Of a stretch of 64,000 nucleotides of DNA, positions 1 to 64,000 are shown piece by piece; the first letter of the stretch is position 1, and each line of letters begins with the position of its first letter. The notes beneath the pieces were generated by a model. The model ran no database searches and was not told the origin of the DNA. It saw only the letters and a list, made by a program, of their open reading frames with translations. The position numbers and the translations under genes were made by a program. The DNA comes from Podarcis liolepis (Eukaryota), in assembly GCA_965112155.1 (NCBI GenBank), contig OZ218103.1; one strand, given 5' to 3'.

Positions 1-233
1 GAGTTCTAGGGTCAGGCTTTACGCGCTGAACTTGGTCTCCTCCATTAAGGCCAGAGCCAGATACCCGCCTAGCGATCTATGCCTGCAGATCTCGATCTGT
101 TTCCTCGATCGCTCCTGATCCTCCCTCGTCGGGGTGGCCCTTTCCAAATGGCAACAGGCTTTTTGGAGAAAAGGAAACGGCCGCGAGGCGGACTTGCCGA
201 GAGCGTCGGAGGAAGGAAGCGTGTGGGACGCGA

Positions 234-263
234 GGAGCTGTCCACCGTTCTCCTGGTGCTGAA
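234..263 (-). promoter_or_regulatory. Expanded-spacer REST/NRSF RE1-like element
   Basis: Minus strand reads TTCAGCACC-AGGAGAACGGT-GGACAGCTCC: both RE1 half-sites (consensus TTCAGCACC-NN-GGACAGCGCC) with an 11-nt spacer instead of 2 nt. Confidence 0.55.
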
Positions 264-664
264 TGCCCCTCGCTCCCGCCCGCGAACTTGTGGAGCGTGG
301 ACATCAGGGCTCGGCCACACGGCGACTGGTGCAAGCCTGGTGGGACTGCGCCATCTGTCTGCTGAACGAGAACCGGGCAGGGAGGTAACCAAAAACGGCG
401 GCGGAACACGAGGATGGGAGGCGACGTCCACGCGCATTCGCATCAGCAGTACACCCAGCTCCTGCGCCCTCTCCGTGCGCCTGCTGAGCTGATGGGCTAA
501 GCGCGCCCCTGGCAAGCGCCTCCTCCTCCCTCGACCCGCCCTCCCCAGTCCGAGCAGCTAGAGTAAGCGCCTTCAGCATCTGGATGGCAACCTCCTCAGC
601 CCAGCTGCTGAACGGGCACCCGCGAAGAGGATGGCATGGCATGGCAAGGGAGCACCTCGCCCAG

Positions 665-673
665 GAGGTAAAG
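665..673 (+). other. KCND3: Candidate 5' splice donor ending a non-coding first exon (GAG|gtaaag, exon end 667)
   Basis: Donor-like motif near the 3' side of the CpG island. Alternatives are GAG|gtaacc (GT at 385) and CAG|gtaact (GT at 1564). Confidence 0.4.
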
Positions 674-890
674 TAAGGAGCACTCGAGGAGTGCGTGTGT
701 GTCTGCGTGTGGGGGAGAGGAAAAAAGAGAGGGTGCGGCGGGCGTGGGGGCGGAGATGAATTTCCTCGCAGCCCGTCAGAAACACGAGTTTCTGCTTCTC
801 TCTCCTCTTAAGTCCTTACCTGAATTTTGGACGGTGGATGCTTTTGGGAACTGCGACCAAAAAGAGAGAGATGAGATGCTAAGGAACACT

Positions 891-908
891 TCTCTCTCTC
901 TCTCTCTC
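891..908. repeat. (TC)n microsatellite
   Basis: Perfect TC repeat. Confidence 0.95.
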
Positions 909-996
909 GGTGCTCTTTCCCTTTCTCTGCCGTTTTGTCCCCCCTCTCTCTCTCCTTTTGCTTCCAAAGCACAGATCAGCTCATTCCGCTGAACTC

Positions 997-998
<2 letters not shown>

Positions 999-1029
<31 letters not shown>
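999..1029. repeat. (AC)n microsatellite
   Basis: Perfect AC repeat. Confidence 0.95.
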
Positions 1030-1033
<4 letters not shown>

Positions 1034-1283
1034 AAGTATAATCTGAATCTCCGAATGAGATGACGCACGCCGGGGAAAGCAGCTGAGCGCCTGTATTCCA
1101 TGTATGTATGCATTTGTATTGCTTTACCGAAGTCACTAAGCCCCGCTGTAGCCCATCAGTCACTTCCTTGAGGCTTCTTTTAACTCCGGAAGGCAAGAGC
1201 GCTCGGATTTGGATATTTAGGCAAAGGTGGGAAGGCAAAATGCAAAATCGGACTTGACCCAAAACGGGATGAAGTAAAAGCGC

Positions 1284-1370
1284 AGGGCAATCCTATACCT
1301 GGGTACTCAGGAGTAACCCCCCTTTGAGTTCAATGGGACTTACTCACAGGTAATTGAGTATAGAATTTCA
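1284..1370. mobile_element. Short (~90 bp) imperfectly palindromic dispersed repeat, MITE-like
   Basis: CAATCCTATAC...TACTCAGGAGTAA...TTCAATGGGACTTACT...GTATAGAATT; degenerate relatives near 3755, 4480, 9160, 25900, 36180, 39900 and 49610. Confidence 0.55.
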
Positions 1371-3138
1371 ACGTGTTTGTTGGGAGGGATGTGCATACAT
1401 GGAAAACTGAAGGGATGAGAACCAGAAATCATAGAGTTGCATAGGAGCTGAAGGCAAGAGCTTTATTTTAGAAAGGAAGAAAAAAAATGGGCATCAGCAA
1501 CTTTGGCTGCAAGATGTACCTGAGAAAGGGTGCCTGCTTATCTAAGTGGAGAGCCTCCAACAGGTAACTTAGTTTCCTTACCCATGTCACATCGCCCTTC
1601 CATGTCAAGCCATGCATGCAGATGAATAACTTCATGTATTGGTGTCTCTCTCTCAGTGTACACAGTCTCTCCCTTCAGAACCTTGCTTTCCTAGCTACCT
1701 TCCAAGACAGACATTCTGGTCCCCCATTCTTCACCAGCAAATGAGGGGAAAGTTTGAGTGCTTGGATAGGACTGATCAGGCAAGAGCAAAACTCCAAGCT
1801 GGACTTAAAGGTGAACGGTTGCAAGTGCATCTTGTCAACCCAGGAGCTTACCAGGCTCAGCAATAACAAGATAAGCCGTTTAGTCACCTCTTTCTCTACT
1901 TTCCCTCTGCTGGTATTGCCTGATTCCTCCAAACTGCATGTGGAGAGCTCCGACTTAGGGAAGGTGATTCACATTTAGCCCAAAGGACTGGTCTTCATTT
2001 GTTCCATGATCATTTTGTATGTGTGGTTTTCCATCTATTGTGTGGGTGATTTAAAAAAAATCAAGGTAAGTTCTGGCTAATTTGGCTTTATGCATGGTGC
2101 TGGGGGGGGGGGAGGCTGGATTAATGAAGTTTGCATGTCTCTATCCTGTTGCTCTATGATTTGCTTTCACTGAGTACATTTGCTAGAGAAAAGAGAGAGG
2201 AAATCTTTTGCAAGAAGTTTTATTATCTACCATGGGAGAAGGTGGAGGAGGAGATCTAATTGAGAGAGGGTGTAGAAATCTCATCTGAGCATAGTTTGCA
2301 TTTTAAATGAAAAGATCATTGAAACTGGAACCTGACCCACATAAAAAGGACTTTTTAAAAAGGAAACACTAGTATTCAGAATACCAGCTTTTCTCCCTGC
2401 TCTTATAATTCCATGAAACTCACATTATTCTGTTTGTCAGCCTTCCCTGCTCTTTGAAGTTACCTTTATCTGCTTCTACAGATAATATAAATTTCTTAAA
2501 ACAAGTCTAACTAGGGATGATCAGTGACACCCAGAAATATTGATATGGTGTCAGAAGTTAATGAGATGAAAGTCCATCATTTATTTCCTTTTCCCCCTGA
2601 ATGAACAGGGATAAATATGTGATTCTATAAAGTTTTTCTCCAGTGCACTGTTGATCCTAGAAAGGAGTGTGGATTTGAATTTTCAAAGTGAAAATAAAAT
2701 TCTTGTCAATAAAGCAAGACGTAGCTCAAACAAGCTTTATTTCTACATGTGGAAGGATGGCTGGAGTGACTGGAAAGAGCAGATCTTTTTGAGAGAGCAG
2801 AAAAGCCTTGGATTACCATTTTCTTTGCACCCTTTGTGGGGCATGGCACTTACCTAGAGAAAACACAGTCTGTTTGCTTCCACAGTCTGTTGACATTTGG
2901 TTTCAGTCTAAAGGGTCATACCATGCACACAATCTCCTCTAGTCGAAATACCATCAGTAGACTGCCAAGTAAAAGATACTGTCAATACATCTCTGTCTGG
3001 CTTAGCTTTTTAGAATAAAAAAAATGTCTAAAAAACAACAGTTGGTTCAAGAGGGGGGTTGAACACTTCAAAATCCACATTTAGGCAATGCTTTATTAGA
3101 ACCATTTAAAAAGTTACCAAATTGTGAGAAGGGGGTTG

Positions 3139-3340
3139 TCTAGAACTCTTCCTCAGGAAATGTCTTACACAAAGGAGGGGATGAAGAATTTTTTGCTGTT
3201 CTTTTTTGAGTTTTGTCATCCCGTAATCCGATCACACGCCCACTTTGTGTAACATCTCACCTGATAAAGAGTTCTGGCGAACTCAAAAGTTTGCCACTAT
3301 TTTGTGACGTCTTGGTTGGTCTAATAAAGGTATTGCCCCA
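3139..3340 (+). mobile_element. Old Penelope-like remnant with decayed hammerhead motif
   Basis: 3261-3289 CTGATAA-A-GAGTTC-TGGC-GAACTC-AAAAG, then TTGGTTGGTCTAATAAAGGT, resembling the tail of the 36422 element; inverted partial copy CTGAGGAAGAGTTCTAGA on the minus strand at ~3139-3156. Confidence 0.5.
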
Positions 3341-4110
3341 GTGTGGAGTTTACAATTCATGTTTGTATATGTTTAATTGAAATGGTAACAAGTGAACTAT
3401 TGTCTTCAACAGTGTGTGGTGCGGGGGGGGGGGGCACTTTTGCAGAATGCACTTTGCTCCTAAATGGATTCTGCATGGCCCACAATGCTCTTATTGTAAA
3501 TGCTATATGCATTTGTGTTTCTGTATGTGAAGAGAGGTCTTTCTATACCTTTCCACACATTAACCTGTTGCTGCTAAATTAGCTACATAATATACTGTGT
3601 GCAGTCTTTCCTCTCAAGCTTTTACTTTTGGGGGGTGGGAAGGGGGTGGAGTCTAGGAAAGATCAAGATCAAAAGTTGGATTTGATTAATTAATTAACTT
3701 TGCTTCCTTATTAGTATTTGTTGGCAATACAAATACATAGTTTTTGCATCCCCTTGGAAGTAAGTTCTGTCAATGGAACTAAGGGTGAATGTATACCTAT
3801 ATGTTGAAGGGTCACTAACTGCAGTGTCACATAATGACTTGTATGTGTGAAACAGCCATTACAGATCAAACACCACCGACAGGACTTTTCTTCTCCTCTC
3901 ACTTTACTTCAAGCATATAACTTTTCAACAGCAGTCGTTCACAGTCCTTCATCTGCAAACTACCGAGTAATAAAACACTGAGTGATACAGGTGCATAGAT
4001 CAATGTTCCATACCAATTATATATTTTATGCTTTTGCATGCTACCTTTTCAGTTCTGTCCTTATCCCACTTTGAAGCAACCCCTAGATATAAATTGAAAT
4101 AATTCATTGT

Positions 4111-4278
4111 TAGGAACATAAGAAGATGCCTTGTACTGGCTCAGACCATTGCTCTATCTAGCTAACTGCTTGCACTGACTGGCAGCAGCTCTTCAAGGTT
4201 TCCTGGAGGTGCCAGGAATTGAACCTGGGACCTTCTGCATGTAAAGCACATGCTCTACCACTGAGCTATGGCCCTTCC
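4111..4278 (-). mobile_element. tRNA-derived SINE with CR1-like 3' tail
   Basis: Minus strand GGAAGGGCCATAGCTCAGTGGTAGAGC (A box) ... GGTTCAATTCC (B box) ... tail ending CTTATGTTCCTA; same family at 22106, 31154, 47204 and 56788. Confidence 0.85.
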
Positions 4279-4349
4279 ACATAGTATCAATGATATCCTA
4301 AAATATACTCCCCAAAATTACTGGAAGCAACTGAATTATACCACCCTGT

Positions 4350-4377
4350 AACAACAACAACAACAACAACAACAACA
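4350..4377. repeat. (AAC)n microsatellite
   Basis: Perfect AAC repeat. Confidence 0.95.
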
Positions 4378-6343
4378 GTTATTGACTTCTGAAATGTAAC
4401 TTATATGTTGGAGCCTGAGCCAATAGCCCATACATGATCAGAAAATTGTCTCCACTTCCTGGAATTGATAAATACGGTTGCTGTCCTATGCATATGTTCT
4501 TGGAATGGTAGTAAGTGCCATTGAATGCAGCAGGACTTACTTTTGAATAAGCATACATGGTATTGTGCTCAAAGTGATGACATGTCAACATAATGTTTCC
4601 AATTCACTCAAATGTTCTAATTTCTTGTGCAGATAGCTAGAGTTTACAGTTTCAGAGTAAGCATACAGACCCAGAAGGCTCTTTTTCTTTTCTTTTTTTT
4701 AAAAAGTGGTTTTAAAATGTGTAACCCATTTATGATCTATTAGTGTCTTAAGTAATGCTTTATGGGACACATTAGGAGTGCCTTTGGCAACATTGTGGAG
4801 TGGCCATGCACACAGTGCTGGAATTTATAACAAAGATCTACCTTACGCAATTGTAGATTCTGATGCCTCTAAGGAATTTTGAGAAGAACTCCGTTTCAGT
4901 CACACAATTACCACATAAATCCAGAATTGTTCCATGCCCATCCAGTATTCTCTAAAAGTCTCTGTTGAGCAGCCTGTGTTTCATATTACTTTTCCCATTA
5001 AAATTGCTTAGCCATGTGAGCCCCGAGTAGTTTGATGCAATCCCTGAATGTTATCAGAATCTTCTGCAGAGCTACTAAAAATAAGTGGCCATGTATCAAG
5101 AGGGTAACTTATAGGAAATCACACTTTTTTTAATAATTGGCTTTCATTGATGTCATGGGAAAGTAGCAGATCACGTGATGGTTCTATGTTCAGTTTCTTT
5201 AACTGGTTCCAATAATTATACCCTCATACCATCTTCTGATGTAAGTCTCAATGTAACATTTCTTTGCTCGTAGGAAGAAACTGCCGCCAGGGAACAAAAT
5301 GTCAACCAGTAACAGCGGATTGTAGCCAGTGGTCTCCCTTGCACTGATGAGGCTCTTTGATCCAAAGGGTCTCCCCAACCCCCTGGAGCAATTTTTTTGG
5401 GAAGGATTGAAGTGCATTCCATCAGGGCAAAGGGCACTAGGGGATACAACCCAGTACGTTTTGCAGAATCTCAAGCCTGCGGGCATCACAAAATTCTTCG
5501 TTGGTAACATATCTCCTGCTCTCTCTTCTTTTCATTTTTGGTTGTGGAAGAATGTTGGAAGTTTTACATTCTGTTCTACCTTCAGTATCTGTCCATCAGC
5601 AGGGGAGAACCGTGTATGAAGTACATGCTTCACCAGCTCCTGCTTTATTCATAGACATGCCCATTATAGACCAATATACTGAAATGACATTGAGTCTAAT
5701 ACTGTGAACCTAGGAATTGACTTAAATTAAGGTTTGATTATTTCTTGGAGTTTCCCATTGAAATTTGTCTCATATTAAATCAGGGAATCTGCCGTAGGTT
5801 CAGAAATATATGACTTCTGAGTCCTGTTCTGTGTCCATAGATGCTACTTCTTGCAGGGATTAAAGTGAATTGTATGTTTTGCCAGAGCTCTCATCAGGGT
5901 TTACTTGTACTCTCAGCTCAGTGCGTGGAACCGCCTTCTAGAGCAACATAATGGTATTCTGTACCTTTCTGTTTATTTCATTTCATTTATTCATTGAGGT
6001 ATTGATAAACTGCACTTCGTCAAAGGGTGGTGAACAATAAAGGTAACCAAAAATGGCCATACGGCCATAAAATACAATAAAAGCAATAAAGTACAATCAT
6101 AAAACAATATTAAAAGGCAGCAACTAAGGATGCAGCAGGGCTACGGTAAAAGGCCCAGGCAAATGGAAAAGCTGTGCCTGGCATCAAAAGTATTGCAAGC
6201 TGCTTTCAGCACTGACTTACTGGGATCTATTTATGACTTTGTTCTGTCAATGAACAAAAGGCCGGAATATTATCAACCAACTTGCAGCTGTGTTAAAGCT
6301 AGCCTCTTGAACAGGATGGTGGTAGTGGTGGGGACACTGTGTA

Positions 6344-6691
6344 AGGTAAAGGTAAAAGGACCCTTGACCATTAGGTCCAGTCGTGACCAACTCTGGGGTT
6401 GCGGCGCTCATCTCGCTTTATTGGCCGAGGGAGCTGGCGTACAGCTTCCGGGTCATGTGGCCAGCATGACAAAGCTGCTTCTGGCGAACCAGAGCAGTGC
6501 ACGGAAACGCCGTTTACCTTCCGCCAGAGTGGTATCTATTTATCTACTTGCACTTTGATGTGCTTTCGAACTGCTAGGTTGGCAGGAGCAGGAACTGAGC
6601 AACGGGAGCTCACCCCGCCACAGGGATTCGAACCACTGACCTTCTGATTGGCAATTCCTAGGCTCTGTGGTTTAACCCACAGTGCCACCCA
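6344..6691 (-). mobile_element. Sauria SINE, near full length
   Basis: tRNA-like head (GGGTGGCACTGTGG...GGTTCGAATCCC), typical body and (ACCTTT)n tail on the minus strand; 13-bp TSD GGGACACTGTGTA at 6331-6343 and 6692-6704. Confidence 0.92.
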
Positions 6692-7199
6692 GGGACACTG
6701 TGTACTACCAAGCAAATCTGAAAATTCTGACATCATCTCTCTTAGGAATTTATCCTGTGCATTTTTATTGTTTGTAAGGCATCAATTACCCCTGCCCCTC
6801 TTGAAAATGGACACTGGGTGGAGCCTGTTCTTCTTTTATAAACTGCTTTGAGTTTTTACAATCAAGTGGTGTATAACTTTTATGAAATAAATAAACATTA
6901 TATTCTCTGATTGGACATATCAGTCTCACTCTGACAGCTTTCAAGGGAGATACCATGATGTGTTTATGTATTAACTTTCCCTGCCCCTCAAAACTGGGTG
7001 TGTGGATTCAGGTGGGGTACATTCTCAAAATCTAGAAAGTTACCCTGAATGTGCACACTGTAACTCTGATTCCTCAGTCTTCCAGGTGGTTGTTGTATTA
7101 TGATTCATATTACATATTGTCTGCCTCACCCCTTAGTATGGGTTTGAGTTGATTCCCCCCGTTCCACAGAACTTCAAAACCAAGAATGCTGAAACACTG

Positions 7200-7500
7200 A
7201 ACTATCATTCAGATATGGCATGGGCAGTCAGAACATAATCTTAAGGTTGGATATAGTCATGTACAGAGGTGATTCTTCATATGCCAAGGTCCCAAGCAAT
7301 GAAGGGCATTAAAGGCCAGCTCTTTGACCTGGACCTAAAAATGGACTGCATGTTGGAGAAGATTCGAAAGTACTGGTATGATATGTTCCTAACAACCAGT
7401 CCCAGTTACTTTGCAGTTTTCAGGCTGCTTTGAAAGGTAGCTGCACATACAACATACTGTCGCAATCCAGGCAAAAAGATACCAGGTCCTGGATCACTGT
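7200..7500 (-). mobile_element. Degenerate L2-type LINE fragment
   Basis: GCCAAGGTCCCAAGCAATGAAGGGCATTAAAGGCCAGC resembles the reverse complement of the L2 C-terminal coding region at 51340-51385; boundaries approximate. Confidence 0.45.
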
Positions 7501-8851
7501 AGGATAGTTCCAGTAGTGAACTTTGGATACTAGCTAGCAAAATGCCCATCATTATGATTGGCAGGATATATGGGGAAAGCAGATTTGTATTCTGAATCCT
7601 CTGAAAGGGTGCAGTATGACTCTTTCCCTGCACTGGGGGGTGGGGGCTGGGGGCTGTGCTCAAATTCAGCATTTTATTTCTTTGTAAGAATGAATGGGTG
7701 GCCATTCACTTATATAGGAAAGCAGAACACTAATCCTTGAAGCTAGTTTATTCAGCAAGTCTTTTAATGGTTTCCTTTGTAATCTTCTGGTTTTTGGGGT
7801 GGTGTTTTTTTTTATAAAAAAAATCATCTGCCATTTGATAGAATTTGACTGTTAATTTCATCGGCTTGTATGATAACGTCCATTTTACTGGTTCTGCCTG
7901 TTGGCTGGCCTCTTCCCACCTCCTCTTTATGTTTTGTCCTTATTTTAAAAGTTTTAAACAGCTGTTTCTATGGCAGTTTGTGAGGTGGGAAAATGACATG
8001 CAAATACTTAAATAATTGAAAATAAACACTGGAGATCTGAGAGTAAATGCAAAGGAAGAGAAAGGTAAAGAAACCAATGGGTTTGGCTGCAGATTTTATA
8101 ATGTCATTTATACCCAAACCCTTACTATGGCATAAATCAGTGTGCAATCAGGATGTTCACCAACAGTGTGAAGTACATTTTTCTTCCCTTTAACAGCTAG
8201 TTCTTTGGATTTAGAAAATTAATTTTTATCCTAGGCATGCTGGTAGGTGAGTATTGTCATCAATGTACTTTATTATTTGGTGTTTTTGGTTAGAAAGACC
8301 CTCATTGGCTTTTTTGAAGAGTTGTACTTTGATATAATGTGCACTTTGTTCACACAAGATCAAGAAAGACTCATCTGTACACAACATACACATCATTCTC
8401 AGAATGGCTGTTTTCGGAAATTTAAACATTTCCATTCTTTCAAGAACCCAGTCTAGCCTACTACAGTGGTCTAATATCTAATATGCTGTACCATTCTGAT
8501 GTACTGAGGTAACCAAGAAGAAAGGCAGTTGCCAGTGGAGAAATTATACATATAAAAACATTGCCAGAAAATGAGCAATGAGGTGCTTAGCTGCTGGTCT
8601 ACTATAATTAGTGTAAGTTTCTCTTCTTTAAAGTAGATTGAAGCCAAAGGAGAAAATTTATCAAATTAAATATAGGAATCTTCCTTCTTTCTAGGAAAAT
8701 AATCTGGTAGCTGTGAATGGAGAGACAAAATCCTCTGAATTTGTGAGGTTCTTCCATTTTACATCCTGATATCTAGCTGGAATAATTTGTTAATCAGATA
8801 ATTTGCATGTAGTTTTACAATAAAATAAAATAAATTTGATTGCTGCATATC

Positions 8852-9008
8852 CTGATCACACTTTTGCTTTTTATTAATGGTATATAGACAGCTATACTAG
8901 TAATTAACCAATTAAAAATCCAGTGTTTATACTGATCACACTTTTGCTTTTTATTAATGGCATATAGCCAGCTATGCTAGTAATTAACCAATTAAAAATC
9001 CAGTGTTT
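8852..9008. repeat. 80-bp tandem duplication (2 copies)
   Basis: CTGATCACACTTTTGC...AAAAATCCAGTGTTT starts at 8852 and 8932, with 3 substitutions between copies. Confidence 0.95.
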
Positions 9009-10988
9009 GTATGAAGCAACACTACAGCTGGTTACTATCCAGGCAGGTATAAATGTATCTCTAATGATGCTTTGTTGTCATTATACTGCAAAGGTGAGAT
9101 CCTTCCTGTGCTTACCTCTGAGTAAATATGTATAAATATGACCCAAAAAGCCTCGCACGCAAGTCCCCTTGAAATCAAGGGGCCTTATTTATGAGAAAAC
9201 ATGCACATGTTTCCGTTGTATAATCTATCTCCCTATGCAACATCTTTCCAAGCCACTTTCACAAAGTACTATGCTCATCGTTAATGCATTAATAGGCAAA
9301 ATTGAAAACCCTGCTCATTCTTTTTAGATAGTCCAGCTATCCTAATACATGGCTTAAAAAGCTATGCGCAATCCAGCTAGACACACTTGAAGCGCATTGA
9401 AAGTATATGCACATAACTGTGCTTTTGAGTCACACTGATTTCAATGGTGCTTATGCCTGACTTTCCCTGTTGGTAATGTGTGCTTTCTCTAATAGAAATT
9501 CATAATGCAGTAGCCTGTAGCGCATTATTAATATGCCTGTTATTACCGTAAGCAAATCGGTAGGCAAGCTGGCATCTGGTGGGCTAGTGCTGAATCCCCA
9601 GGGATTAGGGAGAGGTGTGCATTTTCTCTTGGCAGAGGAAACAGTGCCTACCATAAGTATGCACATAGCCCTCTCTAATCCCTAAGGATTCAGCATTAGC
9701 CCAACAAATGCCAGTCTCTCTACTGAGGGAATCAGTTTCTGCAGCCACTAGACCACTGTCTGGATAATGAAGTGGCCCCTGAATATGTAATGACTTCAAT
9801 AAACCTTTCAGCTGATAGTAACACTTGCTGGTAGTGAGTTCTCACAATATCCTACTATTTTATTAGCATTGTCATTGCACTTACTGTGATTATTAGAAAT
9901 CAATCTTGGTCTTGCAGTTGTGACAGATAACTCTACTGATGAGTCGTCCAGTAAAATAAATTAGCACTTTTAGACCCTTCTGACAGCTATATTTGGAATG
10001 ATCATATATGATCTGCTCCAGAAATTACTTTACATGCGTGATGAAAAAGTTGTGCTAGTGGAACAACTGCTCTGCATATGCAAAGCTGAACTGGATCTTA
10101 CTACATTGGGCAAAAGTAGCACAGCCAGGTTTTTGTCTGCTTGACATATAGGAACTGGGGAAACTGAGCAACCTACAAAGTTGGGAGAATGTTCTACTGG
10201 ACAGCATATTCATATGGATGACTGACTATGCCAATGTGATGGGTACTACCACACAGGTTACATGAGGATAGGCTACCCCACATACTTCTAAATGTGAATA
10301 CGAACCACTAGGAGTTGTTTTTCCACATACTGAACACGTTTTGTGAAATGTCTTGGTGCACTTCCGAGTTTCTAAATCAGGACCCATTGTTTACACCTGG
10401 GAATGATATCTGAAGCTTATTTGTGAGGAAGCAAATTTAAATTAGTGTGTTGATGCTGCTTTTAAATGCTTTTAATGAGGAATAATTTGCTGTTCAAAAA
10501 TTCTACCAGTAATAATGCCATAACTTTTTCCATGCTGATTATCATGAGTGCTTTAAAACATTCATTGTTCTAAGCAGTAATGTTTGGCTACCACAGTTAG
10601 GGATTTTTATTGGGGGTGGAGGGAGGGGTGGAATCAACACAGAGAGCCCAATCCCTGGAGCAGCAGAAAGCTGGCTACTTCTGTCTTGCTGCCTAAGAAA
10701 CCCCTTTCCAATCTTTCTACCATTGGTAATAGGCTATGAATGAAAATTGGCAGGGATCCAGTTAAGGTGATTGCAGTATGCTTTTTGAGATAGAGGGTTG
10801 CTTATCCATGGGATATGACTGACCAATTCCTTATGAATGTTTAAGAAGGCAGCAGGAGTCTTTTTTCAAGATGTCATCAGGTAGACTTAATGTACAGTGG
10901 TTGCCACTGAAAATCTGCCTCACCTAGTTTGTATGTTCGAAAACATTTTGCTCTACCATCTAACCAAGAAATAGTGAAGGACTTAAAC

Positions 10989-11118
10989 CAAGTTTCCCCA
11001 ACCTAATGCAGGTGTTTTGGAGGAAACTCCCATTATCCATTATCACTGGCCATGCTGGCTGGGGCTGGTGGGGGTTGCTGTCCAAAATATCTGAAGGGCA
11101 CCACGTTGGCGGCATCTG
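10989..11118. mobile_element. hAT-type palindromic MITE (old)
   Basis: Same family as 36753-36888 (GTTTTGG..AACTCCCA...GTCCAAAATATCTG); degenerate 8-bp TSD ACTTAAAC/TCTTAAAT; ends ~75 bp before the coding-exon acceptor. Confidence 0.7.
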
Positions 11119-11193
11119 TCTTAAATCATTATAAAGATAGCATCAAAGGCAAAGTGGCCACTCACTCTGAATTTTGTTTAATTGTATTTGTAG

Positions 11194-12361
<1,168 letters not shown>

Positions 12362-14765
12362 TAAGTGCTTCACTTCTCTTTCCTGACCAAAGGTCACATG
12401 AGCTGATTGGTGGGATGAGGTTCCAAGCTTGTTTCCTTTTCTGAAACATAGACCTAAGCAGCTATTGAGGTCTGTTTCTTTTTCTTTCAATGCTGTCTTG
12501 TGCACAACCTCCAACATTTATATGTACAGAACGTCATGATGGCTTTGCAGCAGTGACATCTGGTCCATATTGTTGTTCAAAATGAGGTCTTAGTTGTTGC
12601 TGTTGTTTTAACTCTGGCATTACTTGCAATCTATCTTGCTTCCAGTTTTGGCATAAGGAGCAGGGATCTGTAAGAATCTTCATTTTTGCGTTGGTTTAAA
12701 GAATCCATTCTTTCTTTGAACTTATCTGGGTGTTTTTCACATTGCCTTCAACAGGAGTTTAAATGTTATTAAAGTCAAATAAGGATTGAAATGAAAGAAG
12801 AGGGTCTGACCCTGGCAGAAGGTGAAAAAAGGGGGGAGTGGGAAATAACTGAATGGTACAATGAACTTTTTTTTTAAAAAAAAAAATTGAATTAAAGTCA
12901 AGCAGATAAATAGTTTGAGCATCTGCTCTTTTTCAAAGATGTCAGCTTAAGCACAGCAGTACTTACAATTGTATTGATGATCCGGCCTGAACTCTTCAGA
13001 TGAATGGCAGTATACAAATTTAATAAATAAATAAATGACAATGTTAATCATAATCTTCAACAGCAGCAACAACCATCTTTCAGGCTATATCCTTACAGTC
13101 AACTCAAGCGGACCTTCTAGGACTTTTAGATCTTCTCCAGATCTTTAGAACATACTCCATTTGTTTGTTGCCCATCTTATGAGCACAGATATAAAAGCAC
13201 AGGAATGTCTGCTTGGGATGAGTATGAGAAGACAAATGCTAAACATGTAGTGTTAGCAATGAACAAAAGTCCTGGCGATCCATGCTTAACATTTTTCATG
13301 CATTAACAAATGCCTCTGAGGAACAGTGTATGCTTGAAACATTTTAAACTGTTCTTTTTAAAAAAAGGAAAAAGAAAGCATGGTGAATTTGGCTCTTGAG
13401 ACATTTAGATTGTTCCTTCACCCCTGTTTCAATCCAGATAGGTATTGAAAACAATGTATTGAGATATGGTAAGATTTTAGAGAACAGAACTGGATTATTA
13501 ACAGGAAATGGCCCAGTCTGCATCAACAGCTCATGGGTCAGTGAAGATCTGTGGCCATTATAACATCATGTTAACAACACAACACCGAATTATGCATTGA
13601 ATCAGTGCTTCTTGAATCAGTACTCAAAGTTACGTAGTACTGACACCTCCCTCCCCCCAATATTAAAAGTGTAGCACTTACTGTAATACTTTCATGGTGA
13701 GTACTGGCACCTTTTTTTTTTTCTTATAAAAAGGCACCCCATTGAACCCATGGAAATAGATGGGCTTGAGTGTGTTATACACCTGCTGTTGTATTGTGGT
13801 TCATGTGTCTAAATAGCTCAGACAGGTGCAAATCTAGTCAACAATAGGGAATTCATAGCCCCTGGGACATTTCTACTTGTTCCCAAACTTCACAGGAATC
13901 CTGGTGAATTGACAGCTTTTAAAAACAAAAACAACTTTAACATTTCAGGTGGGTGATTTAGTTGCTTAAAACCTGGGGGCACCTTAAGAGAAACACATTT
14001 TCTCTCTCCCCCATATGAGATTGTAGTAACCATTTGTTGCTTCTCTACCAGCTATTTAAAGCTATCCAGCCTTCCATGAGCTCCACATGTAACAAAATTT
14101 AAATCTTGTATACAAGACTAAAAAATGTAAACAGTTTTCAGTCAAGTGTGCTTCTGCCTGGGAATTCATGTGGCTTTTGGTTTTTAAGCATTTAGCAATT
14201 GCTTTCATGATGCTTGAACACTAGACTTAGTATAGCGTTGCTGTTGCTTTGAAAGGCTTTCATACTGTGCATGAACATGCAAGCTATCACAGGTTAAAAC
14301 TTTTAAAACGTACTTCGTTTTTCAAAAAAACGTGAGCAATTGTAACTTGGGTATTTTCTGTCCTCTTGGAAACATATGAAAACATTAATAAAGCTTAGGA
14401 GATCTACTTGAATGAATGGTAAACTTCTAACCGGTGGTTTTCAATCAGTGTTGGAATGTCACCATATTATGATCTAGGCATTGAGTCATCTCTAAAATAC
14501 CTAGTTCTCAGCTTCTTTAGTGATAACAGGTCAAAAGCAGCCAAATGATTCAGCTAGGGTGGGAGCGGGACAGAAAAAAGATCAACACACACATAAATTC
14601 AAGTGATGGTTATAAAAGGATGTTTTGAAGGAGGGTGGTGTTTAAAAGGATCTATTATGACACTGGTGTAAAATGATGGGGAAATTTGATAGTGTGTATA
14701 AATCTCCACTTTACTTATTGTATGTTTCTAACAAAATGGGACACATCAAAAATTATTTACAAATT

Positions 14766-15002
14766 GAGAGCCAGTGTCGTGTAGTGGTTAAGAGCAGTAG
14801 TCTTGCAATCTGGGGAACCGGGTTCGCGTCTCCGCTCCTCCACATGCAGCTGCTGGGTGACCTTGGGCTAGTCACACTTCTCTGAAGTCTCTCAGCCTCA
14901 CTCACCTCACAGAGTGTTTGTTGTGGGGGAGGAAGGGAAAGGAGAATGTTAGCCGCTTTGAGACTCCTTCGGGTAGTGATAAAGCGGGATATCAAATCCA
15001 AA
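14766..15002 (+). mobile_element. Young tRNA-derived SINE (Squam3-like)
   Basis: GAGAGCCAGTGTCGTGTAGTGGTTAAGAGC (A box), GGTTCGCGTCTCC (B box), LINE-like tail GTTAGCCGCTTTGAG...AAAGCGGGATATCAAAT; CpGs retained. Confidence 0.85.
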
Positions 15003-18000
15003 TGTTGAAGGTGAAAGAAAGCATGCAGTAATCTGTGTTGAATATTGTTTTAGCATGGTTATAACATTTTGCCCTAAATAATACCATATGTATCATATCG
15101 GTTTCAGTGAGAATATAGGTATTTATAAAAATGATGCTATAATGTCATGATACAGAGTTGCTATTAAAAGTTAATAAAACGAGTCTCAAGAATGTTGGCA
15201 AACAGCTAGCATCTGAATGGAGATGCACTTTTGCTGGTATTCCACCCCCACCCCCTTTGTCAATAACAGGATGCTTTGTAATTAAACATGTCTCCTTGTC
15301 AAAACATAGCAGGGAAGGATTCCATGGTACCATTAGTTCGCTGTTTAGCTAAAAGAAATGGTCCATTGCATAGAATACCTTTCCTTTCCACACATAATGA
15401 TAGTCCAAACTGAGTGTTTTTGAGTACTCTAAAGTGTTCTCAGGCTAGGATAATCATAGAAATTATAGTGGGAGTGCATTAAACTAGCTGATGAGGATAA
15501 AAAAAAAATGTAGACACTAAAATAGGATGTTTAACATTTATGGAAGATCTATTTAAGCTTTCCACAAATCACTTCCCTGCCAAAGAGATTAAACGTACAT
15601 ATATCCGTTATTATTGTTTGTCTGGGGTGATTTTAAATGAAACAAGTTGCTGTAGCAATCATTTTGTGTAATCTACATTTCTGACATCTTTTTAAGACCT
15701 CTTTGATACAGACTAATAAGGTCAAAACATCAGATAACGACATGTTGATGGCAGAATCCAATGCTCTATGTATATCTCTTTCTTTGATCTATCATGTTTA
15801 TGTGTCATCTGTTACTAGGAATATGAACGTTTGCATTTTTAAAAATTACTTACAAAATATCACGTGATTCATTATTTTGTGCTCTCATCTAAGTGAGTGC
15901 ACATGAGTGAGATTCTGTGAGCATTCGTTAGATTACAATGCCTAGACCATCTTTTTTTTTTTTAGGGGAAATTGTAATTCCCCCCCCCCATAATAACATA
16001 TCCTGCTATGTTAGCTTCCATTTATCCAAATCATCTCCTTTCTGCATACATGTATATTTTATATCTGTAGTAAAATTATGTAAACCAACCTGTGTTATCT
16101 CTACATGGCCAAATTCATGTTGTGAAATACATATCAAAGTTTTTGAAAACACTAAATCTTATGAAAGAGAACGCGCTGCAAAGTAGAATGGAATCAATAG
16201 TTCATAAAAAATGAAGAAAGTGAGATGACATCACAAATCACATCATTATCTGTCACTGGGGTTGTTCAGCCAACTTGTTGCATTAGATTTTTTGATGAAG
16301 TTCCATGCTGCCTGGTAGTACATTTGCAAAAGGCAGCTCTAAACCAAGATGGTTGCCATGGTGTTTCTGTACATTCAAGGAAACTGTAATAACATTCTCT
16401 AACTTTGGATTTGATTCAAAGATCGAATGCAAATATTTCTCTTTGAAGCAGGATTTTAGGCTTCAAAAATTAGAACTCAAACCTTCATGAGAGTGTTAGT
16501 GTGTTTTATATGAAAGTGATTGCCAGAGTTGAGGGCAAATGCACATTGCTTTGTGGGCACACAGCAATCAAGTTCTCTTATTATTCAAATTACCATCCAA
16601 CTTGACCCATCCTATCACTGGCCAGAGATGGATCACTGCCTCAGGTGGTAAATGCTGGAAGACATTGGTGGCAGCTCCCTGGCTGTTCCTCGAGTCCCTG
16701 GCTGTACCCTTCTGTTAGAGGACCGAGTTGTGCATGCCCCCTGACTTGACCTGCATCCCACAACTAGACCTTAGTATTGAAATATTCAGCTGCCAGTCCA
16801 GCCAGCTTCTGTAGGTGGATAGGACAACCATCTTATTCTTTGCCACAGGCAGCAAAATGTCTTGCACAGCCCTGCTATTCAAGCTGGACCTGGAAGCTTT
16901 CAGAGGAAGTCTGTAATGACCTATTTTGGCCTCCTATGACTGGCTGTTTTGTCTTATTGGTTTTCCTATAATTTTAACTCTTTTAGTTGGAAATGGATGC
17001 AGATGTACTATTCACATGACATCCCACAGGTTTCAGGTTCAACACCCTCTGAATTTGAGTTTTAGCAGCATCCAAATACTTAAACGTAATACTTTGACAC
17101 ACCAGCAGGCTAGGATTCAGATTTATTTGAGAATTCCAAGGGATTAAGGTAATGCCCCCATCAGTGCACTGCATCAACAGTTGGTTGGATTGTTGAGCTC
17201 TTTAGACATTTTAACCTGCCATAGAGGAAACCCCAGTAGAGTAAAAAAACTTAAGAATACTGGTCCTCCATAAAATTTGCCGTGGATTGTTTCAACCTTA
17301 CCAAAACAACATATGGATTACACAACAGTTATTTATAGTAAAAGATTGAAAGCATCAAACTTGGCAGCTGTACTCAAGGAACACATAAATCCATTTGTCA
17401 CACAACTTCGAAAATCTTAGCCATATCTTCTAAATCTCTGCTAAGCTATAATCTGAGTCTGGGACACTGTTTCTTTAGTTTATTTTTAAACAGAGGAAGT
17501 ATCAGACTGGAATTGTAGGAACGTTTTTGATTTGATGAGAGCTTGATGATGCTGTCTGAGGGGAAAGTTTAACCATGAGGTCAATTAGATGTATCATTAT
17601 TAAATTGCCTCAGAAATCTACTGCTGTACACAGACAAGCCCCTAGGTATGTAGCCTGCAAAATTTGGAAACATTAAGTGCAGGAGCCATGGAGTTTTAAT
17701 GACTGAGGTCTTTTTTCACCCCTGATCAATTGATATCAACTGATAAGTTCTTTTTACATTCCTCCCAAAATCATTGTGATTGGAAATACAAGCGAGAAGC
17801 CTGATAAAATTATTCCCTTCTTGCAAGCCAGGGCTGCCATTTGCAAAATTATACCCCTTCCTCTCTTGCTCAGTCCCTCCCTCTTCCCTTTTCCTGCCTG
17901 GACTAAAAGCCCATTAAACCAATAAAAAATGCCACCCCAGGAATAAGGCTCCCAGAGTTCTCAAGGCTAATCAGGGGCTACCCACACAATTATTACTTAG

Positions 18001-18759
18001 TCCTCGAACAAGCATACTACATAGAGGAGGAGGGAGCTACAAAAAGGGTGTAGTGTTTGGGGAGGAGCCAGCATATAATGTCTGGCTTCTTCCCCATTCT
18101 GATAGGCCTGATGGCCCACTTGACCCTTCCCCAACTCCTCCGTAGGGTAAAACCATTTTGAGTCCTCTTCCCAGGTGAGTTGGGGTATGACAAATGCACC
18201 CCCACTCAAGGTTGGGAGTGGCATTCTGCTAAACATTCCACCTTTACCACAAAGCATGGAGGAGAACTCAGCAACAGTTGCATATATTTCCACCTGAACC
18301 CAATAAAAATGCCATTGCGATATTAGGAGCAAGATGCAATTGTTACCACCACACAGACCTTACACCTGCCTCTGCCTGCCTGCCTGGCTAGCTGGTTGCC
18401 TGCAGATGATGTCCACTGCAGTGTGCTGAAGCCTAGCTACAGCCTTGGGAAAGTGATAAAAATTGTGGCAGCTCTGAGACCAAACCTCATGCCCTGGTTG
18501 GAAAGACTTTGGAGGGAAGGCAAACTGGGAGTCAGTCCCAACACTGGAACTGCATGGAGGACCTAGTCTAGGGGAGTTGAAAGGGTGATGGGTGAAGACG
18601 GACTTTGAATGGGGAGGGCAAAAAGTAGGCCTGAACTGGAAGCAGGACAGAAGTTGCTATTTAATTAAGATTCCTTTTTAATTATTATTTGTTTAATTAT
18701 TATTTTTTTAATCCTCCCTTTCTGCCAAAAAAGAAAAAGAAAAAAGGCTTATCTGAGGG

Positions 18760-19210
18760 TGTGGCGTTTGCCCGTTCCTTGATTATGTTTGTACGGGGGG
18801 ATGGAAATGGTTAATGTAGATTGACCAATGAGAAAGCTCAGAGGCGGAGCCTACTTGGTTTTGAGGCTCAGTCCAGGGGTTTACCATGGGGAGATAGAGG
18901 AGTGAGGGTCAAACAGAGGCAGTAAAAGTGACAGTTAGAGTGAGAGACAGTGATAGAACTGAGAGAGAAGCATGTGACAGTGTGAGATAGTGCCACATCT
19001 AGTTAAGGGCGCGCATTTGAGAAACAGTTCTGAACATATTTAAAACTTGTTTGTTCTTCAATATACTTTAATCTTCATTGTTGACTTTACAACCTGACTG
19101 AGACTCAGTATTTCACCAGAAGAAACCTGGTTGGTGGCAGCGGAAGAATAAAGCAGTGGTGTACAGGTCACTAGTCCGTGAAATGACCGGGGCTCTGTAC
19201 GGACGCCACA
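18760..19210 (+). mobile_element. Solo LTR (451 bp)
   Basis: TG...CA ends with perfect 8-bp terminal inverted repeat TGTGGCGT/ACGCCACA; 5-bp TSD GAGGG (18755-18759, 19211-19215); internal CCAAT, GC box and AATAAA (19147). Confidence 0.85.
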
Positions 19211-20149
19211 GAGGGTTTATAGATTACTATGATGAAGACAATCCTTGCTCTCAGACTAACAAGGCACAACACAAAAGGGAAATGAATTAGTGGGGAGGAA
19301 GAAATAAGCAAACTGGTACAAGTTCATTTACCTGCATGGCACAAGAAAATCTTTCCCTAGTGGGAGGCCTTGGTAGCATAGACCAGCCTCAAGCTCAAGA
19401 AAGGAATAGTATGGCAGCAACAAGATAAAATCTCTTTAGGTGGAAGTCTGCATCTCTGAGCCAGAAACAGGAATATCTATGGTAGAAGATTCGGAGGCGC
19501 GCTTGACCCTTGCTAAGGTGTGGGATTCAGTAGGTGCCAACCCTGGATGCCAGTCTTTTGCCAGCCCACAGTCTTTTTGTAAGATTTGCTGGTGTAATGT
19601 ATATGAAGCCTTTTGAATGGTGTAGCTGTGTATACGAGCATCATTGCCAACAATTTTAGTCATGCTAATAATAGCTGCACTCATTGGAATACAATTAAAG
19701 GGATAACTACACTTGGAGAAATTGCTTTGTTGTTCCATTTATTGTTTCCTATTTGAGAGCAATGTATAAAGGTGTTTGCTTGTTTTCGGCTCAACTTTGA
19801 GCTTTAGTGTTTCCCAAGGTGCAGCCTGCATGCTACTTTCCAAGTTTTCAGCCATCTCTTTCTGCCCAGGCGTCCTTATACAATACACTTTGGGGGTCAT
19901 TCTGGCAGAAGAGTTCCCCTAATTAGTGTATCTTTGCAATTCCCTACCTGTTGCACATTGCCAAAATCATCCAACTCCACTCTCTGGTGTACTGTACGAT
20001 AAGCCTGTACCTTGCCCACTTCCTGCTGTGGCAGTTTGCATCTGAATAGTTCTCTGAGCTTTTATAAACAGTTTGGCACTACTGGCTCAGTTGCACTTTA
20101 CAGCCCAATTAGCATTTTTTGAAATAGGGACGGAGCAGCCAAATTTATG

Positions 20150-20340
20150 TGTGCTTTAAAATAAGAATTAGAAGAGAGCGTTGGTTTATTTTACGCATCG
20201 AGGAATTTAATCTGGGTAATTGAGTGACTGCCCCTTTTCTTGTTAGCAAAACAGATTGACTTGTAAATAATTGGGAATGTGTAGGTTAACTTCTCTCACA
20301 TTCCATTCACTGAGGCAGAGAAGGGTTTGCTAAAAATAGA
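20150..20340. promoter_or_regulatory. Candidate muscle/neuronal enhancer motif cluster (MEF2, 2x TEAD, FOX)
   Basis: CTAAAAATAG 20330-20339; GGAATGT 20274-20280 and ACATTCC 20298-20304; TGTAAATA 20262-20269; no recognisable repeat. Confidence 0.4.
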
Positions 20341-20869
20341 TGTATTCAAAAAATATAATTAGATATCTGAAGCTTTACCTGCTAATCTTTTCTTTTTTCC
20401 CTCAGACGGACCTAGGGAATTTTGCCTATGTATGAAGCAGGTCTCTTGTTCATTTAAGATTTGCCCAAACAAAATGTCATATTTGTGGGAGGTGGGCAGA
20501 TAACCATGAACTCTGTAAAATGCAACATAAAATACATGAAGAATAGTAATACCAGTAGCTGATGGCTGAAAGGAACCCAGAGTACAAAACTTTGCATCAT
20601 TTTACTTAAATTTAGCTAGGTGAGCCAACAGAAATGCAGACATTATGCTTTTGGTGTTGGGGTGTATTCTAGTAGTAGAGCGACATCAGTGTAGCTCATC
20701 GCATAAGACCTTTCCAAAAGAAGGTAGGAGGGAGAAAAGAGCTAGTGATGTACCAAGTATTGTGTGCATTCAGTTCCCTCTCTTAAAAACAAAAAGAAAC
20801 AAGGCACTAAAGCCACAATTGATTTTGCAACTCAGTTTTGAGCTACAACAAACTATTCCTGAACTTATT

Positions 20870-21090
20870 ATTAATTAATCTTAAATACAACATTTCTTAT
20901 TTACAAAGGGCTACACTCACATGCAGCATGAGAAGTGGGTCACTCTTTTACATATTTTGCAAAGGAGAAACTGAGCTGACAGCTAATGATATGGCTAACC
21001 ATGCTGTGTCCAGTTCATGACTGAGAAGGAATTTGAATACCGGTCTCCTTGAATAAGTCTGGCCTGGTCACCATTAGACTTCACTGGTTC
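20870..21090 (-). mobile_element. Ancient CORE/MIR-like SINE remnant
   Basis: CATATTTTGCAAAGGAGAAACTGAG resembles the CORE motif; GGAATTTGAATACCGGTCTCC resembles a reversed B box. Confidence 0.45.
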
Positions 21091-22105
21091 CAGAAAGGGT
21101 TACCCAGCTTCATGCTGCTGGCAGAACTCCATTTCAGAAGAACTAGATTTGCCAGCTCTTAGAAGGCAAAATTCTGGCTTCAAAGCAGATTGCAGGAAGT
21201 GCTGGAGCAATATAGAAGGGGTGGAGAACCCAGCAGCTAAAGAGAGAAAGCCAGCAGAAAATGCTCTGTTCACATAAGGCAAGGATGAGGAAATATGTTT
21301 AGCTTGAGGGTCACATTCCCTTCTGGACAACTCTCCAAGCATCACATGCCGGTGCTGGATGAGTCTAAAGGCAACAGTGGGCAGAGCAGTCAACGTGAAT
21401 TTTAGCCTTGTACAGTAGGCTAGTTTCAACGCACTCTCATGAACTTTTCAACCCAAATTAAACATGCAGGAGGGGGAAAAGAAGGAGAAATACGCTGGCT
21501 GCTTATAAGTGTCTCCTTCTTCTCCCTCCTTATCACCAGACTGCAACACCCTTTATGATAGTTCTGGATCATTCTGGGTGGACCCAATCCAACCCAGGGT
21601 TATCTGGAGCTGCCTCAACCCACTCCAGCCAAATCCCTGGTCAACCTGAATTGCCCCAAATTGGTTTGGGTGGGATCCTGCTTAGGGCCTAAATTCAAAC
21701 ACAAACCAACAATATCCTGCATGCATCTTCAAGGACCAAAAGGGTACAAAGGGACAGGTAATGTCAGTAACCCTCACAGAGTGATGCACAAAACAAAGGA
21801 ATCAAATTATACATCCTGCATCTTTCCTAGCTCTGTTGTGCTCATCAGATTCTGATTTAACAGAGGCTGTTTTTAATTTAGCATCATTTAAATTTTACTC
21901 AGGAGATTTTGTAATGAAAGTGTTATTCTTGGGTGCATCTTTAATCAATCTGAATTACTGAAACAGCTCTTCAGAATTAATTCCAAATCAGCTGCCCACT
22001 TCAAGGCAGAAACATTCTCTTCTGGAGGCTGGCAGCCTCCTCCATCCTTCTGTGAAATGAAATTAAATATTGGGCATCTGTGTGTGCATAGGGAAAGTGA
22101 GAAGT

Positions 22106-22282
22106 GGAAGGGCCATAGCTTAGTGGTAAAGCATCTGTTTTGCATGCAAAAGGTCTTGGGTCCATTCCCAAACATCTCCGGGTGGGGCTGAGGAAAATTC
22201 CCTGTCTGAAACCCTGGAGAACTGCTGCCAGTCAGTGTACTAGATGAATCAGTTGTCGGACTTGGAATAAAGCAGCTTCCTA
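22106..22282 (+). mobile_element. tRNA-derived SINE (same family as 4111-4278)
   Basis: GGAAGGGCCATAGCTTAGTGGTAAAGCATCTG...TGCATGCAAAAGGTC...CTGCTGCCAGTCAGTGTA...AGCAGCTTCCTA. Confidence 0.85.
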
Positions 22283-24596
22283 GGTGAGTTCATTTACACA
22301 AGTATTGTGTAGGGCACTTTTTATGGAAATTTTCTCAGGGGAGGCAAGAGTTGGTGGGACTTGACTATCATGTATGGGGTCTACCATCAAGGTGAGAATG
22401 GTCTGTACTTTGGACAGTTGTGTAGAACAGGAGATTTTCAAGCAGGGATGTGGAAGTAACATTTATCTTCCAGTGATTAAAAATACAAGAGACCTCTCCT
22501 CCTTTGCAATTGGTCAGTTTAGCCTCAGATTTTCAGAGGTACAACTGTTTTCATGCACATCAAGCACAGGGCAGGTCTGCAAAAGCAACATGTGGTTTTC
22601 CAAACTAAACCCAGCACAGCCACTATAATGAGACCTAGGAGTTAAGTAGTCACATTCTTAGCCACCAGCAATGTAGTGAAACAGAGTTATGATGAGCAGG
22701 GGTGGCTTTGATCTGACTCTCCAACCACTTTTTTTTTTGTCCCAGAAAACCTTGAGAATTTAGCTGCAGCACTGTGGTGGGCCTAGCACCGTGTCCTGAT
22801 ACAAATCACCTCCTCCCTGGTTATCAGACTGGTCCTTGATAAATAAGGAGGGAACAAGAACCCTCCTGCTCAGCTGATCTGAATGGAGCAGCTAACAGAA
22901 GGGGTTGTGGGCATGTTCATGTTCTGTAAGTGTGCATACATGAGAGAGTGTGGAGTGGCTACACTCACTTTTGACCATGCCGACCAATGACTCATGACCT
23001 GCTGTGAGGGATGGCTAAGGGTAAAGGTGGCTCTCAGCCCAAATAATCATTACCAGTCATGATTATGAAGATAAAATGAGAAGTCCTGTTTATTTTTATA
23101 CCACCCTGAGCTTAGGCATTCTGAGCTTAGGCTCCTGCCCAGAACTGTGGTTCATCGTGTTTCCTCCTCTGCTACACCACTGTCAGAAACATAACACCAG
23201 GCCTGTACAGGAAAGTCAAACTCCTTCATGCCCAGCTTCTAAACTTCTAAACTTTCCAAAGAAAACAGGTATCTACCATTGGTAACAGAAGATTGGATTA
23301 GATGGACCTTTTGTCAACCCAGTAGGACATCTTATGATCTTAAGACCCTTTGTGCTTCAGTCTACCATAAAAATAACCAATGAAAAGATCTCAGCATTTA
23401 AATGGGAATTTAAACAAAGGCAATGAACTAAATTAGTGAAAGATGGGATGCTAAAAATGGGTAAGAAAATTGCCAATAAACAATATGAGCCATTCATGTT
23501 AGGATAAAATAAGCAGCCACGAACAAGCAGGCTATTGCTGGGAAAGAATAAAAAAGCTGACAGAATTATTCTTTTTAAAATTATCTGCATATTAACCTCA
23601 CATGTAGGTTTCAGTTGTGGTTCAGCGTGTCCAAAAATCTGAAATTGTCATATGACTGAAGACATTTCTTGTTTTTAAACTATGATTTTACTCAAAAGTT
23701 TCCCTCCAATATTGCATCTTGACAAGAACAAATATATATTTGACAGGGTTGTACAACATTTCTATCTGTCAGGACATTTGCTTGACACCAATAGTTCATA
23801 TAAATATTTCTTCTTCTATTCCAGATCTTTCTGAATTGAAATATTTCAGATTGAAATATGTCAAATTATTAACATGTACTGGGTTTCCGAAATGGAAGAC
23901 ATTTATTTTACAAACAAGTTTGTATGGTTTTGACTAGCCTCCAAGCAGCTCCTTCTTTGTTTTACTGGGGTTACTGGAAGGCTACACTAATCAGTGCAGA
24001 GTAGATCTATTTGTGCAGAAAGCCTAGCTTAGTTAAAGGCAGGGTTTCAGTGTAACTTTCTAAATCCAGGAAACTTTATGTTATTTTGTTTGATTTGCTG
24101 TTACTATCTGTCATCAGTCACTGGGAAAAGCACTGCATTTTAAATTTCGTAATAGATTGTTCATTGTAGGCTGATTCACACATGACTGTTCACCACTACA
24201 GCATCAACTGTGTAAATGGGCCATCACAATTCTAAACATTTTCACATCACCCAAAGTCACATGAGATGGAATGGGCCCAAGTTTGAGTCATCAAATGTGG
24301 AGCTATCAAGTGCAGAGAAATAAAGCAAGATACAGGCAGTGTGAGACAGTCTTCAGTCATGCTAAACCACTGATTGGTAGCCTAGCACAACAAACTTGAA
24401 TTCTGAACACATTTCTTATAAAGGGCATATTTCTTGTGTAGGCCATATGGACCAAACAAGTTCAAAGGCAGTATACCACTAAATACTAATTGATGAGGAG
24501 CAACAGCCAGAAAGGACTCTTGTCTTCACGTCCTGCTTAGAGGATACCCAGAGGTATCTGGTTGGCCCCTGTGGAAACCAGGATAATGGACTAGAT

Positions 24597-24734
24597 CAAG
24601 GCTGGGGGATCTGTGTGCATACAGATGTTGTTGGTCTACAAGTTCCATCATCCATGACCCTTGACCATGCTGGCTGGGGCTGATGAGAGTTGAGGTGCAA
24701 CAACACCTGAAGAGGTCCACAGGCTCCATATCCC
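24597..24734. mobile_element. hAT-type palindromic MITE (old)
   Basis: CAGATGTTGTTG...CCATCA...GGGGCTGATGAGAGTTG...CAACAACACCTG internal inverted repeat; follows a CR1-like 3' tail at ~24430-24596. Confidence 0.6.
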
Positions 24735-26282
24735 AAGACTACATGCATCTATGGTCAGGGCTCTTCTTACATATTTAGAATATTTCCAGTTGTGTATCTT
24801 AAGGATGAAAACAGACATGACATTTCATGTGCAGGGAAAGTAATTTGAACACCTAAAGCTCTGAAAACAAATGCCTCAAAAAGAGTCCATCCTTTAGTTC
24901 TGTCTGCCAATAGAAATAGATATTTAATTCCTCTTGTCTATAGTTTCAGTGGATGCAAGTTACTCCTTTACAAAGCTCATACAAAGTAATGTAAGACATA
25001 CAAGAACACTGTCATTGAATTCAGCAGTGTAATTAGGAGTAATTTTAGACTCTGGACTTAATGGTCTTATTCCTCACCTCACTCCCAATAATATTGTATC
25101 ACGTCAGAATGTGGATTTGGGGGCTCTCTTGCTCATCCTTCTGAGGGGTGTCCTGGACCACTTGGGTCCTATTCTGACAGCACCATTGATGGAATGGATT
25201 TGTTCAAGAGGCATAACACCTTAATTTCACACCTTAATTTCATTTGCTGCTTTCTTTGATGCAAATGGAAGGGGGGGGGGAGAAAAATAACTTACCGGTT
25301 TTGGGCCATTGCTTTTCTCAGGCTCTACCTGGAAAATGATGTTTTTGTCCAGGCAATCATATTTTATGAGTCACAGCTCGAACTATTCTCATTAAACTTC
25401 ATGGTGGGGGGGGGACCATGTTTAAATGTAAGTGCTGCCCTTCACATTTTAACCTCATTGATGAAAATACAGATGAGATGCAACACACTCCTTTTGCAAT
25501 GTCCAGCTCTAAAATTTCATCAGCATCTCTCTTTCCTACCCAGACAGCCAGTCTAAAATTCACAACCCAAAGAACAGCTTGAATTTAATATAGTGGAAGT
25601 CCAATCAAACAATAAATTGATAAACCATTTTTCTGAGCCTTCTGTGCTAGTTTCTTTCCTGTATGAAATGAGCATCATTTTCCCCAAACTAATAGATTTG
25701 AAGATATTACAGGTAACATTTGTTTGTATCGGGAATCATTTCCTTTCCACAAGCCACACTTGTGGATATATCTTTGCAGCTAAGTTATATTAAAAGGAAA
25801 TGTACATAATAAGTCAGCCTGAGATCCCATTACAGGACCAAAACTTCCCTGGAGAGAACCTCCCCTTTCTAGCATTGTTTCTGATACTATATTAACTGCA
25901 CAATCCTAGTCCTATTTATTCAGAACAGCCATGAACCCTACTGAGATTGATCGGCCCTACTTCTGAATTAACAGAGATAAAATTGGACTATTATTTGCAG
26001 TCACAGAATCAGGGCCAGGGGAGTTTCTTTCCACCTTATGAAAAGATTAAATTCCAAATTAATGGAATCAAGCTTTGAGTCATTGCATTTTATCAAAAGA
26101 TCTTATAGAGAATCTAAGCTATTATCCTAGGCATGTATTCACTTTTTCCACTGAGCAGCAGATATATCCCTGATATATATATAAAAAACTGCTATTGCAA
26201 ATCACAGTCCTCTCAGTTTAAGGTTTTCACACAGACACCCCTCTCTTGGAAGAAATACAAGGTCAAAGAAGAGGATTTCTAA

Positions 26283-26421
26283 GCCACCATTCCCAATTTA
26301 GTGCCTTCCAAATGTTTTGGACTACAACCCCCACCAAGCCCAGTCAACACAAGTCAGCTTTCTGGGGCTGATGGGAATTGTAGTCCAAAACATCTGGAGG
26401 GCACCAAGTTGGGGTAGGCTG
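26283..26421. mobile_element. hAT-type palindromic MITE
   Basis: ATGTTTTGGACTACAA ... TTGTAGTCCAAAACAT internal inverted repeat; same family as 36753. Confidence 0.75.
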
Positions 26422-26659
26422 TGCTAAATAAATAGTATTCTAAGTGCTAAAACCAGATGGCACTGCAACTGCCATGGTATCTATCCATCTGTGTGGCATT
26501 CATTTATATAATTTTCCAACTGTAGTCTGAAATGATAACAGTCCTGGAAGATTATCACTTGGGGAGCCTCTCACGATCATTGAACAACACGTTACTAGAT
26601 CCTGGTGACTGTTTAGCTAGAGATCATGGAGCTGATCTACCAATACTTGTTTTGCAAGA

Positions 26660-26839
26660 TAAAAAAAAATTCCTTCCAGTAGCACCTTAAAGACCAACTA
26701 AGTTAGTTCTTGGTATGAGCTTTCATGTGCATGCACACGAAAGCTCATACCAAGAACTAACTTAGTTGGTCTTTAAGATGCTACTGGAAGGAATTTTTTT
26801 ATTTTGACTATGGCAGACCAACACAGCTACCTATCTGTA
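26660..26839 (+). mobile_element. Penelope-like inverted-repeat insertion collapsed to a spacerless palindrome
   Basis: ~70-bp arms (26660-26801) centred on TGTGCATGCACA; 3' tag GACTATGGCAGACCAACACAGCTACCTATCT; 15-bp TSD ACTTGTTTTGCAAGA at 26645-26659 and 26840-26854. Confidence 0.85.
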
Positions 26840-27479
26840 ACTTGTTTTGCAAGAGTTTGCATACATGTGGAATAGAAATGAAATATATGCTCATGAGTTT
26901 TTCCCTGACTAGGACAAAAAATGTGAGTTTGCCTTGAAGTAAACCTGGCCAGAGTCTAGGACTTTGCAATGTAATGTTAATAGTATGGGATATACAGGTG
27001 ATATCTCTCAATGAGAGGTACTTGTTAGAAGGTTCCTTCATGATACAGAGAAGGGAACAGAGGGCATGCCTTTTCTCTGTTTAACTAACAATGAAGTAAT
27101 CTAGATCTCTGTGCGAAAAAAGAAATTACCGTAACTGGTTTTGAGTCAGGATGTGAGACAGACTGGAGAGGCACACAGAGGGCTGAGCTGAGTTTTGGGG
27201 AGTCTGTAAGCCAGCCTCCCCATCCTATTGCCCTCCAGTTCTTTTAGATTACAACTCCCATCAGCTTCAGCCAGCATGAGTAGTAGTATTTCATTCCTAT
27301 CCCACCTTTCCCCCATAGAGCTAAAGGCTGAGTCTATGCTTCTTCCACCCCACCAGTTTTGTCTTCACCCCAAGAGTTAGGTTAGGCTGAGAGATAGTGA
27401 CTGATCAAGGCCATTTAAGTGAGATTTGTGGTTGAATGAGTATCTGAACCTGGGTATCTCTGCCCCTTGTTCTGCATTT

Positions 27480-28110
27480 TGTGGCAGACCCAAGCTGGTC
27501 AGTAAATCACACTGTTTGAAGCTGGAGTTAAGTCTTTATTTGTGAAGCATGGGCTTCATAGGCTTGGAGAGTGTCAGGCCTAAGGAGAACATCAGTTCAT
27601 GCCCTGTAGGTCCTACTCCATGTGATCAGTTGCCGAGACTAAAATTGCCTTATCCCCTCTGCCAGCCATCTAAGTCTCCTCTTTTCCAGGGTTTATTGCA
27701 AGCAATCAGAGACTGTGCCTGCATACAGCCTGCCTTTGCTCCTCCCATTTCATATCTCTCCTGATTCTGGGAGTCAGGGGGGAAAGGGAGCTTCTTGTAG
27801 CAGGAAGAGGAGACACCCATCACTCTTCACAGCCTGACACATCTCTGCCTCTTGACCTCCCTTATCCCACTCACCTGCTTCAGCTTCAGCCTCTGATTCT
27901 TGGCTTCTCTCTGCCACAGACTCTCTCAACTCCCTGAGCCCTGTTACCCCTTCAGCTTCCAACACCTCCTCTTCCCAGTCTTCTCCCTCTTCTCCCTGTG
28001 ACCACTCATCTTTGTTCACCCACTAATCTCCAGGCTCTGAGCTTTTTTCCCTTGGGTGTTCCCCAGCTGGTTCCTTACAACATTCCTCTGTGGCCAACCG
28101 GTCCATGACA
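27480..28110 (-). mobile_element. Solo LTR-like element inserted into the head of a Squam3-like SINE (SINE body ~27290-27479)
   Basis: TG...CA termini (TGTGGCAGAC / GTCCATGACA), 4-bp TSD ATTT, AATAAA on the minus strand at ~27535; SINE head-like sequence resumes after 28114 (TAACCCCACCA). Confidence 0.65.
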
Positions 28111-28842
28111 ATTTTAACCCCACCATAGGGGAGGGATAAGGATAAGGGGATATCTATAGTGATGTCCTTCTAGCTTTGATTCTCAACTATGCCCAGGCTA
28201 AATGAGATCCTTGAGCTGAGAAATTAATAATATAACTATAATCGCTATTAATCAACATTTTGGCAGAGGTGCATATGTAATAATTAGCATGATATTCTTC
28301 CCAAAGATCATCATTTGAGAGTGGTTGTTTAAACATTAACAGCAGGATTGTCTTCCCAGGCAGAGATGAAAGGAAGGGAAGAGATTGGGTTGCTGGTTAT
28401 TTGTGTGGTGTTATAAAATTATTTAGCTGTAGTGCTGACCCAACCCAGAACTAATTTGCTTATTGAGAATGCCTGAGCAGAAAGGGATACAGCAGCTACT
28501 GACACAGTACCAAAAGGAAAGAAGTCGGGAAAGTGCTATTCATTGCCTCAATTCAAATTAATCCAATCTAATTTTACCTCCTCGCTGATTGTGTTATTTC
28601 ACACAGCAGAAGCCAAGATTAAATCTGAATTGCATGAGGGCACGGACCCTTCACCCTTCAGCAAGAACTTGATCTCCCTTATGCTCAAAAGTGAAGCTTT
28701 GCTGTGCTTAAAAAAAACAGATTGAAAGAAAATGGGTAGAAACAGTAGTCAGATGAAGGCTTGTTTAGGAATACCTCCCACTGAATTACTGCAATCATAT
28801 ACACACTTGTGTGGATATGTATGTATGTATGTAGTTATTTTC

Positions 28843-29066
28843 TTTTATTGCATGTATATGCCACCTTGTTCTTCAAGGATCTCAAGGTGGTGTACATGGT
28901 TCCCCCCTTCATTTAATCCCCACAACAACCCTGTGAGGTAGATTAGGCTGAGAGAGAGTGACTGGCCCAAGATCACTAAGTGGGCTCCATGCCCGAGTGA
29001 GAATTTGAACCCTGGCCTCCCAGCTCCTAGTCCAAAACTCATAACCACTACACCACACTGCCTCTC
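28843..29066 (-). mobile_element. Older Squam3-like tRNA SINE
   Basis: Minus strand GAGAGGCAGTGTGGTGTAGTGGTTATGAG...GGGTTCAAATTCTC...CTACCTCACAGGGTTGTTGTG. Confidence 0.85.
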
Positions 29067-29362
29067 TTTATACCTTAATGTCTATATGTCTTATACCTGA
29101 TCCAGAACTACTGGGTTATTGAATAAACACACTAGGATCAGGGTGCACAATTCCCAAGCCTTTCAAGTGGATAAAGGTTTGATGCAGAAGTGTCTTGATG
29201 CTGTCAGACATTTAAGAGGCAGATGTCATTCACAACTAGGGCTGTCTGCTGGTCATAAAAAGGAAAGAAAATTGTCCTGGCCTGCTGCTGTCCCTTTAAC
29301 AGGTGATCTCATATACAGCACCACAGGAGGTGACCTGCATTATCACCTGGTAAATCGCTGCA

Positions 29363-29725
29363 TGGTGCTGGAGGAGACTCTTGAGAGTCCCATGGACTGC
29401 AAGAAGATCAAACTGATCCATTCTGAAGGAAATCAGCCCTGAGTGCTCACTGGAGGGACAGATCGTGAAGCTGAGGCTCCAATACTTTGGCCACCTCATG
29501 AGAAGAGAAGACTCCCTGGAAAAGATCCTGATGTTGGGAAAGATGGAGGGCACAAGGAGAAGGGGACGACAGAGGATGAGATGGTTGGATGGTGTTCTTG
29601 AAGCTACCAGCATGAGTTTGATCAAACTGCGGGAGGCAGTGGAGGACAGAAGTGCCTGGCGTGCTCTGGTCCATGGGGTCACGAAGAGTCGGACACGACT
29701 AAACGACTAAACAACAACAACAACA
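29363..29725 (+). mobile_element. BovB (RTE-clade LINE), 5'-truncated 3' fragment
   Basis: Translates WCWRRLLRVPWTARRSN*SILKEISPECSLEGQIVKLRLQYFGHLMRREDSLEKILMLGKMEGTRRRGRQRMRWLDG...VHGVTKSRTRLND*; (CAA)n tail; 11-bp TSD AAATCGCTGCA at 29352-29362 and 29726-29736. Confidence 0.95.
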
Positions 29726-30181
29726 AAATCGCTGCAAAGCTAACTTCTCTGGGAGGGGACAGCTCCTTTGAGCTGTTTCAAAACTTGTCAGTTGAAATCA
29801 CCCATCTCTGTTGATGTAATAAGAGTATGCCAGAGTCTTTGTAACTCTGACCTTTCCTACACAGGCGGCAGCAGAGATTGTGTTTATGTAAAGAAAGAAA
29901 TTTCAACTTGCTTTTTAGTTTGGTTATGTAGTGTTTGGTTTTCAACTTTGTATATTTTATAAACACTTTAACAAAAATTATATTATTGTAAGATGACATT
30001 GGGTTGTTTTGAAAAAGATGACGGGGTTTTGTTTTGTTTTTACAACAGTAATCGGAAATAACCAGGAAGGATCCTAGAACAGATAATTAAATGGTTGGTG
30101 TTTGAGCACTTAGAAAGCACTTACTAAGACCCAACATGGGTTTCTCATGCCACACAGAACTCATTTCTTGTCTTTCTTTCT

Positions 30182-30247
30182 TTTGATAGTATTAGAAGCT
30201 TGGTGGATCAGGGGAATGCTGTGGATGTAGTGCATCTCAGTTTCAGC
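30182..30247 (+). mobile_element. CR1 LINE reverse-transcriptase fragment
   Basis: Translates FDSIRSLVDQGNAVDVVHLSFS, like the CR1 RT segment LVDxGxAVDVVYLDFSKAF. Confidence 0.65.
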
Positions 30248-31153
30248 CACACTGCAACATTTGGAGAAGTGCAAATTTAGAAGGACAGCTGTGTTGCAGT
30301 TTGTATCCTGCTACCAATAGTGTGAATTAAGTAGCTAAATTGCATAAGGACTTCTAAACCACATAAGGACTTTTTGCTATATCTGAAATCTGGATATGGA
30401 TTTAAGGATTAATATAAGCAACTCCATTTTCTGTACCCTTCAGGTCTCCTGTTCTGTAGGGTGAATCTTGTGATGAGAAATATATCTTTCCTCCTTGAAG
30501 CAAGACAAGCTAATACATATATATCTATATATCTATATATAGATATCTGAAGCTGCGGGGAGCTTCTCAATCTCATTTTCCAAGGAAGCTGTCTTGCGGC
30601 CTAGCAACAAACAAACACCAACTCAACGGCCTGAAGAAGCCTGCTGCTTTAATTATGGCTGGCCATCTGTGTCAAAAATTGAAATACAGACCTTTTAAAT
30701 CTCTTTTTACCTTTAGGCCTTTGCAATATATGGATGGAGTCTCTCTGAGACAGGTTTTCAGGAAGGAGCAGGTGCCTCCAAAGAAATTCTGATCTCATGG
30801 ACTTATGCCACACATAAATAAAAAAGCACACACCCACACACCCAATGCAATAAAAATGAAATGAACAAACTCCACATGTGCAGCTGAGATATCCACAGGT
30901 TAGTATGTGCAGAACTTGGGAATGTATGGGATGACCTGTAACTTTGTAAAACCAGGGCCTAGATCTTGAAAATCTGGGTGGTGATTTGCTCATGGAACTA
31001 GGGTTTCCCATCTCAACCTCCCCACTGCAAATACTAACATGTTGCTCTCCAAACAGTTGGGAGATTCTTGGGTATGGTAAGGGATCTTGTACATGTGTGT
31101 ATGAGAAGTACTGCCGCTACAGAAGAGAGTTGGCAAAAATCATGAGTAACAAG

Positions 31154-31333
31154 GGGAAAGGACATAGCTTAGTGGTAGAGGACATGCTTTGCATCTAAAA
31201 GGTTTCAGATTCAACCCCCTGCTTCTCTACATAGACCATCCCCAGGAGAGAAATCCCGAAATCCTGGATATTTGCTGCCAATCTGTGTTTACAATCCTAG
31301 GCTAGATAGAATTGTCTATTGACCTCAAGCAGG
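31154..31333 (+). mobile_element. tRNA-derived SINE (same family as 4111-4278)
   Basis: GGACATAGCTTAGTGGTAGAGGACATGCTTTGCAT...GATTCAACCCC...TGCTGCCAATCTGTG; followed by an L2-like 3' tail (~31360-31585). Confidence 0.75.
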
Positions 31334-32899
31334 TGTCTTCACTGTAATCTGTTTGGCCCCTGCTAAAAACATTTTTGTTTAGGCAAGCCTATCCAGATGT
31401 GTAGAATGTTGACATGTGTTTTAATCTGGTTTTTAATTTATCATGGATTTAAATTATTTCTGATTGCTTTAAAATTTAGTTGTTGTAAACTATTTTTACT
31501 GATTATTTTCTTTTGTTTGGGTTTCGGTATACCACTTTGAAATTTTATTACAATAAAGTGGTATGTAAATTACATAAGCAAGTAAACATGTGTGGGGCTA
31601 GGCTATCAGTGATACTTTTTTATGAACCTGGCAGAGGTCCTATACATCAGTCAACCATTAGGGACTAAGCTGGAATGATTTCTGCTCCTTTAAGTGTTTA
31701 CAAGAATAGCAAACCAAGCCTTCTGTAATGCTGTATCCACATTATATTACTCAGCCAGTAAATAACCCTGACCTTACTTTTATTTTTTATTTTTCTGGCA
31801 GCTTAGAAAATATTTCAGTTCGAGTGCCGATTTAAAGATCTCTGGAAGCTGCCTTAGTAAAACCTGACAGGCACACTGCATTGTGACACATTTTGCGGTG
31901 GATATATTATGAAAAAAAGAGATATAATCCATTGGCTCAGACATTTAAATCTCTGCACTCCAAGATCTGGTCTATTATAAGTCCATATGCTTATCAAAAT
32001 TGTTTTCAGTCATACTGGGTTAGGGATAAAGTACATTTTCGGGGGGGGGGTGTTAATTTAAAAATATAGGTATCTATGTGACGGTACTCCCATTGTATTG
32101 AACCTTAAAGGGTCTTGTCAAATTAAGAACCGGGTTCTTATTTAAGGTGCAAAATTCTCCATGGTCAGCATGCACAGATAAGTCTGGCATTCCCTGTATC
32201 TGTGGTTACCACACACAAATACTTGTCCGAAGTGTTGATTTCGAAGTGTCCTGTCTGGACAGACCAGGTTTGACAGCCAGAGTTTAAGCACTTCTGTTTG
32301 GGAAATTGTATGAGCCTATCTTAGTGGATGGGAAACTCTGTACTTGTCTGTCATAAGCTGCCTGCTCTCCCGTTTTCACTTACACTTGTTTTTCGGAGCT
32401 TTCCTCAGCTATCATATAAATGGGGAAAATATTCAGCTCTCGCAGCAAGAGTTGTTATTTTATTAAGGCACTTGACAAACCAAATGTGCAGAATTTGTGT
32501 GGTGCCATTAATATCTACTCTCCTAGAAGTATCAAAATATTGTGGGCTGACATTGCCTCTGTTGCCTTGTACTTACTTGACTATGCATTAAATTAAGTCA
32601 ACCATTAAATGATCACAGAGAATGAGAGTGCTTTTTTTCCAAATCTGTGTGTGCAGAATGCTCTGCCTATAATGTGAAACGCTCATGGTAAAGAGCATCC
32701 GTCCCTAGTATCCCCACGGAAAATGATCTGTGTGCTTTCATAGGAAACAGGCATAGATAATTCACTGTCTCCTTCAGAAAAGCAATTCCACACAACCTCC
32801 AGGCAAGTAACTTGCTTCTAAGTGATCGATGCACAAGTAGTATGTGTAAATAGAAAGTAGAGCACCCTGTAACTTGTTTTCCTGGAACATACATAAAGG

Positions 32900-33252
32900 C
32901 AGTGGTTGGAGGAACCTTCTCCATCACCCGGGGTGGGATGCCAAGGGGCACGGCAAACGACCCAGGGATGCATGCTCGACGTCCGTACGGACTGTGCACG
33001 TGTGATGACTGTATGATCTGCACATGCGCAGCAGCCCGTATGGACTGTGCATGCGCAGCAGCCCATACGGCTGACACACGAGTGGCCGCCCATACAGATG
33101 CCATGCGGAAGTGGCGCAAGCGGTGCCCACACTGACTGTGTGTGCACCCTCCGCTGTTCTACAGCTGGGGGGAGGCAGCAGGCCATTTTGTCACCCTCCC
33201 GGGCAGTGCCCAGGGCAGACCACCCCCTCGCCCCCCACTTTGTACACCCCTG
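32900..33252. mobile_element. GC/CpG-rich non-autonomous hAT-like DNA transposon
   Basis: CAGTGG...CCCCTG termini; 8-bp flanks CATAAAGG/CATACAAG (6/8 match); internal tandem repeat CATGCGCAGCAGCCC x2. Confidence 0.6.
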
Positions 33253-33606
33253 CATACAAGATGTTGTGCGGGACCTGACTAAGTTTTCGGGTGGTGCTCG
33301 GAAACCACAAATGAAATGCCCCAAAGGATAAAATATTGGATGTTCAGAGGAGCTGGCAGGAACAGGCCTTTCTTATTCCTCAACGGATCCTTGGTGGCAT
33401 GGTGGAGGAGAGATAAGTATCATAGCTCAAAAATGTTATGAATGTTTAGGTTGGGCTCACACATATGTATAGGTTTACTACTTGGGACTTATTTTCACAT
33501 TTTGATGACTCACAGTAGATTGATCAGAGAAAAAGAATAGTAGGGGTGCTACGTGCAACACCTTGCTTACCCTCTGAGAATGCTATGCAAAGCCTGCAAT
33601 GAGCAA

Positions 33607-33650
33607 AGATCTAAAACTGACAATTGTCAGATCTAAAACTGACAATTGTC
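33607..33650. repeat. 22-bp perfect tandem duplication
   Basis: AGATCTAAAACTGACAATTGTC x2. Confidence 0.95.
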
Positions 33651-34221
33651 ACCCACCCACCCACCCCAAAGGCTTTGCAAGGATGGTGAAATTGACATGT
33701 CCTCCTCTATTTCACCTCTACTATGAAAGGCTTCACTCTGACTGCAGCGGTAAATGGAAAACCTTTATCCCAGTCTATTCAGCCTTTCTCATAATGCCCA
33801 AAATCTTGTTTACATTTCTGAAATGGGGGTGGGAAATTGACCTCATCTTTGCAGGCTGGGGGGGGGGTCATTGCACTGTAGATATGAAATTAACAAGATG
33901 TTGATTTTACCACTCCAGTGAAATGGTTTGGTACTGGTTGCAGAGCGCTTTTGTTGAAAAGTTTAAATTCCTTTGCAAAGACCTGGTGAGATTTGCTACA
34001 AAGTGCCCATGAGCCTGCAAAAGTCTTTAACTGCAACAGGAATGTGGCCTTGACAATAGTAGAAGGCACTGCTACTATCCTGCTCTCAAAGTCACAACTG
34101 AACATTACTAAAGTTAACAGTCTCAAGGAACATTGGGATAACTGACAGAGTAAAGATTTACAGGAAAAGGGGATGAAACCAAATGTCCAGCCCAAAAGAG
34201 AAACAGAGAATTGAAGATGTA

Positions 34222-34454
34222 AAGTGGTACCTCGGGTTAAGTACTTAATTTGTTCCGGAGGTCCGCTCTTAACCTGAAAACTGTTCTTAACAGTTTAGCT
34301 AATGGGGCCTCCTGCTGCCGCTGCGCCGCTGGAGCACGATTTCTGTTCTCATCCTGAAGCAAAGTTCTTAACCTGAGGCACTATTTCTGGGTTAGCGGAG
34401 TCTGTAACCTGAAGCATATGTAACCTGAAGTGTATGTAACCCAAGGTACCACTG
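34222..34454. mobile_element. Tc1/mariner (Tigger/pogo-like) MITE
   Basis: TIRs AAGTGGTACCTCGGGTTA / TAACCCAAGGTACCACTG with TA on both sides; subterminal TAACCTGAAG repeats. Confidence 0.88.
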
Positions 34455-35622
34455 TATAGATGTACAAAACAAAACATCTCAGAAGGCCCAGTGTGGGATG
34501 TGTGCATGGGGTTTGCTAGCAATGATGCAGGTAAAAGTATACTGTCTCTTCGACTTGATAATTTGGCATTCTGTGCTGTGATGGGGCACAGATCTCATAT
34601 TTTAAAAACTCAACCAGTTCAGTCCCTGACATGTCCAGTTCACGTAGGGCTGAGAATGTATCCTGTCTTAAACCCTGATGAGCCTGTGTTAGTCAATGCT
34701 AAGTTGGTTGAACCAGTGATCTCACTTTGTATATGGCAGCTTGCTGTGTTTGGTTTTAGCAAGCAAAATAATTCTCAAAAAAAAAATAAAAAAAATATCA
34801 TAAGACATTTTGAACATATTGTTGCTCCCACATTCCTTTGTAGTGGGAAGCATAGAGACCTTTCCGACACTGCTTTGCTTTCTTTGGAGGCTGTGCTGGA
34901 GCCTTAAATGGCATCTGTGCAAGAATCTGCTCACAAATTTCCAAACGATGGAGGGGGAGTGGACATCAGGACAGCCAGTTCCCTTCCTACAACACAATCA
35001 GTACAACTCACACAGAACCTCACACTGTTTCTCTTTCTGCAGTCTCTTTACCCTTTGCCTGTTAAACATGTCTTCTTATTTTATTTTTAGAAATATAGAC
35101 ACATACACCATTTCATTTTTCTATCAAGGAAGTAGGCCCACCACCAAAGTTTGCAACTCCCAAGCTTATTCTGAGAATCATGGTGATATATAAGGTGAAT
35201 TACCGGATTTTTTGCTCTCTAAGACTCACTTTTTCCCTCTTAAAAAGTAAGGGGAAATGTGTGTGCGTCTTATGGAGCGAATGCAGGCTGCACAGCTATC
35301 CCAGAAGCCAGAACAGCAAGTGGGATTGCTGCTTTCAGTGCGCAGCGATCCCTCTTGCTGTTCTGTCTTCTGAGATTCAGAATTTTTTTTTCTTGTTTTC
35401 CTCCTCCAAAAACTAGGTGCCTCTTGTGGTCTGGTGTGTCCTATAGAGTGAAAAATACGGTATATAAGCTATGAATTCTTCTTTGGCTTGGCTATCAATC
35501 TGAGCCAAGGAATAGATCATCTCACCCATCCCCAGAGACTCCAAATCCCTTGCTTACCTTGCTCTTTGTCTTGCTCTGACAACAGTGAGACACCCAATGC
35601 CATCTGTAGTTTTCAACAGTTG

Positions 35623-36030
35623 AGAATAATAAAATCATAAGATTATAGAGCTGGAAGGTAACCCAAGGGTCATCTACTCCAACTCTCTGCAATGCATGAA
35701 TATCAAATAGATCATACAGATGGTCATTAAAACTTTGCTTAAAAATCTCGTAAGGAAGGAGACTCCACCACCACATGTGAGAGTCTGTTCCACTGTCAAA
35801 CAGCTCTTACAACAACAGGCCCCAGACAGAACCCTGCAGCACCCCACTTGTCCCTTCCACACGCCCTGCCTCCCGGATCACAAGGAACTGTTAGTGAGCA
35901 CTTTTGGGTTTTGGTCAGTCAACCAGCTACAAATCTACATAATAGTTACCTCATCCGGTCCACATTTTATCAGCTTCTCTGCAAGAGCATCATGTGGGAC
36001 TTTGTCAAAAGCCTTACTGGTCAAGATACA
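35623..36030 (-). mobile_element. CR1 LINE remnant (3' tail plus internally deleted RT pieces)
   Basis: Reversed (ATTCTATG)-type tail and AAGGGTCATCTACTCCAAC; minus strand near 35990-36030 gives YLD..SKAFDKVPHD. Confidence 0.8.
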
Positions 36031-36421
36031 CTTGATATTTGTTTAAAGATCATTCCATGTATATTTAAGATTCTGCATTTGTGGAGACAGCAGTGTAAGA
36101 TTTATCCCACTATCAGTTGTTCTGATGTTTTTGTAAGATGATAAGATGCAGATACCTAGGATAGTTTCTTGCTGGCATTGAGTTGCTTAGAATGAGCCCA
36201 TTAAAGTCAATATGGCTTAGGTTAACCATGACTAACCAGTCCCATTTCCCCCCACTTTGTTCACTCTAAGCATGAGTAGGTCTGGATTCAATCCTGAGTT
36301 CTGAGGTGAAATCAGAGGTGGAGGGTGAGGTTGTGAGGAAATGAATTCTAGCTAGTCAACAGCCATAGATTTATAACTAGAAAGGTGGATTAATACAACA
36401 AACAAGTACATTATTTTCTGT

Positions 36422-36639
36422 CAAAATAAAAAAATTCCTTCCAGTAGCACCTTAAAGACCAACTAAGTTAGTTCTTGGTATGAGCTTTCGTGTGCATGCA
36501 CACTTCAGATATCTGGTATCTGAAGAAGTGTGCATGCACACGAAAGCTCATACCAAGAACTAACTTAGTTGGTCTTTAAGGTGCTACTGGAAGGAATTTT
36601 TTTATTTTGACTATGGCAGACCAACACGGCTACCTATCT
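36422..36639 (+). mobile_element. Penelope-like inverted-repeat insertion carrying a hammerhead ribozyme
   Basis: Near-perfect ~90-bp arms spanning 36420-36611; 3' tag GACTATGGCAGACCAACACGGCTACCTATCT; 12-bp TSD ATTATTTTCTGT at 36410-36421 and 36640-36651. Confidence 0.88.
36514..36555 (+). ncRNA. Minimal type I hammerhead ribozyme motif (Penelope-associated)
   Basis: UGGUAU-CUGAAGA-A-GUGUG(CAUG)CACAC-GAAA-GC-UC/AUACCA: 6-bp stem I, CUGANGA and GAAA cores, stem II, palindromic AGCU in place of stem III, predicted cleavage after C36549. Confidence 0.75.
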
Positions 36640-36752
36640 ATTATTTTCTGTAAATGTGTTGGGGTTGTTTTAAGGCTCAATGATCACATTGAGTTGACAT
36701 ACTGCTTAGCATACATCAAATTATGGCTTTTGTTATGACCTATGGCCTAAAC

Positions 36753-36888
36753 CAGGCATCGCCAAACTCGGCTCTCCAGATATTTTGGGACTACAACTCC
36801 CATCATCCCTAGCTAAGAGGATCAGTGATCAGGGATGATGGGAACTGTAGTCCCAAAACATCTGGAGGAGCAAGTTCGGGGATGCCTG
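36753..36888. mobile_element. hAT-type palindromic MITE (young)
   Basis: TIR CAGGCATC/GATGCCTG; perfect 8-bp TSD GCCTAAAC (36745-36752, 36889-36896); internal GGGACTACA/TGTAGTCCC. Confidence 0.92.
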
Positions 36889-37541
36889 GCCTAAACAAAT
36901 AAATTCTGTTCTCTCACAAAAGTTTTCACAGAGCTACTGAATCATTTTTTTCACAGCCAAGGGCTGATCACTCTCCTGAGCTTCCCTACAAATTGCCTAA
37001 TGTTATAAAGGAATGTACTAACAACCAATGCATCTGCACAGGTTGGATTGGAATGAAAGGAGCAGTGCTTGGTGAATTGAGCCCAATATTTCTAAATCTC
37101 TCGAAATACCTAAGGTTATCCCTGAGCACAATTTCAATTATAAGGATGTGGAGTCAGAGGAGGTGACTCCATAGGAAGAGGATGATTTAGCCTTCTTTCA
37201 AAATTAATTTACAATTCCCCCGTAAAATATTGTAAAATAAGGTACGTTCAATATCATTCTGCCAGGAAGACTGTATATCTCCAGGTCCCACCAAAATGTA
37301 TTATTGAATAGAAATTATGCTGTAACTGAAAGATCCCTGTAGAGTTTGATGAAGTTCTGCAGCTGGCATGCCTATTTCATATTTGCTCATAAATTAGAGT
37401 TCCTTTTATAAATAGTTTATAAAGAAGAAAAATGTGTGTGTGTGTAAAAATATTGATACTGTAGTAGAATTGCAAAACCATTGGTGAGAAAGTAATGTAT
37501 TGCTTAATGTTTACACTATCTTTCCACCAAGGGTGCAGTCC

Positions 37542-37975
37542 TAGAATCATAGAACTGAAGAGTTGAAAGGGACCACCCCAAGGGTTCTCTAGTCCAACCC
37601 CCTGCAATGCAGGAATCTCAAAGCATCCATGACAGATGGCCAGCTCTTACCATCAGAAAGTTCTTCCTGATGTTTGGTCAGAATCTCCTTTCTTGTAACT
37701 TGAAGCCATTGGTTTGGGTCCTACCACCCAGAGCAGGAGAAAACAAGCTTGCTCCTTCTTCCATGTGGCAGCCCTTTAGATATTTGAGATGGCTATCATA
37801 TCTCTTCTCAGCCCCCTCTTTAGCAGGCTATACATACCCAACTCCCTCAACAGTTCCTCATAAGGCTTGGTTTCCAGACCAGCCTGTCAATAGCCTTCTT
37901 AAATTGCAGTGTCCAGAGCTGGACTCCAGCTGTGGTCTGAGCAAGGCAGAAAAGAGTGGAACTATTATTTCCCTC
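37542..37975 (-). mobile_element. CR1 LINE 3' fragment
   Basis: TAGAATCATAGAA tail, CTAGTCCAACCCCCTGCAATGCAGGAAT, CAGAAAGTTCTTCCTGATGTTT. Confidence 0.85.
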
Positions 37976-40900
37976 ATGGTAGTTGAAGTCTCCCATGACT
38001 ACTATATCTCTTCTCTTTGAATGTTTGATAATCTACTCTAGAAAGGCATCATGTAAGTCTTCAGTCTGTCTTGGAGATCTATAGCAGGCACCCACAGTAA
38101 GTTCACTGTTGTTTCTCTCCTCACAAGTGTACACATCCTTTAAAGAAGTGTACACAACCTCCTACCTCTGTGTTTGGGAGCACATGTGGCATTACTCAGC
38201 ATGAACAGAATAACTTCTAAGTAACCAGTGGACCCTGGAGCACACCAGTGATGGCATTGCTGCAAACCAGGATTTAGAGGTTAAACATTCAGAACACTAA
38301 TTTTCTTATTTCAAATAGTTTTTTCTGAGCTGGACTGGGGGCATCAAGGTCTGCCAAGGCTGAATTCAGTTTGTTTCCAGCCCTGAAAACTGTACTGCGT
38401 GACTTTTCTCTTACTGTAATGTGTGGAAGTGTGCTTAGCTTTTGCATGGTGAGATTTGCATCACCCTGGTCTAAATTATATACCATTTGAAATGAGGGCA
38501 AGACATAACAATGGAAACAATATTTTATATATATATATAAAGTTGTCATAAGCTTCAGACTTTCTCCCATCTAATCCATTTTGGTTTGTTCTTGCATTTG
38601 CCATTTTATGATTAAATTTGATTTTCCACATTAGCTTGCCTAAACAGGCATCACAAACACTGAACATAGTGGTGCAGCACAGACTGTTTTACAACCCAAG
38701 ACTCACAGAGTGTTTCAGCTCTTTGCTAAGCTCCTTTGCCATCCAAATTGGGGCTTTTCTCCAGATGGAAGCCATGTCAGATCAATAACACCTCGCCACC
38801 TCTTCCCTTGAATAGCGCAAAGTCCCTATTACCATATTCACATCCACAGCTGTTGAACAGATCGATTCTAAAAATGTTCATATTAGGGAATATTATTTGT
38901 GTTTTTGAAAATATAATTTGTAATTCTTACAGCATTTTCAGTGTACAAAATGGTACAGTGGTCCTCTCTCGTTTGCAGAGTTATTTTGTGGAGCTGTGAA
39001 CGAAATGAGCCGATTTATTTTTTAATCTTCCAGTAGTATTCCACCCGTCTAGAAATACCAGTTGTACTGGTATATTTAAATAGAACATACACATATGAGT
39101 GTGGGTGCACAGGTCTGTGGGAGGGAACGTACTTTGCATACAGAAGGTTGCATCTCTAATCCCTGACATCCTTTTGGCTTAGATCAGACCAAGTATCACC
39201 ACGCATCATACTTAGGCAGTGGCCAAGGGCAGCTGCTGGTCACCCTGAGCCCAGAACATTGGGGATGAGAGGGGCATTCTGGCACCACAATAAGAATTAG
39301 CTGGGTACGGGAGCTGCTTCCATGCAAATACTTGGCTTATTGCAACGTGCTCTAGATGGGACTATCACTGAGGTTGGTCTGGAGGATGTAGCTGGTGCAA
39401 ACTGCAGGGGCTAGGTTACTTGTGGGGGCAAGCTAACAGATAACATCCTGCCAGTGGGATTTGCACTAGCTGCCAAACTGCTACCAGGCCAAATGGAAGG
39501 TGCTGGTACAACATATAAATCCCTTTACAGCCCATGACTAGGTTGCTTGAGAGACTGCCTTATCCTTCATAAACCCAGTCATCCAGTGCAGTCCACAAAA
39601 GAGCTTCCCCTGCAAAGTTGCAAATATATCATGAGCCTGCGCCACTGTAACTCAGAGGCAGGGCTTTTGGTGTGACTGCCCTTGTTCTATGGAATAGCCA
39701 AAATTAGTTCTGTTAATATGCTGGTTGCTATCTGAAAGATCTTGAAGCAATTTATGATAAGTAAACACACAAGTGTATGTGTGTATGTATATATTCACAC
39801 ATTGCTAGTCAGAGTAGATAATACTGGGCTCTATTGACCAATGGCCTGACTGAATATGTCTGTTTATAGTCTATGGGCAACACCCACAGCTAGTTCTTCT
39901 CAGAGTGCTAGTCTTACTCAGAGTAGACCTACTGAAAGAGCCTGATAGTAATGTCCATTAACTTAAAAGTGGCCTTGGACACAATCCCATTTGTAAGCCA
40001 TGAAAAATACTTCTGTATACACCATTATTCAGAGAATTTTGTCTATTTTTTTATTTCTAAAAGCAAGTATGCTTAAATTCAATCATGACCAAAGGAAATG
40101 ACATGAGAATTCTTAAACCTTTTAACATGAAGAGTTATAATGTAGGAAAACCATTGTTTACCAGAGGGCAAGATGCTCAGGAAATTGAATCAATTTTTGC
40201 AAAGGTGGGAATGTTTTGTAAATTAGGTCAGATAACAATGGTTCTTCTAATGCAAGAAGCACAATGTAATAGCTAATGTCACCCTTTTCATTACATGAAC
40301 AGTATCTCCCAAAACACCGAATAAATGTACAGCTATCCAGTATCAATAATATCCATGCAAGGAGGGGTGCAGTTCTTCTTCTTAATTTAACTCCAAATAC
40401 CCCTGAACTCTACATGTAAGAGGCTGAATAAGATCCCAAGCAAATTAAAAGTCATGGCAGTTTCACTGGCAGTTTTTCGTGGTGTTACAGGTTTAGTGCA
40501 ATATACGCCATACAAAATATATCACGCCCAAACTTCTCCTCGGCCTCATATTCAATTCACGTCTGCACAATAAAATGCATTTTTCAAAGAATGAAGAATT
40601 TCAAATTTTGTATATTGTTATTTAAAATGGGTCCTCTCAATCCAGAATGTGATTGAAGAGTCACCAATCCAGGAGTTGGGATGATGTGCTGGCTCATATC
40701 CAATATTCAATTTAACTGCTATGTATGTGGCAAAGAGGAAGCAAGATGGCTCACCCACAGGCCCAGCCTTCCTCGTCCAGTTCAACCTGGCCATTGGGAG
40801 ATAGCTGGACTGTTACAGCCTAATCTTCACTAAAGCAATCTTTCTCCCACCCGCTTACCCATCCTGTAGTTGCCGTATGAGGCCATGAATTTGTCCACCG

Positions 40901-42445
40901 TGAATCCAATGAGACTTCTTGTGCCATTAGACTTCTTGATTTTTTTGGATCTAATCTGCACTGCCATGTAGCAGCATCCCTGAAAATCTACAGATCTGTC
41001 TGATAATGGCATGAAGATATCAGGCCTGGCAGAAACAGTGTGAGTAATTGGGGGGGGGGGGGAGAGAAAGCAAGTAGAAGGCATTGGTGTGCATCTCAAA
41101 CCATCACTTGGCAGTTGAATGGCGCTTCCTTAGACTAGCCCTCAGGTTTGGCTCAGGTAGACAGAAACCAGAACCCTTATGGGGACTGTCCGATTTGTCT
41201 GCCCAAACTCAGGGAGTTGTGCCATGGCCTAGTCTTGTGCAATGCATCATGGGTGCTTTGCTGTAATGAGCCAAGAGGAGTTATTGCAGTGACCCATCTT
41301 GGTTTTGGAGACAGAATGGTGCTCACCCAGAACTGGGGTTGGCACAGGTGATGAACTGGCATCTGCCTACCTCATCCCAAATAATTATACCTGCATTGGG
41401 GGGGAGTAGCAGTGTGAGGAATTAAGTAGAACAAAATGATCTTGTTGCAGAGCCTTTGAAAAACAAATCAATGAATTTATGGTCTTCCTCTAGCCCAAGA
41501 ATAGTGATTTGCTTCTTTATTTCCTGGCCAAAGGGCAATGGCATAATTCTATGTCAGCCTGAGAGAATTTCCCTATCAGGGAGTGGAGCCAGCGCAGTTG
41601 CTGCTTTTTCCAGGTGCAGCACATTTCATTTGCTACAGCACACCAGCCACTATGACAGTGACCTAATAAGACTGACTTGGCAGGCAGGAGATAATTGGAT
41701 TTTCTGGCGAATAAATAGGTTTAGGATCAAAGGTTTGCACTTCCAGATTTTAGAAACAATTTTAGAAATGAAGCCCCTGGGAACACTCTGGTATAAGAGA
41801 TGAGAGGTGTAGTTCTGGAAAGATGAGGTGCTTTTCAGGAAAGCTCTATCGGGCTACAGAAACATCTTCCCTTTTGTGATGTCATTTTTCACAAGCAGGA
41901 GCTGTGAACAGGGGTAAAGGTGTTTACACATTCCAAACGAGGACAGGTAGCCCCACCCTTACTCTGAATTGGCTTTTGTGGCATAACGGTAGTATTCATG
42001 ATGTTATCATACTATGAAATCTCATTGGGTGGGATGGTGGGACTCTGGGCAGGTCCATGCAAGGGCAGGATCCCAAATTCAATCCACAGTTTCACAAACC
42101 AAACAGCCAAATTGATGTTGCTCCTTTCATTCATTTCATTTGTGTGTCACCTTTCCACATAAAAAACATGATCAAAGTGGCTTACAAACAAACAAACATT
42201 TCAAAAACAAATTCAGAACGTAGCAAAACAATAACAGAGTAACCATTTCATAATAACATAGCAAAACAACAGCATATATAATAAGATGGAGCAGAAATTA
42301 AGAAAATAAATAAGTGAAATATTATTTGTTCCAACCATGCAACAGCAACAACTCATCAGAATTTTCATTTTCATTTTAAATTTCATAGGACACCTTCATT
42401 TAGTGAGTGCTTTGAAGGATCTGCCCATTGTCCTCATTCGTCATT

Positions 42446-42552
42446 GTCTACAATTCTATGATTCTATATGGCTTTAGTTGAGATTCCTGTATCACAAGGG
42501 GTTGGTATAGATGACCCTCAGGGTCCCTTGCAACTCTACAATTCTATTATTC
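42446..42552 (+). mobile_element. CR1 LINE 3' terminus
   Basis: GGGGTTGGTATAGATGACCCTCAGGGTCCCTTGCAACTCTACAATTCTAT, with ATTCTATGATTCTAT upstream. Confidence 0.8.
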
Positions 42553-43256
42553 ATTCACAATTGGCTAATTACGTAAACCATCTAATGTGAGAGCTGAGAG
42601 TTCCTTGATCTCTGCCGCAGCAGCATCTGCCACCATGCAGCTGTCAAACTGTAGTTTCCAGAGCACCAAAGTTGTCTTTGACAAGGTCCATGAGCTCACT
42701 TCTGTGTATTTTATAAGTGGTACCTTGCCTTCCTGCAGAGAACACACAAGGTGGCTTAACAGGACATAAAACAACAGACATAAACATACAAAATACAAAA
42801 TGCATAGCAGCTGCCAAACTAAACCAAACCACACTACAAAATGCAGGTGCCAGTGAAAGGAATAGTTCAAATGTTCAGCCACCAGAGGAAGAACACAAAC
42901 ATCACAAAATTAAACCAACTGATAAGCACATCCAAATTAAACATCCAGAGCCCCGTGAAATAGGACAGATTTCGCCTAATGTCTAACGTATAACAAGGAA
43001 AGCACATATTGTGTGTTACATGGCCAATGGAAGTAATAACTCCTGGGGATTTAGAAAGTGGCCCTATCATACAGAAAAGCACATTATCACATTATTGGAA
43101 CTCTTTGAATATTATAAAATGGATGGGTATGAATTTTCAGGTTGAGATTAAGGATATGCTGAATATTTCAGGGAGAAAGGGCTACATTACATCTGCAAAA
43201 GAACAAAAAAACAAACAAAACCCCTACTACTTTCACATGCATTTGTTATCCTGTTA

Positions 43257-43312
43257 CATTAGACCACAGTTGATCTGGGCACCTCATTAGACCACAGTTG
43301 ATCTGGGCACCT
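43257..43312. repeat. 28-bp perfect tandem duplication
   Basis: CATTAGACCACAGTTGATCTGGGCACCT x2. Confidence 0.95.
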
Positions 43313-46300
43313 GATCTATAGCTCACTTGGCATAATGGTTAATCCACCTCTGCAAGAATTCGGTATACATGCAGTTCTGTCCTGCACACAACACCCTCAT
43401 TGCCTGTGTCATGCAATTCTGAGGAAGTCAGTGGTATTTAAATGATACAAAATGCACAAGGCTGGTGTGAGAATCATGTTAGTCTTCCTAGCCACCAGCC
43501 CCTATGTGATCAGAATTGCTTTTAAGGATATAAGCCTTTCCTGTTTACATATAATTAGGCATTTTAACAGATCATCTCCTAGGGGTATCAGCTTTGCTTA
43601 ATGGGCCTTTTTGGTCAGTGCATTCCTATGCATCTTTCCTTTTTTAACTTAGCTTACCATTATTGATGGGGAGGAGATTAATCTTTGGTCAAAGAAGTGA
43701 GTGCAATTACTCCCCCCCCCCCACAGTAATGCTGTTGAAAGAGCAAAATCCCTAAGGGCTTTGGAAAAGCTCTTCATCTCCAATCCACGCTTCCCACTAT
43801 GGGCAGGAGAAAACACTGCCAACCGGCCAGTCCTCTTTGAAGGGACATTGTGTGAATATTGCATTATAAATTGATCAAAATGTTCTGGCTATGTGACTAA
43901 CACCATGTCCCAAGATCCTCAAACTTAAGTTTTGTGGTGATGCTTGTTCACATATATATCTGTGCTGAGCCAAATGGTCTGAGGATTCTTTGAAATGCAT
44001 TTCCATGGGTGTGATTTTCTTGTGCATTGATAATATGATGATCCTTCATTGCAGTAGTGTGCATGGTTCAGTTGCGTTGGGGCTGCCTTTGAAAATAAAC
44101 CAGAAGCTCCAGTGAGCCCAAAGGAGCTCAGCAAGGTTTTTAACTTAGACTGGCAGGTTGGATCATATTACACCAGTGTTATGTCAATTGCCCAGGCTCT
44201 TTCTAGCCTACTATTAACCACTGAAGTTGGAGACACTCTGGAGCTGATTTGGGGGGCACGTGGGGGACTAGAGGAGGAGAGCAGAGAAACAAGCTATTCT
44301 AGCTGGGGCTGATAGAAATTGTTGGTGAAGGCTGTCTTTGAGCTTGGAAGCAAGCAGGGAGAACTCTTCGGGCTATTTCATACTATTTGATGAGTACACC
44401 TAAAATGCTTCAAAGAAAGAACTGTGCAGATTCAGTGAAAGCTGAAGTGTGAATGCAACAAACTTACGTTTGCAAATACATGCATCCTACACACTCACCT
44501 GGGTGATTCAATAGCCTTCAACTCTGTGTTGCATATTCACTTGGTGGCAGGAACCCCTAGTTTGGCTGTGTATGTGCCTATAGTGTAGCTGCAGAACTCA
44601 TAAAAACACTTAAGAATTTGATGCTTTTGTTTTTGCATATTTGAAATTGTTTGCTGAATCATATCACCTATCCATGAAAGGTTTTGAAATCTTAAAAGTT
44701 TAGAATCAGATTGTATAAACAATATGCCACTAAAGAAAATAATGTATCATCATATCTCATAGTCATATTTTAAGAAGAAACATTGTACCACTGCTGCAAT
44801 TTAAAAAGCACGTTACATTAAGCCACACACAGAAAATCAAAGGACATTGAGGAGGTGAGCAATGTCCTGTGTTTCACTTAACCAAAAGTTAAGTAATACA
44901 TGCTAAACAGATTTGTAAAACTTGCTTCTCATTCAAACTACTTAAGAATGCAGAGGTGTTCTTCTGAACCTTTGCAGCTAATAGGAGAGACTCTTTTATA
45001 AAACAATCAGCCTCGTTTGTTTGCATGTCATCATTCCAGCTAACAATTTGCTGCTGTTTGATATTCAGGAGTAAATGTAATGAATGCAACAAATTATCTA
45101 CTTAAGCAATGGACAGAGTCCAGCTTTGGAATTTTTAAGACAATCACTCTGCTTAATTGTTATTCACTGGATCTTTTCTATTCCCTTGTACTGATCTGTC
45201 ACTGGGTGATAAAATAGCACACGATGACTATTATCCTGAAGCAATTACAAGCTACATGCACAATGGGGAAGTTGGAGCACACAATATAAATACTTCTAAA
45301 ATATAAAATGTAATTGCTAAAGTTTTGTTCCCTTCACGGGAACTGGCTAGAACTGTGCTGATGGGGAAGAATTCAGTCAAGGCAGCCAAAATCACGACCA
45401 GCATCCCAAGGCACACATTAGGCTTTAAAAAGATCCAGTGAGAAATGAGGGATATCTGGTAGCATTCCACATTTATCCTGAGCTGTATCATTCACAATGC
45501 AAACTGTGACTGCATGGGAGAAACTATAGGAACAGGAAAGAAAAGTACAAGCCTAAGGTCACACCCACATTGTATATCATAAGCACATGAGAAACACATG
45601 ATTTCCCTCAAATGCTGGGAAATATAGTTTACCCTTACAGAGCTACAGTTCCCAGAACTCTTAACAAGCCACAATTCCCAAGATTCTTTGGGGGAAGCCT
45701 AGCTAGCTATGTTACAGGATTAGCATGTGTATCCTATGCACATTGGGAGATACTGTAATTGAGTGCTTTGTCTCTAAAGACTTCAACTACAACCCATTTC
45801 TTCTCCTTGGGCTGGGTTCATCCAGGACACATCGTCTCTCAGGTCCACTCCAACATTCTAACAACCGCACTGTTCTTGCTCTCTATATTGCCTACTCTGT
45901 GGCTAAGTCAGAGGACATTTTGAGCTGGTGTAGAAAAGTGGGATGGTAGAAGAGAGCTTGAATTCATTTTTACTAAATCAGAGTCACACTGAAAAAGTGT
46001 TTTCATGTCTGCTGTGCACCTTTGAGGACCTCAGCTTTTGCTTCTATATTTGAAGCACCAGTTTCATGTTTTTTGCTCAGTGTACTCCACTTCTCTCATT
46101 GCACACCTCCCCATATTCCTAGTCACTATTTTTATCCTAGGGTCTTTTCCCACAATAGCTTCTGTGGATGCAGCTGCCTAGGAAAACTTAGATCTTCATT
46201 CACCTGGGAGACAGTGTGATAGCATGCTGCATAGAAATCATTAGATTTGGCCATATATCGAGGCAGCTTTAATTCATGACATTATTATGTGTTCAACCTG

Positions 46301-47203
46301 TCCTGTATTAATTAGAATCAGTGGTGCCAAAAGGTGAACTAGTGTTGTGTCATTTTGGATGCTCCATGCTTCTGACACTTGACACCATTACACACAATGT
46401 CACTTCAACTTGAAACAAGTGTGATCAGACCTGGCATAGCCCAAATTCAACATGTCAGGAAGTGGCCTCCAGACACAGGTTCTGTGGTCAGGTTGAGCAA
46501 TGAAATTAGATTTCAAGAAAGTGTAACTAAAGAAAACAAAGGTGCCAGAAATGCTGGGTCACTGAACAATGCTAACATGACCAGCATCTTAATTACGTTA
46601 TCTGAAAGAAAAGAAAATACAAGATTAATAGTTACCTTAAGTGGGATCTTGCACACATATTATGCAAAACAATGGAAAGGTACTAAATAAAAACACCACC
46701 CAAGTTAGCCATGTTTAGAAAAATGACTTTGAGCGAGACATTTATATCACTCTGAGTAAGGACTGGAAATATTTTGTATGTTACATTCACCACAGTCATG
46801 GTGAGCTTTGCTACATGATATGCTCAGGGGGTGGGACTATTGCCATAGAGGTACTGATCTCTATGGTGAATGGAAAGAGGTGGTGAGAATATGAGAATGA
46901 AATGGATCTTGTATGTGACTACATTGTGTTGTTCAATAATCTGACCTCTTGTATGACCCTGATATAGTGCTGCTGCTCCCTCTAAATTGTGCTGTGTTAT
47001 TACTCCAGAATCCTGTTGTGCAGAACATATATAATAGGAGTTGACTGCAATGCACAGAATAAATGCCGCTCAAAATTCTGGGGAATTTTAAAAAAACAAA
47101 AACCAACCAACTCTCAGCTGATTGTGGCTACCACCCAGCTGGAGTGGGTAGGGTTGCAATACCTACAAAATAGTTTCTATTCCTGTGCTCTCACTTCCAT
47201 TCC

Positions 47204-47407
47204 TAAGAAGCTGCCTTATACTGGTCCATCCATCTCAATGCTGTCTACACTGACTGGCAGCAGCTTTCCAGTGTTTCAGACAGAGGTATTTCCCAGGCTA
47301 ATGCTGGGACTGGGAATAATAATAAAATTTTATTTATATCCCACCCTCCCACCCTCCCCAGCCAAAGCTGGGCTCAGAACCTCTGCCACTGATCTCCTTC
47401 CCTTCCC
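47204..47407 (-). mobile_element. tRNA-derived SINE remnant interrupted by a LINE-tail fragment
   Basis: AAGAAGCTGCCTTATACTG...TACACTGACTGGCAGCAGC...CTCTGCCACTGA, with AATAATAATAAAATTTTATTTATATCCCACCCTCC inserted. Confidence 0.65.
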
Positions 47408-50400
47408 TGTGTTCTTTTCTACCAAGATATAGGCTGGCCATTCTGCAATTTCTTATCAACAAAAGTAACCATTTACCCAACAATAATATCTACAGTCATA
47501 CCAAGTGCTTGAATTTATGCTCTCCCTCCAGACTCTTCTTTCCAGGTTCAGCACACAACTCCCATCCTCGTTAGTTACAACCAAAGACATCTACTTTGAT
47601 AAAAGGCTCTTTGTTCTTCCACATCTTCTTTCACCCCCACTGCCTGTCCCAGGCTTTGCCTGTCCATCTTTTGCACCATACCTTAACAAGCCCTTGATGC
47701 CCAATTATCATGCCAGAAGCTAGGGAGTTTGATGTCAGGTGGAAAAAGAACAGCAGGAAGGATTCATAGCAAGAAGCTCTGGTGGAACAAAGCATCAACC
47801 TTCCATGAAATGACTACAGTTTTAGATAATGAGGCTCAACAAGTATGAGAAAGCAACAGAAATACCTCTAAATAGGAGGAGGCTTTGAAGACTCTACTGT
47901 GAGGCATTCACTGCTGGCTCAATATGTGCATTGATCTTAAATTTCTGTGTGTGGGGGGGAGAGAGATTATTTTTTAAAGAAAAAAATCACGTGGGGCATG
48001 CTGCCTCTTTGTGTAACATACAATGGCACACTTTTTAGGAGTAGGAACACCAGATATGGGCAATGGCAGAGGACAATAGAAGTGTGTTTCAAAGTCCCCT
48101 TATCTGTATCTTTAAAAGTGTGCAGTGAGTAGCTTGTAAGAGAGGCAAATGATTGCCATAAGAGGTGTGAGTTGTTCTGGGACCCCTCCCAAGGTGCAAC
48201 TTGACATCAATCAGTTAGGTTTTGGGCAGCTCTCCAGGTGCTGAAAAGCCATTACATGACTGCCACTGGGGAACAAGAACTAGAAGTTTATCACTCTCTA
48301 TTTCTGATACTCCAAGGTGTGTTCTGTCATTTACATGGCCCACCCATGCATAAAGGCTGAGAGAATCCCAGCATTTGCAGAAATATAATGAAATCCTAAG
48401 GAAAACCGCAGAGGGGAAACTTCCACCCAACAAGGACTTGGTGTGCTCAGGAGCCCTTGACTACTGACTGTGGAGGGGCAATCAAACTGGCAGGGTAGGG
48501 GAATGGAATGGAGAATCCTGAACAGGAACACTCCACACTGCAACATTTTGTTGCAGGACTCACTTGTAACACCTGCAAACCATTTGATCATAAAAAACGT
48601 TGGTCTGAGTGCTTGGAAAGCGCAGTAGTTAAAGAAGAGAAATGCTATCTCCAGGGAAGAGGGGGCACCGGGCACTATAGATACAAAACAACTGCACAAT
48701 CATTGCATGAGATCAATCAGTTGTTGACTGAATTAAGGCCCTTTAGTTTATTTCCCACTTGAAGATAAAGCTCAGTGACTAGAGATGAAACATATTAAAA
48801 TGGTCTGAACATTCAGCAAATGGTGGCAGAATACAAGGATCACCAGAAGTGATATGATCTGCAACTTCAATGTGTGGGTTTAATCACGTGACGATGGATA
48901 TCTGAAGCCAGATAATTTATAAGCATTTTGCTTTACAAGACAAGGGAGGTGGAAGTAAATTCAGTTCTTATCAATTACTTAAATTATCCTATCAGAAATG
49001 TGTGGGAACAATTCCAAACTGAGTATTTAAGGACCACAGTTGCAGCCCTTAAACTTTCCAGGGGTTCTGATTTTCAGATGCAAAATTTGGATTAATTATA
49101 CATCAGTCTACACCATCAATGTAGGACTAATGAATAAAGACCACGCGGCTCTCAGATTACTATGGTTTCTTAGATACTAAATGTTTTCTCCAGAATTGCT
49201 ATCCTTTGTTCAGTTACCTTTTACAGCCCATCTGGACAACATTGCTTTTAAATTGTTCTATTTCAGAGTTTTCTGGTTTGCTTTTCTGACCTTTTCAAGT
49301 TCTGATTTGTGGTGCTTTTTATTAAAACTTAAGCTCCCACTGCAGAACCAGCTAGAAGAGAATAAAGTTGACTGGGTGAAATAAATTGTTTAAGTTGATT
49401 GGTTAAAATTGATTCTGAAGGCAATTAATTTGGTTTATGTAGCTACCCCAAATCAACTGATGCAATGACTATTTGATCATGATTATTTTTTTTTACACAA
49501 TTTAACCTGTTAAATTGATCAGTTTCTTTGTTAACACAAAGTAATGTTCAATGGATTATCCTCTTTTAAAGCCATCCAAGTTGGTGGCCATCATTGCTTC
49601 CTGTAAGCACTCTTTACTATGAGTCCCAACTGAATGGGACTTAGTTCTGCACACTCATTCACATGATCTTACTGCAGGGGTGCAATAGGTTAACAATACC
49701 ACCCACCTTTGTCTAATACCATGGAGACAGATGTTAATGGGATGTCAGTGAGGCTATTATTATGTGCAGTAATTCTAGCAGGCTGTAAGGTGAAGCAGGC
49801 TGCTTTGGACAGCTGAATTTAGGGGTAGGAATTTAGGGGTAGGAATAAATGAAGACAAAAATTGATTCAGAATAGCGTGGTGAGACTTGCATGGAATATA
49901 GGCTCCAATTGGTGCTCTATTTCAAGCAGCAAAATATTTGGTTCCAGTGCTGTGCAGCATAGTAGCACAATTCCTACCATGCTTCCAGCTGATTATGACA
50001 GTGCCATGCCATGCCTCAGCAGCATTAAAGAGCCCTAGTGTGGAAGCACCTTATGATTATAAAGGTCAGAGAAGTATCTCAGGTAGGCAGAGAAAAACAA
50101 CTCCAGGCATTCCCTCCACCCAGCCCAATTCACACAACTCAGACAAATGCTGGTGAGTTTTCCTCGTGCCATTCTTCTCAGCAGATGGCATTGCAAGAAG
50201 CTATTTAGTAGTGCTAATGAAGTCTCATTTTCATGTCACCTTAGGGAGAAAGATAGGAGCCTGGAGAGAGACACTTTCTCTCTTATTCGAATGCAGGTTG
50301 CAGCTACTGACCCTTGCTTAATGTGATGATGGATGGGTCTCTACTGTTCTCCTTTAGTAACTGAACAAGGTTGAATCTGACTTTGTGGAAAGGGGCTGTG

Positions 50401-50439
50401 CACATGTGCTACCTGGTGGGTACAAGACTTCAACTCTTC

Positions 50440-50850
50440 CTTGGCATAATATGACCACTGAGATTCAAATCTCCTGATGACAGATCCTGGTGGCTTCATA
50501 TAGATGGTAAATGGCTTGGGAGATAAGGTGGTAAACCAAAGGACAATTACCACGGTGCCTATCAGTAACCTCTAATAACTACTTTACAGAAATTGTCTTA
50601 GAGGTAGGAGCAGAACCACCAGAGCTCAGTGCCCCCAAACACCACCTCCCTGAGACAATCCAGGAGGATATCAAGTGGCGTATAGCAGCCCCGTGATCAG
50701 CAGTATCAAAAGCTGCTGAAAGACCAAGGAGAATGAGCAGGGTTGCACTCCCCACATTGTCTCCCAATCAATGTCACCAACCAGGGTGACCAAGGCAGTT
50801 TCAGTGCCATGACCAGGCCTGAAGCTGGACTGGAATGGATCCAAGTGCTT
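50440..50850 (-). mobile_element. L2-clade LINE reverse-transcriptase fragment
   Basis: Minus-strand peptides LDPFQSSFRPGHGTETALVTLV, TLLILLGLSAAFDTADH and LSPKPFTIYMKPPGSVIRRF. Confidence 0.85.
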
Positions 50851-51317
50851 TGCTTTTCTGCCTTTGGCTAGTTTTTGTTATTCTGCTGCTGCTTGGATAA
50901 ATATCATCAGCATTGCTTATTGACATTAAAAAGTCTGGCACCTTGGAAATCGTTTAGATCAAGACAGAGAGACTTTGTGCCCAAGGGCTGAAGGTGACCC
51001 TACAAGTCTAACTATCTGGCCTCCAGGGCTGTCCCCAGGTCCCCCCCCCTGCACTGTCACTGTGATGCCTCTTGCATCACATCCAAGTGCGGGTGTCAGT
51101 GTACAAACATCTGACTTTTACATGGCTGGAATGCAGCTTACTGTACCAAGGTCAGAATCCATTGTTACGTCCCCTTTTGGTCATGCCCACCACTGCCATG
51201 TGGCCTCCAGAATGTTGCCTACAAGGAAATGTGGCCCTCAGCCTGAGAGTCTGCACCCTGGTTCTTCTGTGTGCTGATGATTGCTATTACCTTTTATAAC
51301 ATTAGCTCTTAACTCTT

Positions 51318-51824
51318 GGAGTACAGGGTTAGGTTTAAGGTGCTGGTTTTGACCTTTAAAGCCCTATGCGGCCTAGGACCCACGTACCTACGGAACCACC
51401 TCTCCTGGTATGCCCCATGGAGGACCTTAAGGTCCGCAAATGGCAACATTTTGGAGGTCCCAAGTCGCAAGGTGGTCAGATTAGTCTCAACTAGGGCCAG
51501 AGCCTTTTCAGGACTGGCTCCGACTTGGTGGAACGCTCTGTCACAAGAGACTAGGGCCCTGCGGGACTTGACAACTTTCTGCAGGGCCTGCAAGACAGAG
51601 CTGTTCCGCCTGGCCTTTGGTTTGGACTCAGTCTGACCCTTATGTTTCCCTCCCCTGATGGTTTTGATCTATGGGCTACTTTTAAAATGAGGCTGCATTT
51701 TAAACTGCATTTTAACCTGTATTTTAAATTGGGGTTTTTTCCTATTATGTTTTTACTGTAATTTTACTGGTGTTAGCCACTCTGAGCCCGGCTCTGGCTA
51801 GGGAGGGTGGGGTATAAATAAAAT

Positions 51825-51872
<48 letters not shown>
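51318..51872 (+). mobile_element. L2-clade LINE 3' end with (TAT)n tail
   Basis: YRVRFKVLVLTFKALCGLGPTYLRNHL...RAFSGLAPTWWNAL...FCRACKTELFRLAF; 3' UTR; (TAT)n at ~51826-51872; possible TSD TTAACT. Confidence 0.92.
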
Positions 51873-51875
<3 letters not shown>

Positions 51876-54800
51876 TTAGCAGCCATTAGAGTAGATAGGT
51901 AATGTGTCTGTTTGATCCATTAACTAGGATCTAAATTACTGACCTGCAATGAATCTTAGATACCGTAGAAGTGAATGTTTCACTTCTGATAGTCTTAGAC
52001 TGCGTACACACACATTTCAAGCAAATTTTCCTAGCACTTCCTGCTACTCTATGACCACATATGCAGATCCTGGATACTAAGACCATACACAGTGAAATAT
52101 CAGTATGGTATCTCTTCTTTAGCTTGTTTATCTCTCATTGAACCAAGCATTCTCCCTGTTTATAGTGTGTTTATTGTCATGAAGACATTAGGCAGGGAAA
52201 GCTGAAGATTGCATTGCCTCTAAAACAACCTGCAGTTGAAAGCTTTAGTGTGAATGTGTTTTTATTTGAATTTCTGCACACTTGAACCTATCCGAATGGC
52301 TCCATAGTTCAGGATTTGCCAATAATGCACATACCATGAAAAAGAAAGGGCACCAGAGGCAGTTAAGAGTTAAGTCTCGTAATATTTACAAGAGATAAGG
52401 CTGCAGTGATAGGGAGAGAAGCCTACAGTACTCAAGAAAACACATTTTATTATCTGAGCTCTGAGTGCCAAGCCATATGACATTTCCAAACTGAGATGAT
52501 AAATGGGACGCAGGTTGAAGGGGGTGGGGAGTCTCTTCAAAAGAAAGGGTTTTTTTTTCCTTATCCAGAGTTGCCTCCAGGGATGTTGGGTGTGGGGTCC
52601 CTACATGAAAAACATGAACAGAACCACTGAAGCTTTCCTTTTGATCTCATTACACTGGAAAGCAAATAAGCTTGTGGTAGCACTGCTACCTTTACATGCG
52701 TATTTAGTTCAAGAGTCTCCTCCTCTGCTGCTTTGAGTATTTGCAGTTCACTTTGTCTTAATATGGAACTGCATCTTTCAGCGAACTCAGGACTGCTTCC
52801 GAAATGGCATCCTTGTATTGAGTTCTCCTTCCCTTTGCAACATGTAACAAAAAAATAAAAATAAAACCCCAAATTTCACCTCACTATACATTTCTACATC
52901 CCTTCCAACAGCAGCCTATGATATGGAGCTGTAGTGAGGAGGAAAACGGCACTGTGACCAGTCACAGCATGCACAGTAGGCTGCCAACACTGCTGTCCCA
53001 CCCTCCCAGTTGCAGAAGTTTTGCCACTTGCAGGGCAGGGCTGTAGCAATGGCAGGCGAAGCACGGGCTTGGTGCTGGTGCTGGTAGACACAAGTATACA
53101 TGCATCTGCTGCTGCCAACCCACTGCTCCCCTTGCCTTCACCATCTTCTGCGTGTCTCTGAGCAGCAGCACTGCTGCAGCCAAGAGAGTGCCACAGAACA
53201 TGCTGCACATCATAGAAGGGGGTTGACATGAGGGGTTCACAAGCATCCCCATCTTGCCTCTAAAGGGGTCAAGGCTTTGCACTGTTTGGAGCAAACACTC
53301 ACAAAGCCTGGATATGTGCCCCTCCATCCCACCTCCCACCTCCCCATGACAGTTCCATGCCTCTGACACACAACAGCTAATAACCAAATGACTAGACTGA
53401 CTGTAAATCATTTTTAAGTGCAGACTGAATATCTCCTCTCCAGAGCTGGATTACCACCACTAAAAATGCCCTGAAAATTTCATAATCATCCTGACATCCA
53501 CCAGAGATTAGACCATGATCAGGGCATCTCTTTCTGATCATAAAACCCTGGTTAGCTTGTAGTTGGGAAAGTACTCCCTTTATTGTTCAGTTGTTCATGT
53601 CTCTATAGCAAGACATTGAATTGGGCCCAGTGGCTATCTGGCAGCTAATGCAGAGCTTTCAAAAGCAAAGCAATGTATTATAGCATTCTGCACCAGCTGC
53701 AACTTCAGAACCATCTTCAAGGATAGCACCATGTAGAAACTTAACATTCATCCAAATAGGTTGTTTAGCAGTGCGTGAATTACTCAGGTCAGGCTGTTCT
53801 GATGCAGGAATGGTTATAGCAGGTGAACCAGACAGAGCTGAACATAAGCATCACTCACCCTCAATGACACCTGAGCCTCCAACAACAGTTGGGAATCAAG
53901 GAGAACCACCCCCCTACTAAATATTTTTTGGGGGGGCATGATAGTAAGAGGAAGTAACAACTTTTGAGTTCATGGCAGAGGTCAGATTGAAACAGGGGGA
54001 CTTTCTGAGTCATCACTTGATCTTCTAGCTGTTTTGCTGCATAATGTCTATGTATTTGTAATGCACAGTTTCATCCCCACCAGATCATGTCAGTTCTCGA
54101 CCAGAAACCTGTATATTATTATTTGTCTCTGCTTTGTTTGTTTGTTTGTTTTTGCTCCTGTTGTGACAGCCAGATTATGTAAACTAGTTTACAGCTTTAG
54201 ATGAATGTATTCGCTGTAGGTACAAAAACATGCCGTTGTAATATTGGTGTGACTATAACAATTCACAACTGCTGTGGAGCCAATCCCAAGTCTTACTTAC
54301 ATTTGAAAGTGTCATGGAAAAGCAACAGGAAAGCATTTCCTTGGTCTACTGTCATAAAGAGAACAGCATGCTCAAGGCTGCTGCAAGAAGGATCAAAGTG
54401 TGTTTGCAACAGCTTGGGTTACACAGCCAATACTTGCCTAAATTTTGTCTGTTCTTGGATTTTTTAAAAATTTACTAGCAGGGATTGCCTGACACTGCCT
54501 TGGGTTTTTTAGAAACCAAAAATATTGGTGTGTGTTTTTTAAAAAAATAGATAGTGTAATTTGTGAGTGTGGACCCATCACACCAAAGTCACATTTAGGT
54601 TTGCTATCTTGATTCAAAATGGCACCTGGCACTCCACATGGACCCCCATCCACACCTCAGGGTCTCTCATGCTGAGTTTGGTGGTGATTCCTCAAGAGGT
54701 GGCCTCCTCACACATGCATTTGCTACTGTAAAACCAAACAGTGAGAAGAATAGAACCTGAAGACAGCATTCCAGTGAAGTTTCACACTGAATAAGAATTA

Positions 54801-55584
54801 TCTGCTGGTTTTATTGTGTTTTGATAACTTAATGCAGTGATTTGTCTCTGCTGGCTGCATAGAGTCCCTGAGGCTGTTATAGCTGCTCCTTAGAATTCTT
54901 TAGCTTCTGATGAATTTTGGTTGTCACCAGCTGAAGACAAATTTTAGAGTTTTTGGTAGGCAGGTGGCTGAGGAGATTTGTTTTCAACCATACAGTCTTA
55001 GTCACTAGGTTGTCAGCAAGTTTTCAGTGGAAAAGAACCCTCTCCCCTTTAGCCTGTGGACAGTCGTATAGTCCATTCCATCACCTCATCCTACTACTGC
55101 ATGTATAGACCAGGCCCTGCCTCTTTTCAAAGGGTGCCTTTTTCTTTAGGAAGAGATATGACCATTCCAGGATTCACTCACTACTCAGAGGAAGCCAAGA
55201 CGTAACCTGACAGCAGCAAGGCCTCAGCTAAGTCCACAAGTGTATCTCCACAGTATGTTTCTTTCATTGCCAAGTTTCATACATCTGAACTACATATGTA
55301 CCTTATGTGTCTTTGACTGAATGGTAGGCAGAAGAAATGGGAGTTCATACTAGAAGATTTCACTCCCCTCAGATATTACCTATAGAGAATACTGATTGAT
55401 AGCAGGACTTTCTGTGCTCTGGGTTAAAACTGGAGTGACAAGTCAGATGCTGAGGAATAAGCTGCAAAGGCAATCCAGAAATGAAGTCAAAGACTCTGTT
55501 AAAGATAAAAACAGAGGTTCCACTTCCACCATCACATATTTCTATAGCCATATTTGCAAAGGTTTGAACAGGCTCTGACAGACA

Positions 55585-56050
55585 ATGTGATATGTTGTAG
55601 TGATTACTGTGTCCACCTAGAACTGGGGAGAGGCAAGTTCAAATTTCCACTCATTCCTGCAGTTTGCTGGGTGACATTTACCCTAACTAAACTCACAGGA
55701 TTGCTGTAAGGGTAAAAAGGGAGGCAGAACCACATGTGGGGTGGGGTGGTGGAAGTTGGTGTCCATTGGGACTAGCAGGATGGAAGGTAGAAAGGCCAAC
55801 AGTAGACAAAGACAAAGCCACTGATAGGTAGAGCAAGCCATTGCTAGTATTGGCCCCATCCTCCTCAGTGGCAACTTCCTAAGGAGGAGAAAGCTGACAG
55901 TCAGTTCCACCACCTGGACTGGATGTAAGTAAGAAGGGATGCAGGTGGGGCTAGATGAGGGCAGACTGATGGGGCAGTCCCCATTCACATCCACTGGTAT
56001 GTATGAAATGTATACCACCCTGAGCTTCTTGGAGAAAGGGAGGCCTTTAA
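55585..56050 (+). mobile_element. Old Squam3-like SINE split by a ~260-bp insertion (~55738-55996)
   Basis: Head GTTGTAGTGATT...GTTCAAATTTCCACTC...CTCACAGGATTGCTG; tail TATACCACCCTGAGCTTCTTGGAGAAAGG resumes near 56010. Confidence 0.6.
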
Positions 56051-56787
56051 AAAAACCAATAAAAGATCCATTGATAAACATTTGCCTGCTGAATTCAGGA
56101 TGGAATATATTTTCATCCTCCTACATGGCGATGACAGTGGCTTACATGTTTTGTTGGTATGCCAAGCCTGATGATGAATGTGGGTGAAACATTTTGCCAG
56201 AACTCTATAATGTTTTGCTGGTCCTCCATACCGATCTGTCCCTGCTTGCTTTCATTGCTCATTCTCTAACAAAACAAAGAAGTGATATTGCCTGCCCACT
56301 CCTTGAGAATTGGCTTCATATATACACACAAGACATGCCAAGCACTTGCATTAACAGCAGTCTTTGGCCAGATCACACTGCTAACACAGCTCTCTGCAGC
56401 TTCTCACATATATTTGAAAGACAACCATGAGCTGTGCTAAGTTTTAAATAGATTGTTTTTGACAAAGCCTATTATTCACAGTCGTCACAAAGCCAATATC
56501 CCTGAAAGTCTCTAGAATATTTCTGCAACTATGTTGACAGACGTACTCTGGTTAAGCTACCCATGACCACAGGTTCCGCTTGTTAAGAAATGCAAACAGA
56601 AAATTTTGACAGGCAAAGGTGATCTGTTCATCAGACTAATCTGTGGAAGTTTCAGACATCAGCTACTCCATTGGACAGGAGATGGATGGGAAGCATCAAT
56701 TCTAAACATGCTTAAAATTCAAGTTTTCTGTGACATACCTGCAAGTGTGCTGCATCTAGATTCACATGTGCCAAGTGTTTCATGTAT

Positions 56788-57029
56788 GGGAACATAGAAG
56801 GCTATCATATGCTGAGTCAGACTATTGGCCAAGCCAGTTTATCTCTGGAGTGATGGGAAGACAGATAAGATAGTGCAGCCTGTTCCTGGAGGAAGGTCAT
56901 TGTTATGTTATGAGTGGCAGCAGGGTTTTAGAAAGGAGCCTTTTCCAGACCTACCTGGGGAAAGATGGAGCATCAGCTTGGACCCCTCTGCATGCAAACC
57001 ACATGTTGTGCCACAGTTATGGCCCCTCC
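56788..57029 (-). mobile_element. tRNA-derived SINE (same family as 4111-4278)
   Basis: GGAACATAGAAGGCT...GAGTCAGACTATTGG...CTCTGCATGCAAACCACATG...TTATGGCCCCTCC. Confidence 0.65.
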
Positions 57030-57673
57030 ATGCCACAGTCTGCTTGCCTAGATAGGGATGCGTTAACCTGCATTTTTCTGTGTTGGCTGTACACATTTTT
57101 ACCCATAATTCTATGCCAGTGCATTTCTATATTTTTATTTTTACAATCCTCTCAGTATAATATTTTAATATATGTTTATTTTCTCTCAAAATTGGTATTT
57201 CACTTAAGGGAGCTGGAGATTCCATTTTTGACTGCCCCCTTCCATTAAAAACTGTCAACAGGTAGACAACTAGGAGAGCAAGGAACATTTCTCCCCGAAG
57301 TGCTAGCTCTTTGCCTAGAGGGATGCAAAGGCATGTTCAAAAGTAGTATCTTCTTCAACAAAATAATGCATACCACCTTACGGGACAACTGGTCCCTTTT
57401 CCTGGACAACCTGCTCCTAGCACTGTGACAGTGCTGATCTTCATTCACTGAGCTCACCACAAGATTTCAATTTTGCCCCTCTTAACAGTTATCTTTTTGT
57501 TTAAATAGGGAATATATGCATTATGCTTCTTATAAAAGACTAAAACAGGAAGAAGCCTCACGTGGGATGGCTGTATGATATTTACTTAGGCATCTCATTC
57601 ACCTCATTCACTTCTCAGTTCTTCTTTCCTCTCCTCCTCTGGAGAAAAGTCAACCAGTTTAATAATAGTTGTC

Positions 57674-57677
<4 letters not shown>

Positions 57678-57704
<27 letters not shown>
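57678..57704. repeat. (AC)n microsatellite
   Basis: Perfect AC repeat. Confidence 0.95.
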
Positions 57705-58741
57705 TGCTCCTGTGCAAAGCTACCTGCTCAACACACACACACAGGCAAAGTGGACATTTGGCAGAACACAGCATCTTTATTTTTATTTTCCACTATTGAA
57801 CTCAGTTCAAGCTGATGACTTACAAGAATAAAAAAGAGATATTTTTGTGTGGTTTCTGGATGACTAAGTGACAAGCTGTTGCAAATAATACTTAGAAGAA
57901 TTGCAATGGTGTCACCCTGGCAGTTGCCAGGAGCACAAGTGTGTGTGGTTTTACAGCAACAAACCTGAGTCCTGAAAACAAAACAACAACAAAATGTCAA
58001 TGCATAATGTTAGGTCTTTTTCAAACAGGCAGTGATCGCAAACTCTAAAATGCTGAAGGGCCTTTCATACAAGAAGCAAACTTGTTTTTTGTCTCTTTAA
58101 AACATGTGGATGCAGTTGGAAACCCTGGCCTAATCATGGTTTTCCTTGTATGTGCACGTATTTTTAATGGACATCTTTCAAAGTTTGTCAAATATATCTT
58201 CCTTTTTGGCATGTGCAGAATGTTAAGTTGCCCATCAGCAGACTGAGCAGAACAGTCTTTTTCACTACAGTGAGATGTATTGTTTTCCTGTTTAAATTAG
58301 TAATCATTTACAAATTTCCACCTATATGTTATACAAAAATATTATATATTTATAAACCACTTTTCATTAAAAAATATCAAAGCCGTTTAAGACAATTATG
58401 CATTAAATCATACAATAAAAAACTATATACAAGTGATAAAACGAGGAATCAACTATTGTGGCACTGTATATATTTAATTAGCGTATGCAGTTTTATGCAG
58501 ACTGATACCAGCCCCTTTTGGGGCATATCTTCTTTTTTGATGTTGTATATATGGCAATCCTGCCTCTACCTCAAGTGGTATAAGTCCATGAAAAGATTTT
58601 GGGTTGTGTTCAAAATAGTGCTAAGCAGATCCTTGCACAAATGGAACAAATTCCACTTTCACAACAGGACATTGTTCTCCTCTCCTCTTCTGTTCTGGCT
58701 TTCCCCCCAACCCCCTGGAGCAGATTTGGGATGGTGTAAGG

Positions 58742-59503
58742 CAGGGTTGGCCAACTCTCAAGAGACTGCGATCTACTTTCAGAATTAAAATCTGGCAGAA
58801 ATCTACCCCCCGTAGATGGGGAGGATGGGGGTCAGTTCAAAGTTGTTGAGCTTTTCGTTTTGGGGTGGGGGTTAAAGGCAAGGGGCAAAGGCACTCACAA
58901 TAAGATCACTATGGATCTAAACAGCAGCACAGAGAAAGCTCCATCTTCTCTTCCAAAGATCATACAACAATGGAGGGCAGGATGAAGGGGCGTGGCAGGA
59001 GTCAGTTTTAGTGACGCTAAGGAAAGAGATGCGGGTGGCACTGTGGTCTAAACCACTGAGCCTTGGGTTTGCTGATCAAAAGGTTGGTGGTTCAAATCCC
59101 CGCGATGGGGCTCCCGTTGCTTGGTCCCAGCTCCTGGCAACCTAGCCGTTCAAAAGCACGCCAAAAAAAAAAGTGTAAGTAGATTAATAGGTACCACTCC
59201 GGTGATAAGGTAAATAGCGTTTCCGTGCACTGCTCTGGTGTCGGTGTTCCATTGCGCCAGAAGCTGCTTAGTCATGCTGCCCACATGACCCGGAAAAACT
59301 GTCTGCAGAGCAGACAAAGCCAGCTTCCTCGGCCTGTAGAGCGAGATGAGCGCCACAACCCCAGAGTCATTCGCGACTGGACTTAACCGTCGGGGTCCCT
59401 TTACCTTTACCTTTAAGGAAAGGGAGCCAGAGATCGACCACGATCTACCAAAATCTCGCGGGGATCTACCAGTAGATCGTGATCAACCTGTTGGACATCC
59501 CTG
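58742..59503. mobile_element. Non-autonomous hAT DNA transposon interrupted by a Sauria SINE
   Basis: TIRs CAGGGTTGGCCAAC / GTTGGACATCCCTG; 8-bp flanks GTGTAAGG/CTGTAGGG (6/8 match); subterminal GATCTAC/GATCGAC repeats at both ends. Confidence 0.8.
59027..59413 (+). mobile_element. Sauria SINE, full length
   Basis: GATGCGGGTGGCACTGTGG head, GGTTCAAATCCC B box, (ACCTTT)n tail; TSD TAAGGAAAG at 59018-59026 and 59414-59422. Confidence 0.92.
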
Positions 59504-62500
59504 CTGTAGGGCAACACAGTAGAGAGGAGAGGGAGGGTAAGTCCTGTTTTGTAAGAAGAAGTCATTTCATTCATGCAATTATTTAACTGAATGTTGCCCT
59601 TAACTCTTTATCTTCTACTGAGTGTGTAAAATGCACCTGAATTGGTATTTCAGTAGAAAGAGAAAGATACTCTTTTCTCCCTTTGACTTGAAGACAGGGG
59701 CTCACTATGAAATCAGTTGCAAAGCTTAAGGAGGTATTCTCAACTTGATAAAAGAATGCCATTTGATTGAAATGCTCTTCAAGAAATCTGAACAGATTAT
59801 CATGAGAATCTATCAAGACTGATTTTTGCCAATGTCTCACAATTACTAATCCAATGTTCTTTTATTCTGTTATTCATTGTTACTTGTTCCACTTCACCAA
59901 AGCCAAACACATTAATTTTCATGGATTTACAACTCAACTTAACATTAAGGACAGTCATCGCATCAAGTCCTTTGGCCTTAGGATAAGTGGAGGATCAGAC
60001 AACATGCACATAAAATTTAATAAGTGTCAATAACTGACCCACTGAGACTAAACTTTTGTCTCTTCCAGGAAATCAAAACACTTTACGGGGGTGGGGGTGG
60101 ATGGGGGATAGAGGCCTCAGACTTGGCAACAACTTCATATGGGAACTTCAAGTAGCCATATAAACCTCACCCAGAGATAAAAAGAACTTTATAGTTTTTA
60201 ATTGCATCCTAACCTTTCATTAATTGGGCTCTGTGTAACAAACAGCATCACAATAATAGGTCTGCAGCCCCCGTATTGAATGCAAATGGGCATCAATCAT
60301 GGGGAGAGGTACCTGCAAATCATGGGTTGGCATTCTCCACAGGAGCTAATGGGATCGTCAAATACAATGGATGGTCTCTAATTACATACAAGCCTTTTGT
60401 TTCATTTGCTTTGGAAACAAGTGACCCACGAAAAAGCATGTCACAGCTCTGCCAGAATCACTGATGTGTGGGGGAGCTGTACATTAAAACCTGACCAAAA
60501 AAGAGTCTCCATAAGACCTCATTGTAGGAAGCAATAATTCATGAATAAGGATTAGAGAAATGTAAAGAAAGCATGAGATTAATTTATCGCTATGTAACAG
60601 CACCCAGATCCAAGAGTAACACCACCCAAAATGTAAAAAACATTATTAAAAAATTATTGTGGGTTTCACTCCAGCACAGGATGAATTTTGTCCCCAATGT
60701 TAGATTTCTGAAAAATAATGTCAGATTTCACATTAAGCACATTATTATGCTCTGTATTATGTTACTGATATTCGACATCACCTTGGGATCTTTGGATATA
60801 AATTGAATTAATAATACTAATGGTAGTGGTGGTAATAATAATGCTCCTATCCTAAATAATGGCATATTTCATATTTATGCTCCTTTCCTCTTTGATTTTG
60901 ATGGAGTTAACTTTTGAGTAGGCATGCTTTTGATTTCCAGTTTGTGCTTAGGTACAATTTGTATGTGAAAAGTGCCTTTCCTTCAATAACCACAGCGGTC
61001 CATTAGCAGGGTGGAACAGGTGTGAACTCCTTGTCAGGGGACTGCAGCTTTAGGCTGAGTTTCAAAAGCTGTTTGGCATGGAGGTCAGCTGTTCAAATAG
61101 CCAAACATTCCACTGGGCTAATGCAAGTGTAGGCAGACCTTTGGAGCCCAGCCACAGGCTCCAAGCAATAAATCAATAAATGATCATTTATCCTGTTAAA
61201 AGAGAAAGGGGTGACACAGTGGCCTTATTCAGGCATTTATCTTCTGGGTTAAATTAACTAATCATGAGGGAGAAAGGAGATTACTGAACTAGCTCCACTC
61301 CATTCTCTTCCAACATATAGACCTGGAGATGTTTTGAAATAAACCATGGTATTTTGGGGAAATCTGATTTATTTATTTTTTAAAAAACAATTTGTTTCAC
61401 CCACTCTACTAGTCGTATGACCTGGTAAGGTGCATGAGGGGACATAAACAATGCTGGTCCACTTTTAAGTATCAGAATTGCCGCTTACCCCTTTCACAGG
61501 TTGAAGCCCCTTTCATTTGACCACCATCCACAGCAGCCAGAGCACACAAGTTGGGGTGGCCATTTGGGAATTTCCCTAGCTGGTTTATTGCATTCTAGGT
61601 CAATTCTTTAACATGTATTTTAAAGATATTTTGTTTTCCAGGTTGCTGGTTTAGCCTTGCTTTATTCCCTAGGTTTCCTTCTGTTTAACCATCTTTGGGT
61701 TCCTTTCATCTTGCTATGGTTGCCGTCTTCAGAGCCGGCAAGGAATTTGCCCATAGACAAGTTGGCCCATCTAAAGGTTTTGCCCTTCCCCATAGCAAAA
61801 CATCACAACTGTTGGCAGCTAGGGAGGAATCCCAATCACCAAGCTTTTGGGTGAAGTGGTGCATCATCCTGCCCTGAACCAGTGGCTTACTCAGGGTACC
61901 CTGTTAGAGGGGTCTCGGCGTAAGTCTCTGTCCAGAAGCCAAACATGGGGCAGGCCAGCCATAGAGCTTCCAGCAGTGGCCTTAGGCTGACCACTTTGGT
62001 AGATCAATATCTTGGGGAAGCCAGAATGCTTGGCCTTGAAAAAGTCCTTGCCTTCTGGCCGGAGGCTAGAATGGATATACACCCATTGCCTGAGCCAAAA
62101 TTCCATCCACACCTGCAATCAATAATTTGTGGTCATTTTAAATTCAGATCATTGTCTACTTGAGGTGTTTTTTTATCACACCTTACTTTAGTCCCTGCCT
62201 AGGGGAAGGTGACTGGGAGAGCAATTTTTATTGTTTGCATTTGTGAATATCTTTGTCCATCATAGCTATTACTGAGGATCCTGACTGTCCCATTGCTACT
62301 ATGGCTTGCTAGATCATTGCCTATGGTAGGAGTCTAAACCATAGTTATGGTCCATTTAGCACCAGTCCACCAAAATAAATAGAACAAGTGGAACAATAGC
62401 CCATGCTCCATCCTAGGAAAACATCATGGCCTGGAGTGCAAACAGCTAGTAACATCCTTCTCATCTCTTGTCCAGCAGACTTGTGAAGTGTATTCCCCAA

Positions 62501-64000
62501 CAGAGTCCTGTTGTCTGATGGTGGATATGATGCTATTTGTTGTAATTTATGTTGACATTTCATTTCACACGCTATTAAATGAACCCCTTCAGAAGGATGA
62601 AAACGAAGTTTGCTCTAAAGGAAGAAAACTAATGTGTGTGTTGGTGTAAAACAAGCTCTTGATTTATTCTTCTGATAATAGTTAATATATATGGAGCAAA
62701 ATACTCAGCTGACCCCGGCCTGCATAGCTGTGCTTGATGTAATATCAGGCTGCGTGACTATGACAGTAAAGTCACTAATGTGATTTGATGCTTGCAGATG
62801 CTTCTCTTATTATTATTGGTTTCTTGACTTAGCAGTGGTATTTCTAACCTGCTCTTACTAACCTTTTCTCTTTATTGGATAACTAGAGACTGAGCATACT
62901 TTCTATAAAAGCCCACTTGTGTTGCCCTTTGTAATCTGAAAGGGGGGAAAAAAGAAGCACAAAAGAACTAAAATGAATCATTTTTTATTTGCTGAGTTTA
63001 CCAGTGGCATAATGTATCACTGGCTGCCCTTGGGGGAAAAAAAGGGGACATATATCATGGCAGTTCTTAAAAATAATTTGAACTTCAGCAATTTAAAGAA
63101 CTAGAAACAATAAAAGAAGAGCATTCTTGACAGCCACAGAAACCCCCACCCTTCAGTAATGGGGAGACACTGTAAACGAAGGGCAGAGTTTTCACCCATT
63201 TGGAGTGATGGCAATGTTGGGCTATCCAGGAAGCATTTCCCTCTCAGTTGGCTTTGTGACACTGTCACATTGCCAAAACTTGATTGGCTGCATACCGTTG
63301 TGATGGCACCACACTCAATACATGATTTCCAATTTAGGAAAATGACGGACTTTGTAATCAGCCATTTAGGAGACAAATAGCAGGCTGGGTAGCAAACAGA
63401 CCGTAAATAGGGTGAGCAAAGGGGCGTCAGGAAATCTCCCCCTCTCAGGTAGTCCCCCTTTCACCCTCCAAAATGAGCATGTAAACGCTCAGCATAACCA
63501 TAACATTAAGAGCTGTTTCACACAAGCAAACACAGTACACGTGATCCCTGGCAATATCCTCTGCATGCAGGAATCTAATGGAGAAATGTGATGAATGGGA
63601 GTTCTACAGATACATTGCCCCTGTGATTTCCATAATTTAGCAAAATGTTTGAGTACCCACATCACAGAGGATGCTGCAAGGGTGCATTGGTGAAATGCCT
63701 GTGAATGCACTTAGTTCAATCCCTATGCCCAGGAACATTTATTTATTCATTTATTTGATTTATATACCACCCTTCATAATAAGATCTCAGGGAACATCAT
63801 GGCCTGAAATTTGATGTAGCCTAGCAAGCTACTTGGGAGCATACATACCAAAACTTCTGCAGATGCACAAGGAAAAAGAGAACAGAGGCATCACAAAGCC
63901 TCTGTATTGACTAGACCTGGTATATATATATCAGGAGCTTAACCTTGAAGATACAGAGCAAAGCTTTCTGCCTGTTGCAGTCTGCCTTCCAGCAGCAGTA

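What the first reader, a model, noticed from the sequence alone, without database searches (positions are those of the whole stretch)
36514..36555. Intact minimal hammerhead ribozyme on the sense strand of the KCND3 intron
Seen: the + strand reads UGGUAU CUGAAGA A GUGUGCAUGCACAC GAAA GC UC AUACCA. UGGUAU pairs with AUACCA (6-bp stem I). CUGANGA and GAAA are the hammerhead cores, stem II is a perfect palindrome, and there is one extra A after A9. Stem III is reduced to self-complementary AGCU, too short to close within one molecule. Known: Penelope-like elements carry such minimal type I hammerheads, which cleave as dimers via the palindromic stem III. Inference: KCND3 pre-mRNA may contain a latent self-cleavage site (after C36549) that needs a partner RNA. 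Related copies elsewhere in the genome could supply that partner in trans, if the family is abundant.
Basis: partly seen in the sequence, partly recalled or inferred. Interest (0 to 1): 0.8.

Follow-up and report, generated by a model that had tools for sequence, protein, structure and literature searches.

The report
Penelope-type hammerhead motif in fold-back insertion
The hammerhead-ribozyme motif is really there, but it is the standard minimal motif carried by a very abundant lizard Penelope-like jumping element, sits in a recent 218-base fold-back insertion absent from three related lizards, and is locked in a long hairpin, so it is an ordinary repeat copy rather than a regulator of the KCND3 gene.

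Summary
Observation confirmed. 36514-36555 (+) reads exactly as described and is the only match in the window to a minimal type I hammerhead descriptor (0.003 expected per shuffled window).

Interpretation partly supported. The motif has every published hallmark of the "min-HHR" of metazoan Penelope-like elements (PLEs): an unpaired base after A9, G10.1-C11.1, a long helix II, no helix III loop and a palindromic AGCU. It lies in the sense arm of a 218-bp insertion (36422-36639) with a 12-bp target-site duplication, an inverted 5'-truncated partner arm and a 28-29-nt tail on one side only. That is the textbook PLE layout. It is sense to KCND3, in intron 1.

A latent cleavage site in KCND3 RNA is unlikely, for five reasons:
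- The motif is buried in a roughly 92-bp, almost perfect hairpin (-165 kcal/mol; helix I pairing probability 0).
- Two of the six helix I pairs come from junction filler; the family has four.
- Contigs from three related organisms show a precise empty site.
- Family RNA reads show no pile-up of ends at the cut site.
- Published PLE hammerheads cut poorly even as dimers.

The scan has flagged the same kind of insertion many times elsewhere in this genome. It is a known kind and of low interest.

The parts
36410..36421 (.). Left target-site duplication, ATTATTTTCTGT. The last 2 nt could also belong to the inverted arm, so the duplication is 10-12 bp.
   Evidence: (D1). The empty-site contigs, table 8, carry one copy only.
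36422..36510 (-). Inverted 5'-truncated arm. It is the reverse complement of the family 3' region and has no tail. Read on the - strand it gives AUCUGAAGUGUG..., which is 3 nt (AAG) shorter than the sense arm. It therefore has no A9, no extra base and no helix I 5' strand, so there is no intact hammerhead on the - strand.
   Evidence: I1, 87 nt, 100% complementary; alignment A2; no descriptor hit on the - strand.
36511..36515 (+). Junction filler ATCTG between the two arms.
   Evidence: table 7: loose ends before 36516 in all four runs read ...CTTCTGTTTCAGT..
36516..36639 (+). Sense 5'-truncated arm of the family (hammerhead, about 60 nt, then tail).
36514..36555 (+). Minimal type I hammerhead motif: helix I 36514-19/36550-55; C3-A9 36520-26; unpaired A 36527; helix II 36528-32/36537-41 with loop CAUG; G12-A14 36542-44; A15.1 G15.2 C16.2 U16.1 36545-48; C17 36549. 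The predicted cut lies between 36549 and 36550.
   Evidence: Features compared with PMC4209133.
36612..36639 (+). One-sided 'tail' (TATGGCAGACCAACACGGCTACCTATCT), present only after the sense arm. It contains the AC-rich CCAACAC (36621-27) in a weak stem-loop.
   Evidence: both inverted arms stop before it; small stem-loop. Tail concept from PMC8557442 and PMC11167929.
36640..36651 (.). Right target-site duplication, ATTATTTTCTGT.
26659..26840 (+). Second copy of the same family (182 bp), also sense to KCND3, flanked by the 13-bp duplication CTTGTTTTGCAAG (26646-58 / 26841-53). The fold-back axis lies in the middle of the helix II palindrome (26731|26732). It has no CUGANGA box and no helix I 5' strand. 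It keeps only GAAAGCUC-AUACCA (26739-52), the substrate half. The tail is 4 nt longer (…TATCTGTAA).
11255..12360 (+). KCND3 (Kv4.3) coding exon 1, which sets the gene strand. The GT donor is at 12361.
   Evidence: Shal-type, BTB_2, Ion_trans; 824 bits to Kv4.3 against 719 to Kv4.2.

Best explanation
This is a dead-on-arrival mini-insertion of a very abundant lizard family that is either a Penelope-like element or is mobilised by one. The hammerhead is the family's own minimal ribozyme motif, brought along as cargo.

Shown:
- A 218-bp insert with a 10-12-bp target duplication landed in KCND3 intron 1.
- It consists of a sense 5'-truncated 3' end (hammerhead, about 60 nt, then a 28-29-nt tail) and an inverted 5'-truncated copy that lacks the tail.
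- A second copy 10 kb upstream has the same plan with a different junction.
- The orthologous site is empty in three related organisms.

Inferred mechanism:
- As shown in vitro for the Anolis Poseidon element, the element's endonuclease cuts both target strands at AT-rich DNA, and both 3' ends prime reverse transcription at two neighbouring internal start sites on the RNA.
- The two convergent cDNAs stop early and are joined. In the 26.7-kb copy the join is in the helix II palindrome. Here it is made through 5 nt of filler.
- This yields a fold-back with a tail on one side only.

In the element's own life cycle the motif is thought to process multimeric element RNA as a dimer, helped by the element's protein. 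In the KCND3 pre-mRNA this copy most likely does nothing as a ribozyme. It folds into a hairpin of about 92 bp of double-stranded RNA, a plausible ADAR substrate, and is removed with the intron.
For: Motif:
- The motif and all min-HHR hallmarks are present (definition in PMC4209133).

Insertion structure:
- Perfect 87-nt inverted arms and the duplication.
- The four-arm alignment shows the tail only on the sense arms.
- The second copy has its own 13-bp duplication.
- The published PLE structure is 5' truncation, an adjacent inverted 5'-truncated copy, and a 30-40-bp tail at one end (PMC8557442).
- Cleavage and extension of both strands, internal RT start in an AC-rich stem-loop, and the tail lying between two start sites are published (PMC11167929).
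- Poseidon_Ac has the same hammerhead layout, with the RT start 111-118 nt after A9. Here CCAACAC lies 95 nt after A9.

Age and abundance:
- Single contigs from organisms B, C and F join 36409 directly to 36640 (table 8).
- Summed word depth on the element is 4e5-1e6 against 14 on the flanks in X4 (table 2). With 2 copies per 64 kb, this suggests roughly 1e4-1e5 copies.
- No variant at 5% or more is listed inside 36516-36556, whereas 36557, 36561, 36576 and 36604 vary (table 3).

Folding and RNA:
- The hairpin dominates the fold.
- No RNA end pile-up is seen (table 6).
- RNA-only, strand-specific A>G changes at the family UAG site (36567 and its mirror 36464) suggest that family RNA is double-stranded in vivo (table 3).
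Against: - No reverse transcriptase or GIY-YIG ORF lies in the window, and no longer family copy could be fetched. The link to PLEs therefore rests on structure and the motif, not on the enzyme.
- Unlike Poseidon_Ac, all three frames after the hammerhead hit stops within 60 nt, so the family may be non-autonomous.
- The variant table hid 34 rows, so conservation of the core is indicative only.
- The RNA run is from a species that lacks this insertion and shows no reads on the unique flanks. Nothing was measured on this locus's own transcript.
- Catalysis was not and cannot be tested here.
- Dual-strand priming is inferred from the end structure and from one in vitro study.
Confidence: 0.85

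Rival explanations
1. One reading: the motif is a latent self-cleavage site in KCND3 pre-mRNA. Abundant family transcripts would pair with it through the AGCU helix III and helix I, and cut the intron after C36549.
For: - The core is intact.
- It is in sense orientation in intron 1.
- The family is abundant and transcribed at about 300 reads depth per direction.
- Dimer cleavage of such motifs is published (PMC4209133; Lünse et al. 2017 as cited in PMC6765202).
Against: - The motif is sequestered in a -160 to -165 kcal/mol fold-back, with helix I probability 0.
- Antisense family RNA is as abundant as sense and would pair over more than 100 nt rather than 14-16 bp.
- The isolated dimer prefers an inactive extended duplex by about 20 kcal/mol.
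- No read-end pile-up is seen at the cut site (table 6). None was found in Anolis either (PMC11167929).
- In vitro activity is low even as dimers, and protein dependence is reported (PMC4209133, PMC11167929).
- The insertion is absent in three related taxa. Cutting an intron would in any case have little effect on the mRNA.
Confidence: 0.04
2. The family is not the 3' end of an autonomous PLE. It would be a short non-autonomous element (SINE-like, or a monomeric retrozyme derivative) that mimics the PLE hammerhead plus RT-start module and is mobilised in trans. This rival concerns family identity only, not what the copy does here.
For: - Stops occur in all three frames within 60 nt after the hammerhead in both copies, whereas the Poseidon_Ac ORF starts inside its hammerhead.
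- The copy number is enormous.
- A preprint derives animal retrozymes from PLE terminal repeats (10.64898/2026.07.22.740005).
Against: - RNA and DNA loose ends show that the family continues upstream of 36516 and downstream of 36639 in other copies (table 7), so longer members exist.
- There is no tandem arrangement here.
- Helix III has no loop, unlike canonical retrozyme hammerheads.
Confidence: 0.35
3. The roughly 92-bp hairpin is the functional unit: an intronic precursor of small RNAs (miRNA or endo-siRNA), or an ADAR target, with the hammerhead incidental.
For: - There are generic miRNA-precursor model hits (mir-559 at 60 bits, MIR1222 at 52 bits).
- The hairpin is extremely stable.
- Family RNA shows editing-like A>G changes.
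Against: - All Rfam hits are far below gathering scores (60 against 95, and so on) and reflect hairpin shape only.
- The insertion is young and absent in relatives.
- No small-RNA data were examined.
Confidence: 0.06
4. The motif is a chance look-alike with no relation to hammerhead ribozymes.
For: Rfam hammerhead models do not score it.
Against: - The descriptor expectation is 0.003 per window.
- The motif carries four features not needed for a chance match that are published hallmarks of PLE min-HHRs (PMC4209133).
- It sits in a PLE-type insertion and is invariant across a huge family.
Confidence: 0.01

Closest known systems
min-HHR of metazoan Penelope-like elements (Cervera & de la Peña 2014, PMC4209133; Lünse, Weinberg & Breaker 2017, cited in PMC6765202)
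   Same: - Type I topology, with the CUGANGA and GAAA boxes.
- An unpaired base between A9 and G10.1, and the G10.1-C11.1 pair.
- A long helix II and a short open helix I.
- No helix III loop, with palindromic 15.2-16.2.
- Found mostly as single motifs in truncated copies, sometimes as pairs on opposite strands.
- Reported in reptiles.
   Different: - Helix II is a perfect 14-nt palindrome here.
- This copy's helix I is lengthened from 4 to 6 bp by junction filler.
- Activity is untested.
Poseidon_Ac (PAc) of Anolis carolinensis (PMC11167929)
   Same: - A lizard PLE with the same hammerhead layout: CUGAGGA, U, long helix II, GAAA, CG, UC.
- An AC-rich RT start region about 100 nt downstream.
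- A tail between two RT start sites.
- AT-rich target with ATT, and both target strands extended.
   Different: - The PAc ORF starts at A9-U-G10.1 and runs through the following sequence; here every frame is closed within 60 nt.
- No sequence similarity beyond the core was tested.
- PAc copies are mostly tandem, whereas this one is a fold-back mini-copy.
Complex tandem/inverted PLE insertions with a one-sided tail (Evgen'ev & Arkhipova 2005; Craig et al. 2021, PMC8557442)
   Same: 5' truncation, an adjacent inverted 5'-truncated copy, a tail of about 30 bp at one end, and a target duplication.
   Different: It is extremely short (218 bp and 182 bp) with no ORF at all.
Animal non-LTR retrozymes, newt satellite 2 and Schistosoma Sm-alpha hammerheads (PMC7229834; 10.64898/2026.07.22.740005)
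   Same: Type I hammerheads with a weak, palindromic helix III that act as dimers, and a proposed relation to PLE terminal repeats.
   Different: - Those are head-to-tail tandem repeats expressed as circular RNAs.
- They have a 1-2-bp helix III plus loop, and loop I/II contacts.
- Here there is no tandem, no loops and no circular-RNA evidence.
Conserved intronic hammerheads of amniotes (HH9/HH10; de la Peña & García-Robles 2010; from my own knowledge)
   Same: A hammerhead on the sense strand of an intron.
   Different: Those fold stably as monomers and are conserved at orthologous sites across amniotes. This one cannot close helix III alone and is missing from related lizards.

Membership tests
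Hammerhead ribozyme, minimal type I (PLE min-HHR) | Core boxes C3-U4-G5-A6-N7-G8-A9 and G12-A13-A14, the A15.1-U16.1 pair, and H17 | tested here: met
   CUGAAGA, GAAA, U36548, C36549.
Hammerhead ribozyme, minimal type I (PLE min-HHR) | Helix II closed by G10.1-C11.1, longer than the canonical 4 bp | tested here: met
   GUGUG/CACAC with loop CAUG (5 bp). G36528 pairs with C36541.
Hammerhead ribozyme, minimal type I (PLE min-HHR) | [quoted passage not shown] | tested here: met
   A36527. Feature listed in PMC4209133.
Hammerhead ribozyme, minimal type I (PLE min-HHR) | No helix III loop, with palindromic 15.2-16.2 so that helix III forms only between two molecules | tested here: met
   AGCU at 36545-48. 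The double-hammerhead dimer can be drawn without pseudoknots and scores -20.9 kcal/mol.
Hammerhead ribozyme, minimal type I (PLE min-HHR) | Short open helix I (4-6 bp) | tested here: met
   6 bp in this copy and 4 bp in the family (table 7).
Hammerhead ribozyme, minimal type I (PLE min-HHR) | Match to curated hammerhead covariance models (Rfam clan) | tested here: not met
   No hammerhead family at gathering score or at E<=10. Those models expect a helix III hairpin.
Hammerhead ribozyme, minimal type I (PLE min-HHR) | Site-specific self-cleavage | not testable with these tools
   The only indirect evidence is that no read-end pile-up appears at 36549/50 in family RNA (table 6).
Penelope-like element insertion | 5'-truncated copy with an adjacent inverted 5'-truncated copy | tested here: met
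   in both copies in the window.
Penelope-like element insertion | A tail of about 30-40 bp at one end only | tested here: met
   28-29 nt (36612-36639), and 32-33 nt in the 26.7-kb copy. It is absent from both inverted arms.
Penelope-like element insertion | Target-site duplication at an AT-rich target | tested here: met
   ATTATTTTCTGT and CTTGTTTTGCAAG. The empty site is seen in three organisms.
Penelope-like element insertion | Family encodes, or is flanked by, a telomerase-like RT plus GIY-YIG endonuclease ORF | tested here: inconclusive
   No such domain in 18 of the window's 24 ORFs of 110 aa or more that were scanned. Longer family members could not be fetched. Another follow-up of this scan reports a Poseidon-type element in the same genome, which I did not check.
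Animal non-LTR retrozyme | Head-to-tail tandem repeats, each with a hammerhead | tested here: not met
   No direct repeat of the unit. There is a single intact motif.
Animal non-LTR retrozyme | Canonical type I hammerhead with a helix III stem-loop and loop I/II contacts | tested here: not met
   No helix III loop and an open helix I.

The most novel reading that the evidence does not exclude
Sense-strand family transcripts, which are abundant, could act as trans partners. Intronic min-HHR copies such as this one would then be cut in the nucleus whenever the fold-back is opened, for example by helicases or after ADAR editing. That would give tens of thousands of PLE relics a collective effect on pre-mRNA stability in lizards.
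Probability: 0.03. Interest if true: 0.7.

Novelty: new member of a known kind. Interest (0 to 1): 0.15.

Why it matters
As a ribozyme in KCND3 it most likely does not matter. It is one of roughly 1e4-1e5 copies of a known kind of motif, it is young, it is absent from relatives, and it is structurally locked.

Its modest value lies elsewhere. The two mini-copies in the window each have a target duplication, a tail on one arm only and a different junction, and one has a precise empty site in related species. They are clean natural footprints of the two-strand, internal-start reverse transcription so far shown only in vitro for the Anolis Poseidon element. They also indicate that the family was recently active in this lizard lineage. 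The editing-like changes in family RNA suggest that such fold-backs are a large source of double-stranded RNA in lizard cells.

Tried and rejected
- Rfam hammerhead models give no hit at gathering score or at E<=10. I treat this as a limit of models that need a helix III hairpin, not as evidence against the motif.
- The Rfam miRNA-type hits are all far below gathering score, so I reject them as generic hairpin matches.
- I searched for more copies outside the window. Exact patterns in metagenome contigs and viral contigs found nothing.
- I searched the window for the upstream family sequence seen in reads and found nothing.
- I scanned 18 of the 24 ORFs of 110 aa or more against Pfam for RT or GIY-YIG. 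Only KCND3 exon 1 matched.
- A look-up of earlier findings by sequence was blank.
- Lünse et al. 2017 (PMC5785218) is not held, so I cite it through the review PMC6765202.
- I considered the 26.7-kb copy as an in-cis partner. It carries only the substrate half (no CUGANGA), so at best it could be cut by this copy's core and could not help cut 36549. It is also locked in its own fold-back.
- I considered that the ATG in loop II (36534) starts an ORF, as in Poseidon_Ac. It stops after 9 codons.
- I built no consensus of the element and repaired nothing.

Full report
**1.
In hammerhead numbering:
- C3-A9 is 36520-26, and an unpaired A sits at 36527.
- Helix II is 36528-41. It is a perfect 14-nt palindrome that folds as 5 bp plus a CAUG loop.
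- G12-A14 is 36542-44.
- A15.1-G15.2-C16.2-U16.1 is 36545-48, and C17 is 36549.
- The helix I 3' strand is 36550-55.

I wrote a descriptor for a minimal type I hammerhead and ran it on both strands. It finds only this site. In 300 dinucleotide-preserving shuffles of the window it found a mean of 0.003 hits, and none in a stricter form.

Rfam 15 gives no hammerhead hit at gathering score, or even at E<=10 on a 281-nt slice. Those models expect a helix III hairpin, which this motif lacks by design.

**2. The motif sits in a transposon insertion.**
It is the right arm of a perfect 87-nt inverted repeat, 36420-36506 against 36525-36611. The whole 218-bp block 36422-36639 is flanked by a 12-bp direct repeat, ATTATTTTCTGT. 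After the right arm come 28-29 nt (…TATGGCAGACCAACACGGCTACCTATCT) that have no mirror on the left.

A second copy lies at 26659-26840, on the same strand:
- It has its own 13-bp duplication, CTTGTTTTGCAAG.
- It has the same two arms, and the same tail on the sense arm only.
- Its fold-back axis falls in the centre of the helix II palindrome, so it has no CUGANGA box and no helix I 5' strand.

In the 36-kb copy the inverted arm, read on the - strand, is 3 nt shorter in the AAGAAG run. It therefore lacks A9 and the extra base. Only one of the four arms in the window carries an intact core.

**3. Reads from related organisms.**
I laid 36150-36900 on contigs of three DNA runs (organisms B, C and F) and on raw RNA reads of organism C.
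- *Empty site.* In each DNA run one contig (570-578 nt) covers 36150-36409 and continues directly at 36640. The flanks show 2-3% divergence. This is a precise empty site with a single copy of the duplicated 12-mer. The insertion is therefore real, recent and specific to the window's lineage. I could not test the window's own species further.
- *Abundance.* Summed word depth on the element is 4e5-1e6 against 14 on the unique flanks in X4. The tool warns that this is not a copy number. Taken with two copies in 64 kb, it suggests on the order of 1e4-1e5 copies.
- *Helix I.* All four runs show loose ends before 36516 that agree on ...CTTCTGTTTCAGT. The family therefore continues upstream differently from the window. 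Bases 36511-36515 (ATCTG) are junction filler, and the family helix I is 4 bp (GUAU/AUAC).
- *Other fold-backs.* Many joints connect various left-arm positions to 36516/17. These are other fold-back copies with other junction points.
- *Core conservation.* No variant at 5% or more is listed within 36516-36556. Positions 36557, 36561, 36576 and 36604 vary at 20-50%, as do their mirror positions. Since 34 rows were hidden, core conservation is indicative only.
- *RNA depth.* Family RNA is present at about 300 reads per direction. There is none on the unique flanks.
- *RNA ends.* The tool finds no place where many molecules begin or end, so there is no cut-site signature at 36549/50.

**4. Comparison with what is known.**
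Cervera & de la Peña 2014 (PMC4209133) defined the "min-HHR" of metazoan Penelope-like elements (PLEs). Its features are:
- no helix III loop, with palindromic 15.2-16.2;
- a conserved extra nucleotide between 9 and 10.1;
- G10.1-C11.1, a long helix II and a short helix I;
- mostly single motifs in truncated copies, sometimes pairs on opposite strands, present in reptiles.

They detected no cleavage as a monomer and only low cleavage as dimers. Every structural feature is met here.

Craig et al. 2021 (PMC8557442) describe PLE insertions as 5'-truncated, often with an inverted 5'-truncated copy adjacent, and with a 30-40-bp tail at one end only. This is the layout of both copies in the window.

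The 2024 study of Anolis Poseidon_Ac (PMC11167929) reports that:
- the element's protein cleaves and extends both target strands at AT-rich (ATT) DNA;
- reverse transcription starts internally at two neighbouring sites in an AC-rich stem-loop 111-118 nt into the ORF;
- the tail is the stretch between those two sites;
- the hammerhead cuts only in the presence of the protein;
- no RNA-seq reads end at the cut site.

The Poseidon_Ac sequence in that paper's supplement has the same hammerhead layout: CUGAGGA, U, long helix II, GAAA, CG, UC. In the window, CCAACAC lies 95 nt after A9, in a weak stem-loop.

One difference stands out. In Poseidon_Ac the ORF starts inside the hammerhead. Here all three frames close within 60 nt. 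The window also holds no RT or endonuclease ORF among the 18 largest ORFs scanned. The family may therefore be a non-autonomous passenger of a PLE. I could not fetch longer members.

**5. Gene context.**
ORF 11255-12364 (+) is KCND3 exon 1:
- Pfam finds the Shal-type N-terminus, BTB_2 and Ion_trans domains.
- It scores 824 bits to Kv4.3 residues 1-369 against 719 bits to Kv4.2.
- The exon ends …TMTTLG followed by GTAAGT at 12361.

Peptide motifs I recalled for the next exon are not found on the + strand of the window (this is a lead from memory, not a test).

**6. What the RNA would do.**
The 242-nt stretch folds into one hairpin at -165.2 kcal/mol, with z = -26.5. Forcing helices I and II of the hammerhead costs about 51 kcal/mol (-109.0 against -160.5). 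The ensemble probability of any helix I pair is 0. The antisense arm is transcribed first, so there is no kinetic window either.

Two isolated 42-mers prefer an extended duplex (-40.4) to the double hammerhead (-20.9), because helix II is a palindrome. Antisense family RNA is about as abundant as sense RNA.

The RNA reads also carry RNA-only, strand-specific A>G changes at a UAG site:
- 36567 changes in 81/321 reads in one direction and 0/301 in the other, with a DNA share of 0.1%.
- Its mirror, 36464, changes in 21/41 against 0/51.

This looks like A-to-I editing of double-stranded family RNA. A few highly expressed copies carrying G are the alternative.

**7. Verdict.**
The proposal of a latent cleavage site in KCND3 pre-mRNA is not supported. 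The best reading is a recent, dead-on-arrival fold-back mini-insertion whose ribozyme motif is cargo. In the intron it forms a long hairpin.

The scan has noted the same kind of insertion many times elsewhere in this genome. Another follow-up reached the same conclusion at a different locus. I took those notes as leads only.

Noticed in passing
window 36567, 36464, 36453 (and 36765-36766 in the neighbouring repeat): The changes are RNA-only and strand-specific, of the A>G type, in family reads of run X23. 36567 changes in 81/321 against 0/301 reads. Its mirror 36464 shows T>C in 21/41 against 0/51. 36453 shows T>C in 21/50 against 0/70. The DNA share is 0.1% or less. 36567 is the A of a UAG. 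This looks like A-to-I editing of double-stranded repeat RNA. The alternative is a few highly expressed copies that carry G.
   Followed up: partly
window 26659-26840: This is a second fold-back mini-copy of the same family, with a 13-bp target duplication. Its inversion axis lies exactly in the centre of the helix II palindrome. That suggests the hairpin in the RNA or cDNA guides where the two cDNAs join.
   Followed up: partly
family sequence just 5' of window 36516 (table 7): In other copies the hammerhead's helix I is preceded by ...CTTCTGTTTCAG|T, which looks like a pyrimidine tract plus AG 3' splice site. In Drosophila virilis Penelope the intron ends at the 5' end of helix I (PMC4209133). 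Whether this lizard family has such an intron is untested.
   Followed up: no
window 36516-36550 (tables 5 and 5c, run X12): A few DNA contigs of organism F join 36550 or 36545 back to 36516, with 3-9 letters between. These are rare tandem-like duplications of the roughly 38-nt hammerhead unit.
   Followed up: no
window 36752-36810 / 36831-36889: A second inverted repeat has 59-nt arms that are 85% complementary, 110 nt downstream of the insertion. It belongs to another extremely abundant repeat (word depth about 1.2e6 in X4) that is also transcribed in both directions.
   Followed up: no
window 4204-4275 (-) and 22116-22171 (+): Two tRNA-model hits were found (44.7 and 31.7 bits). The first has a mismatched acceptor stem and the second is partial. 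They are probably tRNA-derived SINE heads rather than tRNA genes.
   Followed up: no
window 11255-12360 (+): KCND3 (Kv4.3) coding exon 1 is complete from the start codon to the GT donor at 12361.
   Followed up: yes
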